Program-made: the position numbers and the translations under genes
In this document: piece by piece, positions 1 to 64,000 of the stretch
Position numbering within the stretch: the stretch's first letter is position 1
Layout of the letters: each line of letters opens with the position of its first letter
Notes under the pieces: generated by a model
The model's database searches: none
The model's input: the letters and a program-made list of their open reading frames with translations, nothing else
What the model was told of the DNA's origin: nothing
Assembly (NCBI GenBank): GCA_963787125.1
Contig: CAWBBV010000006.1
Coordinates: forward strand, 32,001 to 96,000
Length of the DNA: 64,000 nucleotides
Direction: 5' to 3'
Source of the DNA: an uncultured delta proteobacterium
GTDB lineage: Bacteria > Desulfobacterota > Desulfuromonadia > Geobacterales > DSM-12255

Positions 1-616
1 GCTCTGCCGTTTCCCTGATAAAATCGTCAATCCGTTCGACAGCTTTCTCTCGTCCTGGCAACAGCCAGTGATTGATGCAGAACCGTTCGCGACCTACAAC
101 AGCAAATACGGGGGTATAGCAGAGTTTGCCGTTGTATGTGGTTTGAGCACCTTCTCGTTTGGGCGCAAACTGCTCAAAAATACTTGGATCAATATCGCAA
201 GGGATGTAACCTTCAGCTCCCGGTTCAGCAGTGATGGTTGCCTGGGAAACAATCTTTGCGCCGACCCGCTTGAGACCGGTTATTTCCTCTTTGCCATATT
301 TCTCCAGATGCATGGCAACAGCTCGCTCTTTGGGGAGTTTGCCAAAGCCGAGCGATTTCTTGAGCAGTTTCTCTTCCCGTGCCAGCCAGGCAAGATCAGT
401 GTAACTAGTCCGGCGTAGGGAAATGTTTAGTAACAGCGGGATCAGATGTTCCTCTTCCCGGAAGCCGTAGTCGATCTTCTTGACCCGCACCTCGCTTCTG
501 ATTGCTCGAATCAAATCGAGACGGCGTATGAGGGTGGTGAGCAACTCCAATCCTGCTACGGAAGTTAGTGTCTGTCGGGCTGCTACATACTGGAAACCAA
601 GATTGTCTTTCACCAT
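1..616 (-). CDS. IS1380-family-like DDE transposase, N-terminal ~205 aa (3'-truncated by window edge)
   Basis: Hand-translated, absent from ORF track: MVKDNLGFQYVAARQTLTSVAGLELL...YIPCDIDPSIFEQFAPKREGAQTTYNGKLCYTPVFAVVG...HWLLPG. AGGAG RBS upstream of ATG at 616. The LTSxAGL, DiD, EGa..Y.g..Y.P and L.PG pattern resembles IS1380 transposases. Confidence 0.7.
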   Translation of the reverse strand, partial: MVKDNLGFQYVAARQTLTSVAGLELLTTLIRRLDLIRAIRSEVRVKKIDYGFREEEHLIPLLLNISLRRTSYTDLAWLAREEKLLKKSLGFGKLPKERAVAMHLEKYGKEEITGLKRVGAKIVSQATITAEPGAEGYIPCDIDPSIFEQFAPKREGAQTTYNGKLCYTPVFAVVGRERFCINHWLLPGREKAVERIDDFIRETAE

Positions 617-698
617 TCGGGTGAACTCCTTCACTGCAATTATGTGAAGGATTATAGCATGTTACGTTACATTAGCCCAATAGTTTTGCGGATTGGGG
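1..698 (-). mobile_element. IS1380-family-like insertion sequence, left end (element continues beyond window start)
   Basis: Transposase-like ORF 616->1. On the minus strand the putative end reads TTAA|CCCCAATCCGCAAAA (boundary 698/699); a CC-initiated end next to an AT-rich target is typical of IS1380. The other end is outside the window, so the IR and target duplication cannot be confirmed. Confidence 0.6.
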
Positions 699-976
699 TT
701 AAATATAAAGTGTTATGACTATTTAATTTCAACTGCAACTGTCAACCAAAAATGACGCAGAATGCATAAGACATTATCAGAAAGCTGCATGGCTATTATC
801 TGCCCGCATGCCAATCCTATGGCCAACTATGAGCATTCAGAGCGCTGGTCCAATCATTTTTTGCATTCTCTTTCCAATGCCTGTCCATCTTGGATCGATA
901 ATAAAATCAAGTGAAACCTCTGGAAAAACAAGATAATGTGGATATACTTAAACACAAATTCTTAAAGGAGATCGTC

Positions 977-1537
977 ATGCGATACCTTTTATTCGGGGTA
1001 CTGTTATCCATCCTTGTTGCAACCGGCTGCACTAACGTCATAAGCGAGCAATCGCGTAAACTTGTTAACACTGACGCAGCCTTTAAAGACGTAAAAGAAG
1101 CTCCGGACAACTATATTGGCAAAAACATATTGCTTGGTGGCCGTATCGCTAAAGTCAGAAACAGTAGCGATGGCGCCCAACTTGAAATAGTTCAGTTTGA
1201 TCTGACTTCTCAAAGCTATCCAGAGGATACCTTCCTTTCATACGGCAGATTTCTGGCAACAAACAGCAGCTACATGGATCCGCTGATATTCAAACAGGGG
1301 ATGCTCATAACAATAGTCGGAGAAGTAAAGGTGAAAAAAACCATGCGGCTTGATGACATGGATTACACCTATCCTGTCATATCAATGCGCGAATGGTATT
1401 TATGGCCAGGTTCAGAGCCTGACAGGGGGTGTTCTGCCTACCCTGCCTACCCTCCACAATATAATCCATACAACTACGGCTACGGTTATGAACCATTTAT
1501 TCAGAGGCCATACAGCCCTATATATTCGCCACACTGA
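977..1537 (+). CDS. Slp family outer-membrane lipoprotein
   Basis: AAGGAG RBS before ATG 977; lipobox VATGC; GGRI, GRFLA, DP...GMLITIVGEV and YTYPVI motifs of Slp; Tyr/Pro-rich tail. Confidence 0.85.
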   Translation: MRYLLFGVLLSILVATGCTNVISEQSRKLVNTDAAFKDVKEAPDNYIGKNILLGGRIAKVRNSSDGAQLEIVQFDLTSQSYPEDTFLSYGRFLATNSSYMDPLIFKQGMLITIVGEVKVKKTMRLDDMDYTYPVISMREWYLWPGSEPDRGCSAYPAYPPQYNPYNYGYGYEPFIQRPYSPIYSPH

Positions 1538-1606
1538 AATTGGTGGCAATATACATAAGCGCCGCCCTGGAACACCGGCAAGATCTTTTGCAAGTAAACA
1601 AATACA

Positions 1607-1637
1607 AAAAGCCCTCTAAGTTATGCAGAGGGCTTTT
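1607..1637. terminator. Bidirectional intrinsic terminator
   Basis: AAAAGCCCTCT-N9-AGAGGGCTTTT between convergent genes. Confidence 0.8.
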
Positions 1638-1657
1638 CGGGTCAATGTACAGCAAAA

Positions 1658-2350
1658 CTATTTGAGTTCTGCTGCCGGTTCTTCAGGAAGGTTCTCTTCA
1701 ACGGCAGGAGAACGAGTCTGTTTTTCATCAACTTTCTTCTCAATCGACCTATCAGCAGGCTCTTTTGCTGGATCTACACTCTCTTTAGATTGAGCAGAAG
1801 AGCTCTTGAGTTTATCATTAGTGCCTTCATCAACACTTGCTACCGGTTTTGCAACAACAGACCTATGTTCCAACGAAGATTCGGGCCCATTTTTTTGCGC
1901 GGCTTTTTCTGCAGAAACAAGTGCCTGCTTCAATCTCACATTCTCAGCCTGAAGCATGGAAAATGATTCAACCAGAGTTTTGAGGAGGTTTTCCGGCTTA
2001 GCTGCAGTTATCAGCTTCTCATTCTCTTTTTTCAACTGTTCACTATCGGATTTAAGCTTCTCATTGCCTGCCGTAACTTCAGAAAAATCTGCTTCAAGTT
2101 TTTTGAGCTTCAGCATCGTGGCATCTTTATCTTCCGCTAGTTTATTGAGCTTCAGCACCATGGCTTCATTATCTTCCGCAAGTTTTTTGCTCTTTTCCTG
2201 AAGATCACTATAATCACCCTTGGTACTATCAAGTGACTGTTTGAGCTGAATCGATTCCTGTTCTTTAGCCTTATAGGTTCCTGAAGATACGCAGCCACTA
2301 ACTATTAAGACTACAACAGATAAAATTGAAAGTTTTCTCATCATCTCCAT
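1658..2350 (-). CDS. Coiled-coil lipoprotein, hypothetical (resembles N-terminal half of OmpA/MotB-type lipoproteins)
   Basis: GGGAGG RBS before ATG 2350; lipobox VSGC; long heptad K/E/L region; charged low-complexity tail. Confidence 0.7.
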   Translation of the reverse strand: MEMMRKLSILSVVVLIVSGCVSSGTYKAKEQESIQLKQSLDSTKGDYSDLQEKSKKLAEDNEAMVLKLNKLAEDKDATMLKLKKLEADFSEVTAGNEKLKSDSEQLKKENEKLITAAKPENLLKTLVESFSMLQAENVRLKQALVSAEKAAQKNGPESSLEHRSVVAKPVASVDEGTNDKLKSSSAQSKESVDPAKEPADRSIEKKVDEKQTRSPAVEENLPEEPAAELK

Positions 2351-2474
2351 AAATTCAACCTCCCGGTAAATAATTTCGGTAAATAATAACATCAGCTGTT
2401 AGTTTGTCAATTCAACATAAACGCTGATTGACAGTTATTGATCAGCTTCTATAATCACAATTACGGGAGACAAA

Positions 2475-3809
2475 ATGACTGATTTGATCGAAAGCGCACG
2501 TACCTACGCAATCAACGCCCACCAAAGGATAAACCAGCTGCGTAAATATACTTTTCAGCCGTACGATGTCCATCTTAAAGCAGTTGCAGACCTTGTGGCA
2601 ATGGTTACAGATGATCAAGAGATGATTGCAGCTGCCTGGCTGCACGATACGGTAGAGGATACACCTGCAACATTCGAAGATCTTGAGCGGGAATTTGGTT
2701 ATGGAGTTACCAGGCTTGTCATGGATCTTACCGATGTAAGTAGACCAGACGATGGCAATCGCGCCACAAGAAAGGAGATAGATAGGGATCATTCAGCCCT
2801 TGCCTCCACAAGAGCCAAAAGCATCAAACTGGCTGATCTGATAGACAACTGCCTTGACATCTGCCGGCATGATCATGCATTCGCCGTAGTCTATCTACAA
2901 GAGATGGTTGACTTGTTGGCAGTTCTCACTGAAGGAGATCAGCGTCTTTACAAAAAAGCACGAAAAACTGTAGAAATTTCAGCTAAAAAGCTACAGATTG
3001 ACGTTCCGCAGCCATCTGAGAATTTTGGTAAACATATCGATTTTAATGTAGGACCATACCAGCAGGGAGAAAGTGACCATGGGATCAGGCTGATTACAAC
3101 TGTTTTCAGCGCCAGAGATATCCTCGAACCGATACATTCATATGACGCGCAGCGACTAAAACCATCACTTTTCAGCGAGATTCTTGCTCTAAAAAGTGGA
3201 GTGATTGGCGTTCGTGACAAAGGTCTTGTAAAGCGCTATCTCCTGGAAGAGGATGTTCGTGCCGGCAGAGTAGTATTGAGAGCAATTGAAAAACGGCAAC
3301 AGGTTGAATTTGATACTCCTCTGGCAACAGTTATCCATGTATTAACAATGTTCTCGTGCTGCTTTGTCATGATTAACAATGAAGCAGTGGGTGTGATTAC
3401 CAGACGGGATATTGAGAAACCTGTTGTACGAATGTGGCTATTCGGGATTATCATTTTGATCGAGATCTTGATGGTAAAACATATAAAGTCAAGCTGGCCG
3501 AATGATGAATGGCAAGCTTTTCTAACAGAGGGGCGGTTGGAAAAAGCGATTGAGCTACAAAGGTTGAGGTATGAGCGCGGCACAAAAGCAGACCTGGTTG
3601 ATTGCCTTCAGTTTTCAGACAAACTGCATATTGCCGTAAACAAGCCGGACTTCATAGAAAGTACAGGATTCCTCTCCAACAAAGCGGCAAAGCGAGCTAT
3701 AAAAGATCTTGAGTCTCTCCGCAACAATCTTGCCCACGGTCAGGACATAACCAGCCAGGACTGGCCGCCGATAGCTCGACTGGCTAGACGTGTGCAGGGG
3801 GTATTCTAG
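2475..3809 (+). CDS. HD-domain protein (RelA/SpoT-hydrolase/Mesh1-like) fused to a CBS-like domain and a C-terminal HEPN-like domain
   Basis: N-terminal RK...PYxxH, AAWLHDTVED, DLTD, IKLADLIDN; central VGVITRRDI (CBS-like); C-terminal LRNNLAHG (Rx4H). Confidence 0.8.
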   Translation: MTDLIESARTYAINAHQRINQLRKYTFQPYDVHLKAVADLVAMVTDDQEMIAAAWLHDTVEDTPATFEDLEREFGYGVTRLVMDLTDVSRPDDGNRATRKEIDRDHSALASTRAKSIKLADLIDNCLDICRHDHAFAVVYLQEMVDLLAVLTEGDQRLYKKARKTVEISAKKLQIDVPQPSENFGKHIDFNVGPYQQGESDHGIRLITTVFSARDILEPIHSYDAQRLKPSLFSEILALKSGVIGVRDKGLVKRYLLEEDVRAGRVVLRAIEKRQQVEFDTPLATVIHVLTMFSCCFVMINNEAVGVITRRDIEKPVVRMWLFGIIILIEILMVKHIKSSWPNDEWQAFLTEGRLEKAIELQRLRYERGTKADLVDCLQFSDKLHIAVNKPDFIESTGFLSNKAAKRAIKDLESLRNNLAHGQDITSQDWPPIARLARRVQGVF

Positions 3810-4000
3810 CAAGGCAACTGCTTGACATTTCAGTTACCAGTCAAAAACAACGCAACCGAAATTAAAGGCTTTCCGACCAACAAAACCTCTTAGGTGAAAC
3901 TCGAAGAGCATCGGCAACAGAGGCTGTGGGTTTTACCTCGAACCCGATTCGGACTCGGGACAGTTGCAATATTACTTGCTCTTTCTCGTCATATTAGCCT

Positions 4001-5194
4001 TTAAATTGAAAAATCCTCAATTTTGTTCTCTGTTTTCAGCAACAGCAAATACCCGGCAACACCGGAAAAAAGTGAACCGAGTATAATGCCAAGTCTGTCC
4101 GCATATGAGAAGACCTTGCCATCACTAAAAGCCAACCCGTCGATAAAGAGACTCATTGTAAAGCCGATTCCGGTAAGGAGGGCAACACCGTACAGCTGCC
4201 TCCAGCCGGCATTTTTAGGCATGGTTGCCAGGCCGAACTTGATTGCAACCCAGCTGAAGCCAAAGACGCCAAACTGCTTGCCGATGAACAGACCAAGCAT
4301 AATTCCAAGAGGTACTGGTCCAGACATCTGCTTGAGAGCTATTTCTTGAAGGTTAATACCTGCGTTCACAAAAGCAAAAAGTGGCAGTATCATGAAAGCA
4401 ACCCAGATATGCAGATCGTCTTCCAGACTTTTGGCAAGTGTATGGACAATGCCGTGACGATCTTTACTCTCAAGCGGGATCATGAAGGCAAGTGCAACAC
4501 CAGCAAGGGTTGCGTGAACTCCCGACTTGAGAACTGACACCCAGAGGAAAACTCCGACCATGATATAGGCGCCCCTTTTGACCACTCCGCCGATATTCAT
4601 CAAAGCAAGGATGACAAGGGCCGCAAGCGCAAAAGAGATTGAGATAATAGAAATCTGTTCCGTGTAAAAGAGAGCGATAACAACAATTGCGCCGATATCA
4701 TCGATTATCGCCAACGCCATCAAAAATATTTTCAAAGAAACCGGAACCCTTTTACCCAAAAGGGAGAGTATTCCAAGAGAAAAAGCAATGTCGGTCGCTG
4801 TCGGGATTGCCCACCCTCTCATTGATACCGGATCGTTCCAGTTAAATGCGGCGTAAATCAGTGCAGGAACCACCATGCCACCAAATGCGGCGATTCCTGG
4901 CAGCGCTACCTTTTGCAGTGTTGAAAGATGGCCATTAACAATCTCCTGCTTAACCTCAAGTCCTACAAGCAGAAAAAAAACAGCCATGAGACCGTCATTT
5001 ATCCAGAGCAGCAGTGGCTTGCCGATAAAAAGAGCGCCGAATCTAAGTTCAACAGGGGTGAGCAGCAAGGCATCATAGGCATTGGTCAGAGGTGAGTTCT
5101 TAAGCACCATCGCTGCGATTGTCACAAACATGAGGACAATGCCCGCAGATGATTCCTTCTGAATAAATTCCTCTACTTTATCTTCAATAGCCAC
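4001..5194 (-). CDS. nhaA: Na+/H+ antiporter NhaA
   Basis: WINDGLMAVFF, GWAIPTATDIAF, LAIIDD, KSGVHAT, GIGFTMSLFI. Confidence 0.97.
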   Translation of the reverse strand: MAIEDKVEEFIQKESSAGIVLMFVTIAAMVLKNSPLTNAYDALLLTPVELRFGALFIGKPLLLWINDGLMAVFFLLVGLEVKQEIVNGHLSTLQKVALPGIAAFGGMVVPALIYAAFNWNDPVSMRGWAIPTATDIAFSLGILSLLGKRVPVSLKIFLMALAIIDDIGAIVVIALFYTEQISIISISFALAALVILALMNIGGVVKRGAYIMVGVFLWVSVLKSGVHATLAGVALAFMIPLESKDRHGIVHTLAKSLEDDLHIWVAFMILPLFAFVNAGINLQEIALKQMSGPVPLGIMLGLFIGKQFGVFGFSWVAIKFGLATMPKNAGWRQLYGVALLTGIGFTMSLFIDGLAFSDGKVFSYADRLGIILGSLFSGVAGYLLLLKTENKIEDFSI

Positions 5195-5202
5195 ATCATC
5201 TC

Positions 5203-5517
5203 CTATTTTTGCAAAGGTTCTTCCAGGTTTGTTTCATCCCTGTTGATCGGCAAAATAGGCTTGATCTTCTTTGGTGTGGGCACATTCAATCCAGACTTGT
5301 ATTCATCACTGGTAACCTGCGTAACATCAGAGTGTTGAAGTGTAACTACTGCTGAGCTTTTTTGATCAGTCAGTTTTAAAGCGCCGCCCTTTACCACTTC
5401 AAGCTCGGTAGTATAATAAGTAGCACCGGTTTCCGAATCTTTGACAACGTAATATGTCGTGCACGCAGTTAACGACACAAGCATAAATATGACTGAAATG
5501 GTCACCACAATTCTCAT
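5203..5517 (-). CDS. Small hypothetical lipoprotein
   Basis: MRIVV... signal peptide with lipobox LTAC; 8 nt upstream of nhaA. Confidence 0.7.
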   Translation of the reverse strand: MRIVVTISVIFMLVSLTACTTYYVVKDSETGATYYTTELEVVKGGALKLTDQKSSAVVTLQHSDVTQVTSDEYKSGLNVPTPKKIKPILPINRDETNLEEPLQK

Positions 5518-5763
5518 AAACAGAGATCTCCGGTCATTTTCAATTCGCGATTTAAAACTCACGCTTCATCGTAAAAATCATTCTGATCAATTCGTACTCA
5601 AAGGGCGAACCGGACCGTAGGATCAGGGAATATATCTGGCAAGTTAACCACTGATAATTATCGCAAAACCGGTTTCAAATATTTTCAATTCAGCCGTAAT
5701 TGAAACTTCATTAGAGGCGTAGATGAATTCTGTGAAAAAATTAAAGCATAACTATTCAGGGTG

Positions 5764-6126
5764 TCATTTAAGAAATCTCTTGCCCGAGTTATCAACACAG
5801 ACATCGTCAGACAGATCAAAATCGGAATAACAGCCAAAACAGCGCCCTTGGCAGGAATAATTAAAAGAGTTGCAAGTGGATCCGGCCAGCACCGGACTAT
5901 TGACGGTGATGCTGCCAAGACTCTGCTTGTCGTTCGGATTACCGAGATAGCAGGTGACAGTCAACGTCTGTTCTGGCATCACAGCCTTACTCAAGGGGCT
6001 TGTATTGACTGACGGCAGACTCTGTGGCCCACCGGAGGGTAACGTAGGCAGATTATTGTCCCCAAAGGCAGGCACTGCCGCCAGTAGAAAACCTGCCAGG
6101 AAGAATGGTCGCAAGGTATTGAGCAT
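5764..6126 (-). CDS. Secreted Cys-rich hypothetical protein
   Basis: Signal peptide (AVPAFG), Pro/Ser linker, 6 Cys; starts 1 nt after the OMF stop. Confidence 0.7.
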   Translation of the reverse strand: MLNTLRPFFLAGFLLAAVPAFGDNNLPTLPSGGPQSLPSVNTSPLSKAVMPEQTLTVTCYLGNPNDKQSLGSITVNSPVLAGSTCNSFNYSCQGRCFGCYSDFDLSDDVCVDNSGKRFLK

Positions 6127-6127
6127 G

Positions 6128-7882
6128 CTAGCGTCCTGCCTTGCTTTCAGGAGCTGCTGGCAGACTTACCTTGGAGCTAAAAATTTGAATCTGTTCGCGA
6201 CAGGCTGATGAAATTCTGTCACCGTACTCCTTAAAACACTCCAACAATCGCCCCTGTCCAGGCACTACCTTCGGGCAGAACTTCTCGATGTCGGTGGCGC
6301 AGATTCTCCGGGCTTCCTCCAGTCGGGCACTGTATTTATCTACTTTCTCCCGGCATATCGGGGCAATTTCCTGCTTGTGTCCGGAGAGACAGAGAATCAG
6401 CTCACCCTTGCCTGGCGGGATTTCCTTGCAGAATTTTTCAATCTCATCCATGCAAGGGTAACCTGCACTGACAATAAGCGACGCAACCTTTTCTGCCTTG
6501 TCAACCCAACCGCCTCCCATGGCCTTGTAGAGATTGGCATAGGAAATAAAGAGTGCAGCACGCAACTGAGCCAGATTGAGTTCGGCCGGGAAAAGCTGCT
6601 GCTGGGCATTAAGGACGGTGAGATAGGGAGCATAGCCGCCGTCGAACTGGAGTTTTGCAAGGTGCTCGTACTCCTTATTTGCCTTGACAAGCCGTTGCTG
6701 CGCCTGAAGTTGCCTGGTCAGCTTTTCGCGGACCACCAGAGAATTCTCCACATCAGCGAACGCATTTTGAATAGCTGCCTCATAGCTGAGGAGTGCGGCC
6801 TTCCTTGCTGCTTCGGTCTGCGCAACCTGGCCGGAGATCGCTCCGGCGGTGAAGATCGGCCCGGTGATCGAACCGCCGTAACTCCAGGTCCGGCTCGGGC
6901 CCTTGAAAAGATCGGAGAGATTGGCGCTGGCAAAACCATAATTGCCGGTCAGGGAAATTGTCGGGAAATAGAGCGCTTTGGCCGCTCCGATCTGGGCGTT
7001 GGCGGCGATCAGGCTCTGCTCTGCCTGAGCAAGGTCCGGTCGGCGTTCGAGCAGCTGGGACGGCAAACCGGCCGGAACAGCAGGATACATGAGATCGAGG
7101 ATCGTCTTGCCCCGGGCAATAGGTCCCGGATTGCGGCCAAGCAGTATCGACAGGGCGTTCTCAAGTTGCACGATCTGGGATTCGAGCTGCGGAATGGCAG
7201 CTGCTGCGGTTTCGTACTGAGAACGGGCCTGCTCGACATTCATCTGGGAAATCTGGCCGTACTGGAACTGCAATTCGAATAGTTTCACCGACTCGGCGTA
7301 GGCCGCCAGATTGCTTTTGGCTACGGCCAACTGTTCGTCAAGGCCGCGCAGTTGCAGGTAATCAACCGCAACCGAGGCGACCAGGGAGAGGATCACCCCA
7401 CGGCGTGCTTCTTCGGTGGCAAGCAGGTTTGCCCGGGCAGTTTCGTCGAGCCTTCTGACACGACCCCACAGGTCGAGTTCCCAGCTTGCGCCGGCAAAAA
7501 GTTGCAGCGAATTATTCGGGTTACTGACACCGGTTGGAAACGGCGAGGCATTGTTCTCGCTGCCCCGCTGCCGGTCAGCCCCGCCGCCATATCCCAGCTG
7601 GGGGAAAAGCGGGGAGCGAACCTGAGTGAGCACGGCCGCAGCCTGCTCGACGTTGGCTGCGGCGACTTTGACGTTCTTATTGTTCGTAAGGGACTCGGTA
7701 ATCAGACTGTCAAGGACCGGATCCTGAAACTGCTTCCACCATTCGGCGTCCACTGCGGCCTTGGCCTCCTTATCCTCGTAGGTGAAGGATTTAGGCGTTT
7801 CCACCTCCGGCCGGCGGTAGTCAGGGCCGACCATGCAACCAGCCAGAGAGCCTGCAAGAGCAATAACAAGTATTCTGCGCAT
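6128..7882 (-). CDS. RND efflux outer-membrane factor lipoprotein (NodT/OprM family) with two C-terminal Cys-rich GLG1-like repeats
   Basis: LAGCMVGPDY lipobox, WELDLWG, LLERRPDL, LYKAMGGGW; tail repeats C..[DE]IEKFC....PG.G....C......I...CRE. Confidence 0.92.
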   Translation of the reverse strand: MRRILVIALAGSLAGCMVGPDYRRPEVETPKSFTYEDKEAKAAVDAEWWKQFQDPVLDSLITESLTNNKNVKVAAANVEQAAAVLTQVRSPLFPQLGYGGGADRQRGSENNASPFPTGVSNPNNSLQLFAGASWELDLWGRVRRLDETARANLLATEEARRGVILSLVASVAVDYLQLRGLDEQLAVAKSNLAAYAESVKLFELQFQYGQISQMNVEQARSQYETAAAAIPQLESQIVQLENALSILLGRNPGPIARGKTILDLMYPAVPAGLPSQLLERRPDLAQAEQSLIAANAQIGAAKALYFPTISLTGNYGFASANLSDLFKGPSRTWSYGGSITGPIFTAGAISGQVAQTEAARKAALLSYEAAIQNAFADVENSLVVREKLTRQLQAQQRLVKANKEYEHLAKLQFDGGYAPYLTVLNAQQQLFPAELNLAQLRAALFISYANLYKAMGGGWVDKAEKVASLIVSAGYPCMDEIEKFCKEIPPGKGELILCLSGHKQEIAPICREKVDKYSARLEEARRICATDIEKFCPKVVPGQGRLLECFKEYGDRISSACREQIQIFSSKVSLPAAPESKAGR

Positions 7883-7883
7883 G

Positions 7884-10800
7884 TCAGTGTCCCCCTTCCT
7901 GAGCGGAATCATGCTTCTCCGGCAGGCTCCCGTCATGGGGGCTATCAGGTGGATGCCCTCCAGCGGCGGCTTTCTTCAATTTCTTCGCCTTGTTGCGCTC
8001 GGTGAGGTTGTCAAAAAGGTAGAAGAATAGCGGCACGTAAAGCATTGCCAGGGTGGCTTCACCGATCATCCCCCCCATGATACCGGTACCGATGGAATGG
8101 CGGGCATTGGCGCCGGCGCCGGTGGCTATTGCCAGCGGTAGCACGCCGAAGATGAAGGCCAGCGAAGTCATGATGATCGGTCGGAAGCGCTCTTCGCCGG
8201 ACCGGATCGTGGCGTCCATAATTGACAGGCCCTGTTCGCGCAATTCGACGGCAAAGGTCACCCTGAGGACCGCATTCTTGGCCCCCAAACCGATCAGTAC
8301 CAGCAGGCCGATCTGGAAATAGACATCATTGTTGAGACCGCGCATCCAGTTGAAGCCGAGGGCGCCGAGGATACCGAACGGAACCGCCGTCATGACAGAG
8401 CCGGGCAGGGTCCAGGACTCGAACTGGGCGGCCAGCAGGAGGAAGACGATGATCAGTCCGAAGGCAAAGGCAGCGGCAGATGAACTGCCCGATTTCTTCT
8501 CCTCGAAGGCCATGCCCGACCAGGCAAAGCTGTAGCCTGCCGGGAGTGCTTCACGGGCCACTTCTTCCATCACATTGAGTGCCTCGCCCGAGCTGAAGCC
8601 TTCACTGGCATTCCCGGTCACCTGTGCAGCCGGGAAGCCGTTAAAGTGCGGCACCAGATCGGGATTCGTCACGAATTTGGTTGTCACCAGCGCAGACAAC
8701 GGCACCATCTGGCCATTGTTCGACCGGGTATAGAGCCGCGTTATGTCAGACGGAGTCTTGCGGTAGGGGGCGTCGGACTGGAGGATGACATTCCAGATCC
8801 GGCTATACTGGTTGAACTGGCTGACCTGAATCGAACCGAACTGGGCCTGCAGCGCGCTGTAGACGTCAGAAACCGGCACACCGAGCAGCACCGCCTTGTC
8901 CCGGTCGACCTCGGCCTTCAGCTGCTGTGAAGCAGCACGGAAGGTGGAGTTAAGACCGACCAGTTCTTTGCGCTGGCGGGCCTTGGCAAGGAACTGCTGG
9001 GTGACCTCATACAGTCGGGCCGGATCACCGCTCGACTTGTCCTGGACCCAGAACTCGAAGCCGCCGGTGGTGCCGATCCCCGGGATAGCCGGCGGCGGAA
9101 TCGGGATGGTCACACCCTCCTTGATTTCACGCGCAGCGCCGCCTATCTGTTTCAGTACAGCGTCGGAACTTTCCTTTTTCGCACGTTCCTTGCTTGAATA
9201 ACGCTCCTTGAAATCCTTGAGAGTCACGAAGAAAGTTGCCACATTCGGCTTGTACTGGCTGTCGATCAGGCTGTAGCCGCCGATCATCGTCCGGTTTTCC
9301 ACGGCCGGATTCTTGGCGAACAGCGCGTCCACCTTCATGGACATATCCGAAGTGCGGTTCAGACTGGCGGCATCAGGCAGCATGATCTGCGTAAACACAT
9401 AGCCCTGGTCCTCATTGGGGACGAAACTGGTCGGGATCGTTTTGAACAGGTGCACCAGACCAAACATCATAACGGCCAGCAGCACGAAGGCCACTGACAT
9501 CCGCTTGATCATCAGCACCACAGCATCGCCAAACATGAGAGTGAACTTGTCGAACATCCGGTTGAACCAGGCGAAGAAGCCTTTCTGGGGCGGCGGGTTA
9601 TGCTTCAGCATAACGCCGCACATGGCCGGGGTCAGGGTCAGCGCCACGAACCCTGAAAGGGCTACGGACACGACGATGGTGATGGCGAACTGCTTGTAAA
9701 GCTGGCCGGTCGTGCCGGGGAGGAAGGCGGCCGGGATGAAGACACACGCCATAACCAAAACCACCGCGATCAGCGAAGTGCCAATCTGCTCCATCGCCAG
9801 GATGGTGGCTTCTTTTGGCTGCATATGCTTCTTGATCATGTTGCTTTCCACGTTCTCCACGACGACGATCGCATCGTCGACCACCATGCCGATCGCCAGG
9901 ACGATGCCGAACAGGGTCAGCAGGTTGATGGAAAAGCCCATGGCCAGCATGCCGGCAAAGGTGCCAATAAGCGAGACAAAGACAGCCACCGTGCAGATGA
10001 TGGTGGCGCGGAAACTCTGCAGGAACAGGTAGACGACCAGAATGACCAGTATGATCGCCTCGTAGAGGGTTTTAAGAACCTCTTTGATAGAGAGGCGCAC
10101 GAACTCCGTCGTGTCCAGGGCGATGGTGTACTCAATGCCGTCGGGCAGGGTTTTCTTCAGTTCCTCCATGGTCTTGCGGACGCCCTTGGACACCTCGAGA
10201 CCATTGGCGCCGGCCTGTTGGTAGACGATGATCGGGGCGGCCGGCGCACCGTTCAGGCGGTTGTCGTCGATGTACTGCCGGCGGCCGGTCTCGGCGCGAG
10301 CGACGTCCTTGACCCGGACGACGGCACTGCCGTCCTGACTGGCACGGAGGATAATGTTCTCATATTCGGAGGGTTTGACGAACGGCGACTGGGTCACAAC
10401 CGGAAAGGTCAGCTGCACCGACTTGTCACTCGGCTGTGAACCGACCTGGCCGGCACCGAACAGGGCGTTCTGCTTGGAGACTGCAGTCTGGACATCGGTG
10501 GTGGTGATGCCAAGGGAGGCCATCCGGTCAGGGTCCAGCCAGATACGCATGGCCTGGTCCGGCACGCCGAAGATCTGGGCCTGGCCGGCTCCGGGCACCC
10601 GCTTGATAGCATCAAGAACGTAGACGTTGGCGTAATTGGTCACGTATTCTGGCGTGTAGCGGCCGTCCTTGTTGAACAGCGAGATAATCATCAGGGGGCT
10701 CGACGACTTCTTCTGCACCGATACGCCGTACTGCTTGACCGCGTCGGGGAGCTGCGGCATGGCCAGGTTCACCCGGTTCTGGACGTCCACCTGGGCGATG

Positions 10801-11105
10801 TCCGGATCGGTGTCGAGGGAAAAGAAGACCGTGATGGTCATCTGACCGGTGTTGGAACTGGTCGAAGTCATGTAGAGCAGCTTGTCGGCGCCGTTGATCT
10901 GCGCCTCTATCGGAGCAGCCACTGAATCGCCCACCGTTTTTGAGTCGGCACCCGGATAGGTTGTCGTGACCTGGATCGTCACCGGTGTGATCGTCGGGTA
11001 CTGGGCGACCGGCAAGGATTTCATGGCCACCAGACCGGCAATGACGATGATGAGGGAGAGGACCGTCGCGAAGATCGGCCGCTCGATGAAAAACTTGGAA
11101 AACAT
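7884..11105 (-). CDS. RND efflux permease, HAE1 (AcrB/MexB) family
   Basis: MFSKFFIERPIFA, GMVVDDAIVVVE, AKNA, RFRPIIMT; 1073 aa. Confidence 0.97.
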   Translation of the reverse strand: MFSKFFIERPIFATVLSLIIVIAGLVAMKSLPVAQYPTITPVTIQVTTTYPGADSKTVGDSVAAPIEAQINGADKLLYMTSTSSNTGQMTITVFFSLDTDPDIAQVDVQNRVNLAMPQLPDAVKQYGVSVQKKSSSPLMIISLFNKDGRYTPEYVTNYANVYVLDAIKRVPGAGQAQIFGVPDQAMRIWLDPDRMASLGITTTDVQTAVSKQNALFGAGQVGSQPSDKSVQLTFPVVTQSPFVKPSEYENIILRASQDGSAVVRVKDVARAETGRRQYIDDNRLNGAPAAPIIVYQQAGANGLEVSKGVRKTMEELKKTLPDGIEYTIALDTTEFVRLSIKEVLKTLYEAIILVILVVYLFLQSFRATIICTVAVFVSLIGTFAGMLAMGFSINLLTLFGIVLAIGMVVDDAIVVVENVESNMIKKHMQPKEATILAMEQIGTSLIAVVLVMACVFIPAAFLPGTTGQLYKQFAITIVVSVALSGFVALTLTPAMCGVMLKHNPPPQKGFFAWFNRMFDKFTLMFGDAVVLMIKRMSVAFVLLAVMMFGLVHLFKTIPTSFVPNEDQGYVFTQIMLPDAASLNRTSDMSMKVDALFAKNPAVENRTMIGGYSLIDSQYKPNVATFFVTLKDFKERYSSKERAKKESSDAVLKQIGGAAREIKEGVTIPIPPPAIPGIGTTGGFEFWVQDKSSGDPARLYEVTQQFLAKARQRKELVGLNSTFRAASQQLKAEVDRDKAVLLGVPVSDVYSALQAQFGSIQVSQFNQYSRIWNVILQSDAPYRKTPSDITRLYTRSNNGQMVPLSALVTTKFVTNPDLVPHFNGFPAAQVTGNASEGFSSGEALNVMEEVAREALPAGYSFAWSGMAFEEKKSGSSSAAAFAFGLIIVFLLLAAQFESWTLPGSVMTAVPFGILGALGFNWMRGLNNDVYFQIGLLVLIGLGAKNAVLRVTFAVELREQGLSIMDATIRSGEERFRPIIMTSLAFIFGVLPLAIATGAGANARHSIGTGIMGGMIGEATLAMLYVPLFFYLFDNLTERNKAKKLKKAAAGGHPPDSPHDGSLPEKHDSAQEGGH

Positions 11106-11120
11106 GGTAACCCTCCTCGG

Positions 11121-12362
11121 TCAGTTGCCCTTTTTGGCGGGAGCCTTCTTGGTGTCAGCGGCCGAAGCCGGAATCGGCTGCCCGGGTTGCGGCGGGGCGG
11201 CAGGGACCTTGATCGTTACCGTCACATCGGGGCGCAGCGTCAGACCGCCATTTACCACCACCCGTTCACCGGCCTTGAGCCCTTCGGTTATAAACCAGTC
11301 GCTGCCGATCAAGTCGCCTACCAACACCGGCCGGGCTTCCGCCTTGCTCTCCTTGCTTATGACCCAGACAAAATGTCCCTTTGCCCCCTGCTGCACCACC
11401 CGCTGCGGGACAACGATCGCGTTGGGCCGGATGGCACCCTTGACACGGGCGCGGACATACTGGTTGGGACGAAGAGCGGCTTTGGGATTGTTGACGCTGG
11501 CCCGGATCAGGAACGTGCCGGTCTGGGCGTTGAACGATGGATCGGCAAAGGTTATCCGTCCGGTCTGGGGGAAGATGGAACCGTCGACCTGGACAACTTC
11601 GACCACGTAATTCTGCCCGGCCGGAGGACGAATCTGTCCTTTTTCAACCTGGTCGCGGTAGGTCTTGATCTCGTTTTCAGAAAGGCTGAAGTTGACCCAC
11701 ATCGGCGACAGGACCGCTACAGTCGTCAGCAGGCTGTTCGTCTGATTGAGGTAGGCGCCGTCCTGCTGTAGAGCCGAGGAAGTAATGCCATTGACCGGTG
11801 AGGCTATCGTGCAGTAGGAAAGATTGAGCTGAGCCGTCTGCAGCTGGGCCTTGGCTATCTCCACTGCCGCTGCTGCCGACTCGTAGGCGCCGGTGGCATC
11901 ATCCAGGTCCTTCTGCGAAAGGGCGTTTTTGGCAGTCAGGGGTTTGGTCCGCTCAAGGTTGAGACGGGCCGTCTCCATGGCCGCCTTCTGCCGCGACAGG
12001 GCCGCTGCTGCTGCATCCACCTGGACCTGGAACGGTTTCTTGTCCATCAGGAAAAGGATGTCACCCGCCTTTACCATGGTCCCTTCAGTGTAGACCCGCT
12101 TTTCGAGGAATCCGTTCACCCGTGCCTGGATGTTCACCTGCTGTGAGCTCTGGGTCTGGGCGACATATTCCATGGTAATCGGCGTGTCTTTGGCAACGAC
12201 CTGGGTCACCTCGACCGTCGGCGGCGGTGGTGGTGGCGCCTGCACCTTTTCCTTGCAACCGCTTGCCAGTAGTGCGACAAAACAGGTAACGGCAACCGCG
12301 GCAACACCCGCTGCACCCCTGACTGACCCTGAGCTGACCCGGCTAAAAAAACAATTATTCAT
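11121..12362 (-). CDS. RND periplasmic adaptor (membrane fusion protein)
   Basis: Lipobox ASGC, IQARVNGFL, IASPVNG, LRPNQYVR, EGLKAGERVVV. Confidence 0.95.
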   Translation of the reverse strand: MNNCFFSRVSSGSVRGAAGVAAVAVTCFVALLASGCKEKVQAPPPPPPTVEVTQVVAKDTPITMEYVAQTQSSQQVNIQARVNGFLEKRVYTEGTMVKAGDILFLMDKKPFQVQVDAAAAALSRQKAAMETARLNLERTKPLTAKNALSQKDLDDATGAYESAAAAVEIAKAQLQTAQLNLSYCTIASPVNGITSSALQQDGAYLNQTNSLLTTVAVLSPMWVNFSLSENEIKTYRDQVEKGQIRPPAGQNYVVEVVQVDGSIFPQTGRITFADPSFNAQTGTFLIRASVNNPKAALRPNQYVRARVKGAIRPNAIVVPQRVVQQGAKGHFVWVISKESKAEARPVLVGDLIGSDWFITEGLKAGERVVVNGGLTLRPDVTVTIKVPAAPPQPGQPIPASAADTKKAPAKKGN

Positions 12363-12482
12363 CTTACCCCCCTCTTTGTGCAGTGATCTTTTATCATATT
12401 TTAATCGGCTAGTGTCAATATGGTTTTCCGGAGCAGCTGCGTTTTTTCAAATCGCAACTTGTAACTAGCAACTGATTGCTTT

Positions 12483-13460
12483 CTAACAGAGTTCCCGCAA
12501 CTCCTTACCAGGAATAGAAACCAGCACCACCACCAACTGGCGTCCTTCCGCATTGCGCAGTTCAGTGAACGTCAAGGCAGGAGCGTCAATGGATGCCTCA
12601 TTATGCTTTATTGCCATCTTGTCAACGAAGATTGTTGCGCCCTTCCCCAGCAGATACTCGGCCGGTTTTCCCAGCACATCAGTGACGATCTGCAGATAGG
12701 CTTCACTTTCGCGGTCGTCGCCGCCAAATTCCTGCAGTTGTGCTTCAATCTGCCCGAGACGCTTTTCTACTTCAGCAACATCGAGTTTTTCAGTTGACCC
12801 GGTACTGAGGTCAAATCCCCACCCCTCACGTTCAAGCAGGTTCATCTTTGCCTGAAGCAACGTGCGTCGTCGTTCCAGGTCTTTCCGCTCAGACTTCACA
12901 AAGGCAAGTCGCTTGAGCGCCAGACTGAGCAGATGGTCGTAAGCCCGGCGCATCAGCAGTCGGCGTGCTTGAGTCTCGTCTGCTGCCGGGTCGACGAGAC
13001 GGTGACCGTCGAAACTGACCGTCATTTTGGGGACATCGCGGATAATGATATCGCCCGCCAATTCGGCGCCGAAAATCACTTTTTCCTCTTTCTCCATTGC
13101 CAGCAGGGCAACAATCTGCGGCGAGTCGCCAGCCGGTCCCGCCAAAAACTCGGCAAGGTTCTGATCTTTACTGAAAACATTTTTCAAGTGTTTCCCGGAA
13201 ACAAAAAAACCTTTGAGCCGGTCATCATCTTCAAAGCTGCCCAAAGCCACCGACAGGGGTGCGGGAAAACCGTTCACCAGGGCTACGACGTGATCAATGG
13301 CTTGAATCACCGCCGGTCGCAGTTTTTTCTTATAGCCCGATACCGAGCGCAGCCACGGATCGGTACCGTCCACTGCCCGTTCAATGGCTTCATTGACAAG
13401 TGACTCCGGGTAACTCCCCTGCTTTGCTGTGCCGAAAATGGATTGCAGCAGTTTCAACAT
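12483..13460 (-). CDS. Hypothetical cytoplasmic protein downstream of ppk1
   Basis: Long ORF with GGAGG RBS before ATG 13460; coiled-coil segment; no recognised motif. Confidence 0.75.
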   Translation of the reverse strand: MLKLLQSIFGTAKQGSYPESLVNEAIERAVDGTDPWLRSVSGYKKKLRPAVIQAIDHVVALVNGFPAPLSVALGSFEDDDRLKGFFVSGKHLKNVFSKDQNLAEFLAGPAGDSPQIVALLAMEKEEKVIFGAELAGDIIIRDVPKMTVSFDGHRLVDPAADETQARRLLMRRAYDHLLSLALKRLAFVKSERKDLERRRTLLQAKMNLLEREGWGFDLSTGSTEKLDVAEVEKRLGQIEAQLQEFGGDDRESEAYLQIVTDVLGKPAEYLLGKGATIFVDKMAIKHNEASIDAPALTFTELRNAEGRQLVVVLVSIPGKELRELC

Positions 13461-13496
13461 GTTCAGCCTCCTATACCAGAGATACAAAAAACCAAG

Positions 13497-15887
13497 TCAG
13501 TCTTTGACGGCTGTTAACCCTTTGAGCGTGCGCTTCTTTAACCGGGAAGCCTGCCGGTGAAGCTTTGCTGACAATTCGATAAGGCTTTGCTGGCAGCTCT
13601 TTGCTTCATCACCTTTGGCAGGTATTCGCTGAATATAACTGCCGTCGGGCTGCATATCCCAGGCGCTGCGCCGGTCAGTCAGCTGTATGTCGAGAAACTG
13701 CCGCAGCTCCCGCTGCAGTTTGAGGCGCTCCACCGGTACCACCACCTCAACCCGGCTCTCCAGGTTGCGCTGCATGGCATCGGCCGAACCGATCAGATAC
13801 TCCTCTTTGCCACCGTTGCGGAAATAATAAAGACGGGCGTGCTCAAGAAAGCGACCGACAATACTGATAACATGGATATTTTCGGAGAGCCCGGCCAGAC
13901 CAGGACGGAGCAGGCAGCTGTCGCGAATAATGAGATCGACGCGCACCCCGGCCAGCGAGGCACGGTAGAGGGCGCGAGCGATGTCCGGATCATCCATCGC
14001 ATTCATCTTGAACTGGATCAGTCCCGGATCCTTTTCCCGGTGGGCTGCTATCTCCCGTTCAATTCTGGCTATGAGCGCTTTTTTGAGAAGCTTGGGCGCC
14101 GGCAGGATTTTGCTGTAGTGACGCTTGGGGGTATAGCCGGTAGTCAGGTAGTTGAACAGTTCAGTGACATCCTGACCAACCTTTTCGTCGCAGGTAAACA
14201 GTCCCAGGTCGCTATAGAGCCGGGCAGTGCCGTGGTGATAGTTGCCGGTGCCGAAATGGAGGTAACGGCGCAGACCATTATAATCGCTGCGAATCACCAT
14301 AATGACCTTGCAGTGGGTTTTCAGTCCCATCACCCCGTAAGTAACATGAATGCCGGCCTGCTCCATCCGCTCCGCCAGGCGGATGTTGGCAGCTTCGTCA
14401 AAGCGGGCCTTCAACTCCACCACCACCGCAACCTGCTTGCCGTTTTCAGCGGCGTTAATGAGGAAATCGACAATACGGCTGTCAGTCGCCGTGCGATAAA
14501 GGGTCATTTTGATGGCCCGAACCTTGGGGTCATCCGCCGCTTCTTGAATAAAACGCTCAACAGAGGTGCTGAATGATTGATAGGGATGCTGCAGCAGGAT
14601 TGATCCGGCATCGCGGATAATGTGAAAAATGCTGCGCGGACTGAGCAGTTGCGGATGGTCAATCGGCTGGTGCGGCGCTTCCTTGAGATGGGGATAATCA
14701 AGGGAGGCAAGCTCCATCAGGTCGCGCATAGCCAGCATACCGGTCGTTTCAAAAACATCGGCGACTTCATCCAGGTTCAGCTCAGCAGCAAGGTGGCCGC
14801 GATGCAACGGCGTCATGCGCTGCAGCACCTCCATACGGACGATAGGCGCGAATTTCCGTTCCCGCAGTTCCGATTCGATCAAGGCCATCAAGTCGTCGGC
14901 CTGCTCCTCGTTCCTCTCCGTGTTGGCGTTACGGGTGACTCGAAACAGCTCATGGGAAACAATTACCATCCCCGGGAACAGCATATCAAGATTTTGACAG
15001 ATAACCTCTTCGAGCAGGACAAAGGTGTCGCTGCCTGCAACACGGATAAAGCGGGGAATGCCCGCCCCGACCGGCACTTTGATCCGGGCCAGCGAAGTCT
15101 CTTTATCCTTGCGGTAGTGCAGTTTAACAAGAATATTGAGGGAGAGGTTGGATATAAAGGGGAATGGGTGGGCAGGATCCATTACCTGAGGAGTTATCAG
15201 CGGAAAAATATTCTGATAATAGTAGGTCCCAACCTTCTTCCTCTCCTTTGGGGTGAGATCCTTGTAGGAGTTTACGGTTATTCCAGATATTTTCAGGAGT
15301 TTTAACAACTGCTGTAGCAGCTTTTCCTTGCGCCGCTCAAGATCGTGAACCACCGCATAGCAATCGACAATCTGCTGCCGGGGAGTGCGACCATCCACGG
15401 TCTGCGTGTGGATGCCGGCTTCCACCTGTTGCTTGAGACCGCCGATCCGCTTCATGAAAAACTCGTCGAGGTTGGAACTGACGATGGCAACAAATTTACA
15501 CCGCTCCAGCAATGGTGTCCGCTCGTCCTCGGCTTCGTGCAGAACCCGGCGATTGAACTCCAGCCAGGTCAGTTCCCGGTTCAGGTAGAGAGCAGAATCG
15601 TTCAGATTGACGAATTGTTGCTGTTTCCTCTCCAGGCCCGCCTTTTGCCTGACTGGCTCCGGCTTGGTTGTCTGTAACTGAGCGGACAACTCAGGTTTTG
15701 CCATGGGGACGGCATACAGATTTCTGCCGCGTCTCGGCTTTAGCTCTTCCGGATTAGATGCAGGCACTATAATCGCGCTTGACAGTTCGGCAACCGGAGC
15801 AATCACGCTTGCTTCGCTCTGGTTTACAGGCTCATTGACCGTTTTGACTGAACTGGAATTGCATGCCAATTTACTATTTTTGCTCAT
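13497..15887 (-). CDS. ppk1: Polyphosphate kinase 1
   Basis: YLNRELTWLEFNRRVL, SNLDEFFMKR, DPAHPFPFISNLSLN, QHPY, ELKARFDE, KTHCK, GRFLEH. Confidence 0.97.
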   Translation of the reverse strand: MSKNSKLACNSSSVKTVNEPVNQSEASVIAPVAELSSAIIVPASNPEELKPRRGRNLYAVPMAKPELSAQLQTTKPEPVRQKAGLERKQQQFVNLNDSALYLNRELTWLEFNRRVLHEAEDERTPLLERCKFVAIVSSNLDEFFMKRIGGLKQQVEAGIHTQTVDGRTPRQQIVDCYAVVHDLERRKEKLLQQLLKLLKISGITVNSYKDLTPKERKKVGTYYYQNIFPLITPQVMDPAHPFPFISNLSLNILVKLHYRKDKETSLARIKVPVGAGIPRFIRVAGSDTFVLLEEVICQNLDMLFPGMVIVSHELFRVTRNANTERNEEQADDLMALIESELRERKFAPIVRMEVLQRMTPLHRGHLAAELNLDEVADVFETTGMLAMRDLMELASLDYPHLKEAPHQPIDHPQLLSPRSIFHIIRDAGSILLQHPYQSFSTSVERFIQEAADDPKVRAIKMTLYRTATDSRIVDFLINAAENGKQVAVVVELKARFDEAANIRLAERMEQAGIHVTYGVMGLKTHCKVIMVIRSDYNGLRRYLHFGTGNYHHGTARLYSDLGLFTCDEKVGQDVTELFNYLTTGYTPKRHYSKILPAPKLLKKALIARIEREIAAHREKDPGLIQFKMNAMDDPDIARALYRASLAGVRVDLIIRDSCLLRPGLAGLSENIHVISIVGRFLEHARLYYFRNGGKEEYLIGSADAMQRNLESRVEVVVPVERLKLQRELRQFLDIQLTDRRSAWDMQPDGSYIQRIPAKGDEAKSCQQSLIELSAKLHRQASRLKKRTLKGLTAVKD

Positions 15888-15972
15888 TTATACCTTCCGT
15901 TTATTTAAATGCAAGCCGTGCCGCTGACTGGAATAATCGCCATCACGATCGCAATTGTTGAGACTGCCCGTA

Positions 15973-16671
15973 TTAACCTTTATCCCTGTTCATCACTTCA
16001 AGGGAAACCAGCCGTGCCAGAAGAGTGGCAGGATAAAGCTGGCCGCACAAAGCCTCCATAATGGCAAACATCCGTGACACATCGTGGGTTGGAGTAATAT
16101 CGCCATAACCGACCGTAGTCAGGGTAACAAAACTGAAGTAGGTCAGGATCTGCTGACGTTCCGCACTGAACAATACCCCCGCTGCGGGAAGGCTGAAGGC
16201 GTTGGGCAGTATCTGGTCAAGGAGGCCATAAAGAGTTGACCAGGTCAAACCGAACAGCAGATAGACGGCAATAGCCCCCTTGATTTTATCAACCGTCACC
16301 GGGCCACTTTCTTGGAACACTTTGCGGAGAAACACCATAGTCAGTATGATCATGAAAATGAACGTTGCGAACCCGCCCCAGAGGAAAATTACCGGCGTCG
16401 GCGCCAAATGCATCATCCAGCGCAGCACGACAGCGATGCCCGCAACAATACCGGCTAGAAACCTTATAGCCGGGTGTAACGACATACTGATGACCCCGAA
16501 AACCATGAAAAGTGTAAGAAACAGACTTGTCAGCAGGCGTGCCGGCACGGAGTCAACAAAAGGTGCGAGAAAAAAGGCAAGAAAGAGGAGATAGAGAAAT
16601 ACGGAAAGTCTCTTTTCTCCCCACAAAGAGTCATGCAACTTGCTGAATATTTTTGGCACATGATAGCTCAT
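15973..16671 (-). CDS. Potassium channel family protein
   Basis: Multiple TM helices and YFSFVTLTTVGYGDI selectivity filter. Confidence 0.9.
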   Translation of the reverse strand: MSYHVPKIFSKLHDSLWGEKRLSVFLYLLFLAFFLAPFVDSVPARLLTSLFLTLFMVFGVISMSLHPAIRFLAGIVAGIAVVLRWMMHLAPTPVIFLWGGFATFIFMIILTMVFLRKVFQESGPVTVDKIKGAIAVYLLFGLTWSTLYGLLDQILPNAFSLPAAGVLFSAERQQILTYFSFVTLTTVGYGDITPTHDVSRMFAIMEALCGQLYPATLLARLVSLEVMNRDKG

Positions 16672-16744
16672 AACAATGCGATTCCAATGAGACCTGAGGA
16701 GGTCAGCTCTATTCTGTTTCTCGGTTTAGTCACAGCTCTGCCTT

Positions 16745-16981
16745 TCAATGCTTGCCCAGGTGCTTGGTGACAAGTTTTTCCACAATCTGCTCAAGCGTCT
16801 TTTCCTTCCGTGCCGCTTCAGCTTTGAGCCGGGCAACGACCTCCGCTTTAAGCGCAAGAGTGACACTGGTCCGCTCCGGATCGCCACCAGCCGTTGGAGT
16901 CCCAAGGGCTGCAAAGCGGAGAATACTGTCTGCGTCGAAAACCGGTTTATGCAGGGATGGTTTGGTCTTGGCGCGCGTCAT
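16745..16981 (-). CDS. Small ribbon-helix-helix-like protein, putative ParA partner
   Basis: ATGA overlap with parA stop; basic N-terminus MTRAKTKPSLHK; C-terminal TSVTLALKAEVVARLKAEAARKEKTLEQIVEKLV fits beta-alpha-alpha. Confidence 0.7.
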   Translation of the reverse strand: MTRAKTKPSLHKPVFDADSILRFAALGTPTAGGDPERTSVTLALKAEVVARLKAEAARKEKTLEQIVEKLVTKHLGKH

Positions 16982-17640
16982 TGCCCCTTCTCCTTGAGAA
17001 TACTTTTCACTTCGGCGGCAAGCGCCAGAATCTCGGCATGGGCGACCCTGTCCAGCCACTCATCTACCGACAGACCTCTTGCCAGAGCCTCGCTATAGGC
17101 CACTCGATAGCTGAGACGGGCAGTCAGTTCCTTCAGCCCCAATTCTGTGCGGGCCGCCCCGCTCACCTCAAGCGCCTCCCGGGTGTTGCCCCGGTAGCGG
17201 TTCCAGACGATGCGGGCGTCGATATCAGCCCGGAATTCACGTGCCGCACTGATAGTCTTCAGCAGATCCTGCGTTGACCATATTTCCGCAGCACTGGCCC
17301 CCAGCGGAATAAGACTGAGTCTGCTCATGACAATGATAGCCCGGGTCATCTCGGCGATACGTGGTGGCGCATCTATAACAATGTAGTGGTGCGTCTTCGA
17401 GAGCTCCTGAGCCAAACTGACCAGTTCACGATAATCACCAGCGGTAGCGAGAGTGAGGTTGGCAGACGCCACTTCCGAGTTTCGCACAGCGTACCATGAA
17501 GCGCTTGTCCCCTGGGGGAGGTCACAGTCAATCAGTGCCGTCGGCTGTTTGAGTGAAAAAACAGCCGCCAGATTGGTTGCTATGGTTGACCGCCCTACCC
17601 CGCCCTTCACCTGGATGATGCCGACTATCTGCGCCATCAT
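16978..17640 (-). CDS. Short ParA/ParF-family ATPase
   Basis: KGGVGRSTIATNLA (deviant Walker A), LIDCDLPQG, IVIDAPP (Walker B); no N-terminal HTH. Confidence 0.9.
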   Translation of the reverse strand: MMAQIVGIIQVKGGVGRSTIATNLAAVFSLKQPTALIDCDLPQGTSASWYAVRNSEVASANLTLATAGDYRELVSLAQELSKTHHYIVIDAPPRIAEMTRAIIVMSRLSLIPLGASAAEIWSTQDLLKTISAAREFRADIDARIVWNRYRGNTREALEVSGAARTELGLKELTARLSYRVAYSEALARGLSVDEWLDRVAHAEILALAAEVKSILKEKGQ

Positions 17641-17645
17641 CTCAC

Positions 17646-17807
17646 TCACATTTCGACCGGCTTGCAGAGGTAGTCGCTCTCTTTTGCCACCCGACCGCAT
17701 TTGCGGCAGATGAAGTGTGGCGGATTGACGAGCTCCTTCAGCTTTTCCAGGTCATCCCTGACTTCATCCTTCTCCCACTTGCAGATAGTTTTCATTCCTT
17801 TGGCCAT
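17646..17807 (-). CDS. 53-aa Cys-containing (Zn-finger-like) protein
   Basis: Hand-translated: MAKGMKTICKWEKDEVRDDLEKLKELVNPPHFICRKCGRVAKESDYLCKPVEM; AAGGAG RBS; fills the ppk2-parA gap. Confidence 0.75.
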   Translation of the reverse strand: MAKGMKTICKWEKDEVRDDLEKLKELVNPPHFICRKCGRVAKESDYLCKPVEM

Positions 17808-17879
17808 CGAACAACTCCTTTTTTACCTAAATCTGCAGAGCGAGTGATCCAGACTGATGTCGTCCATGGATGAACGGCA

Positions 17880-18779
17880 TCAATATGCCTCGGGGATAAA
17901 CTTGAACGGGTAGTCGGGCGACTGATACTTTTTACCTATCTGCCGCTTTGGCAATTTCACTTTTTCCCGCGGCGCCTCCTTGTACGGGATCTTGCTGAGC
18001 AGGTGAGAGATGATATTGAGTCGCACTTTCTTCTTGTCCTCGGAGTTAGCCACATACCAGGGTGCCCAGGAGGTATCGGACGCCACAAACATTTCGTCGC
18101 GCGCCTTTGTATAGTCGTCCCAGTGAGTATAAGAGGCAACGTCCATGGGGGAAAGCTTCCAGATCTTGCGACCGTCGTCGATACGGCCTGACAAGCGTCT
18201 CGTCTGTTCCTCAGGACTTACTTCGAGCCAGTATTTGAGGAGAATGATGCCGGATTCGACCACCAGTTTCTCGAAATGAGGCACGAGTTCCAGAAAGCGT
18301 GTCGTCTCTTTCTCCGTGCAGAAACCCATAACCCGCTCCACCCCGGCCCGGTTGTACCAGCTGCGATCAAAGATGACCACCTCGCCGGCTGCCGGCAGGT
18401 AGGGCATGTAGCGTTGGGAATACATCTGTGTTTTTTCCCGCTCGTTAGGTGCCTGCAGGGCGATTACCCGGAATGTCCGCGGGCTGACCCGCTCGGTGAT
18501 CGCCTTGATGGTCCCCCCCTTGCCGGCGCCGTCACGCCCCTCGAAAACAACACAGACCTTAAGCCCTTTGAGTTTGACCCACTCCTGCAGCTTGACCAGC
18601 TCCACATGCAGTTTGGCCATCTCCTTCTCGTAGGACTTTTTCTTGGACTTTTTACTCGGCTTCTCTCCTGTTGCGTCAACAGCGGTCGCAGCGACACTGT
18701 CGATATTCAATTCCTTAACGGACACTTCAGCCGGTTTCTTTGCTTTTTTCTTTTTTTTATCTTTCTTCTCTGCACTCAT
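17880..18779 (-). CDS. ppk2: Polyphosphate kinase 2 (single domain, class I-like)
   Basis: FEGRDGAGKGG, FDRSWYNRAGVERVMGF, WKLSPMD; AAGGAG RBS before ATG 18779. Confidence 0.96.
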   Translation of the reverse strand: MSAEKKDKKKKKAKKPAEVSVKELNIDSVAATAVDATGEKPSKKSKKKSYEKEMAKLHVELVKLQEWVKLKGLKVCVVFEGRDGAGKGGTIKAITERVSPRTFRVIALQAPNEREKTQMYSQRYMPYLPAAGEVVIFDRSWYNRAGVERVMGFCTEKETTRFLELVPHFEKLVVESGIILLKYWLEVSPEEQTRRLSGRIDDGRKIWKLSPMDVASYTHWDDYTKARDEMFVASDTSWAPWYVANSEDKKKVRLNIISHLLSKIPYKEAPREKVKLPKRQIGKKYQSPDYPFKFIPEAY

Positions 18780-18808
18780 GATCAAACTCCTTTTTTCGTT
18801 TTAGACAG

Positions 18809-20479
18809 CTATATGCCGTATTCTTTCTGATACTTCTCAACCGCCTGTTCAATAGTGAAGAACATCCGCTCCCGGCCCAACCGCTCCCAGAGTAATGAAT
18901 GCTGAACAACCGTCAGAACCAAAGGATTCATTGCCACCAGCCAGAGCATGGTCCCTTCCTCGCGCATTTCCTCCTCACCGTCAGTCAGCATCCTCAAAGC
19001 TGTGTATTCCAGGCTGGGCACCGCACTTAAATCAAGAACCAGCACTTTCGGCGCTGACTCGCGCATCAGTGCCCGTATCTTCTGACCAAGACGCGGTGCG
19101 TTGCCAAAGTATACCGCACCTTCAGGCCGAAGCAACAGCATGCCGGGGAATGTTTCGTCTTCCGGGTGTTCCGGCGAGAGAGGCCGGAACACATTGGTGC
19201 CGGGCTTGCGCCCGAGGACCAGAATGGGGTAGAGGTTGGCACGGATGATGAGCGCCAAGAGCGATATCAGCACCGCCACCAGAATTCCCTGCAAAGTGCC
19301 GAGCAGCAGCACGCCTGCCACGGCAGTGAGAGCCCAGCGAAACTCTATGGAGCGGATTTTCAGAATGGCACGAAACTCTGCCGGGCTGATCAAACCGACA
19401 CTGGCGATAACAACAACGGCAGCCAGAGTTGGATGCGGCATAAGGCCGAAAAGCGGGGCAAGGAAAAGGAGTGTGGCCACGACAACCGCAGCATTCACCA
19501 GCCCTGCCACCTGGCTGCGCGCGCCGGCGCTGTTGTTGACTGCCGTCTGCGATGTCCCGCCGCCAGCCGGCATGATATGGAAGAGACTGCCGACAAGGTT
19601 TGCCATACCGGTTGCCACCAGTTCACGATTCGCGTCAGGAACCGTGTCGCCGCGCCTGATGAACGCCCGGCCCGCAGCTGCTGTTTCGACGAAACTCATC
19701 AGGGCAATACCCAGGGCTGCCGGCCAGAGCTGCTCCACCAGGGAAAGATCGGGAAGAGCAAAGGAGGGCAAGCCGGCTGCGACCTTCCCCACCAGGGCAA
19801 TACCGAACCTGTCAAGCCCGACCAGGGCTGAAACGGCAATACCGGCAGCCACAGTAACCAGCGGTGCCGGCACCTTCGGTGCAAAATGCTCCAGGCCGAG
19901 CATCAGTGCCAGCATTGCCAGAGCCAGCAACAGGGTCGGCAGTGACGTTTCCGGCAGATGCTGCCCGATTGAGAAAATATCCCGGAAGAAACCGGCCTTA
20001 GTGATATGTATCCCCAGGAGTTTGGGTAACTGATCCAGAACGATGATCACACCGATGCCCGCCTTGAACCCGGTGAGCACCGGATCGGAGATCAGATTGG
20101 CAACCACGCCGAGGCGAAACAGGCCGGACAGCAGCAGAAATGCCCCGGTGAGGAGCGACAGCGTGGCAGCCGCCGCAATCAGTGCGGCGGGGTCACCGCC
20201 CGCCGCAACCTGGCCAATGGCACCTGCCGAAAGTATGGCAATTGTCGAAGTGGAGGTGACACTAAGAGGCCGCGATGTCCCCATAATGGCGTACACCACC
20301 AGGGGGATAAGGGACGTGTAGAGACCGACTACCAAGGGGAGACCGGCAATAGCGGCGTAAGCCATTGCCTTGGGGATAACCACCGCCGAAGCTGTTAATC
20401 CTGCGACAAGGTCATAACGGAGCCATTCCTTCTGATAGGACGGCAACCAATTGAGTATGGGAAATATTTTTTTGAACAT
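18809..20479 (-). CDS. SulP/SLC26 anion transporter with STAS domain
   Basis: DLVAGLT...IPKAMAYA...GLY, NRELVATG, C-terminal VYFGNA...VLDLS. Confidence 0.95.
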   Translation of the reverse strand: MFKKIFPILNWLPSYQKEWLRYDLVAGLTASAVVIPKAMAYAAIAGLPLVVGLYTSLIPLVVYAIMGTSRPLSVTSTSTIAILSAGAIGQVAAGGDPAALIAAAATLSLLTGAFLLLSGLFRLGVVANLISDPVLTGFKAGIGVIIVLDQLPKLLGIHITKAGFFRDIFSIGQHLPETSLPTLLLALAMLALMLGLEHFAPKVPAPLVTVAAGIAVSALVGLDRFGIALVGKVAAGLPSFALPDLSLVEQLWPAALGIALMSFVETAAAGRAFIRRGDTVPDANRELVATGMANLVGSLFHIMPAGGGTSQTAVNNSAGARSQVAGLVNAAVVVATLLFLAPLFGLMPHPTLAAVVVIASVGLISPAEFRAILKIRSIEFRWALTAVAGVLLLGTLQGILVAVLISLLALIIRANLYPILVLGRKPGTNVFRPLSPEHPEDETFPGMLLLRPEGAVYFGNAPRLGQKIRALMRESAPKVLVLDLSAVPSLEYTALRMLTDGEEEMREEGTMLWLVAMNPLVLTVVQHSLLWERLGRERMFFTIEQAVEKYQKEYGI

Positions 20480-20619
20480 GGTCAGTAATACCTCCCTGAT
20501 CCGGCAACTGCTCCAACTACTGTCATGGCTTGAGCCGGATAATTTTTCACTGTGTCAGACCTGATGATTCATTTGACCTTGATAATGCCTTCTCGACAGA
20601 TCGCACGTGGCGGTGGTCC

Positions 20620-22023
20620 TCAACCAGTAACGAAAAGTACCCACGGTGTACCAATCAGCAGGAACACCGCCATGAAGGCAAGGGTGGTAATGAGCCCCAT
20701 TTTGTAGAGCTCACGCTGAGTGAGATAGCCGCTCGCCGCAAAGATGATGTTCTGGCTGCCACCCTGAGGTGTAATCACCGAGAAATAGCTGCTCGCGAAG
20801 AGCAGTCCGAAGGCCATCAGCGGCGCCGGCACCCCGCCGCGCACACCCACGTCAAGGAAGACGCCGAGCAGCGCCAGCACCTGCGAAGACTGACTGACAA
20901 ACATGTAGTGGATGGCAACATAGAGGGCAACCAGGGTGACATAGAGCGTCAGCCAGGACATACCGCCCAGATGCGAGGCGAGGCGCTCTCCTGCGTAACC
21001 CATAAAGCCGAGCTCGTTCAGTTGGCCGCTCAGGGCGAAAAGAACTGCCAGCCAGAGAAAGGTCGCCAGCGTGTCACCCTGCTTGGCAATGTCATCCATC
21101 GTCAGCACGCCAGCCAGCAGCAGCACACCAAAACCCAGGAAGGCAATGCTGGTCACGTTCAGTTTCAGGCTGTCCGCAAACACCCAACCGGCGACCATTA
21201 CCACGAACGTCACCGCCGTAATCCACTCGTCTCGAGACATCGGCCCCATGCCGGCGATTTCCGCGCGCGCCGCCAGCGGTGCCTCGGGTGTAGCGCCGAC
21301 ACCGGGCGGAAAGAGCCTGGCGACAAACAGGGGCAGAAGAGCGATGGCGATAAGCGCCGGAACGCTGGCGGTAAGAAACCAGGAGCCGAAACTGATCTGC
21401 AGCCCGGATTGCCGCGCGATCTGCACGCCAATGGGGTTAGCCGAGGTCGCCGTCATCCAGAGGGCAGAGGAGACCGCCAGGCTTGCCATGGTGCAGAACA
21501 TGAGATAGCCGCCAAGGCGTCGCCCCTCGGGGCTGTCGGGTTCGGAGCCCGCCCCCTTTGCCACTGACAGCACGATCGGGTAGAGCACACCACCGCGCGC
21601 CGTGTTGCTGGGAAAAGCCGGGGCAATGGCGGCATCGGTCAACACGATGCTGTAGGCAAGACCGATGGAAGAGCCACCGAAGTGGCTCACCATGAAAAGG
21701 CTGATGCGGCGGCCCAGCCCCGATTTCACCACCGCCTGGGCGACAATAAAGGCGATGATTACCAGCAGCACGCTCGAATTGGCAAAGCCGGAAAAGGCCT
21801 GCGCCGGGGTGATCGTTCCGGACAGGACAACTGTTCCCGCGGCGATCATAGCTGCCGTAAGGAGCGGGAAAGCGCCCAGCAGTACGGAAGCGATGGCGGC
21901 GACGAAGACCGCGAACAGGTGCCACGCAGGCGCCGTAAGGCCTGCCGGCACGGGGCTGAACCAGATGGCAAGAGCAATCGCAAAGGGCGCCGTACGTTTC
22001 AGGAGCAGACCAGGTATGATCAT
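20620..22023 (-). CDS. DASS family dicarboxylate/anion transporter (CitT/TtdT-like)
   Basis: PVPAGL...W, FSGF, KSGLGRRI, PSNTARGG. Confidence 0.92.
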   Translation of the reverse strand: MIIPGLLLKRTAPFAIALAIWFSPVPAGLTAPAWHLFAVFVAAIASVLLGAFPLLTAAMIAAGTVVLSGTITPAQAFSGFANSSVLLVIIAFIVAQAVVKSGLGRRISLFMVSHFGGSSIGLAYSIVLTDAAIAPAFPSNTARGGVLYPIVLSVAKGAGSEPDSPEGRRLGGYLMFCTMASLAVSSALWMTATSANPIGVQIARQSGLQISFGSWFLTASVPALIAIALLPLFVARLFPPGVGATPEAPLAARAEIAGMGPMSRDEWITAVTFVVMVAGWVFADSLKLNVTSIAFLGFGVLLLAGVLTMDDIAKQGDTLATFLWLAVLFALSGQLNELGFMGYAGERLASHLGGMSWLTLYVTLVALYVAIHYMFVSQSSQVLALLGVFLDVGVRGGVPAPLMAFGLLFASSYFSVITPQGGSQNIIFAASGYLTQRELYKMGLITTLAFMAVFLLIGTPWVLFVTG

Positions 22024-22616
22024 GGCCGCGCACCTCCTGCAGTAGGTTGACCGGGCCGAACGCGACCCTTGAGGCCAACAGCGCGACCCTGAACAGAGCC
22101 GTCCTCCGCCTCGATCATGAACTGCCAGGAGAATTCATAGGCACCGGTCACGCCGGCATAGCGGCCGGTGCCGCCCAGTATGGTCCCGGTGATGTGGTTT
22201 TTCGCCGCGGTGCCTTCCCCCTTGAGCTCGCTGAATACCTGGTCGCCCCGCTCGTCTGTCCAGACGCTACGGCCCTGAAGTCCAGTAGCGCTATCATTGA
22301 GCGCAATCACTTCCGAGCGGAAACCAACGCCGGGGCGTCCGGTGCCCGCAAGCAGCATCGACCCCTTCAAATCTATAATTGAACCGCGGCGATCTGCACC
22401 CAGGGGAATGGTGTGGCGGCTGCCGGCGGCGTTCCAGGAGCCTTCGAATTCCCGCCAACCACTGCTGTCCGCCTGGGGCTTCGCCGGTTCTGCAACCGGA
22501 CTGCATGCGGCCATGGCAAGCGCCAGGGCAACCAGCACCAATCGCCACCAAACGCTCCAAATCGAAGAGCGCTTCGTAATGCGTTCAGGCCGCTGCAATC
22601 GTATGAAAAAGTCCAC
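22020..22616 (-). CDS. Hypothetical lipoprotein, beta-rich (paralog of 31110..31619)
   Basis: GGAGG RBS, lipobox MAAC, FEGSWNAAG...GTILGGTGRYAGVTG. Confidence 0.75.
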   Translation of the reverse strand: MDFFIRLQRPERITKRSSIWSVWWRLVLVALALAMAACSPVAEPAKPQADSSGWREFEGSWNAAGSRHTIPLGADRRGSIIDLKGSMLLAGTGRPGVGFRSEVIALNDSATGLQGRSVWTDERGDQVFSELKGEGTAAKNHITGTILGGTGRYAGVTGAYEFSWQFMIEAEDGSVQGRAVGLKGRVRPGQPTAGGARP

Positions 22617-22649
22617 GCTTCCTCCATATAAATAATTAGAAGTGGCAAA

Positions 22650-22697
22650 GACATCACATCTCCCCCAGTTGCAATAAAAACGGGGAGATGCGATGTC
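22650..22697 (-). terminator. Long hairpin, probable terminator or processing stem
   Basis: GACATCACATCTCCCC...GGGGAGATGCGATGTC downstream of the VWA-OmpA gene; only a short T run. Confidence 0.55.
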
Positions 22698-22732
22698 AAC
22701 GTGGCAGCCTGACCTCTATGCTTCTTACCTGC

Positions 22733-23983
22733 TTATTTTTCCAAACCAAACACTTCGATCTCTACCCGGCGATTTTGGGCCCGGCCTTCCTGCGTTCTGT
22801 TATCAAATATTGGCCTGCTCAGGCCTTCGCCAACAACTTCCATTTTCACTGTGACACCAATGCTTTTCAGGTAAGCGCTCACGGCCTCGGCACGCTTCTG
22901 TGACAGCTTCATATTGTAATCGGCTTTTCCGATATTATCGGTGTGACCGGTAATTCTGATCTTGTCGGCACGACTAAGACCCGACTTTGCATCTTCGCGA
23001 TATGCCTTGATTTGCTCTTTTCCTGAAGGCTTCAGATCAGCCTTGTCAAAATCAAACAGCGCTACCTCCGGAAATATCATGACAACTGGTTGCGGAACAT
23101 GTGGGGGAATGAATACGTAGTTGAGGATATAAGAGTAGTCAAGGGTTGTTGCGACATTTTCCCAAATCGGAGTCAGCTCAACTTTTGATTTGGTCTTCCA
23201 GACCTTACCGCGGTTTTCGGTTGCAAATGCTGTCAGGAATTTGTCCGTATCAGGACCTTTCATATAGTCGATGGTGTAGGCGTTGAACTTGCCTACCTTC
23301 TTTGCCGCATTGACGACGTCTTCGCTCTTGACTTTGCTGTTCAGATCTTCGCCATCGGAAAAAACTATCATGATGCGAGGGTTTGTAGCCGGCGACTTGC
23401 CAACGATATCAAGTCCGGCCAGCATCGCCTCATAGAGCGTAGTTTTAGCTGTAATGCCTTGATTGCTGTAGGCTTTCTTGGCGAACGCCCGCAGTTTGCT
23501 GGTATCGCTGGATTTGAACGTCTGTACCCGGAGATCGCGGCCACCCACCTTGGTGGTGAGTTTTTTGTCGAAGACCACCATAGACACCGTATCAATCGGA
23601 CGGACAACCTTCAAAACCTTGTCGACGCCGGCCAGGAGTGCTTTGACAGAGTCGCTTTCTTCCATTGAGAAAGAGTTGTCCAGCACCATGACGATGTTGA
23701 CCGGCACATCCTTGGTCTCAGCAACCGACATCACCGAGACGACTTTACCCTTCAGATCTCCCTTGCTCACGGTGAAATCATCGGCCCCCAGGCCGAGCAG
23801 TGGCTGCTTTGCCGCGTCATCAACACTCACCAGAGCCCTGCCTTCTTTAATGATCCGGTCTACGGTGACCGTTACGCCGGCCTTGGTAGTACCGATCGTC
23901 ACATCGCTACCGGTTGCAGCGAAGACAGTTCCACCCATTACAAGGGCACACATCAAAATGCTCAGACGAATAACACTCTTCAT
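22733..23983 (-). CDS. Secreted VWA-domain + OmpA-like peptidoglycan-binding protein
   Basis: Signal peptide; MIDAS LDNSFS and FSDGED; FDFDKADL, GHTDNIG, LSQKRA, NRRVEI. Confidence 0.9.
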   Translation of the reverse strand: MKSVIRLSILMCALVMGGTVFAATGSDVTIGTTKAGVTVTVDRIIKEGRALVSVDDAAKQPLLGLGADDFTVSKGDLKGKVVSVMSVAETKDVPVNIVMVLDNSFSMEESDSVKALLAGVDKVLKVVRPIDTVSMVVFDKKLTTKVGGRDLRVQTFKSSDTSKLRAFAKKAYSNQGITAKTTLYEAMLAGLDIVGKSPATNPRIMIVFSDGEDLNSKVKSEDVVNAAKKVGKFNAYTIDYMKGPDTDKFLTAFATENRGKVWKTKSKVELTPIWENVATTLDYSYILNYVFIPPHVPQPVVMIFPEVALFDFDKADLKPSGKEQIKAYREDAKSGLSRADKIRITGHTDNIGKADYNMKLSQKRAEAVSAYLKSIGVTVKMEVVGEGLSRPIFDNRTQEGRAQNRRVEIEVFGLEK

Positions 23984-24071
23984 AATCAATTCCTCCTGGT
24001 TTTTTTACCGAGCAATGCAGCTCAGTTTACTACTCTTCAAACTTTCAGCTCTCCCCTCTTTCCGCGCATGG

Positions 24072-24632
24072 TCACGGCTTGAGCTTGGTAATCTTGGAAC
24101 CCTGGATACCGAGACCGGCCATCAGACCCTTTTGGCTAAAGATGAAGGCATAGACGTCGTCCTTGGCAGTAGTGGTTGTCAACGACTTGGCAGCACCTTC
24201 GTCCACAACGACTATAGTCGGTCCGACCCCCACTTCCCAGCCGTCGCTCTTATCCATATAGGCACGCGCAGAGTCTGTCATCAGGAACATGGCATAGCCG
24301 AACTCCTGCACACCGACCTGGAGACCGTAGGATGCTGCCGCGATGTTGTAATAAGCCACGGCTTTGCCGTCCACCAACAGAGCGCCATTGCCGCCCTGAC
24401 CGCCGATAATCAAGCCGGCCTTCAGAATGCTGGGGAAGACCAGGACTGCTTTTGCTTTTTCTCCGAGGGTCTTGGCTGCTGTAGTCGTATCATACAGTTT
24501 TGCGAGAGCTGCTTGCGAATCACGCTCGATTGCCGCCGTGTCAGCCGCCAGAGCGGGACGCGGAGCGGTCAGAAACAGTGTGATGACCAGAGCGAGAAGC
24601 AGTGTCGAAATGGTTCTGAACCGTTTAATCAT
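24072..24632 (-). CDS. Ysc84/SYLF lipid-binding domain protein, secreted
   Basis: AKAVLVFP.ILKAGLIIGGQGG.G, SYGLQVG, GLMAG..IQGSKI. Confidence 0.9.
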   Translation of the reverse strand: MIKRFRTISTLLLALVITLFLTAPRPALAADTAAIERDSQAALAKLYDTTTAAKTLGEKAKAVLVFPSILKAGLIIGGQGGNGALLVDGKAVAYYNIAAASYGLQVGVQEFGYAMFLMTDSARAYMDKSDGWEVGVGPTIVVVDEGAAKSLTTTTAKDDVYAFIFSQKGLMAGLGIQGSKITKLKP

Positions 24633-24763
24633 CTGTTGATTCCTCCTTTCGTACGGTGGGATGCGGGTAAATGCCGTTGCTTGACAAATCTTGCAATCCT
24701 TCTGGGGTGGCCCTTATCACTACGGATATCTCCCCGAAATCCGCACAGAAGAAGACATCTGGT

Positions 24764-25615
24764 TTATTTTTTCGTCACCTTTGTATGGTCACCATGACAC
24801 AGTTTACATTCCATATGCCCCTGCTGCTGATTCATGCCCTCTTTCGAGTGCGACATATCAGCCGGGCCATGGCAGCTCACGCAATACGCAGCCTCTTTGG
24901 AAGGTTCCCATAGCGGCGGTGTCCACTTGCCGTCGAAGTATTCATTGAGAGCTTTGACCGTGATGTAGACTACTTCACCGGATACCTTGGCGCAGCGTTC
25001 CTTCTTCTCTTTCGAGGTTACCTCAGCACCTGCTGCCAGTGTCCAACTCGAAACCGAGGTGTGACAAAGCGGCGACTTAGCCGTGACCTTGATCTGATTC
25101 GGAACTTTTGAATTATCGTCAAACATGGTACTCGGGAAATCCTGCTTGGCATACCAGTAGTAGAGCCGGTCGATCAACTGGGTGTACATCGGGTCCTTGG
25201 CATCCTTGTAGGCCACCAGGTTGATGATCAAAGAGGTTCCGCCGAGGGCGCCGCAGAGCGTGCCGTGACCGGCGTAACCGGCCGCGCCGTGCATCATCAT
25301 CCGGTCGGGCAGCGTGGTCCAGGGATAACCGACCTTCTCGCGCAGCATGCTGAGCAGGGCAAAATAGGTCGTGTGACCACAGCCGCCATCAAAGTAATTG
25401 CGATAGGCTCTCTGGCCAGCTTCCAGGGGATCAAGCTTGACCCATTTCCAGGGAAGTGGCGGCGCCGCGGGAGCTGGATCAGCGGTTTTGGCCTGACCCG
25501 AGGCAGCATAGGTGAGCACGGCGCCACCTACGGCACCGCCGACCAAAAGAGAAGTTGATTTAGTCAGAAATCCCCGGCGTGAACAGCTGTTTTCTTCAGA
25601 ATCATTAGAATGCAT
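24764..25615 (-). CDS. Split-Soret cytochrome c-like protein (C-GCAxxG-C-C family) with two CxxCH motifs
   Basis: Tat signal SRRGFL; GGCG, GTLCGALGG, SPLCHTSV, ERCA; CVSCH and CKLCH. Confidence 0.8.
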   Translation of the reverse strand: MHSNDSEENSCSRRGFLTKSTSLLVGGAVGGAVLTYAASGQAKTADPAPAAPPLPWKWVKLDPLEAGQRAYRNYFDGGCGHTTYFALLSMLREKVGYPWTTLPDRMMMHGAAGYAGHGTLCGALGGTSLIINLVAYKDAKDPMYTQLIDRLYYWYAKQDFPSTMFDDNSKVPNQIKVTAKSPLCHTSVSSWTLAAGAEVTSKEKKERCAKVSGEVVYITVKALNEYFDGKWTPPLWEPSKEAAYCVSCHGPADMSHSKEGMNQQQGHMECKLCHGDHTKVTKK

Positions 25616-25657
25616 ATTTCACTCCTGTAATGGTTGATTGAATTATGGCAACGTAGA

Positions 25658-26944
25658 CTACATGGCTCTCGGCTGCCCGGTGGAGGCGAGCACACTGCTC
25701 CAGAGCCAACCATCGGGAGCGATTTTCTTTCTGATGCTGGTCGCCAGGGAAATAGGCACATGGGTAAACTGATGGTTCCAGAAACCGACTACCATATCGG
25801 TTCTTCCCGTCATCCCCGCATGCACTGCATTGTGCCCCAGCAACAGACAGAGACCGGAGTCATGAGGATTGGCCGGCTGACTGCGAATTATGTAGCTGGG
25901 GTCGATGTATTTGAGATTGCACTCTGTCCCGCTACTGGTAAAACGCCCCTTGATGACATCACGCAGGTATGTGCCGATATCGCCGAGCTTGGCATTTCCC
26001 GAAGCATCGCGCTCCGCCGAGGCTGCCAGCAACTCCTGCCCCGCACCCTCAGCCACCACGATCACTGCATGACCGCGTTGCTGGAGCCGCTCACCCAAAG
26101 AGCGCAGCAGGCCGTCAAGAGTGAAGGGAGACTCAGGAATCAGACAGAAATTAACCTGGCTGTCAATCAGGGATGCAAAGGCGGCGATGAAGCCGGAGTC
26201 GCGCCCCATAAGCTTTACCAGACCGATGCCGTTGCGCGCGCCGGTGGCCTCGGTGTGCGCTGCGTAGATGGCGCGATGGGCTTCGGCCACGGCAGTCTCG
26301 AAACCGAAAGTTTTCTGGACATAAGAGATGTCGTTATCAATGGTCTTGGGGATGCCGATGACGCTGAGCTGGTAGCCCTGCCGGCGTGCCTCAGCCGCAA
26401 TGGCAGCAGCTCCCTTGAGGGTGCCGTCGCCGCCGATGGCAAAGAGAATGCCGATGCCCAGTTCTTTCAAGTAGTCCACCATCTCGGCAGGATCCTGCGG
26501 TCCCCGGGAGGAGGCGAGAATCGTCCCCCCCAGTTCGCTGATCTGGCTCACTGAAGCCGGAGTCAGTTCAAGGGGAGCAAAGCCGAGTCGCTTCACCAGC
26601 CCTTCATAGCCGTAGCGGAAACCGTAGATTTTACCTACACCGTAGTGATGGTTGAGGCTCAGCACCACGGCGCGGATCACGTCGTTAATTCCTGGGCAAA
26701 GGCCTCCGCAGGTAACAATGCCGCAGGCAATAGTCGTCGGGTCAAAGAATATCCTGTCCCGCGGGCCGGCCAACTCCAGTGACGGCGGCTCCTCTCCAGC
26801 GGCCAGATACGGCTTGATCTCCTCAAAGCGCGAGTGATACATAATCCGTTCCCCGGCAGCGATAAAGCGTCCTTCAAGCATCGGTGAAGGGAAGCGACAC
26901 TCGCCAAGGTTCTCAATATTGAAATCGATCTTCTGTGTGGTCAT
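25658..26944 (-). CDS. pfkA: 6-phosphofructokinase, probably ATP-dependent (clade X type)
   Basis: TCGGLCPG, GGDGT, PKTIDND, KLMGRDSG, KYIDPSY. Confidence 0.92.
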   Translation of the reverse strand: MTTQKIDFNIENLGECRFPSPMLEGRFIAAGERIMYHSRFEEIKPYLAAGEEPPSLELAGPRDRIFFDPTTIACGIVTCGGLCPGINDVIRAVVLSLNHHYGVGKIYGFRYGYEGLVKRLGFAPLELTPASVSQISELGGTILASSRGPQDPAEMVDYLKELGIGILFAIGGDGTLKGAAAIAAEARRQGYQLSVIGIPKTIDNDISYVQKTFGFETAVAEAHRAIYAAHTEATGARNGIGLVKLMGRDSGFIAAFASLIDSQVNFCLIPESPFTLDGLLRSLGERLQQRGHAVIVVAEGAGQELLAASAERDASGNAKLGDIGTYLRDVIKGRFTSSGTECNLKYIDPSYIIRSQPANPHDSGLCLLLGHNAVHAGMTGRTDMVVGFWNHQFTHVPISLATSIRKKIAPDGWLWSSVLASTGQPRAM

Positions 26945-27122
26945 GGCAGTGAACCTACCCTATATAACTCTGTCTACTCTCTTGTAAGTTGCTTCAACAC
27001 GTAAACAAGACTCACAAGGTAGTCACTTAAAAAATGTGTTTTTACCGGTGAATGGAGGCGGCACTCTCAAGGCTCCTGAAATCCAGTTCTAACCCCGTCA
27101 TACCGCCTCCCGCAATCTACCT

Positions 27123-27743
27123 TTACTTCTTCTTTGCCGTTTTTGCCGGTTTTACTGCAATTGCCAATGTCTCGGTAACGGTAATAACCACTTCGTCGCC
27201 GACCTTTACATTATCAAGATTTTTCTTGTTTTCGATCTTGACTACCTTGAATTTCCCGTCAGCCATCTTCAGGGTAGCGGTTGTTTTGTTCGGGCTGATC
27301 GACTCGACAGTGGCCGTGATGGTAACCTGAGCGCGAGCGATACCTGACGGCTTTTCACCTGGCTTGGCAAGGCGTTCTGCGCCGAGTGCTGCCGTGTTTT
27401 CCTTCGGTGCTTCGCCAGCTTTGTATACTTTCACGGCTATCGACTCGTAATAGGTAATATTAACCGTATCACCAACCTTGACCTGAGCAAGATTTTTGAC
27501 CTGATCGCCGGCCTTGATGTCGACGATATTGCCTTCAGGCCCCTTGACCGTAACTATGCGGTTTTCAAGGTCAACTGCCTCTACCGTTGCAGTCACCTGA
27601 GTAGTTCTCTCTTTTTTTACGGAAGGTTTTTTGCCTTCTGCAGCTTTCTTTGTTTCTGCGACCGGTTTTGCATCTTCGGCAATCGATACAGCCGCAAGTG
27701 ACAGGGTAAAAAGGGATGCAGCAACAACAATCAGTTTCTTCAT
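27123..27743 (-). CDS. Secreted hypothetical protein with two OB-like repeats (paralog of 53322..53927)
   Basis: Signal peptide; repeated TATVE.....VKVGD.V.IT. Confidence 0.8.
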   Translation of the reverse strand: MKKLIVVAASLFTLSLAAVSIAEDAKPVAETKKAAEGKKPSVKKERTTQVTATVEAVDLENRIVTVKGPEGNIVDIKAGDQVKNLAQVKVGDTVNITYYESIAVKVYKAGEAPKENTAALGAERLAKPGEKPSGIARAQVTITATVESISPNKTTATLKMADGKFKVVKIENKKNLDNVKVGDEVVITVTETLAIAVKPAKTAKKK

Positions 27744-27823
27744 ATTCAGACTTCTCCTTTGGGGGTTATTGGGTACAGTCGTGCAGACTTGTCCCGGTTG
27801 AAAATAAATTACGTACGTTTTTG

Positions 27824-29689
27824 TTACTTCGGCAGAGAACGGGGTTGAGTCATATTCTCCGGTTTGAGGAGATCGTCAAGCGCGTCCTTGGTCAACCACC
27901 CTTTTTTCAGAACCAGATCATAAACGCTGCCATCAGTTTCCAGCGCCTCTTTGGCAATGGCCGCTGACTTTTCATAGCCAAGCACCGGATTGAGTGCCGT
28001 CACAAGACCGATACTGTTCTGCACCATTTCAAGGCAACGTTTCTCATTGGCCTTAATGCCGACGATGCAGCGACTGGTCAGAGTAAGGCACGCGTTTTTG
28101 AGGATCATCAGGCCGTGGAGCAGACAGTATGCCATGATCGGCTCAGCCATATTCAGTTCAAGTTCTCCTGCCTCTCCGGCCATGGCAACAGTCACATCAT
28201 AGCCGATGATTGTGAAGCAGACCTGGCTGACCATCTCCGGTATAACCGGATTGACCTTGCCCGGCATAATAGATGAACCTGGTTGCATTGCCGGGAGGCG
28301 GATTTCATACAGACCGCAGCGTGGGCCTGAACCCATCCAGCGCAGATCGTTGCAGATCTTGGAGAGCTGCACCGCTGCCCGCTTCATATTGGATGACATC
28401 TGGACAAAACCGCCGGCATCCTGAGTTCCCTGGACCATATTACCGGCTTTGGTGACCTGCAACCCGCAGACTGCCGCCAGTTTTTTAGTGACAAGTTCGG
28501 CGTACCCCGGAGGGGCATTAATCCCCGTACCGATGGCAGTAGCCCCCATATTGATCTCCAGAAGCTCATCCGCGCCGCGCTTCATACTGGCCATGGCGCC
28601 TTCGATCATTTTGGCGTAAGCACCAAATTCCTGTCCAAGGGTGATCGGCACAGCGTCCTGATTCTCGGTCCGACCCATCTTCAGCACAGTGGCAAACTCC
28701 TGCTCCTTTGCCAAGAGTGCTTCCTGAAGCTCGCCAAGCGCACCCAGGGTGTCCTTGATGGAGAAGTAGACGGCCAGCTTAATGGCAGTCGGATAGGCAT
28801 CGTTCGTCGACTGGGAGCAGTTGACATCATCATTGGGATGGAGAAACTTGTACTCGCCTTTGCTGTGGCCCATAATCTCCAGTGCCCGGTTAGCAATGAC
28901 TTCGTTGGCATTCATATTGGTAGAGGTTCCGGCACCACCCTGAATCATATCAACGACAAACTGGTCGTGCAGCTTGCCGGCAAGGATCTCATCGCAAGCA
29001 GCGCAGATGGCTTCCATCTTTTCCTTTGCCAGTACACCCAGTTCACAATTGGCCTGGGCAGAGCCCTTTTTAACCATGGCAAGAGCATCGACAAAATGGG
29101 CAAAATTCTTCAGCGGCATTCCGGAGATTGGAAAATTCTCAACGCTGCGCAGCGTCTGAACACCGAAATACGCTGAAAGCGGCACATCGCGCTCACCCAG
29201 CAGGTCGTGCTCACGGCGCACGGCGGTGGTCAGGGCGCCAGGACCGGACTGGCCGGCCAGCTGTTCGGCGGCGAAGCGCAGCCGTTCTGCCTGCCGCTGG
29301 GCCACCCTGGCGACAAGACGATAGAAGATGCCGGGATCGTTCTGCTGCACCGACTCCCAGACTGAACGCGGCACCTGCCAGACGGTCGCCCCGTTACGGG
29401 TGAAGGCGCTGGTGGAATGAGGAGTTTCGTCGAGGAGGGCCCCTTCACTGATCATAGCCCCCATGGCCAGAGTGGAAAGATGGGTGGTGGAACCGTGCAG
29501 GCCGCGAACGATCTTGACTTCCCCCGCCTCGATGATTCCGGCCCAAAGACGTGGTGAAGATTCATGGAAAAGGTATTCACCGGCGGCGTAGATTTTGCGC
29601 TCCCCCTTGCCGAAAACGAAAATCAGATCATTCTGGGAAATTCCGGTACTGGCTGCAGCAGTTACAAGCAATTGCTCAAGAATCGACAT
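27824..29689 (-). CDS. aspA: Aspartate ammonia-lyase with N-terminal cyclic-nucleotide-binding-like domain
   Basis: REHDLLG, YFGVQTLR, QGGAGTSTNMNANEV, GSSIMPGKVNP; N-terminal ~140 aa GEYLFHE...GEVKI...EGALLD. Confidence 0.92.
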   Translation of the reverse strand: MSILEQLLVTAAASTGISQNDLIFVFGKGERKIYAAGEYLFHESSPRLWAGIIEAGEVKIVRGLHGSTTHLSTLAMGAMISEGALLDETPHSTSAFTRNGATVWQVPRSVWESVQQNDPGIFYRLVARVAQRQAERLRFAAEQLAGQSGPGALTTAVRREHDLLGERDVPLSAYFGVQTLRSVENFPISGMPLKNFAHFVDALAMVKKGSAQANCELGVLAKEKMEAICAACDEILAGKLHDQFVVDMIQGGAGTSTNMNANEVIANRALEIMGHSKGEYKFLHPNDDVNCSQSTNDAYPTAIKLAVYFSIKDTLGALGELQEALLAKEQEFATVLKMGRTENQDAVPITLGQEFGAYAKMIEGAMASMKRGADELLEINMGATAIGTGINAPPGYAELVTKKLAAVCGLQVTKAGNMVQGTQDAGGFVQMSSNMKRAAVQLSKICNDLRWMGSGPRCGLYEIRLPAMQPGSSIMPGKVNPVIPEMVSQVCFTIIGYDVTVAMAGEAGELELNMAEPIMAYCLLHGLMILKNACLTLTSRCIVGIKANEKRCLEMVQNSIGLVTALNPVLGYEKSAAIAKEALETDGSVYDLVLKKGWLTKDALDDLLKPENMTQPRSLPK

Positions 29690-29738
29690 GTTGTTTCTCC
29701 TTTATTCAGAAGTTTTAACCGGATTACCCGGTTTGTGG

Positions 29739-31043
29739 TCACAGGAATATGCCGCCGAACACGAAGCCCAGGGCCACCGCAAAGGCAATAGTACAGGTTC
29801 CGGGGATCAGGAACGGGTGGTCAAAGACGTATTTGCCCACCCTGGTCGAACCGGTGTCGTCGAATTCGACGGCAGCGATCAGGGACGGGTAGGTCGGCAG
29901 CACGAACAGTGCGCTGACTGCGGAAAAGGCGGCGATGGCCGCGACCGGACTGACTCCGAGAGCCAGCGCCGCCGGCATCAGCGCCTTGGTGGTCGCCGCC
30001 TGGGAATAGAGCAGCATGGCGGCAAAGAAAAGGACCACGGCCAGCATCCAGGGGTACGAAGAGAGCAGGTTGGCGGCAAAGACGTTGATCTCCTTCATAT
30101 GCGCCGCCACAAAGGTCGTGCCGAGCCAGGCGACCCCCAGTACGCAGATGCAGGCGCTCATCCCCGATTTGAAGGTCGCCGCGTTGAGGATATTCTTGGC
30201 GTCGACCTTGCAGAACAGGCAGATCAGGGTGGCTGCGCCAAGCATGAAGGAGATGATCGCATCGTCCCGGGTAAGAACCGGTTTCGTGATGAGGGCAAAC
30301 GTCGGGCTGATGGCCAGGGCGTAAAACACCACACCAAATAGACAGATGGCGAAGATCAGCACGGACCGCTTGGCTTCGGAAGTAATCTCCTTCTCCCCGT
30401 CAGAAGAAGCCTTCATATTGACCTGGCCCTTGGCAAGACGCTCCTGAAAGATCGGATCGTCCTTCAACTCCTTACCCATGAAGTTAGCCACGACTGCGCC
30501 GAGCATGCACGCTATAAAAGTGCTCGGAATCGCCACCATCAGCAGCTTGACGTAATCGACCCCGTATTTTTCCAGCTCCTTGGAAAAGAAAACCACGGCA
30601 GCCGAAATCGGTGACGCAGTGACAGCGATCTGAGAGGCAACGGTGGCGATGGAGAGCGGCCGTGACGGTCTGATGCCGTTCAGTTTGGCTACTTCTGCAA
30701 TCACCGGCAGGGTCGAAAAGGCCGTGTGACCCGTTCCGGCGAACAGGGTCATGGTATAGGTGACCATCGGCGCAAGAAACGTGATATACTTCGGATTCTT
30801 TTTCAGTATTTTGGTGGCGATGTGAACCAGATAGTCGAGCCCGCCTGCCACCTGCATCGAGGCGATGGCGGCAATAACCCCCATGATGATGAGAATGACG
30901 TCTGTCGGGATGGCGCCCGGTTTGACACCGAACAGCCCCAGGACCAGCACGCCGAAGCCACCGGCGAAACCGATGCCGATGCTCCCCAGGCGCGCCCCCA
31001 GCCAGATGAAGAACAGCACGATCAGCAATTCAACGATCCACAT
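29739..31043 (-). CDS. Anaerobic C4-dicarboxylate transporter, DcuA/DcuB family
   Basis: LGARLGSIGIG, QVAGGLD, AGTGH, RPSRPLS..TVASQIA.TASPISAA, DDTGSTR. Confidence 0.95.
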   Translation of the reverse strand: MWIVELLIVLFFIWLGARLGSIGIGFAGGFGVLVLGLFGVKPGAIPTDVILIIMGVIAAIASMQVAGGLDYLVHIATKILKKNPKYITFLAPMVTYTMTLFAGTGHTAFSTLPVIAEVAKLNGIRPSRPLSIATVASQIAVTASPISAAVVFFSKELEKYGVDYVKLLMVAIPSTFIACMLGAVVANFMGKELKDDPIFQERLAKGQVNMKASSDGEKEITSEAKRSVLIFAICLFGVVFYALAISPTFALITKPVLTRDDAIISFMLGAATLICLFCKVDAKNILNAATFKSGMSACICVLGVAWLGTTFVAAHMKEINVFAANLLSSYPWMLAVVLFFAAMLLYSQAATTKALMPAALALGVSPVAAIAAFSAVSALFVLPTYPSLIAAVEFDDTGSTRVGKYVFDHPFLIPGTCTIAFAVALGFVFGGIFL

Positions 31044-31109
31044 GAGCTCTCTCCTTTATCGTTCCGCAGCGTAACTTGGAATAGTCTTGTTGTTGAGACA
31101 GGCTCATAT

Positions 31110-31619
31110 TCATGGCAGTCGGAAATGCCCGCCGAGATTCCTGGTCTGGCCGGTCACGCTGATAACACCCTCGGAATCAGTCATTGTGGTAATCGATGCC
31201 CAGTTGAAGGAAAGGTCGCCGCTAATGCCGGCCAAACTGCCGTTGCCACCGATAATGGTGCCGGTAACCTGGCTCCCCTGCTGCAGCTTGTCGCTCTGCA
31301 AAGTAATGTAAATCTCCGGCCCGGCAAGATCCTTCCAGACACAGCGACCGACAAGTCCGGTCACCGAATCGGCAAGACCGACGCATTCCGACCAGTAATC
31401 CTTCTTTTTGCCAAGGGCCGTCTGCAGACTTACATGGCCAGCGAGCTTAAAGGTGAAAACCTGCCGTCCGTCCTCAAAGGGGAACGACGTCCGGGTGCCG
31501 TTGGCAATCCAGGCTCCCTTGAATTCACCTGATTCAGCCGCCTGGCTTTCGGCCAAGAATGAAGTCGCGAGCAGTAGCACCCCGCATACAAAGATTCGTG
31601 ACATCAAGCTACCGTTCAT
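31110..31619 (-). CDS. Secreted hypothetical beta-rich protein (paralog of 22020..22616)
   Basis: Signal peptide; FKGAWIANG...GTIIGGNGSLAGISG. Confidence 0.75.
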   Translation of the reverse strand: MNGSLMSRIFVCGVLLLATSFLAESQAAESGEFKGAWIANGTRTSFPFEDGRQVFTFKLAGHVSLQTALGKKKDYWSECVGLADSVTGLVGRCVWKDLAGPEIYITLQSDKLQQGSQVTGTIIGGNGSLAGISGDLSFNWASITTMTDSEGVISVTGQTRNLGGHFRLP

Positions 31620-31692
31620 GGCGTCTCCTTTAGTCCGTTTTCAAGTTTTATGAATCAGAAAGAGTGACTCCGCTGTGCCGCCCAGGCTGTAG

Positions 31693-32628
31693 CTACTCGA
31701 CTTTCTTCCAGCCACTGCCAGGATTAAAGAGTTTTATGGAGGCAGCGACTTTACCGCTGTTCTTCCCCAGGTCTTTCTGATAAACGATGCCGTTCTGGTT
31801 GACGATAAAGGTCATGACCCCGGACGCTCCATACTGAGCAGGATAAGCCACCATGGCATAACCGAGGATCATTTTACCGTTCACCAGGTAATCGAAGGCT
31901 CCGCCTTCAGCGTCCTTACCCTGCCCTTTGAGTATTTTGAAGTAATAACCATGGAGCGCGGTATTCCCCTTTGAGTACCCTTCTTTGGCAGCCTTTGCCG
32001 CCAATGGTCCAAGTGGGCTCAGTTTCTCACCCTCTTTTGCAACCCAATAGAGGCCATCTTTTTTCCCCTCACTGCTCCGTACCTTCTGGGCAAATTCCGA
32101 CTTACCGTCACCGTCCCAGTCGGTCGTAGCGTATTCACGCTGGGCATCGACATAACTTCGCAGGATCTCGATCACCTCCAGCTCGTTTCTGCCGATTCGC
32201 CGATTCAGGAGTTCCTCTTTCCCGGCCCTGGTGTCGAAGCGCCAGACTTTGCCTGTTTTCACCAACGGGATTGGATAGGGGTAGTCCTCATTGCCAATGG
32301 CAAAAACTGCCTTGCCGGTCTCAGTACCTTCAATGACGATTTTTTCGTCATACAGCTTGACGAAGCGCTCCCGGCCGGCCTTGTCAGCAACCGGATCGCC
32401 TGAAGAGATAATCTCCTTTGAGCCAGGTCCGAGAATGGCTATAAGTGCTTTGGTATCATTGTTTCTGACCGCTTTGGCTAGGATCTTTAAAGCTTCATCC
32501 GGCGAAGAAAACGCTTGCTGGCCTTTTTTAGCCGAAGCCGCCACGACCGGAGCCACGCCGGCCAGAACTAAAAATAGAGCCAGTAGCAGAAGCTGAATGA
32601 TTGAAATTTTCCTGAATATCATAAACAT
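31693..32628 (-). CDS. DUF2950 family protein
   Basis: QQAFSSPDEA, PYPIPLV, RRIGRNEL, YVDAQREY, DGLYW, HGYYFKIL, YGASGVMTF. Confidence 0.9.
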   Translation of the reverse strand: MFMIFRKISIIQLLLLALFLVLAGVAPVVAASAKKGQQAFSSPDEALKILAKAVRNNDTKALIAILGPGSKEIISSGDPVADKAGRERFVKLYDEKIVIEGTETGKAVFAIGNEDYPYPIPLVKTGKVWRFDTRAGKEELLNRRIGRNELEVIEILRSYVDAQREYATTDWDGDGKSEFAQKVRSSEGKKDGLYWVAKEGEKLSPLGPLAAKAAKEGYSKGNTALHGYYFKILKGQGKDAEGGAFDYLVNGKMILGYAMVAYPAQYGASGVMTFIVNQNGIVYQKDLGKNSGKVAASIKLFNPGSGWKKVE

Positions 32629-32676
32629 GGTGCGGTATCCTCCAATATGGGTTATGAAATGAGGTTCGACGAGTCG

Positions 32677-34080
32677 CTATCTGCGACCACCGCCGCCGCC
32701 TCGACCACCGCCTCCACCGCCTCGACTCGCACCACCACCACCACCGCCTCGACTCGCACCACCACCACCACCACCACCACCACCGCCTCGACTCGCACCA
32801 CCACCACCACCGCCGCCTCGACCACCGCTAAATCCGCCCCCACCTCCACCTCTCGAACCGCCGCCGCTAATACCGCTGCCGCCGGAGCTCTGCCGACTTG
32901 ACATGCCACGATCACTTGCCGCCCGCGCCTGACTGCCACTGCCGCCGCCAAAAGCGCTGTCAAGCCCGCCTCTGTCCATGGTGCCAGCTGACGGACGGGC
33001 ATCTGCCCCGGCGGCGCTTCTGTTCATGGTGCCGGCCGAAGGGCGATTCCCTGCTGTGCTGCCGGCTTTATCCATAGTACCGGCCGAGGGACGACTCCCG
33101 GCGCTGCCGCCGGCATTACCATAGCCACGGGAAGCTTCGCCCCTCCCGGCTGACTGGGTCGGAGATTGGCCGAATTTCTTTGCAGTTGCTCCATCTTTGT
33201 AGGCAACACCCTTGCGATGTTCCGGATTATGTTGCCACGGCTTTTGATTAGCCCCCCCCGCAGGAAGTGTTGATGCTGATGGTGGTCTAGCACCGGGTGT
33301 TCCAGGGGGTGTCGTCCCCGGAGGGCGCGCTCCTGCAGGTGGTGGTGGCGGTGGAGGTGGTGGCGGGTAAACATACCCCCCGTGCCAATCACAATGCCCA
33401 TATCCATAGGACGGGCCCACGATTATCCCGACCGAAAACGAATACGGCGGATATGACGGTGGCGGTGGCGGATAATAATAGTAGGGGGGGTAGGCAGGAT
33501 ACATCCAGGTACCATAAACCACCGTCGTGCTGTAAGTCGGCACGTATATCACCTCGGGATTAGCCGACTGGATGATGATAGTCTCCTTCTCCACAACAAC
33601 CTTCTGCTCCTTGGACGCTTTCAGGTTCCCCGCTTCGTAGGCCTTCTTCCGCAGCAGCTGAATCGTAGCCATCACCTCTTTCTGCTGGGACAGGAAAGCG
33701 TCGCCGATCTTTGTGGTGATATCGAGTTTCTCACTCATTGAAGCCAGCACAACCGGAAACCTGACCAGCGCCTTGACGCTCGGATCCCATGTTTCCTTTG
33801 CAAGCTGCCTGGCCAGGGCATCTCCGGCGCTCTGTTTGTTTTTCTTCGTCCAGCGGTCCGCCTGAACAACTTCGAGCGGATAGGTCGAAGCCATCAGAAT
33901 CTGGGATACCAGCTCATCAGGATAAAGAGCAATCGGTGCCAGCAACTGCGCCAGCTCTTCAGTAGACAGCTTCTTCGCCGCATCGCTCCCATCCGTCCCG
34001 GCCATCACCTGAGTCGGCACTACAATTAATAGTGCCAGCAGAAGTTGAAGCACACCAATCCAGAGTGATTTTAATTTCAT
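32677..34080 (-). CDS. DUF3300 family protein with Pro-rich and Gly/Arg-rich tail
   Basis: LAQLLAPIALYPDEL..QILMASTYPLEVV, WDPSVKAL, WQHNPEHRKGVAY; adjacent to DUF2950. Confidence 0.9.
   Translation of the reverse strand: MKLKSLWIGVLQLLLALLIVVPTQVMAGTDGSDAAKKLSTEELAQLLAPIALYPDELVSQILMASTYPLEVVQADRWTKKNKQSAGDALARQLAKETWDPSVKALVRFPVVLASMSEKLDITTKIGDAFLSQQKEVMATIQLLRKKAYEAGNLKASKEQKVVVEKETIIIQSANPEVIYVPTYSTTVVYGTWMYPAYPPYYYYPPPPPSYPPYSFSVGIIVGPSYGYGHCDWHGGYVYPPPPPPPPPPAGARPPGTTPPGTPGARPPSASTLPAGGANQKPWQHNPEHRKGVAYKDGATAKKFGQSPTQSAGRGEASRGYGNAGGSAGSRPSAGTMDKAGSTAGNRPSAGTMNRSAAGADARPSAGTMDRGGLDSAFGGGSGSQARAASDRGMSSRQSSGGSGISGGGSRGGGGGGFSGGRGGGGGGGASRGGGGGGGGGGASRGGGGGGASRGGGGGGRGGGGGRR
32686..32885 (-). 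repeat. Coding low-complexity repeat: (ACC)n tracts with a GCCTCGACTCGC unit x3, encoding poly-Gly/ASRGG
   Basis: Direct inspection; lies in frame in the DUF3300 C-terminus. Confidence 0.85.
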
Positions 34081-34145
34081 GCACCTTCCCTTTTACTGAT
34101 CCAGTTATTGTTTTAATCTAATGATTCAAGGAGTTCTGAGCAGAG

Positions 34146-34472
34146 TTATGCCCCCCCCCTCAATTTCTCGACCAGATCGAAATGCCACTTATTATCAGTT
34201 TCATAAAATGATACCTCCGGGAGCCGGGTTGATAACTCCATGACCTCCAGAATCCTGACGTAGACGCTGCTTTCTATATGTCGTTCCAGATCCGGCAATG
34301 ACCGCCATTGCTCCATGTAGAGAATACTCGGTTCTTCGCCATACCCTTCGTAGATACCGCAGCTCAGGCACCCATGCGCCACTTCCACGGGTCCCTTTAC
34401 CGACTGGAGCAGGTCGAGCGCCTCTCTGTGGCTTTCATTAAAGGTAAATATTTTTAATAGGGCGATTATCAT
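34146..34472 (-). CDS. Antibiotic biosynthesis monooxygenase (ABM)-fold protein
   Basis: 108 aa; GCLSC.IY...LYMEQWRS..DLERHI.S. Confidence 0.8.
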   Translation of the reverse strand: MIIALLKIFTFNESHREALDLLQSVKGPVEVAHGCLSCGIYEGYGEEPSILYMEQWRSLPDLERHIESSVYVRILEVMELSTRLPEVSFYETDNKWHFDLVEKLRGGA

Positions 34473-34486
34473 TATGTGATTATCTA

Positions 34487-34503
34487 TCCCATTTTTATGC
34501 CAA
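34487..34503 (-). promoter_or_regulatory. Candidate sigma54 promoter (non-canonical -12) for the ABM-DUF3300 operon
   Basis: Minus strand TTGGCATAAAAATGGGA vs consensus YTGGCACGRNNNTTGCW. Confidence 0.35.
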
Positions 34504-34609
34504 CTTTGTTAATACTTATGAATTAACAGGATAAAATCGAGAATTCGGGGGGTTATCAATAATGAAGGGAACGGACAAAGGAGACTAGCTCCACCAAGAG
34601 GACGACATT

Positions 34610-36652
34610 TCAACTCAAGGTCGATATGCCGTCTTTTGTGCGTTGTGAGACTATGCCTAGCTTTTTCATCCGGGAATAGAGTGTCGCCGGGTTCAAACCG
34701 AGTATCCGGGCAGCGCCGCCGTCACCTTTAATCCGCCAGCCGGTCTGCCTGAGGATATCTTCTATGTGACGACTTTCAAGCTCTTCAAGGGAAAGCTGGC
34801 GCGAGGAGCGGTTACCGCTGTTTTCCGGGAGCCTGATTGTCAGTTCACTCCCTGAACTGACAATCACCGCATGTTCAATGACGTTTCTAAGCTCCCGTAT
34901 ATTGCCCGGCCAGGAGTATGCCTGTAATGAAGCCAGATCATTACTGCTGACTTTGCGGATTTTTTTACCCATTTTTTCATTGAACTCACGCAAAAACTCC
35001 CACACCAGCATGGGGATGTCTTCAACCCGCTCACGCAGGGAAGGGACGGCAATGGGGAAAACACTCAGGCGATAATACAGATCCTCACGGAAAGTGCCTT
35101 TCCTGACCTCTTCCAGTAAATCACGATTGGTTGCGGTAATCACCCTCACATCCACTTTGATGGTTTTTGGCGACCCCAACCGTTCGAACTCACCCTCCTG
35201 CAGCACCCGCAGGAATTTGGCCTGAAGCTCAAGGGACATTTCCGCGATTTCGTCGAGAAAGAGGGTTGAGCCGTCGGCAAGTTCAAAGCGGCCGATCTGG
35301 CGCGTCAGCGCCCCGGTAAAGGCACCTCTCTCCCGGCCGAAAAGCTCGCTCTCCACCAGTGATGCCGGTAGCGAAGCGCAGTTCACCTTCACCATCAGTT
35401 TGTTCCGCCGGGGGCTGTTATTATGGATAGACTGGGCGATCAGCTCCTTGCCGGTGCCGGTTTCACCACTCACCAGGACAGTTGCAGCTGTGGGCGCCAC
35501 CTGCTCCACCATAACCAGCACCCTGTTAAGTGGTTCACTCTGGCCGATAATTTTCTCATGGGACTGAAAGGCGCGCACTTCAGTCCGCAGGTAGTCAGCT
35601 TCAGTCTCAAGTTTTTCCTTTAACGCCGCTATCTCTTCATAAGACTTAATGAGCGCCTGCTCTGCACTATCCCTAAAAACAGCGTTAATTAAAACTTCTC
35701 CAAATATCTGGAGCCGGGGTAGATTCTCAACAGGAAAAGAAAGCCTGCTCGCAAGAGACTGGATAATAAGCACGTAAGAACTACCGTCTTTTGCCGGGAG
35801 TGGTACACGTAGCGCTGACTTTACCCCCATGACCTCATAGGAGCGGCGATCAATGGCAGCAGCCGGCGGCAGCTCGTCAAGATCGGAAAAGCAGTGATAT
35901 CGTCCTGTTAGCATCAGATCGACCGACCAGGGAAACATCGACGCCAGATCTACGTCCCGAGAAACCTGTTTAATGCCATCCCGATAATAAGCGTGGGTTA
36001 TCAAGGTCTTTCTGCTTATCAGATCCAGCATGATCATTGCGCACCGGTCACCGCCAACAAAATGCAGGATTTTGCCCAAAGTTTGCTCGATCAAGCCGTC
36101 CAAAGCGGCTGACAGAATTGGTCTGGAAAATTCACTTGAAAGCTGTACAAGGAGAGACTCAAATTGCAGTTGCCGGTCAACCGCTTTCTCCCTGGCTTTC
36201 CTGGCGGTGATGTCGACGGAAACACCCATGATTGAGGATGCTTTTGCCCCGGCACCACTGTAGATAGCACCGCGCGAATGTACCCAGCGGACCGACCTTT
36301 CAGGCATGAAAAGACGGTATTCTACATCGACATTAGCGCCTTCTTGTAAGGTCTTTTGTATCGCATCCCGAACCAGGTGAATGTCGTCAGGATGTACTCT
36401 TACCGCAAAATCATCAAACGATATATCGCCGGCTTTGGGAAAGCTGAACATGTCTCTGGTCCGTTCGTTAGCCCAGAAAAGGTAAGTATCAAGATCAAGT
36501 GACCAGAGGCCGGCACCGGCAGCATCCACAGCAAGTTCAAGCCGGGTTTCGTATATTTTAAGGTTATTGTAAAGGGTGCGCAGATCGTGAGAGGGATCAG
36601 TCCCTATCAAGTGCTCTGAAGATTCAGAAGAAGTCGGGGGAAAAGTTTTCAA
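34610..36652 (-). CDS. Sigma54-dependent activator (PAS + GAF-like + AAA+ + HTH; FhlA-like)
   Basis: GETGTGKE, ESELFG, GAFTGA, FLDEI, WPGNIREL, GAARILGL..TLYSRMKKLGI; AGAGGAG RBS before TTG 36652. Confidence 0.93.
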   Translation of the reverse strand: MKTFPPTSSESSEHLIGTDPSHDLRTLYNNLKIYETRLELAVDAAGAGLWSLDLDTYLFWANERTRDMFSFPKAGDISFDDFAVRVHPDDIHLVRDAIQKTLQEGANVDVEYRLFMPERSVRWVHSRGAIYSGAGAKASSIMGVSVDITARKAREKAVDRQLQFESLLVQLSSEFSRPILSAALDGLIEQTLGKILHFVGGDRCAMIMLDLISRKTLITHAYYRDGIKQVSRDVDLASMFPWSVDLMLTGRYHCFSDLDELPPAAAIDRRSYEVMGVKSALRVPLPAKDGSSYVLIIQSLASRLSFPVENLPRLQIFGEVLINAVFRDSAEQALIKSYEEIAALKEKLETEADYLRTEVRAFQSHEKIIGQSEPLNRVLVMVEQVAPTAATVLVSGETGTGKELIAQSIHNNSPRRNKLMVKVNCASLPASLVESELFGRERGAFTGALTRQIGRFELADGSTLFLDEIAEMSLELQAKFLRVLQEGEFERLGSPKTIKVDVRVITATNRDLLEEVRKGTFREDLYYRLSVFPIAVPSLRERVEDIPMLVWEFLREFNEKMGKKIRKVSSNDLASLQAYSWPGNIRELRNVIEHAVIVSSGSELTIRLPENSGNRSSRQLSLEELESRHIEDILRQTGWRIKGDGGAARILGLNPATLYSRMKKLGIVSQRTKDGISTLS

Positions 36653-36836
36653 TGAAGCTCCTCTGGCAGATATATGTGTTAACCAGAAGTAAAGAATATT
36701 AGATTCCCGCCCAAAATCAAGCCCAAAGATCAACCTTTGGTCGACATTTCGTCTCCGACATTTATTTTCAATTTTGGCTCAGGATTAAAATCATTATATT
36801 CCAGCTGATTATAGCTAGAATATGTAAACCGCGTAT

Positions 36837-36853
36837 CTGGCACAAATTTTGGA
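36837..36853 (+). promoter_or_regulatory. Candidate sigma54 promoter (non-canonical -12) for the VWA-OmpA gene
   Basis: CTGGCACAAATTTTGGA vs consensus YTGGCACGRNNNTTGCW. Confidence 0.45.
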
Positions 36854-36926
36854 TTATAAAAAATAATTTAGAAATCAAGTTTATGGCACCAGCGAAAATT
36901 CAAATAAATCATAAAGGAGAACGATC

Positions 36927-38981
36927 ATGCTATTCAGAAGAATCTGCCTGCTACTGTCAGCTCTGCTCGGCTGTGGAACAGCCTTTGCCGCCGGTGGAGC
37001 CGGTCTGGACGTCCAGGTCACCAAACCTGGCGCAAAAGTTTCCATTGAACAGGTCATCAAAGACGGCAAAGTGCTGGTCAGTGTCGTTGATTCGGCAAAG
37101 AATCCGCTCCTCGGGCTTGGAGCCGGCGACTTCACCGTCAGCCAGGCCGCCATGAAAGGCACCGTCCTTTCAGCCCAGGCCTTCGCTGAAAACCAGGAAG
37201 TCCCGCGTCACATCGTTCTGGTGCTTGACAACTCCTTTTCCATGGAGCAGCGCAACGCCGTCAAGCCTCTGCTTGCAGGAGTTGACGAGCTATTGAAAAC
37301 CGTTCGTCCAATCGATGATGTCAAAATCGTAGTTTTTGACAACAAGAAAGCCCTCAAAAGTGGTGGCCGAGATGTGCATGTAAAAACTTTCGGTTCTAAT
37401 CAACAGGCCGAGTTAAGGGATTTTGTAGCTAACGCCTACCAGAGCAAGGAGCTTACCAGTGGAACGTATCTGAACGACGCACTCATGGTCGGCCTTGATC
37501 TCCTGAAAATTATGCCGACAACCGAACCGCGCTTCATGGTGGTCTTTTCCGATGGTGAGGACCTGAACAGCACCTTTAAAAAGGAAGATGTCCTGAAGTC
37601 CGCCAAAGCCACCAAACGCTTCAACGTTTATGGGATCGACTACATGGAAGGCTCCAAACCTGATACGATCCTGTCAAAATATGTTAAAAGCAGTGGCGGG
37701 CAAATCTGGAAAGCAACATCCGGAGCAAATATCGTCCCCATTTTCCAGAGCGTTGCTTCAAGGCTGCAGCACTATTATGTCATCAACTACCAGTTTGTCC
37801 CCACCGGTTCAATTTCCACCCCTACGACCAGCCTGAAGATTGATGAAGTCAAGACACTTGATGCTTCTCCGTTTCTTGCACATATCTTCTTCGATAAAGG
37901 GGCAAGCGAGATACCTGCCAGATACGTCCGCTTCAAGGGTGCAGGCGAGACGGCCGGATTTGAAGAAAAACAGTTGATTCTTACCTTACAAAAGTATTAC
38001 CAGATCCTGAATGTTATCGGCAAAAGGCTGACCATCAATGCCGCCGCCACTATCACCCTGATCGGTTGCAACGACAACAGCGGCAAAGAGAAAGGGAATA
38101 AACAGCTTTCCACCCAGCGCGCCGAAGCCGTGAAGAATTATCTGCAGACTGTCTGGAACATTGCTCCGGAACGGATGACGATCGAAGCACGCAACCTGCC
38201 GCAGATGCCGAGTGCCAGTAAGTCTGCCGAAGGGCAGGCAGAAAACCGGCGAGTAGAAATTATCGCCTCTGACATGATGATCCTTGCTCCGGTACAAAGC
38301 GTGTATACGTCCGGCAAGATTGATCAGACGTTTCTGATCGTTCGCCCAAGCGTGGTAACCCCGTATGCAATCTCCACCTGGAAGATTATTACCAGCAACG
38401 CTGCCGGCACAATAGCCGAGCAGACCGGCACCGGACCGCTCGCCAAAGAAATTAAAATTTCTCTGGCTGACAAGGATGTCCTGGCGCTGGGAGCAGGCGG
38501 CGACATTACCATCAAGCTGGAGTTGCAGGACAGCAAGGGACAGCGCCTGGCAGTTTCCACCGCCCCCGTAAAAGTTACTTTCAGCCAGGTAAGCCAGCGA
38601 ATCGCGCAGAAACAGGACCAACTTGTACAGGAAAAGTATGCGCTTATTCTCTTTGATTTCAACAAAGCCACCATTGCCGGCCTCAACCAGGAAATAATCA
38701 AAAGAATTGCCGGTCGCATCAAGCTACTCGCCCAGGCTAAAGTTGATATAGTCGGGCACACCGACAATATCGGCAGCGCTGCCTACAACAGCAAGCTTTC
38801 GCAGCAACGGGCCGCGGAAACCAGCAAACTGCTGGCAGCTGCCTATGGCGAAGACCTCGGAACTCGTGTCACCGTTGCCGGCGTCGGCTCAAAAAACCCG
38901 CTGTTTGACAACAGCTCTCCGGAAGCGCGATCATTCAACCGCACGGTTACCATTACCCTGGAATATTTGAGCGCTGAATAG
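36927..38981 (+). CDS. Secreted VWA + two OmpA-like domain protein
   Basis: Signal peptide; LDNSFS MIDAS; OmpA-like 1 (LSTQRAEAV, NRRVEI) and 2 (FDFNKA, GHTDNIG, LSQQRA). Confidence 0.9.
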   Translation: MLFRRICLLLSALLGCGTAFAAGGAGLDVQVTKPGAKVSIEQVIKDGKVLVSVVDSAKNPLLGLGAGDFTVSQAAMKGTVLSAQAFAENQEVPRHIVLVLDNSFSMEQRNAVKPLLAGVDELLKTVRPIDDVKIVVFDNKKALKSGGRDVHVKTFGSNQQAELRDFVANAYQSKELTSGTYLNDALMVGLDLLKIMPTTEPRFMVVFSDGEDLNSTFKKEDVLKSAKATKRFNVYGIDYMEGSKPDTILSKYVKSSGGQIWKATSGANIVPIFQSVASRLQHYYVINYQFVPTGSISTPTTSLKIDEVKTLDASPFLAHIFFDKGASEIPARYVRFKGAGETAGFEEKQLILTLQKYYQILNVIGKRLTINAAATITLIGCNDNSGKEKGNKQLSTQRAEAVKNYLQTVWNIAPERMTIEARNLPQMPSASKSAEGQAENRRVEIIASDMMILAPVQSVYTSGKIDQTFLIVRPSVVTPYAISTWKIITSNAAGTIAEQTGTGPLAKEIKISLADKDVLALGAGGDITIKLELQDSKGQRLAVSTAPVKVTFSQVSQRIAQKQDQLVQEKYALILFDFNKATIAGLNQEIIKRIAGRIKLLAQAKVDIVGHTDNIGSAAYNSKLSQQRAAETSKLLAAAYGEDLGTRVTVAGVGSKNPLFDNSSPEARSFNRTVTITLEYLSAE

Positions 38982-39056
38982 CAGGGGCGCTTCACAGCGG
39001 GTGGTGACTGCCGCCAGAGAGGAAAAGTAAAAGCTGTCGGATCGCTTGACAGGTAG

Positions 39057-39099
39057 AAACAGTAAGGCAAGGTCAGGAGACCTTCCCTTACTGTTTTTT
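39057..39099 (+). terminator. Intrinsic terminator
   Basis: AAACAGTAAGG-C-AAGGTC-AGGA-GACCTT-C-CCTTACTGTTT followed by further Ts. Confidence 0.75.
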
Positions 39100-39278
39100 C
39101 TGTTATGCAGACAGAATTCGGGGCGAAGTTTTTTCAGCACAATCGCGCCAGGAAATATTCTTGGCGCGGCCTGTAAAGCGGATTAATTCACTCGAATCTG
39201 TATGCCGATACTGGCCACACAAATAATCAACAATAATTTTGACCTGCATGGCAATGGCTGGCAGTACCGTTTGGAGGA

Positions 39279-40298
39279 ATGACTATGACATCGTTTTTCA
39301 AGGGTTTCGGTAAAGTTTGTGTCCGCTGCGCCCTGCTGTTGTTAGCGGCCTGGGCAGCTGTGGCCATTCTGTATTCGAACCTGCCGTCTGCTTTACGGCC
39401 ATGGGCCGCCGGCATCTTCGCCATCGGCAGCCTGTTGGCGCTGGTCGGCAAATTCAGCTCACTGAAATCACGGCTGGGCTTTTTGGCAGCATTTGCAGCC
39501 GTTCTGGTCTACTGGCTCTTCATGCCGCCAAGTAACAAGCGGGACTGGCAGCCGGATATGGCAGTTCTGGCCTCGGCAGATATTGCCGGCGACAAGGTCA
39601 CCATTCACAATATCCGCAACTGCGACTACCGGACCGAAACCGATTATACTTGCAGTTACTACGACAAGACCTTCGATCTGGCAAAACTCAAAAACGTGGA
39701 TTTTTTTCTGGTCTACTGGGGATCGCCGAAAATCGCCCACACCATGATGAGCTTCGATTTCGAAGACCAGGGACCTGTCTGCTTCTCCATCGAGACCCGC
39801 AAGGAAAAGGGAGAGGACTACTCCACGATCAAAGGTTTTTTCCGCCAGTACGAGATCGCCTACGTCGTGGCTGACGAGCGAGACCTGGTCCGCCTGCGGA
39901 CAAACTACCGCGAAAAGGGCAAGGGCGAGGATGTGTACCTGTACCGGCTGAATATAAGCCCGGAGTTTAACCGCAAGGCGTTTCTCAGCTACGTGAGTGA
40001 GATCAACCGGCTCAAGGACCAGCCCCAGTGGTACAACGCCCTTACCGAGAACTGCACCACCAGCATCCGCAAGCATACCATACCCTTCCTACCCGACGCC
40101 AAGCCGGACTGGCGCATTATCGTCAATGGTTATATCGATGAGATGCTCTACGAGCGGAAGCGATTCGATACCAGCCTGCCGTTCGCGGAACTGAAAAAAC
40201 GGAGTTACATTAACCCTAAAGCCAAGGTGGCTGACAAGGACCCGGCCTTTTCCCGGCTGATTCGCGTTGGCCTCCCCGGCAGGGAGCAAAAACCATGA
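39279..40298 (+). CDS. DUF4105 (Lnb N-terminal-like) membrane protein
   Basis: Three N-terminal TMs; PSN.RDWQPD, IAHTMMSF, SIETRKE, YNALTENCTT. Confidence 0.85.
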   Translation: MTMTSFFKGFGKVCVRCALLLLAAWAAVAILYSNLPSALRPWAAGIFAIGSLLALVGKFSSLKSRLGFLAAFAAVLVYWLFMPPSNKRDWQPDMAVLASADIAGDKVTIHNIRNCDYRTETDYTCSYYDKTFDLAKLKNVDFFLVYWGSPKIAHTMMSFDFEDQGPVCFSIETRKEKGEDYSTIKGFFRQYEIAYVVADERDLVRLRTNYREKGKGEDVYLYRLNISPEFNRKAFLSYVSEINRLKDQPQWYNALTENCTTSIRKHTIPFLPDAKPDWRIIVNGYIDEMLYERKRFDTSLPFAELKKRSYINPKAKVADKDPAFSRLIRVGLPGREQKP

Positions 40299-42148
40299 TG
40301 CCTGGAATGTCCGGTTTCTCTGCATGGACAATGTTGCTGGCAGGCGTGATTCTCATGTCCGGCTGCGCAACGCCGATCGGGGTCAACGTGATTTCCCCGC
40401 GGCAAGCATATCAGGACGCCTATGCCAACCCGTTGAATGCGGGAGTGCTCAGTGAGCAAGCCAGGTTCGTGCTCAACCGCTATGATCTGCTCCGGAAATT
40501 TGCCGATGACCCGGCGGCAACTATGGCGGTTCTCCATGAAAAGGCGCTCCATGACGATCGCGGCGACATCCTCTACACCCTTGCCGAGGGCGCCTACCTC
40601 TATGGCAGCAAACTGGCAAACAGCGGCCTGGTGGAGGAACAAAAGATTGCCCCGGACTATTTCCTTCTGGCGGCGCTCTATTCCTTCTATTTTGTCACCA
40701 GCGAACGCTCCAGTGAGAGCTTGAACGTATTTGACCATCGCGCCCGCGCCGCTATCGATATGTATAATTTCGGTCTGTGGCAGGCTTTCGAAACCGGTAA
40801 CAGCGAAGGCCTGGTCCTGCGGGCAGCTGAGCGTAAACTTCCCTTCGGCAGCATTGCCATCTCCCTTGACATGAGCCAGTTTCCCTGGAAAATGGAAGAT
40901 TTTGAGAAATTCCTGCCGGCGGACAGGTATGCGGTTCGCGGCGTATCCGTGCGCAACCGGACGGCTGGTGTCGGCCTGCCGCTGATCGCCATCAGGGAAA
41001 AAACCGGCCAGCCGTTGCCGGTGACCGCCGTTCTTAAAATCGAGGGCAATCTGGCAGACTTGAGCGCCGGTAAGGCTCGCGCTTCGCTGGTGTTTTTCTC
41101 GACCCAGGATACCGGCACCGTAAACGACGCGAAGGGCGTGGCAATACCGCTTGAAAGCGATCTTACCACGCCCCTGGCCTACCGGATGGAAGGCTCCAGT
41201 TTTTTTGACCTCAGTCTGGGAGCTTTTCTAGGGAGAGAGCCGAATAAAATTCCTGACGGCCTTTACCTGAAAGAGCCATACTACCCCGGAAAAATTCCGG
41301 TCGTCCTGGTTCATGGCACAGCCAGTAGTCCGGTCTGGTGGGTGGAACTGCTGAACACCCTCACGGCTGACAAAAAGATCCGGGAGAACTACCAGTTCTG
41401 GTACTTCGTCTACACGAGTAACAAGGCAGTCGCCATATCTGCCGCTGAACTGCGGGACGCTCTGAGCGCGAAAGTTGCGGCTCTTGATCCCCACGGGAAG
41501 GATCAGGCCCTGCGGCAGATGGTGGTGGCCGGCCACAGCCAGGGGGGACTACTGACCAAATTCAGTAGCGTTGATACCGGTGACAGCCTGGTGAAGGCGT
41601 TGACCGGCAAGGAGCTTGCGTTATTGGACATGCCAGAAAAAACCAAGGACAAGATCCGCCAACTCATGGTAGTCAAACCGCTCCCGTTTGTAAAAACTGT
41701 TATCTTCTTCAGTACCCCGCACCGGGGGAGCTTCCAGAGCAAAGAGTGGAACAGGAATCTGGTCAGATGGCTGATCACTCTGCCGGCAAACCTGGTAGAA
41801 AGCACCATCGATACCTTTGATTACATGACCGACGACGTCAAAAAACTGTTGGGCGGGAAAAAAACCATCTTTACCAGTGCTGACGGCATGTCGCCGGATA
41901 ACCCGGTGATCAGGGCTCTGGCAGAAATACCGCTGGCGCCGGGGGTGAAGGGTCATTCGATCATCGCCATTCAGAATGAGGGCGACCCGAAACTCGGCGA
42001 TGACGGCGTTGTCAAGTACACAAGTGCCCATCTGGACGGCATGGAGTCAGAATTCATCGTCAGAAGCGGCCACTCCAGCCAGTTGAACCCGCTGGCCATT
42101 GACGAAATGAGGCGGATTCTGGTGGATAATCTGGCTAAAAACCGCTGA
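40295..42148 (+). CDS. Alpha/beta-hydrolase (lipase/esterase-like) lipoprotein
   Basis: Lipobox MSGC; PVVLVHG, GHSQGG, TPHRGS, DGVVKY, GHS; overlaps the DUF4105 stop. Confidence 0.88.
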   Translation: MMPGMSGFSAWTMLLAGVILMSGCATPIGVNVISPRQAYQDAYANPLNAGVLSEQARFVLNRYDLLRKFADDPAATMAVLHEKALHDDRGDILYTLAEGAYLYGSKLANSGLVEEQKIAPDYFLLAALYSFYFVTSERSSESLNVFDHRARAAIDMYNFGLWQAFETGNSEGLVLRAAERKLPFGSIAISLDMSQFPWKMEDFEKFLPADRYAVRGVSVRNRTAGVGLPLIAIREKTGQPLPVTAVLKIEGNLADLSAGKARASLVFFSTQDTGTVNDAKGVAIPLESDLTTPLAYRMEGSSFFDLSLGAFLGREPNKIPDGLYLKEPYYPGKIPVVLVHGTASSPVWWVELLNTLTADKKIRENYQFWYFVYTSNKAVAISAAELRDALSAKVAALDPHGKDQALRQMVVAGHSQGGLLTKFSSVDTGDSLVKALTGKELALLDMPEKTKDKIRQLMVVKPLPFVKTVIFFSTPHRGSFQSKEWNRNLVRWLITLPANLVESTIDTFDYMTDDVKKLLGGKKTIFTSADGMSPDNPVIRALAEIPLAPGVKGHSIIAIQNEGDPKLGDDGVVKYTSAHLDGMESEFIVRSGHSSQLNPLAIDEMRRILVDNLAKNR

Positions 42149-42187
42149 GCGACCCTCGTGACCACGACTCTGGTCACACCGTAAGAG

Positions 42188-42247
42188 CCTGAAGCGTGTT
42201 CCGTCAACCCCATGGTCACCATTACCCTGAAATATTTAAGCGCAAAA
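42188..42247 (+). pseudogene. 60-bp relic of the 3' end of a VWA-OmpA gene
   Basis: 48/60 nt identical (hand count) to 38919..38978; PEACSVNPMVTITLKYLSAK vs PEARSFNRTVTITLEYLSAE. Confidence 0.75.
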
Positions 42248-42317
42248 TTATGGGCGCTTATCGGTAGCAAAGAAATTAAACACAACCGTCGCAAGACACA
42301 ACCAAAGGGGGATAATT

Positions 42318-43019
42318 ATGAGAATTCACAGCAGAGCAACTACATTAATTTTAACCGCAGGAATCGCCCTGCTACTGGGCGGCTGCAGTGCCAGCCAGCA
42401 GTCACGGAGCATGGAGATCAAGGAAACATTGCTGGTCAACCCTGCCATCATGGAAAAAGGCACTGGCGACCAGAGCCTGTACCGCTACGCAAATCCTAAA
42501 GCAGATTTCAAGGGTTACAGTAGAATCATTATTGACCCGGTTATCATGAGCAAAGCGGCAGATATTGATGCCGAAGATCTGGCAAACTATCAGAAACTGG
42601 TTAACAACGCCTTTGTCCTCTTAAACGATGAGTTGAAAAAAAGTTACAACATTGTCCCTGAGGCTTTGCCTGGAACTATGCGTGTTCAGGTGGGGATCCT
42701 GGCTGCCGACTCCTCTAAACCGGTGCGAACAATTCTGTCAACCGTTATGCCGATAGGTTTAGGTATAAGCCTTGTCAAATATGGCGCCACCGGCAGGCCG
42801 ATGTCAGTCGGTGACATCACCGTTGAAATGAAGATTACCGATGCAACAACCGGTGAACTGCTGGCAGCAGCCATTGACCAACGTCACGGCGGAATAAACA
42901 TCAAAGGTGCATGGAATTCCTGGATGACCGCTGACGACGCCCTTGCTTACTGGGCCAAACAGTTAAGCTTTGTGCTCTGTCAGAAAAGAGGCGGCAGTAA
43001 CTGCGTAAAACCTGAATAG
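42318..43019 (+). CDS. DUF3313 family lipoprotein
   Basis: Lipobox LGGC; YRY...DFKGYSRIIIDPV, EMKITDATTGELLAAAID. Confidence 0.85.
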   Translation: MRIHSRATTLILTAGIALLLGGCSASQQSRSMEIKETLLVNPAIMEKGTGDQSLYRYANPKADFKGYSRIIIDPVIMSKAADIDAEDLANYQKLVNNAFVLLNDELKKSYNIVPEALPGTMRVQVGILAADSSKPVRTILSTVMPIGLGISLVKYGATGRPMSVGDITVEMKITDATTGELLAAAIDQRHGGINIKGAWNSWMTADDALAYWAKQLSFVLCQKRGGSNCVKPE

Positions 43020-43035
43020 CAATCTGTCACAGTGT

Positions 43036-43081
43036 ATAAAAAACGACCGGTTTCTCAGGTGAGAGGCCGGTCGTTTTTTAT
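43036..43081. terminator. Bidirectional intrinsic terminator
   Basis: ATAAAAAACGACCGG...CCGGTCGTTTTTTAT between convergent operons. Confidence 0.85.
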
Positions 43082-43206
43082 GTTTCGATATTTGGTATGG
43101 TTTTATTGTCCCCTCTGCCCCGGTTCATTTGAGCAAACTCTTCATCAAATAACGCAAGGCTGGTTATCCGGTAACACTCTTGCCTGATCACCCGGGAATA
43201 CCTGGT

Positions 43207-44681
43207 TTACCCTGCCTGCATCTCGAAGAAATAGCATTCCCATGGTTTAAGATCGACGTACAAGCCTGCGTCCCGCATGTCATCACCACTACGGCTAAAA
43301 GTTTCACCAGTCAATTTGTCTTCAAGGCGCCACATCCTCTCCTTAAGCTCACCCCAAGGCAGTCTGATAAGTGCCTGAGAGTCAGCAGTCGAAAAATTGA
43401 CAACAATGAGACAACGCTGTTCGGCCAAATTCCAGCACCAGGCGAGTACATTTTGGCAGCTCTGGTTGTCATCCCAGCCGAATTTTTCACAGAGAAGCCA
43501 CTGGCCATTACGGAAGAGATCCCGCCCGGTGTGCTGAAGCAGTCGCAGATAGAAGCCGGTGAGGTCTTGATCGGCTGGCTCTGCCGGACGACGACCGAGA
43601 AAAACAGGCAGCTTCACTTTCCTCCCCTCAAACTGACCCTCATGGAGCAGCTTTGCCCCTGGGAGAGTGAGAATCATCACAGCAGCAGCGCGCCCTTTCG
43701 GGTCCAAAAACGAAGCAGCAGCCCTGGGTTCGTCATGGTTCTCGATGAACCGGACCATCTTGCCTTGATAAGCGGCATCAGCGAGAAGATGCTGCCGTAC
43801 CCCCTCAGCCGGCCCGTGTTCCATCCGGTCATACAGTTTCTTGTCATAGCAGTAATCAAAACCCTGTTGCTGGAGCTCCCACTCCAGTTCCCAGTAGACT
43901 TCGGCAATGAACCTGAATTCCCCGTAGTTCATCTTGATCGCCGCAATCAACCCTTGCCAGTAATCTTCGACCGGTTTGACGCCAATACGCTCTCCCCAGG
44001 TACTCTCGAAGATATCGTTCAGCATCAGCATGGCCATGTCGCAGCGGATACCGTCACATTGGGCGGCAATTCCGGACAACGTCTCAGTGATCGCCTGGCG
44101 CAGTTCAAGATTAAAGGAGTTGAGTTGCAGCACATCCGGCCAGGCAGGAAAAAAAGGGTCGCGGCCGCAGGCAAACACCTTTCCCTCCACTGCCATGAAG
44201 GCTGCCGGATTATTGACCAGATCATCTGGGTTACCCTGAATAAAATATTCGGGATGCTCACTGACCCACGGGTGGTCCGGCGCAACGTGGTTAGGGACAA
44301 AATCGAGAATAATTCGGATGCCGCAACCAGCAAGGGCTTTCCGGGCTGCTGCCAGTCCCTCTGCCCCACCGAGATGTGCGTCAACAACGTAGCGCCGCAC
44401 ACAGTAGGGCGACCCAACATTGTCAGCTGCCGCAAAATCAGGGAGAACTCCCAGGAAATTTTGAAAAAGGCCTGCATTGCACATGGAAATGGCAATACCG
44501 GTCGGACTTCGTTCCCAAACCCCCATGAACCAGACGGCATCAAAGTTTTGGGCGGCAAGAGCATCCCAATCCTCCTGGGGCACCGAGGCAAGATTCACCG
44601 GCCTTTGGTATTTCCGGCTCAGTTCATCCAGCCAGACCCAGGTGTTGATTTCGTAAATGACGGGATGTTTCGGCCAGGCTT

Positions 44682-44685
<4 letters not shown>
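43207..44685 (-). CDS. Alpha-amylase family (GH13) glycosyl hydrolase
   Basis: True start MKAWPKHP (ATGA overlap with GH63 stop); DFVPNH, DGIRCDMA, FIAEVYW, FIENHDE. Confidence 0.9.
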
Positions 44686-47456
<2,771 letters not shown>

Positions 47457-47516
47457 GGGATGCGCTCCTTTTCGGGTCTGTTAAAATGAACGGCCAAAAC
47501 CACGTCAATCAGGAAA

Positions 47517-50309
<2,793 letters not shown>

Positions 50310-50435
50310 ATGGCACCTCTTTCTTACATAATTGTAATAATTATAAAGATGAAATGGCCAAGTGCAACTGTCGGCATGATTAATTATCGCGTGGCGTTGA
50401 CAGCACTCTTCTACTAAAAATAAGGTGAAACAACT

Positions 50436-50494
50436 AAAAACCGGCGTTGCAAAGATCTGCTACGCCGGTTCAAAAGCCGTCAGCACCTGACGGT
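50436..50494 (-). terminator. Two tandem terminator-like hairpins after glk
   Basis: Minus strand ACCGTCAG-GTG-CTGACGGC-TTTT, then AACCGGCGTAGCA...TGCAACGCCGGTT-TTT. Confidence 0.7.
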
Positions 50495-50532
50495 AGCAAC
50501 TACGCCGTGCCTAAGTATTTTCGGAACGATGG

Positions 50533-51525
50533 TCACCGGATTTCCGTTCCCGCGCGAGTTGCACAGCGGGCAGCACCGAGCAGGGCAGTCCTGTCATTGA
50601 GGATAACACGCACCGGGACATCCTCCAGGAGTGGGCTGAGGCGCCCCTTGGCGGTAAAGGCGAGCATGAAGCCGGGCCCTTTCAACCGTTCGATGATCTT
50701 CGGTGCAATGCCACCACCGAGGTAGATGCCACCGGTGGCCAGCGCACGGAGCGCCACATTACCGGCCTCGGCGCCGTACAGAGAGACAAATAGATCGAGG
50801 GTCTGCTCGCAGAGCGGACATTCACCGGCCAGGGCGGCCCGGGTTATGGCGGCAGACTGGTCCCCCGACCGCATCGCTGCGGCAACCGCAGGTGTTTCCG
50901 GGAGATGACGGCCATCGCGCAGGAAACGGTAGATATTGCGCAGGCCAGGGCCGGATACGATCCGCTCGGTACTAACCCGGCCATGTTCAGCGCGCAGAAA
51001 GAGCATCAATTCCGCTTCCAGTGCGTTGCGGGGAGCAAAGTCGGCATGCCCGCCCTCGCTACGCAGGGGACGGTGGGCGCTGCCATCCCAGTAAGCCAGG
51101 GCTTCACCAAGTCCGGTGCCTGCCGAAATCACCGCTATAGTGCCGGTGGGATCGGGGGTTCCCCGGTTAAGAAACAGCAGGTCATCCGGTCCAAGCAAGT
51201 CGATGCCATAGGCATTAGCTTCCAGATCGTTCAGCAGCTGCACCGTCGCAAGTTTCAGTATCCGGGCCAACTCGGCAGCATCCACACTCCAGGGAAGATT
51301 AGGCGTTCTTACCCGCCCCTGTTGAACAGGCCCGGCGATGCCGAAGCACGCCCGTTCCGCTACCAGTCCCTGCTCCTTGACAAAGCAGCCGACAACATCC
51401 TCCAGACTTGCCGCCTCCCGACTTGGAAAGGTCTTTTCTGCCAGGGACGTCAAGGTGTCACCAGTTACATCAAAATAGGCCAGTCGCGTGGAAGTTCCAC
51501 CGATATCACCTGCAAGAACCAGCAT
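50533..51525 (-). CDS. glk: Glucokinase
   Basis: LAGDIGGT, GIAGPV, LLNDLEA, AGTGLG, SEGGH, GGIAPKI. Confidence 0.95.
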   Translation of the reverse strand: MLVLAGDIGGTSTRLAYFDVTGDTLTSLAEKTFPSREAASLEDVVGCFVKEQGLVAERACFGIAGPVQQGRVRTPNLPWSVDAAELARILKLATVQLLNDLEANAYGIDLLGPDDLLFLNRGTPDPTGTIAVISAGTGLGEALAYWDGSAHRPLRSEGGHADFAPRNALEAELMLFLRAEHGRVSTERIVSGPGLRNIYRFLRDGRHLPETPAVAAAMRSGDQSAAITRAALAGECPLCEQTLDLFVSLYGAEAGNVALRALATGGIYLGGGIAPKIIERLKGPGFMLAFTAKGRLSPLLEDVPVRVILNDRTALLGAARCATRAGTEIR

Positions 51526-51578
51526 CAGCCCCCCCTCTCAGCAAGAATAAACATTCAACCTTGACCAGTGCATACATT

Positions 51579-52664
51579 TTATTCGCCGGCAATGACTTCC
51601 TTTTGGCCGTTTCCCCCGGAGGTTACCCACTCTTTCACCAATGTATAGGTAACTGCCAGCATTACCGGTCCGATAAAGAGACCAATCAAACCGAATGAAA
51701 TAAGCCCGCCGATAACACCGGCAAAGATGAGCAAGAGCGGAAGATCAGCTCCCTTCTTGATCAGAAAAGGCCGAATGACATTATCTATCGTACAGACAAT
51801 GAGCGTACAGACAGCCATGAACACCCCCCAGCTTGTCTGCCCCTGCATAAAAAGCCAGATCGTCGCCGGAACAAGAATAAGGGCGGGGCCAACCTGGGCC
51901 ACACAAAGCAGCAGCATCAACGCAGTAAGGACAGCTGCTGCCGGAATACCTGCGACGATCAGCCCGATACCGCCAAGAAAAGACTGAATCATGGCAGTGC
52001 CAACTATGCCAATCGCGACGCCTCTGACCGCCTTGGCAGCAAGGATGGCAGCATCTTCACCCTGCGGACCGGCAAGACGCCGGAAAAAAAGCTTTACCCC
52101 GTTGGCAGCAGTTTCACCGTGTACATACAGAACCGCTGAGAGAATGACCGTCAGAAAGCAGTGTAAGAGCATCATGCCGATACTCCCTGCCTGAATAAGG
52201 AACCAGCCGACTACTTTCTGAGTATAAGGGGATAACCTCTCCGACAGTTCTGCCGAGGAAAGGATGGCCAGTTCCTGCCATTTAGCCGAGGCTTTGACAC
52301 CGTAGGCCGGTATCTTCTCCAGCCAGGCAGGTGGAGCCGGTATTTTGAAAGCCGCCAATGCAGTTCTGTCGGCAATAATTTCCTGGGCTTTTTCGATAAC
52401 CGTGGTTATGGCAAAGGTAAGCGGCACAATCAGGATGGCAAGCAGCAGCAGAGTCATCACCAAAACTGCCAACCCTCTCTTTCCACCCAGCCTGGCCTGG
52501 ATAGACAGCATCAGCGGCCACGTAGCAATGACTATCATTGTCGCCCAGATGATCGCCGAGAGAAAAGGCTGCATGATCCAGAGACAGGCAGCAATGAGTA
52601 AGGCAATAAAAAGAACAGCGAGAGTTATCCTGGTTACATCCTGCGAAAACGGCCCCTTGCTCAT
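51579..52664 (-). CDS. AI-2E family transporter (YdiK-like)
   Basis: PFL...WATMIVIATWP, IDNVIRP, GVIGGLISFGLIGLFIGP. Confidence 0.9.
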   Translation of the reverse strand: MSKGPFSQDVTRITLAVLFIALLIAACLWIMQPFLSAIIWATMIVIATWPLMLSIQARLGGKRGLAVLVMTLLLLAILIVPLTFAITTVIEKAQEIIADRTALAAFKIPAPPAWLEKIPAYGVKASAKWQELAILSSAELSERLSPYTQKVVGWFLIQAGSIGMMLLHCFLTVILSAVLYVHGETAANGVKLFFRRLAGPQGEDAAILAAKAVRGVAIGIVGTAMIQSFLGGIGLIVAGIPAAAVLTALMLLLCVAQVGPALILVPATIWLFMQGQTSWGVFMAVCTLIVCTIDNVIRPFLIKKGADLPLLLIFAGVIGGLISFGLIGLFIGPVMLAVTYTLVKEWVTSGGNGQKEVIAGE

Positions 52665-52673
52665 CACTCCCCC

Positions 52674-53297
52674 TTAAAAAATTGATTTCGCTCTGATATC
52701 CTTCATCAGAATTTTTGTAAAATCAGCAATGGCAGAATCAATGGAATCGGTATCTTCAGTCTCTGTTGCCCCGGTCCAGACCAGTTTACTTTCTATAGCG
52801 TCATAGATGTTGGACTCAGCACGATATATTTTTTCGACATAATTGTAGGCTGGCATACTGACAATACTGACGCTGTTTGAGTAGTACCCGCCGTAACTGC
52901 CATTGTATGCGGATCCTCCATAGACATCTGTTCTTGCCGGAACGTGCACAGTCTCCTGTTTTACATCCAGAAGACGTATGACCAGAATCGAGTCGCAGCC
53001 GATAGAGGGGAGCTTTCCTTTGACTGAATCAGGAGCAAGAGATCCGATATCCGGAAATACGGTATAACTGGGCACAGCGTCGATGCCGATCTTTTTGAAA
53101 CTCTCGGCAAACCCATCTTCAAGCTTCTTGCGGATAAGTGGCGTTGGTACAATTGAGACAATCAAAGGCTTTTTCAGAGAATAGCTCCTGGCTTTGCTGT
53201 CATGCCACGAAGTGAGAAGAGTTGTTGTAGAGCAACCGGAAAAAACTGTTACAGCGATGGATATTAGCAATATTTTCAAAAAAAACTGAGTCTTCAT
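52674..53297 (-). CDS. Hypothetical lipoprotein (possibly DUF4136-like)
   Basis: Lipobox FSGC; C-terminal ESNIYD...KLVWTG. Confidence 0.75.
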   Translation of the reverse strand: MKTQFFLKILLISIAVTVFSGCSTTTLLTSWHDSKARSYSLKKPLIVSIVPTPLIRKKLEDGFAESFKKIGIDAVPSYTVFPDIGSLAPDSVKGKLPSIGCDSILVIRLLDVKQETVHVPARTDVYGGSAYNGSYGGYYSNSVSIVSMPAYNYVEKIYRAESNIYDAIESKLVWTGATETEDTDSIDSAIADFTKILMKDIRAKSIF

Positions 53298-53321
53298 AAA
53301 AGCTCCTTTTGTCCTGACGCG

Positions 53322-53927
53322 TTATGGTTTATTCGCCTGTTCAACCTTCTCAACCGAGAGCGCCAAAGCCTGAGTATAGGTAATGTCGATTTGGTCACCA
53401 ACCTTTACCAGTCCACTTTTCAGTTTATTGAGACTGGAAAGATTTCTGACAGCAACATCCTCGACATTCCCGTCCGGCCCTTTCAGACTGACAGTTCTGA
53501 AATCTTTGGCAATTGCCATTATGGTAGCAGTAGTTGTAACCTGACGATGGCTTTGACCGGCAGGTTTGATCTTTTCCGGGTCAGGGGTCAGCGACGCCTC
53601 AACCGTAACTCCGGGCTTGATCTTCGTTTTTCTGAGTTTGACGGTTACCGCCTCACTATAGGTCATATTGACTACATCGCCCGGCTGAATTTTATCAAAC
53701 CGCTTGACCCGCTCATCAATCACGAAAGTTTTAAGGGCGCCGTTGGGCATGGCAAGAGTGAGTTTACGCTTCTCAAGATCGATATTCCGCACTACTGCAG
53801 TCCCTTCCACTTTTGTCTCCGCTACGATAGTCCCCTTTCTCTTGCTGCTGTCAGCATCGGCAGCGTAAAGTGAGACGGCAGCTACCATGATCGCTACCAC
53901 GAATATTCCCGATAATATCCTTTTCAT
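53322..53927 (-). CDS. Secreted hypothetical protein (paralog of 27123..27743)
   Basis: Signal peptide; repeated unit ending I/V..GD.V/I..TY. Confidence 0.8.
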   Translation of the reverse strand: MKRILSGIFVVAIMVAAVSLYAADADSSKRKGTIVAETKVEGTAVVRNIDLEKRKLTLAMPNGALKTFVIDERVKRFDKIQPGDVVNMTYSEAVTVKLRKTKIKPGVTVEASLTPDPEKIKPAGQSHRQVTTTATIMAIAKDFRTVSLKGPDGNVEDVAVRNLSSLNKLKSGLVKVGDQIDITYTQALALSVEKVEQANKP

Positions 53928-54043
53928 AAATACCCCCGAATGTTGTATAACAGCATCATTTCATCAATTAACGGCAGCGCCGGTTTTCTTAAAAAAGATA
54001 TATCAGTAATTTCTTACACATTCAACAAGTGGGGGTATAAAAA

Positions 54044-56398
54044 ATGCGTTTACCACTCATAACATCAATTTTATTGACCATTTTAATTTCAGCCTGTGCC
54101 ACTAAACCGTTGCCTCCCGTTGCCATAAAAATTCCGACCCGGCAGATTGCTTATCTTCAGGAGGTTAAACCACTGCTTGAGAAACGCTGCACGGTTTGCC
54201 ACTCATGTTATAACTCACCCTGCCAGCTCAAACTCGACTCATTTGAAGGGATAGACCGGGGAGCGACCAAAAGGGCAATTTACAATTCATCACGACTTCA
54301 GTCGATGGAGCCGACCCGGCTCTTTACCGATGCCCAGACCACCGAGGAGTGGCGTAAAAAGCAGTTTTTCAGCGTTACTGCCAGCACGGCACCTGAAGGC
54401 TTTAACGATTCACTGATGATCCAGCTCCTTGCCCACAAGATCAAAAACCCGAAAAGCACGGGCGGCTACAGACCGGACGCCGATGACCTGACCTGCGCCG
54501 AAACCAAGAGCGAACTGGCGGAGTACCTGGAAAAACATCCGAACAATGGCATGCCGTACGGCTTCCCGCCCCTCAAACAGGATGAATTCGACCTGGTATC
54601 CGGCTGGCTCTACCAGGGAGCCAAAGGGCCCTCCCCTGCCGAGCAGCTGGCGCTGGAAACACCGAAAGCAGCAGATGCCAACGCAGTTATCAAGTGGGAG
54701 GCTTTTTTCAATCAACAGGACCCGAAACATGCCATGACCGCCCGCTACATCTACGAACACCTCTTTCTCGCGCATATAAAATTCGGCACAACCACCAATG
54801 AATTCTACGAGATCGTCCGCTCGAAAACACCACCGGGAAAGACGCTGGAACTTATTCCTACTGTCCGCCCATACGACGATCCCGGGGTAGCGCCGGTGTA
54901 CTACCGGTTTCGCAAGGTTCATTCGACCATCGTCCAAAAGACGCATATGGTCTATGACATGAATGATGCCAGAATGCAGCGCTACGAAGAGCTGTTCATC
55001 AAGCCGGAATGGTTGCAACCACCGCATCTTATCAGTTACGATCCGAAGCTGAGCGCCAATCCGTTCAAGGCATTCGAGCAGATTCCGGCCCGCTCCCGCT
55101 ACCAGTTCATGCTCGACAGTTCCGAGTACACCATCATGACGTTCATTCACGGACCGGTCTGCAAGGGTCAAATCGCCCTCAATGTTATTGACGATCAATT
55201 CTGGATTATGTTCATCGACCCTGATCACGACCTGGCAGTGAAATTCCCCGGATTACTGAAACTGCAGAGTGACCGACTGGCCATGCCGACTGAACGCGGC
55301 AGTGATCTGCGACTCTTCTCGGCGCTCACCGACGAGCATAAGAAATTGGCCATCGCATATTACAACTCCCGGCAGGACCAGTACCAGGCGCTCAACTACT
55401 CCGGTCTGGGCTATGATGCCATCTGGAAGGGGAACAACCCTGCTGATGCGCCGCTACTGACCATCTACCGCCATTTTGACAGCGCCTCCGTCCATAAAGG
55501 GGCGCTCGGCAACTTGCCGAAAACGCTCTGGGTAATTGACTACCCGCTACTGGAGCGGCTTTACTATGCACTGGTCGCCGGCTTCGACATTTACGGCAGT
55601 GCCGGTCACCAGTTGACAGCACGCCTCTACATGGACAGATTGAGGATTGAAGGTGAGAGTTACTTCCTCGATTTCATGCCGCCGGATAAGCGACAGGAAA
55701 TAATGCAGTCGTGGTATCTGAAGACTGACATGAGCAAGATTAATTTTAACCCTTCGGAGATGCCTGCCGGGATCAAATTCACCACCACCGACCCCAAACG
55801 GGAATTTGTCGAAAACCTGATAGAAACTCATTTGCTGAAAGCTACGGGCATAAAGCTGGATTCCTACAACTACCTGAAGGCCGGAGAAACCTACCCGCCC
55901 TTGCCGACCAGGTATGAAACCAACAAGGATTACCTCAACGGCTTCAGGGCGGTGTCTCGCCCCGGCACCCCCTTTGTGGCGCTGGTGAACGGCACTAACT
56001 CCAACCTGGCCTATCTGCGGGTACGGGCCAAAGATGGCAAGGACTTCGTAATAACCTCGGTGGTAAACCGCTGGCACGACAATGTGGCATTCCTGCTGGG
56101 AGAGGAGGATCGGTGGAATCCGGCCAAGGACAACGTGGAATTCGTCAAAGGGATGATCGGCTCATATCCGAATTTTTTCTTTGATATTAACCAGGATGAT
56201 CTTCCCGACTTTTTCGATCTGTTTGCTCATTATGACGGAAGTCCGCAACATCTCAAACGGCTCTCCAAGTATGGCATTAACCGCTCTGATGACCGTTTCT
56301 GGGAAACTTATGACTGGTTTCAGAAAAGATTCATGGAAGATGAACCTGTCCGGGGCGGGCTTCTCGACCTGAACAGGTACTATTATTTTGCCGAATAG
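54044..56398 (+). CDS. cti: Fatty acid cis/trans isomerase
   Basis: Lipobox ISAC; RCTVCHSCYNSPCQLKL heme motif, PTRLF, YEHLFLAH, GPVCKGQIAL, RHFDSASV, GSYPN. Confidence 0.93.
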   Translation: MRLPLITSILLTILISACATKPLPPVAIKIPTRQIAYLQEVKPLLEKRCTVCHSCYNSPCQLKLDSFEGIDRGATKRAIYNSSRLQSMEPTRLFTDAQTTEEWRKKQFFSVTASTAPEGFNDSLMIQLLAHKIKNPKSTGGYRPDADDLTCAETKSELAEYLEKHPNNGMPYGFPPLKQDEFDLVSGWLYQGAKGPSPAEQLALETPKAADANAVIKWEAFFNQQDPKHAMTARYIYEHLFLAHIKFGTTTNEFYEIVRSKTPPGKTLELIPTVRPYDDPGVAPVYYRFRKVHSTIVQKTHMVYDMNDARMQRYEELFIKPEWLQPPHLISYDPKLSANPFKAFEQIPARSRYQFMLDSSEYTIMTFIHGPVCKGQIALNVIDDQFWIMFIDPDHDLAVKFPGLLKLQSDRLAMPTERGSDLRLFSALTDEHKKLAIAYYNSRQDQYQALNYSGLGYDAIWKGNNPADAPLLTIYRHFDSASVHKGALGNLPKTLWVIDYPLLERLYYALVAGFDIYGSAGHQLTARLYMDRLRIEGESYFLDFMPPDKRQEIMQSWYLKTDMSKINFNPSEMPAGIKFTTTDPKREFVENLIETHLLKATGIKLDSYNYLKAGETYPPLPTRYETNKDYLNGFRAVSRPGTPFVALVNGTNSNLAYLRVRAKDGKDFVITSVVNRWHDNVAFLLGEEDRWNPAKDNVEFVKGMIGSYPNFFFDINQDDLPDFFDLFAHYDGSPQHLKRLSKYGINRSDDRFWETYDWFQKRFMEDEPVRGGLLDLNRYYYFAE

Positions 56399-56685
56399 CA
56401 TTGTCAGGTTTGGTAATGTCCGGAGAAATAGGTGCCTCGTTGGCAGGCTTGCGACTGCGGCTATTAAAACTAAACCGCTCCGGCATGACAGCTCGAATGT
56501 TTTGTCCTCGTTCTTGAGGACAAAACATTCGCCGCTATTTTTCAGGTATGATCCATAGGTGTTGATAACGGGAGTTGCACGGTTACCTCTCAAGATTTGT
56601 TCAGTCATGGGGTGGCTTGCCAGCTATTTGCCTTTCTACAATCGCCAGTTTCTGATATAGTTCTGCAACGTTATGGGAGGACGCA

Positions 56686-56937
56686 ATGAGAAGCGGATCA
56701 ATATCTGTTAAGCTGCCGGAACCGGTTAAAGTTCGTCTGGATTATCTTGCCAGAGCTACCCATAGAAGCCGCTCATCCCTGATTACAACCGCAGTTGAAG
56801 AGCTGCTCTCCGTTGAAGAGTGGCAGCTCAAAGGGATCAGGGAAGCTCTGGCGGAAGCGGACTCAGGCAATCTGATCGCCCACGAAGATATCAAGCTTGA
56901 ATGGGAGACACGTCGTGCAGGTCAAGTGGACAAATAA
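56686..56937 (+). CDS. CopG/RHH-family antitoxin
   Basis: ISVKL...RLDYLA....RSRS...EEWQL..I.E.L.EAD.G....HE. Confidence 0.85.
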   Translation: MRSGSISVKLPEPVKVRLDYLARATHRSRSSLITTAVEELLSVEEWQLKGIREALAEADSGNLIAHEDIKLEWETRRAGQVDK

Positions 56938-57199
56938 AGCGCGGCGCGACCTCGCCAGCGTTGAAAAGTACATTGCCCAAGACAATCCAATCGCCGCCAT
57001 AGAAACAGTCTTCAAGATCATCGCCGCTGCCGAGACTCTCGTTAATTTTGCCGATACTGGCCGACCCGGCAGAATTCCTGCCACACGCGAACTGGTCATT
57101 ACCGGTCTCCCCTATATCGTTCCCTATCGAGTCAGTAATTGCACTGTCGTTATTCTTCGCATCTATCACACCTCCCGTAAATGGCCGGAACAACTCTGA
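56915..57199 (+). CDS. RelE/ParE family toxin
   Basis: GTG start overlapping antitoxin; WT..ARRDL....YIAQDNP.AA, GRPGRI..TREL, YIVPYRV, ILRIYH. Confidence 0.9.
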   Translation: MQVKWTNKARRDLASVEKYIAQDNPIAAIETVFKIIAAAETLVNFADTGRPGRIPATRELVITGLPYIVPYRVSNCTVVILRIYHTSRKWPEQL

Positions 57200-57216
57200 A
57201 ATGCACCCCCTGACAA

Positions 57217-57489
57217 TTAAGCGGCACTTCCCAATAGTCCAAACTCCTTTGACACCATCTTCCCCGCGCCGACAAAGGCCGCCTTCTCGGCAACGGTCAG
57301 TGCATCGGCAATCATCAAGTCGAGCTTTTCACTGAAGGCGGCAATATCTTTTGCCTTGAACGGCTGCTTGATCGGCTTTGACTGATTAGCCTGCTTGATT
57401 ATCTCCCCACGGGTAAGACCGCTAGCCTTATATTTCTGGTAGAGGGCAATCTCAGCCGGTTCACCAGCGGTGATGATGGCAGGGTCTAT
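57217..57489 (-). pseudogene. Start-less 90-codon open frame, probable orphan 3' gene fragment
   Basis: Hand-translated IDPAIITAGEPAEIALYQKYKASGLTRGEIIKQ...FGLLGSAA*; begins 2 nt after the nuoN stop with no RBS or standard start. Confidence 0.4.
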
Positions 57490-57491
57490 AG

Positions 57492-58865
57492 CTACGGCAT
57501 AAAAATCATCGGCACAAGACCGGCAACAAGAATCAATAGGGCAACAGCAGACAGTACAAATTTTTCCGCAAAACTGACTTCCGCTTGGCTATGCTGTTCT
57601 GATTTGTGCATATACAGATTAACCACAACCTTAAGATAGTAAAATACCGAAACCGCAGCGGTCAGGATGCCGATAATCGCCAGTGCCGTCTCCCCGCCCC
57701 GGAGCGCCGCCGCAAATATCATGAATTTGCCGGTAAAGCCTGCTGTCGGTGGAACCCCTGCCAGAGCGAACATGGCCAGGGCAAGTATTGCTGCGGGAAA
57801 AGGCTGCGCCCCTCCCCCCCCTTTGTAATCCTCCAGTTGATCCGTACAGCCGTTTCGTTCGAAAATAGCCACCGCGCCGAATGCTGCCAGACTCAATAGC
57901 GCATAGACAAGAGCGTAATAAAGCGCCGCGCTGAAACCGCCGGATCTGCCAGAGAGAAGCGCCAGCCCCACATATCCCATCTGGGCAATGGAAGAGTAGG
58001 CAAGCATCCGCCGGATACTTTTCTGCAAGAGGGCCGCAAGATTTCCCAGAACCATGGAGGCGGCGGCCAGGAGCAGCAGCGGCATCCTCAGAGCAGCGGT
58101 GTCACCTGCCGCGGCCAGGAGCATGACCGCAAAAACTATGGAGGCGCTCTTTGAGCCGCCGGAAAGAAAGGCGACCACCGGCGCCGGAGCCCCTTGATAA
58201 ACATCAGGCGTCCAGAGGTGGGCCGGAACAAGGGAGAGCTTGAAGGCGGCGCCGATCAGGATAAAGCCCCAACCGCAAAGAGCGACCGGATCGCCGGAAC
58301 CGAGTTTCACCGCCGCCGCAAGCTGCAAAGAGCCTGACGAGAAATATAGTAGCGCCATACCGAAGGCAAGAAATGCCGCGGACAGCGCCCCGAGCAGAAG
58401 ATACTTGAGTCCGGCCTCGCCTGAACGGCTACTTTTCAGATCCATGGCCACCAGGATATAAAAGCCGAAGGTCATTGCCTCCAGGCCAAGGAACAGAACC
58501 AGCAGGTTGGCCGCAGAGACAAGCGCGACCATGCCGAAGGTGGCAAAAAGAACTGTTGCCGTATACTCCTCGCCCTGGATGCCGCGCCATTCGTTGTATT
58601 TTTCAGAGAGAAACAGCACCGCCACACCCAGCAGGCAGAAAATCACCGTGAACAGCCTTGCAAGCGGAGTAGCTGCGAGTCCCAGTTGCGGTGCATAAAT
58701 CGTTGGCGGTGCCTGAATACTCCAGAGAACTGCTCCAATCAGCACAGCCACAGCAATCAGTAAAGGGGTGCGTCCCGGGAATATCACCCCGAAGAGCAGC
58801 GTCAGTACGGCTCCGCACGAGATCAGCAGCAAAGGAATTGATATCCAGAGATCAGCGACTGTCAC
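57492..58865 (-). CDS. nuoN: NADH-quinone oxidoreductase subunit N
   Basis: EAGLKY, FKLSLVPAHLWTPDVYQGAP, RMLAYSSIA, LAGVPPTAGF. Confidence 0.95.
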   Translation of the reverse strand: MTVADLWISIPLLLISCGAVLTLLFGVIFPGRTPLLIAVAVLIGAVLWSIQAPPTIYAPQLGLAATPLARLFTVIFCLLGVAVLFLSEKYNEWRGIQGEEYTATVLFATFGMVALVSAANLLVLFLGLEAMTFGFYILVAMDLKSSRSGEAGLKYLLLGALSAAFLAFGMALLYFSSGSLQLAAAVKLGSGDPVALCGWGFILIGAAFKLSLVPAHLWTPDVYQGAPAPVVAFLSGGSKSASIVFAVMLLAAAGDTAALRMPLLLLAAASMVLGNLAALLQKSIRRMLAYSSIAQMGYVGLALLSGRSGGFSAALYYALVYALLSLAAFGAVAIFERNGCTDQLEDYKGGGGAQPFPAAILALAMFALAGVPPTAGFTGKFMIFAAALRGGETALAIIGILTAAVSVFYYLKVVVNLYMHKSEQHSQAEVSFAEKFVLSAVALLILVAGLVPMIFMP

Positions 58866-60346
58866 GGCAGACCTCCGCTCAAAACGGCAACGGGCAGTTT
58901 GATAAGATCAAGAAAAGGCGCCGGATGGATTCCCAGAGTAATGACGGCTACCGCCATAGCCGCCATCAGCAGGCTCTCACGGGGAGTAAGATCAAGGCTG
59001 ACCTTGATGGCCCGCTCTTCCTGAAACAGCAGCTTCTGCACCAAGAGCACCGTATAGACCAGCGACAGCACCACCCCGGCAAAAGCGGCAATCGCTGCCA
59101 GCGGCTGGGCCCTGAAACTCCCGACCAGCACCAGAAACTCCCCGACAAAATTATTGAGCCCGGGCAGACCGGCTGACGCCATGGCAAAGAGCAGAAAAAA
59201 GGCTGAAAAGCGGGGAATCTTTCCCCAGAGACCGCCGAAAGCCGCCAACTCACGGGTCTTCGCCCGTTCGTCAAGCATGCCGACCATGGCAAAGAGAGCC
59301 GACGTAGTCACGCCGTGATTCACCATCTGGATAACCGCCCCGGAGAGCGCCACCGGGTTCCAGGCAGCGATACCAAGAGCCACAAACCCCATGTGGCCGA
59401 TGCTGGAATAGGCGATCATCCGTTTCATATCTTCTTGAGCAAAGGCTATCCAGGCGGCGTAGACAATGCCGATAACCGCCAGGGTCATCACCAGCGGCGT
59501 CATGGCTCTGGCCGCTTCCGGAAAGAGCGGGTAGCCAAAACGGATCAGACCGTAGGCGCCGGTTTTCAGGAGCAGACCGGCCAGAATGACGCTCCCGGCA
59601 GTCGGCGCATCCGTATGGGCATCAGGGAGCCAGGTATGAAGCGGCACGACAGGAAATTTAAGTGCAAAGGCAAACAGAAAGGCGCCGTAGAGCCATAATC
59701 CGGTTACAGGTGAAAGCGGAGTCTTGAGCAGCTCGAAAAGGGCAAAGGTGTAGACGCCGCTCTGCTGGCCGTGGAGCAGGTAGATGCCGATAATGGCAAG
59801 CAGCATTAAGAGCGAACCAGCAAGGGTGTAGAGGAAGAATTTGACCGCTGAATAGATGTTTCTGCCATGCCCCCAGATGCCGATGAGAAAGAACATCGGG
59901 ATCAGCATCACCTCCCAGAACAGGTAAAAAAGAAAGAGATCCAGGGAGAGGAAAACACCGGTGATGCCGCACTGCATCAGGAGAATCAGGCTGTAGTGAA
60001 GGGGAGCTTTTGTTGTTATCGAGCGCCAGGAGGTGATGATCGCTACGAGGGTGACAAAGGCGGTCAATAGGACTAGTAGCAGCGAAATGCCGTCCATGCC
60101 GAGGATGTAGCGAATACCGAAAGCCGGAATCCAGGGAAGATCAGTATAGAAGAAAAATCCTGACGGTGCGCCGCTCTGCACGAGTTTAGCGGCGGACCAG
60201 CAGCAACAGACGCAGAGTAGTTCAAGGGCCGCCACCCCCAGAGCAAGAGATCTGGCAAGCGCGGGTCTGTTTTGCAGGCAGAGAAGCGCCAGGGCGCCTG
60301 CCAGGGGGAGGAAGAGAACAGTTGTCAGGATTACGCTGTCATTCAT
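58862..60346 (-). CDS. nuoM: NADH-quinone oxidoreductase subunit M
   Basis: FYLFWE.MLIPM, PLHTWLPDAH, LLKTG.YG, GLPGLNNFVGEF. Confidence 0.96.
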   Translation of the reverse strand: MNDSVILTTVLFLPLAGALALLCLQNRPALARSLALGVAALELLCVCCCWSAAKLVQSGAPSGFFFYTDLPWIPAFGIRYILGMDGISLLLVLLTAFVTLVAIITSWRSITTKAPLHYSLILLMQCGITGVFLSLDLFLFYLFWEVMLIPMFFLIGIWGHGRNIYSAVKFFLYTLAGSLLMLLAIIGIYLLHGQQSGVYTFALFELLKTPLSPVTGLWLYGAFLFAFALKFPVVPLHTWLPDAHTDAPTAGSVILAGLLLKTGAYGLIRFGYPLFPEAARAMTPLVMTLAVIGIVYAAWIAFAQEDMKRMIAYSSIGHMGFVALGIAAWNPVALSGAVIQMVNHGVTTSALFAMVGMLDERAKTRELAAFGGLWGKIPRFSAFFLLFAMASAGLPGLNNFVGEFLVLVGSFRAQPLAAIAAFAGVVLSLVYTVLLVQKLLFQEERAIKVSLDLTPRESLLMAAMAVAVITLGIHPAPFLDLIKLPVAVLSGGLP

Positions 60347-60353
60347 AGGTTAC

Positions 60354-62231
60354 TCACTGTCCCATAGCCGTAAATACCAGCCAGCCAACCACAACCGCCA
60401 AACCGGCGGCAAAGCTGAGCAGATAGCTTGAAACCCTGCCGCTGTTCCAGGCGGACAGGACTTTACCACTCCTGCCGAGCAGCGTCGCAAAGCGGTCAAG
60501 GGAGTCATCAATAAGCCCTTCATCAACCCGTTCCCAGAGCAGCCGGGAGAGCTTGACAAAGGGGGTTACGAAGAGCCGCCGGTAGAGCGCGTCAAAGTAC
60601 CAGCCATGCAGCAGAAAGAGCGTCAACCTGGACGGATCGCGCTCAGACTCAAGCGCTCTCAGCCCCCGTTTAGCTGGGTTGTACCTGAGATACGCTGCAC
60701 CTATGCCGGCAAGGGAGATCAGAGCGGCAGATAACGACAGGAGCAGTTCTTCAAGGTGCGTGAGGTGATGACTCTGATGCTGCAGGAGCGGGGCGAGAAA
60801 ACTGTCCAGAATCCCGCTGCCGATCAGCGGCGGCAGATTAAGGAGCACGCCGCCAAGGCCGAGGATTGCCAGCGGGAGCAGCATTCGCTCCATGGTAACC
60901 GGGACTTTATGGGGATTTACCCCGTCACCTTCAAAAACCAGCAGCACCATGCGGAAGGTGTAAAAGGCCGTCAACAGGGCCGAGAGAAGCCCGACTAGAT
61001 AAAGCGAAGTGTAGAGCATTCCGCCCTGACTCCAGAGGGCCGTCAGGATACTCTCCTTGCTGAAAAAGCCGCCGGTAAAGGGGAAGCCGGCCAGACAGAG
61101 CGCCCCGGCGAGGAATGGCCAGTAAGTGCCGGGAGCCATCCGTCTCAAGCCCCCCATCCTGAAGACGTTCTGTTCATGGCCCATGGCAGTTATCACGCAG
61201 CCGGCGCCGAGAAAGAGGAGCGCCTTGAAAAAGGCGTGAACAATCAGATGAAAGGTGGCCGCATTGATCGCCCCGACCCCGGCCCCCATGACCATGAAGC
61301 CGATCTGGCTAATGGTGGAATAGGCGAGAATCCGCTTCAGATCCCGCTGCGCTGTAGCGCAGGTTGCCCCGTAAAAGGCTGTCGCCCCCCCGGTAATGGC
61401 TATGGCTGCCAGAGCGACCCCTGACAGGCTGATGAACGGAAAGAGCCGCATCAGCAGGTAGACACCGGCGGTCACCATGGTCGCCGCATGAATCTGGGCA
61501 GAGACCGGTGTCGGCCCGGCCATGGCATCGGGGAGCCAGACCATGAGCGGCAGCTGAGCGGACTTGCCGCTTGCACCAATAAGGAGCAACAGGCCAATGG
61601 CGGTAACTACGCCAACCGGCAGGAGATTCCCGAGCAGATTTATTTCTGTGATGGAAACTGTGCTGAAAAGCTGAAACAGCCAGAGAATGGCGATACCGAG
61701 AGCCACATCCCCTACCCTGGTGACGATGAAAGCTTTTCTCCCGGCAGTGGCGTTCTGCTCTTCTTTGTACCAGAAACCGATGAGCGCATATGAGCAGAAA
61801 CCGACCCCTTCCCAGCCGAGATAAAGCAGCGGCAGATTCTCGGCCAGAATAAGGAGGAGCATGGCCGCGACAAAAAGGTTAAGCAAGGCAAAGAAGCGGA
61901 TGAAATCCGGCTCCCCAGCCATATAGGCAACCGAGTAGATATGAATCAGGCCGCAGACAAAGGTGATCATCAGGCAGAGGGACAAAGAAAGTGAGTCAAG
62001 GTAGAGGGTTATTGGGGCGGAAAAGTCGAATACAGAGAGCCAGCCGCAAAGAATGACCTTCAACGGAGTCGTGTAGCAGCTCAAAGCTGTGGCAGCGGCA
62101 GCGAAGCTTCCCCAGATGACCGAACAGGCAATTGCTTCACTAAAGCGGCGCGGCAGGTAACAGCCGAACAGCATGTTCAGCAGCGCCCCGAGTAGCGGTA
62201 GGAGGATTATCAGTTCGAGGGCGGTTTTCAT
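60354..62231 (-). CDS. nuoL: NADH-quinone oxidoreductase subunit L
   Basis: GWEGVG, GKSAQLPL..WLPDAMAGPTPVSA.IHAATMVTAG, HAFFKALLFL. Confidence 0.96.
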   Translation of the reverse strand: MKTALELIILLPLLGALLNMLFGCYLPRRFSEAIACSVIWGSFAAAATALSCYTTPLKVILCGWLSVFDFSAPITLYLDSLSLSLCLMITFVCGLIHIYSVAYMAGEPDFIRFFALLNLFVAAMLLLILAENLPLLYLGWEGVGFCSYALIGFWYKEEQNATAGRKAFIVTRVGDVALGIAILWLFQLFSTVSITEINLLGNLLPVGVVTAIGLLLLIGASGKSAQLPLMVWLPDAMAGPTPVSAQIHAATMVTAGVYLLMRLFPFISLSGVALAAIAITGGATAFYGATCATAQRDLKRILAYSTISQIGFMVMGAGVGAINAATFHLIVHAFFKALLFLGAGCVITAMGHEQNVFRMGGLRRMAPGTYWPFLAGALCLAGFPFTGGFFSKESILTALWSQGGMLYTSLYLVGLLSALLTAFYTFRMVLLVFEGDGVNPHKVPVTMERMLLPLAILGLGGVLLNLPPLIGSGILDSFLAPLLQHQSHHLTHLEELLLSLSAALISLAGIGAAYLRYNPAKRGLRALESERDPSRLTLFLLHGWYFDALYRRLFVTPFVKLSRLLWERVDEGLIDDSLDRFATLLGRSGKVLSAWNSGRVSSYLLSFAAGLAVVVGWLVFTAMGQ

Positions 62232-62536
62232 TCTTCTCGCAGCTCCCTGAAAGCGTCTACATCAACCCCTTTGCGCCGCCGTTGCAGGTAGACAACCATT
62301 GCCAGCGCCAGCGAAACCTCGGCAGAGGTCATGGCAATGATCATCAGGGCGAAAATCTGGCCATCCGGCGCCCCCCAGCGGTACGAGCCACCGACAAAGA
62401 CCAGCATGGCCGCATTGAGCATGATCTCGATCCCCACCAACAACATGATGACGTTGCTGCGCCAGACAAGAGTGCAGATAAGCCCGAGGGTGAAGATGAT
62501 GGCAGCCAGGATCAAGATGGAGGCTAACGGGATCAT
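62228..62536 (-). CDS. nuoK: NADH-quinone oxidoreductase subunit K
   Basis: IEIMLNA, GQIFAL, AEVSLALA. Confidence 0.95.
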   Translation of the reverse strand: MIPLASILILAAIIFTLGLICTLVWRSNVIMLLVGIEIMLNAAMLVFVGGSYRWGAPDGQIFALMIIAMTSAEVSLALAMVVYLQRRRKGVDVDAFRELREE

Positions 62537-63030
62537 TGCAACCCCCTCTTTCTGCCCAGATAAAGCGCGCCGACAACCGCAAACAGCAGCTGCATGGAGA
62601 TTATCTCCACCGCTACCCCGTATCTGCCGAACAGTGCTACGGCAAACTCCCTGGCCCCGATCTCTACTCCAACCCCGCCATGAAGAGAGCGGAGCGTTGC
62701 CGCTGAAACAACTGCAAAGAGAACGACTGCCGTCAGGAGCAGCGGCAGAACCCAGATCATGACGGCAGGCCGCTTAGCCTCATCAGGATGGCCGAGATCA
62801 AGCATCATGATAACAAACATGAACAGCACCATAACCGCACCGGCATAGATGATCACCTCGAACATTGCCACCAGCGGCGCTGCCAGCAGGTAGAAGATCC
62901 CGGCCAGAGCAAAGAAGGAGGTGACGAGATAGACAATGGCATGAACCGGATGTCTTTCGGTGATCGCCAGAAAAGTGGCCAAGATCATGACTGCTGCGAG
63001 TATGTAGAAAATTATCGTTATTGGATTCAC
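62533..63030 (-). CDS. nuoJ: NADH-quinone oxidoreductase subunit J
   Basis: HPVHA, IIYAGAVMVLFMFVIMML. Confidence 0.95.
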   Translation of the reverse strand: MNPITIIFYILAAVMILATFLAITERHPVHAIVYLVTSFFALAGIFYLLAAPLVAMFEVIIYAGAVMVLFMFVIMMLDLGHPDEAKRPAVMIWVLPLLLTAVVLFAVVSAATLRSLHGGVGVEIGAREFAVALFGRYGVAVEIISMQLLFAVVGALYLGRKRGLQ

Positions 63031-63557
63031 GGCAGCAGCCCCCGCACATCCACGGGCGGCTTCTCTTCTGCCCCCTCACCCCGCGACTGCCCGACACCGA
63101 TCCCGGCATGCCGGTAAAAGTTATAACTGTCATCCTTGCCGCAGTGATCCACCAGCAGATCCTCCTTTTCATAAAGAAGATCCATGATATCCCGTTTGCA
63201 GATTTCATAATCGGGAGTCATCTGGATCGCCATGGTGGGACAGGCCTCGGCACAGAGCCCGCAGAAAATGCAGCGGGAAAAGTTGATCCTGAACCAGACC
63301 GCATAGCGGCGACCATGCTCACGCTCGCCGGCCTGCATGGAGATGCAGTCTACCGGACAGGCAGCCGAACAGAGATAACAGGCCACGCACCTCTCCTCCC
63401 CTTCAGGATCACGGGTAAGGATGATCCTTGCCCGGTAGCGTGGGGATGGCTGGCGTTTCTCCTCAGGATACTGGATCGTCACCGGCCTGCGCAGGATATG
63501 CTTCCAGGTTGTCCAGAGCCCGAGCAGAATCGCTTTTATGTCATCAATAACTTTCAT
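63027..63557 (-). CDS. nuoI: NADH-quinone oxidoreductase subunit I
   Basis: TIQYPEE, two CxxCxxCxxxCP motifs. Confidence 0.96.
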   Translation of the reverse strand: MKVIDDIKAILLGLWTTWKHILRRPVTIQYPEEKRQPSPRYRARIILTRDPEGEERCVACYLCSAACPVDCISMQAGEREHGRRYAVWFRINFSRCIFCGLCAEACPTMAIQMTPDYEICKRDIMDLLYEKEDLLVDHCGKDDSYNFYRHAGIGVGQSRGEGAEEKPPVDVRGLLP

Positions 63558-63566
63558 CAGTATAAA

Positions 63567-64000
63567 TTATCCTCGCAGCTGTAGCCACCACGCCGTAATC
63601 AGAATATTCACCAGCGCCAGCGGCGTCAGAACCTTCCATCCGAGGTGCATGAGTTGATCGTAGCGCAGCCGCGGTAATGTCCCCCGCAGCCAGATGAAGA
63701 AAAAAGCAAATGCCAGCGTCTTAAAAGTAAACCAGAAGATTGGCGGCAAAAACGGCCCCTGCCAGCCACCGAGGAAAAAGGTGGTTGCCAGTCCCCCCAG
63801 AACGATGATGTTGATATACTCACCTACAAAAAAGAGCCCGAAGCGCATTCCCGAATATTCAGTATGGAACCCGGCCACCAGCTCACCCTCCGCTTCCGGC
63901 AGATCGAACGGAATCCGCTTGCACTCGGCAATGATGCTGATGAGAAAGATCAGAAACGCCAGCGGCTGATAAAGGATAAACCAGCCATCAGCCTGGGCAG
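63567..64000 (-). CDS. nuoH: NADH-quinone oxidoreductase subunit H (5'-truncated by window edge)
   Basis: [45 protein letters not shown]. Confidence 0.96.

Follow-up and report, generated by a model that had tools for sequence, protein, structure and literature searches.

The question raised by this locus is what a single bacterial protein might do with an alarmone-hydrolase-like HD domain, a CBS-like segment and a C-terminal HEPN motif. Alarmone signaling and HEPN RNases are two main bacterial routes to growth arrest. A sequence-only reading of the gene had proposed a nucleotide-sensing RNase switch for defense or dormancy that could both sense and erase its own signal. We followed up this proposal with profile searches, structural models, alignments and a survey of related loci. 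The features discussed below lie in the window, by which we mean the whole 64-kb stretch of DNA that was analyzed.

2428..2455, + strand: sigma-70 promoter of perfect consensus, TTGACA, 16 nt, TATAAT (12/12 matches)
2465..2469, + strand: putative Shine-Dalgarno GGGAG, 5 nt 5' of the ATG, from a reading of the sequence
2475..3809, + strand: HD-CBS-HEPN protein ORF, 444 aa, ATG start, stop codon 3807-3809
2475..3008, + strand: predicted small-alarmone-hydrolase-type HD domain, aa 1-178, with catalytic H33, H57-D58, E61-D62, D121 and N125
3009..3086, + strand: variable linker, aa 179-204, with pLDDT <50 at aa 185-200 and columns that are poorly conserved and gapped in the alignment
3087..3416, + strand: predicted CBS pair (Bateman module), aa 205-314, two beta-alpha-beta-beta-alpha units by DSSP of the model
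3417..3806, + strand: predicted Swt1-type HEPN domain, aa 315-444, whose first helix carries an invariant MWLFG
3720..3737, + strand: Rx4H catalytic motif RNNLAH (R416...H421) in the translation, invariant in 42/42 and 39/39 sequences

Domains and catalytic residues of the protein

The 120 best homologues listed are full-length proteins of about 440–465 aa, and an AF2 model of the 444-aa protein reached a mean pLDDT of 87.1 and a pTM of 0.83. The perfect sigma-70 site upstream of the gene is the only one in the window, and no shuffled sequence (0/100) contained such a site. An identical 12/12 site precedes the 68%-identical homologue at locus L001, where it lies inside an otherwise diverged spacer and where GGAGAC is conserved at the ribosome-binding region. 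By these sequence features the gene has a strong promoter of its own, and the perfect, conserved site fits an HD-CBS-HEPN enzyme that would be made constitutively and gated post-translationally.

An apparently intact SpoT/Mesh1-type motif set with no synthetase domain had been described for the N-terminal part, and both observations were borne out. The translation contains PYDVH (aa 29–33), HDTVED (aa 57–62) and KLADLIDN (aa 118–125), and the Pfam HD_4 profile matched the protein with 51.9 bits (E 9.5e-14), which exceeds its cut-off of 27.2, as well as 42/42 homologues. In a 42-sequence alignment, with homologues that are 50–72% identical to the query, H33, H57, D58, E61, D62 and D121 are invariant while R23, K24 and N125 are conserved at 90% or more. 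A profile search of the PDB matched Mesh1 at 5e-24 with the metal-binding and catalytic motifs in register, and the HD model superimposed on human Mesh1 with a VIA Z of 23.0 (rmsd 1.8 Å, 168 residues) and on the Pseudomonas aeruginosa small alarmone hydrolase (SAH) with a Z of 22.3. No synthetase domain is present in the ORF, and the sole PF04607 match in the genome is a separate 716-aa Rel on contig C12, which has intact hydrolase motifs itself.

By sequence the HD domain is close to the stand-alone SAHs of phages and plasmids, with relatives in 251 phage records (identity up to 50.6%) and 294 plasmid records. It is 41% identical over 153 aa (E 1e-30) to SSU5_099 of Salmonella phage SSU5. Since no other RelA/SpoT-like gene is annotated in the 100 kb examined of the 103-kb phage record, SSU5_099 is presumably the published PaSpo(SSU5) SAH, which is reported to have neutralized 5/5 toxSAS tested (PMC7229694). 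Motifs, profiles and fold together indicate that the HD domain is of the RelA/SpoT small-alarmone-hydrolase type with its hydrolase motifs intact, the substrate being a prediction.

The Pfam CBS profile gave 18.3 bits (E 0.0029) with the window protein, which is under the cut-off of 24, and it matched 15 of the 42 homologues with a best E of 7.2e-8. The modeled segment aligned at VIA Z 11–12 (rmsd 2.1–2.6 Å, 103–115 residues) with CBS pairs solved with AMP, ADP/ATP or SAM, and a G-h-h-x-R-x-D stretch (G306...D312) is conserved in the 42-sequence alignment. What had been called a CBS-like segment is a complete module in the model, with two tandem units that are predicted to bind a nucleotide.

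The C-terminal LRNNLAH occupies aa 415–421 and nucleotides 3717–3737, and the positions 3720–3737 originally assigned to it are exactly those of RNNLAH. HEPN_Swt1 (PF18731) matched the window protein with 19.3 bits (E 0.0015), under the gathering cut-off of 27.5; it matched 34 of the 42 homologues at E ≤ 0.01 (best 1.5e-6), several of which carry a precomputed PF18731 annotation. A HEPN/Swt1-like fold had been expected for this region. When a model of the HEPN domain only (pLDDT 87) was compared with 48,161 chains, the eight best VIA rows were all HEPN proteins with Z values from 6.8 (rmsd 2.8 Å, 89 aa), itself in the range where the tool warns of generic helical-bundle matches, down to 5.4. 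The HEPN domain of Csm6 was among the matches (Z 5.5 and 4.7), and the yeast Swt1 C-terminal domain scored a Z of 4.5. Because such Z values are not high for an all-helical domain, the weight rests on the enrichment of HEPN proteins among the top rows and on the motif. With the same model Foldseek returned no row at E ≤ 0.001, the top row being AbiF (E 0.68, prob 0.82), and a HEPN-domain profile found only chance-level rows among PDB sequences (best E 0.2, troponin T). On this evidence the C-terminus is predicted to adopt the all-alpha HEPN bundle fold of the Swt1-like family. A transmembrane reading of MWLFGIIILIEILMV was rejected, as this segment forms helix 1 of the HEPN domain in the model, aligns inside HEPN folds and has cytoplasmic domains on either side.

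The invariance of R416 and H421, in 42/42 aligned homologues and in 39/39 long forms, argues for retained HEPN catalysis. It bears on a different reading of the protein, namely that it is a detoxifying or housekeeping hydrolase of (p)ppApp, (p)ppGpp or NADPH in which the CBS-HEPN part is regulatory or binds RNA or the ribosome but does not cleave RNA. The nearest folds to the HD domain are those of SAHs and of Mesh1, which has been solved with NADPH and PAPS; moreover, Anantharaman 2013 regards the HEPN domain of eukaryotic Swt1 as an RNA binder without activity, and one fused relative, P0236, has lost the histidine (LRNNLPY). Against this, the motif is invariant not only in the long forms but also in 32 aligned short forms that have CBS and HEPN domains, and a scan of 102 further short forms found Rx4H in 90, no pattern match in 11 and Rx4M in one. 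The 'CBS and HD' group is also labeled 'active' in the 2013 paper. We consider this reading of the protein, as mainly a hydrolase, to be very unlikely.

Genomic setting of the gene

HEPN RNases with an Rx4H motif are typical Abi or toxin effectors, and the gene could accordingly be a single-gene anti-phage (abortive-infection) system in which a phage-induced nucleotide or alarmone switches on the HEPN RNase by way of the CBS pair and the HD domain resets the response. The best fold rows, a HEPN toxin and AbiF, agree with such a role, and so does the patchy distribution of the gene, which is carried by 4 of 61 relatives, with the wider CBS-HEPN family found in 7 of 401 genomes of the phylum. 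Some genomes have two copies (L019 and L021 in one MAG, L022 and L071 on one contig). The many phage and plasmid records that carry HD relatives suggest an arms-race setting, and a constitutive promoter would also suit an anti-phage gene. Patchy occurrence and HEPN chemistry would fit defense as well as stress physiology.

As had been noted, an IS is close by, a 460-aa DDE transposase ORF that ends at position 634 of the window, 1.8 kb from the gene with two genes between; this too would fit an anti-phage role. The gene was also described as lying in an AT-richer left part, which is correct within the window (GC 0.44–0.45 vs about 0.55 elsewhere) but less marked against the genome, where the mean GC is 50.8% and the gene's 45.5% is only at the 11th percentile of 2-kb windows. 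GC content is therefore a weak argument for a horizontal island. The neighbors encode a Slp lipoprotein, a coiled-coil lipoprotein and NhaA in divergent or convergent orientation, and no neighbor or operon partner is conserved across 79 loci (81 sources, that is 80 loci plus the window, minus L016 and L031, which have no full ORF), in keeping with the earlier description of a stand-alone gene. The NhaA adjacency is common to the window and L001 only, and a linkage to RND pumps was discarded because just 6/79 loci have AcrB-like ORFs at a distance of up to about 8 kb. Words of the gene's sequence were recovered at shares of 0.07–0.12 in four sediment-metagenome DNA runs of one study; no RNA dataset matched.

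Other results speak against an anti-phage role. PADLOC-DB v2 contains no convincing model for the protein, the two best matches (E 0.0099 and 0.013) both being partial. The co-localization of homologues with defense islands that had been anticipated was not observed, as no defense system was recognizable among 138 neighbor ORFs of 23 taxonomically spread loci (0/23). Nine of the 138 matched PADLOC at E ≤ 1e-8, and all nine are generic by Pfam (Nudix-ThiE, GTPase, FtsX, OmpA, methyltransferases, DEAD-box helicase, histidine kinase). Neighbors in the sampled loci are housekeeping, transport or signaling genes. In 10–13 loci from Sedimenticolaceae, Thiodiazotropha or tubeworm symbionts the gene sits inside a conserved block of secA, argJ, mutT-thiE and a hybrid kinase, and in 6–8 of these it is followed by metF, ahcY and metK. 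The protein is also conserved to a degree that is unusually high for a defense gene, and the full-length architecture is present on 0/294 matching plasmid records and 0/225 matching phage records. On balance we regard an anti-phage system as unlikely. An antitoxin role, also raised earlier, found no support either, as no small synthetase or toxSAS adjoins the gene and none is encoded in the genome, which has no second PF04607 match.

Spread of the family and a second HD fusion

The HD-CBS-HEPN family is large but patchy, with 468 or more genome loci distributed over many phyla. The 42-sequence alignment spans Desulfobacterota, Gammaproteobacteria, Synergistota, Acidobacteriota, Verrucomicrobiota, Bacteroidota, Nitrospirota and Campylobacterota with a mean column identity of 58%, which indicates strong purifying selection on the three domains together; a member from Geomonas (Desulfuromonadales) shares 56% identity with the window protein. 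Judged from alignment and models, both catalytic centers are intact and under strong constraint. In a tree of the CBS-HEPN module 30 of 31 HD-bearing rows fall on one side of a branch with an SH-aLRT of 100, indicating that the fusion is old and has been kept.

CBS-HEPN without an HD domain is nonetheless the commoner form, accounting for 88 of the best 150 representatives vs 34 that have an N-terminal HD. Since these short forms keep the Rx4H motif, we propose that sensor and RNase make up the working unit and that the HD domain is an add-on. The short proteins, named 'Swt1 family HEPN domain-containing protein' (about 271 aa), and a third form, CBS-HEPN-HD (about 464 aa), have a module that is 36–38% identical to that of the window protein and share its invariant RMWLFG, DCLQ..DK and LRNxLAH. 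Unlike the window protein, both lack the N-terminal SAH domain, and they lie on the other side of the SH-aLRT 100 branch.

The CBS-HEPN-HD fusions form 18 clusters of 460–473 aa, and LRNNLAH is kept in 17. Their C-terminal HD is unrelated to the window HD (E 2.4) and has as its best profile match the 'multifunctional CCA addition/repair protein' NF008137 (E 1.2e-13), a match confined to the HD region of the CCA enzyme with 50.7 bits vs a full-length cut-off of 451. In the PDB it matched 3wfo, a 'Poly A polymerase' (E 9e-8). At locus L176 an HD of the same CCA-repair type, 51% identical to the fused form, is encoded by a gene of its own, 65 nt downstream of the one for a short CBS-HEPN protein. 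By these comparisons a second, unrelated HD has joined CBS-HEPN independently, at its C-terminus. A permuted CBS-HEPN-HD(SAH) form was hinted at by P0157, but this 431-aa sequence starts with V and is probably a fragment; the permuted order was found in none of 80 metagenome loci, of which 29 have HD followed by CBS-HEPN, 50 have HD only and one has neither.

That two unrelated HD families were recruited to the same module, SAH at the N-terminus in one clade and the CCA-repair type at the C-terminus, gives some added weight to the view that the HD domain has the 3' termini of RNA, and not free alarmones, as its substrate. HEPN RNases leave 2',3'-cyclic phosphate ends, and the HD of CCA enzymes has cyclic phosphodiesterase and phosphatase activity. 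The protein would then be an RNA cut-and-heal or tRNA-end enzyme whose HD domain removes a 3'-pyrophosphate, a 3'-phosphate or a 2',3'-cyclic phosphate from HEPN-cleaved RNA or from tRNA CCA ends, with the CBS pair gating the cycle. In support of this, the 3' modification made on tRNA by the toxSAS FaRel2 is reportedly taken off by the SSU5 PaSpo SAH (PMC11559606), so that HD domains of this subgroup are able to work at the 3' end of an RNA. Several points speak against it. The similarity to the CCA enzyme covers its HD region only, an HD gene adjoins the short CBS-HEPN gene in just one of five short-form loci examined, and both HD domains could instead hydrolyze a shared small-molecule ligand. 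We consider an enzyme of this kind improbable for the window protein. We are similarly doubtful of the more general form for the family, in which CBS-HEPN would be a ligand-gated tRNA or RNA nuclease and the recruited HD, of PaSpo type at the N-terminus in the window protein and of CCA-repair type at the C-terminus in a sister group, a phosphoesterase for 3' ends that undoes or finishes the cut. The protein would in that case be an RNA-damage switch that can be reversed, for dormancy and later recovery.

Relation to known systems and a candidate mechanism

The architecture itself has been published. Anantharaman, Makarova, Burroughs, Koonin and Aravind (2013, Biol Direct 8:15) list it in the Swt1-like HEPN family as 'CBS and HD (alr3009), active', with alr3009 and Pelobacter propionicus gi 118580987 as examples, and put forward the same nucleotide-sensing RNase hypothesis from architecture alone. 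The window protein has the same three domains and a conserved Rx4H, and its orthology with the two named examples is suggested by architecture and taxonomy. Where that paper speaks of a generic 'HD phosphohydrolase', the HD domain here is of the RelA/SpoT SAH type by profile and fold; a supplementary table of Atkinson 2011 classes the Pelobacter protein as paSpo. In the literature searched, with most subscription journals outside its scope, we found no bench assay of any HD-CBS-HEPN member and no occurrence of 'alr3009' other than in the 2013 paper. What our analysis adds is the 41% identity of the HD domain to SSU5_099, CBS-HEPN without HD as the commoner core, and the independent C-terminal HD of the CCA-repair type.

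The PaSpo SAHs of the RSH superfamily (Atkinson 2011, Jimmy 2020) have the HD_4 fold and all hydrolase motifs in common with the window protein; they are single-domain proteins of about 180–210 aa, whereas the window protein is 265 residues longer owing to its CBS pair and HEPN domain, and in contrast to toxSAS-paired SAHs it has no toxSAS partner. Mesh1 and bacterial SAH structures (3nr1, 5vxa, 6yvc, 7qod) match at Z 22–23 (rmsd 1.8–2.2 Å, 162–171 residues, 27–28% identity) and, unlike the window protein, contain no regulatory or RNase domain. The Csm6/Csx1-type CARF-HEPN effectors of type III CRISPR likewise fuse a nucleotide sensor to a HEPN RNase and combine this with signal degradation within one protein. 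Here the sensor is a CBS pair rather than CARF, the eraser would be a separate HD domain, and neither CRISPR genes nor a cyclase belong to the context. The window protein is not a member of this group; the PADLOC CARF2--CARF_HEPN match (E 0.013) covers 25 residues at Rx4H. A precedent for CBS control of alarmone metabolism is the CBS-pair protein DarB/CbpB of Bacillus and Listeria, through which a c-di-AMP signal controls Rel (PMC9848473), but DarB regulates Rel in trans, through the synthetase domain of this long RSH enzyme, has no RNase and is linked by sequence through the CBS fold only.

The explanation we favor, tentatively and at a little less than an even chance, is a cytoplasmic stand-alone enzyme in which a PaSpo-type SAH HD domain, a CBS pair and a HEPN endoribonuclease of the Swt1 type act as eraser, sensor and effector in stress or dormancy physiology. 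The protein would be made constitutively and kept inactive. Binding of an adenine- or guanine-based nucleotide to the CBS pair would set the activity of the HEPN RNase, and the HD domain would act on an alarmone, either (p)ppGpp or (p)ppApp, by stripping off its 3'-pyrophosphate. Cleavage of RNA would in this way be tied to the stress signal in a self-limiting manner, by analogy with HEPN effectors of the Csm6 type, which break down the molecule that activates them. The gene would then be an accessory, horizontally spread element of stress or dormancy physiology rather than part of a classical defense island.

Besides the modest HEPN fold match and the HEPN_Swt1 score under its cut-off, two observations weigh against this explanation. 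The genome's Rel has intact hydrolase motifs, which leaves no evident need for a further (p)ppGpp hydrolase. In addition, we know of no alarmone hydrolysis by the CCA-repair-type HD family, and a role common to the two HD domains would therefore point to RNA ends or to another 2'/3'-phosphorylated nucleotide and away from an alarmone eraser. Taken together, the three domain assignments of the sequence-only reading hold by profiles, folds and conservation, while its defense-island context and antitoxin role found no support in the loci and the genome examined, and the idea of a single-gene nucleotide-sensing RNase appears reasonable.

The HD-CBS-HEPN family would represent, in hundreds of genomes, a physical joining of alarmone signaling and a HEPN RNase through a nucleotide sensor. 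The independent recruitment of two HD phosphohydrolases leads to the sharp, testable prediction that they share a substrate class. Knowing the CBS ligand, and whether the HD substrate is an alarmone in free form or the 3' end of an RNA, would establish a new regulatory connection of the stringent response to RNA decay, or might instead reveal a single-gene switch of a new kind, for immunity or dormancy.

An intact gene with SAH, CBS and HEPN domains

The open reading frame under study is intact, and the sequence-only reading of its domains was correct: the hydrolase motif set and the C-terminal LRNNLAH that it named are all present in the translation, and the finding is real.

Features of the HD-CBS-HEPN gene and its surroundings (window nucleotides, or amino acids of the translated ORF where marked aa)
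ends 634, minus: DDE transposase ORF, 460 aa once extended into the left flank
911-1537: Slp lipoprotein
1658-2392, minus: coiled-coil lipoprotein, divergent from the HD-CBS-HEPN gene
2428-2455: perfect sigma-70 consensus (TTGACA, 16 nt, TATAAT) upstream of the HD-CBS-HEPN gene
5 nt ahead of its ATG: Shine-Dalgarno GGGAG
2475-3809, plus: HD-CBS-HEPN ORF, 444 aa, ATG start
aa 29-33: PYDVH
aa 57-62: HDTVED
aa 118-125: KLADLIDN
aa 415-421 (nt 3717-3737, plus): LRNNLAH, exact translation
4001-5194, minus: NhaA, convergent with the HD-CBS-HEPN gene
beyond NhaA: RND efflux operon

Antisense ORFs overlapping the gene are unsupported and recur elsewhere only as its shadows in other loci.

A search of a 5.8-billion-protein collection (8000 candidates scored) returned 1984 homologues at E ≤ 1e-3, and of the best 120 listed, nearly all have a length of 435-470 aa with 97-100% query coverage. 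In an alignment of 42 full-length homologues, 50-72% identical to the window protein and with a mean column identity of 58%, H33, H57, D58, E61, D62, D121, R416 and H421 are invariant, as is the block M320-W-L-F-G324. The proposed Rx4H motif is thus fully conserved, and because its R and H are invariant a role as hydrolase only, with a non-catalytic HEPN domain, is quite improbable.

On the window protein itself Pfam HD_4 scored over its cut-off (51.9 bits, E 9.5e-14), HEPN_Swt1 (E 0.0015) and CBS (E 0.0029) fell under theirs, and the RelA/SpoT models of NCBIfam were matched in their hydrolase part alone. When the 42 aligned members were scanned singly, HD_4 was found in all, HEPN_Swt1 in 34 (best E 1.5e-6) and CBS in 15 (best E 7.2e-8). 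AlphaFold2 modelled the full protein with pTM 0.83 and mean pLDDT 87.1, dropping below 50 only at residues 185-200. Residues 1-180 of the model superpose on human Mesh1 (Z 23.0, rmsd 1.8 Å, 168 residues), P. aeruginosa SAH (Z 22.3) and C. glutamicum RelH (Z 22.0); the Mesh1 match is echoed by Foldseek and by a PDB profile search (E 5e-24). In the predicted structure residues ~207-323 form a complete Bateman module, since they fit onto CBS-pair structures holding AMP, ADP/ATP or SAM (Z 11-12, rmsd 2.1-2.6 Å, 103-115 residues); the sequence-only reading had the CBS identity right and had noted just one CBS-like segment.

A separate model of the C-terminal 132 residues was built from 39 sequences taken from genome loci (pLDDT 87.0). 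A sequence search of this domain against the PDB gave no match and Foldseek returned AbiF alone (E 0.68). In a structural search against all representatives the first eight rows are all HEPN proteins, led by a HEPN toxin (Z 6.8, rmsd 2.8 Å, 89 residues) and AbiF (6.3), Z values that by themselves fall in a range unspecific for helical bundles. SO_3166, two HEPN structural-genomics proteins, Csm6, Cas13bt3 and MtlR follow, and lower rows hold the yeast Swt1 CTD (Z 4.5), sacsin HEPN and further Csm6, Cas13 and HEPN entries. Some of these rows are identified as HEPN proteins by their titles, and others by the 2013 survey of HEPN proteins or by general background. It is the combination of this enrichment, the profile matches and the invariant Rx4H that supports the HEPN fold anticipated for the C-terminus.

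The HD is probably a PaSpo-type SAH. Searched alone, it matched 251 phage records at up to 50.6% identity, and in 124 of these the match spans at least 80% of the domain. SSU5_099, the only annotated RelA/SpoT-like gene in the 100 kb examined of the 103-kb Salmonella phage SSU5 record, shares 41% identity with the HD (E 1e-30). Passages in Jimmy et al. 2020 (PMC7229694) assign the SSU5 SAH to PaSpo and describe it as neutralising all five toxSAS tested. Pelobacter propionicus gi 118580987, listed as paSpo in supplementary file 5 of Atkinson et al. 2011, is also the HD-CBS-HEPN example cited in a passage of Anantharaman et al. 2013.

No other perfect sigma-70 consensus occurs in the 64-kb window, and none of 100 shuffled sequences contained one. 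A 12/12 site also precedes the 68%-identical homologue at locus L001, where the spacer around it has otherwise diverged. The GC content of the gene is only mildly atypical (45.5% vs 50.8% for the genome, 11th percentile among 2-kb windows). The genome encodes a single long Rel, whose hydrolase motifs are intact; no second synthetase was found in it. The intact-looking transposase (2-634, minus; DDE_Tnp_1_4 E 2.8e-29, DDE_Tnp_1 E 2.2e-8) continues to the left of the window and corresponds to 11249-12634 of L084, a locus on the same contig.

Several neighbouring features deserve record. NhaA is syntenic with L001 (9332-10567, minus) at 84% identity, vs 68% for the HD-CBS-HEPN protein. Close to the HD-CBS-HEPN gene there are PPK2 genes in L001 and L036, and a Kef-type Na/H exchanger lies directly upstream of it in L048 and L052. 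The outer-membrane efflux protein at 6128-7936 (minus; OEP E 4e-52) bears an unusual cysteine-rich repeat C-terminal extension (Cys_rich_FGFR E 3.8e-12, two stretches) with a weak CHCH match. Outside the window, roughly 8.5-11.6 kb to the left of its start (L084 354-3522), a 796-aa protein combining two cNMP-binding domains with an NTE P-loop and a patatin domain is directly followed by a 257-aa metallo-beta-lactamase-fold protein, which scores 109.9 bits (cut-off 50) against the anti-Pycsar Apyc1 family; the pair may represent a lipase under cyclic-nucleotide control together with its own phosphodiesterase.

A CBS-HEPN core joined to two kinds of HD

A HEPN-domain profile run against 1.84 billion representatives matched 1510 proteins at E ≤ 1e-3, of which 840 reached E ≤ 1e-10, and the best 150 were classed by HMMs cut from the full-length alignment.

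Architectures among the best 150 HEPN-profile matches
CBS-HEPN: 88, median 265 aa where starting with M
HD-CBS-HEPN: 32
HEPN only: 25, mostly short fragments
HD-CBS-CBS-HEPN: 2, CBS match split in two
CBS-HEPN-HD: 1
HD-HEPN: 1
CBS-CBS-HEPN: 1

We built a CBS-HEPN tree from 103 of 156 candidates, leaving out 53 with incomplete domains. A branch with SH-aLRT 100 separates 30 HD rows and three probably truncated no-HD rows from 69 no-HD rows and P0157, a split which argues that the N-terminal SAH fusion arose essentially once, from a CBS-HEPN ancestor. P0157 (431 aa), starting with V and probably cut at both ends, holds in one ORF CBS-HEPN and then an SAH-type HD 51% identical to that of the window; this permuted order was seen in none of 80 metagenome loci.

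P0236, on the no-HD side, bears a different HD at its C-terminus. Searching with P0236 gave 18 clusters (P0236, P0268-P0284) that are 460-473 aa long and match 97-100% of the query, all starting with M and 17 keeping LRNNLAH. A split form occurs at L176 (5965-7393), at the end of an enolase-PGM-PFK-PGI row: a 263-aa CBS-HEPN gene is followed after 65 nt by a separate 190-aa HD gene, whose product is 51% identical to the fused P0236-type HD and unrelated to the window's HD. The best named relative of the P0236-type HD is the HD region of 'multifunctional CCA addition/repair protein' (NF008137, E 1.2e-13, partial), and others are CCA tRNA nucleotidyltransferase and PDB 3wfo-3wfs 'Poly A polymerase' (E ~1e-7). 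Judging from these relationships, the same predicted sensor-RNase module has independently recruited two unrelated HD phosphohydrolases, at opposite ends.

A passage in Kurata, Takegawa and colleagues (Sci Adv 2024, PMC11559606) states that the SSU5 SAH removes the tRNA modification installed by FaRel2. The two independent fusions and this reported action of a PaSpo SAH on tRNA 3' ends suggest another reading, to which we give a minor chance, that the HD acts on RNA ends that the HEPN domain produces or recognises.

Distribution and gene context

Relatives of the window protein are encoded on at least 468 stretches among one-genome-per-species contigs. The 80 loci kept (38-68% identity) come from Desulfobacterota, many Gammaproteobacteria (Chromatiaceae, Sedimenticolaceae, Thiodiazotropha and tubeworm symbionts), Synergistota, Acidobacteriota, Verrucomicrobiota, Bacteroidota, Nitrospirota and Campylobacterota. 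Two full-length copies are present in some gammaproteobacterial genomes (L019 and L021 in one MAG; L022 and L071 on one contig, 400 kb apart). The HEPN-domain profile was found in 4 of 61 relatives of the window organism (three of the same genus and, in the family, one weaker short form lacking the N-terminal HD), and with the short-form profile, family members were recovered from 7 of 401 genomes in the phylum. This combination of accessory, patchy occurrence and high conservation suggests that the gene has spread horizontally while strongly constrained. A distant 287-aa relative in the organism's family (L085 6990-7853, genome G017; 31% identity, motif LRNEIAH) retains only the last CBS strand and HEPN, has 120 N-terminal aa without an assigned domain, and adjoins smc and an ABC-F gene.

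Neighbouring ORFs of at least 80 aa were clustered across 79 loci (the 80 and the window, minus L016 and L031, which have no full ORF), and none of the families is common beyond single clades. The biggest cluster, a 694-aa hybrid histidine kinase whose end overlaps the HD-CBS-HEPN gene start by 6 nt, occurs in 13 loci of one gammaproteobacterial clade (L006, L009, L011, L012, L017, L025, L057, L065, L068, L072, L073, L075, L077), in a block that also holds secA, argJ and mutT-thiE, then metF, ahcY and metK in 6-8 loci. Another two-component signalling link is P0147 (860 aa), in which HD-CBS-HEPN is fused to a C-terminal PAS-histidine kinase.

The defence-island co-localisation raised by the sequence-only reading did not appear in 23 loci chosen for taxonomic spread from 41 of at least 14 kb. 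With three ORFs per side picked greedily by length, some possibly spurious, 9 of 138 neighbours matched PADLOC at E ≤ 1e-8, and by Pfam all nine are generic (Nudix-ThiE, GTPase, FtsX, OmpA, three methyltransferases, DEAD-box helicase, histidine kinase); the others are metabolic, transport or signalling ORFs. PADLOC gave no convincing match to the window protein. Plasmid (294) and phage (225) records match this protein through its HD part only, none covering 80% of it. The HEPN chemistry and patchy spread speak for a defence role, whereas gene context lends it no support, and we consider it unlikely.

Proposed mechanism and standing of the family

The protein combines an SAH-type active site and a HEPN Rx4H motif, both intact, with a complete CBS pair; its gene has a strong promoter of its own and no partner gene. 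Our best reading, which we favour tentatively, is that the protein would be made constitutively as an enzyme gated by its CBS pair, in which hydrolysis of a 3'-pyrophosphorylated nucleotide by the HD would be coupled to, and limit, the RNase output of the HEPN domain. Such a design would be self-limiting in the manner of CARF-HEPN effectors.

Swt1-like HEPN fusions in a passage of Anantharaman et al. 2013 include 'CBS and HD (alr3009), active', so the architecture and the core hypothesis have been in print since 2013. The literature searched, which excludes most subscription journals, yielded no paper assaying any HD-CBS-HEPN member. The architecture counts, the single origin of the SAH fusion, as the tree indicates, and the apparent second HD recruitment are added here. 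The window gene is not new in kind, because its architecture was described in silico in 2013; it belongs to a family that is widespread and mechanistically interesting.
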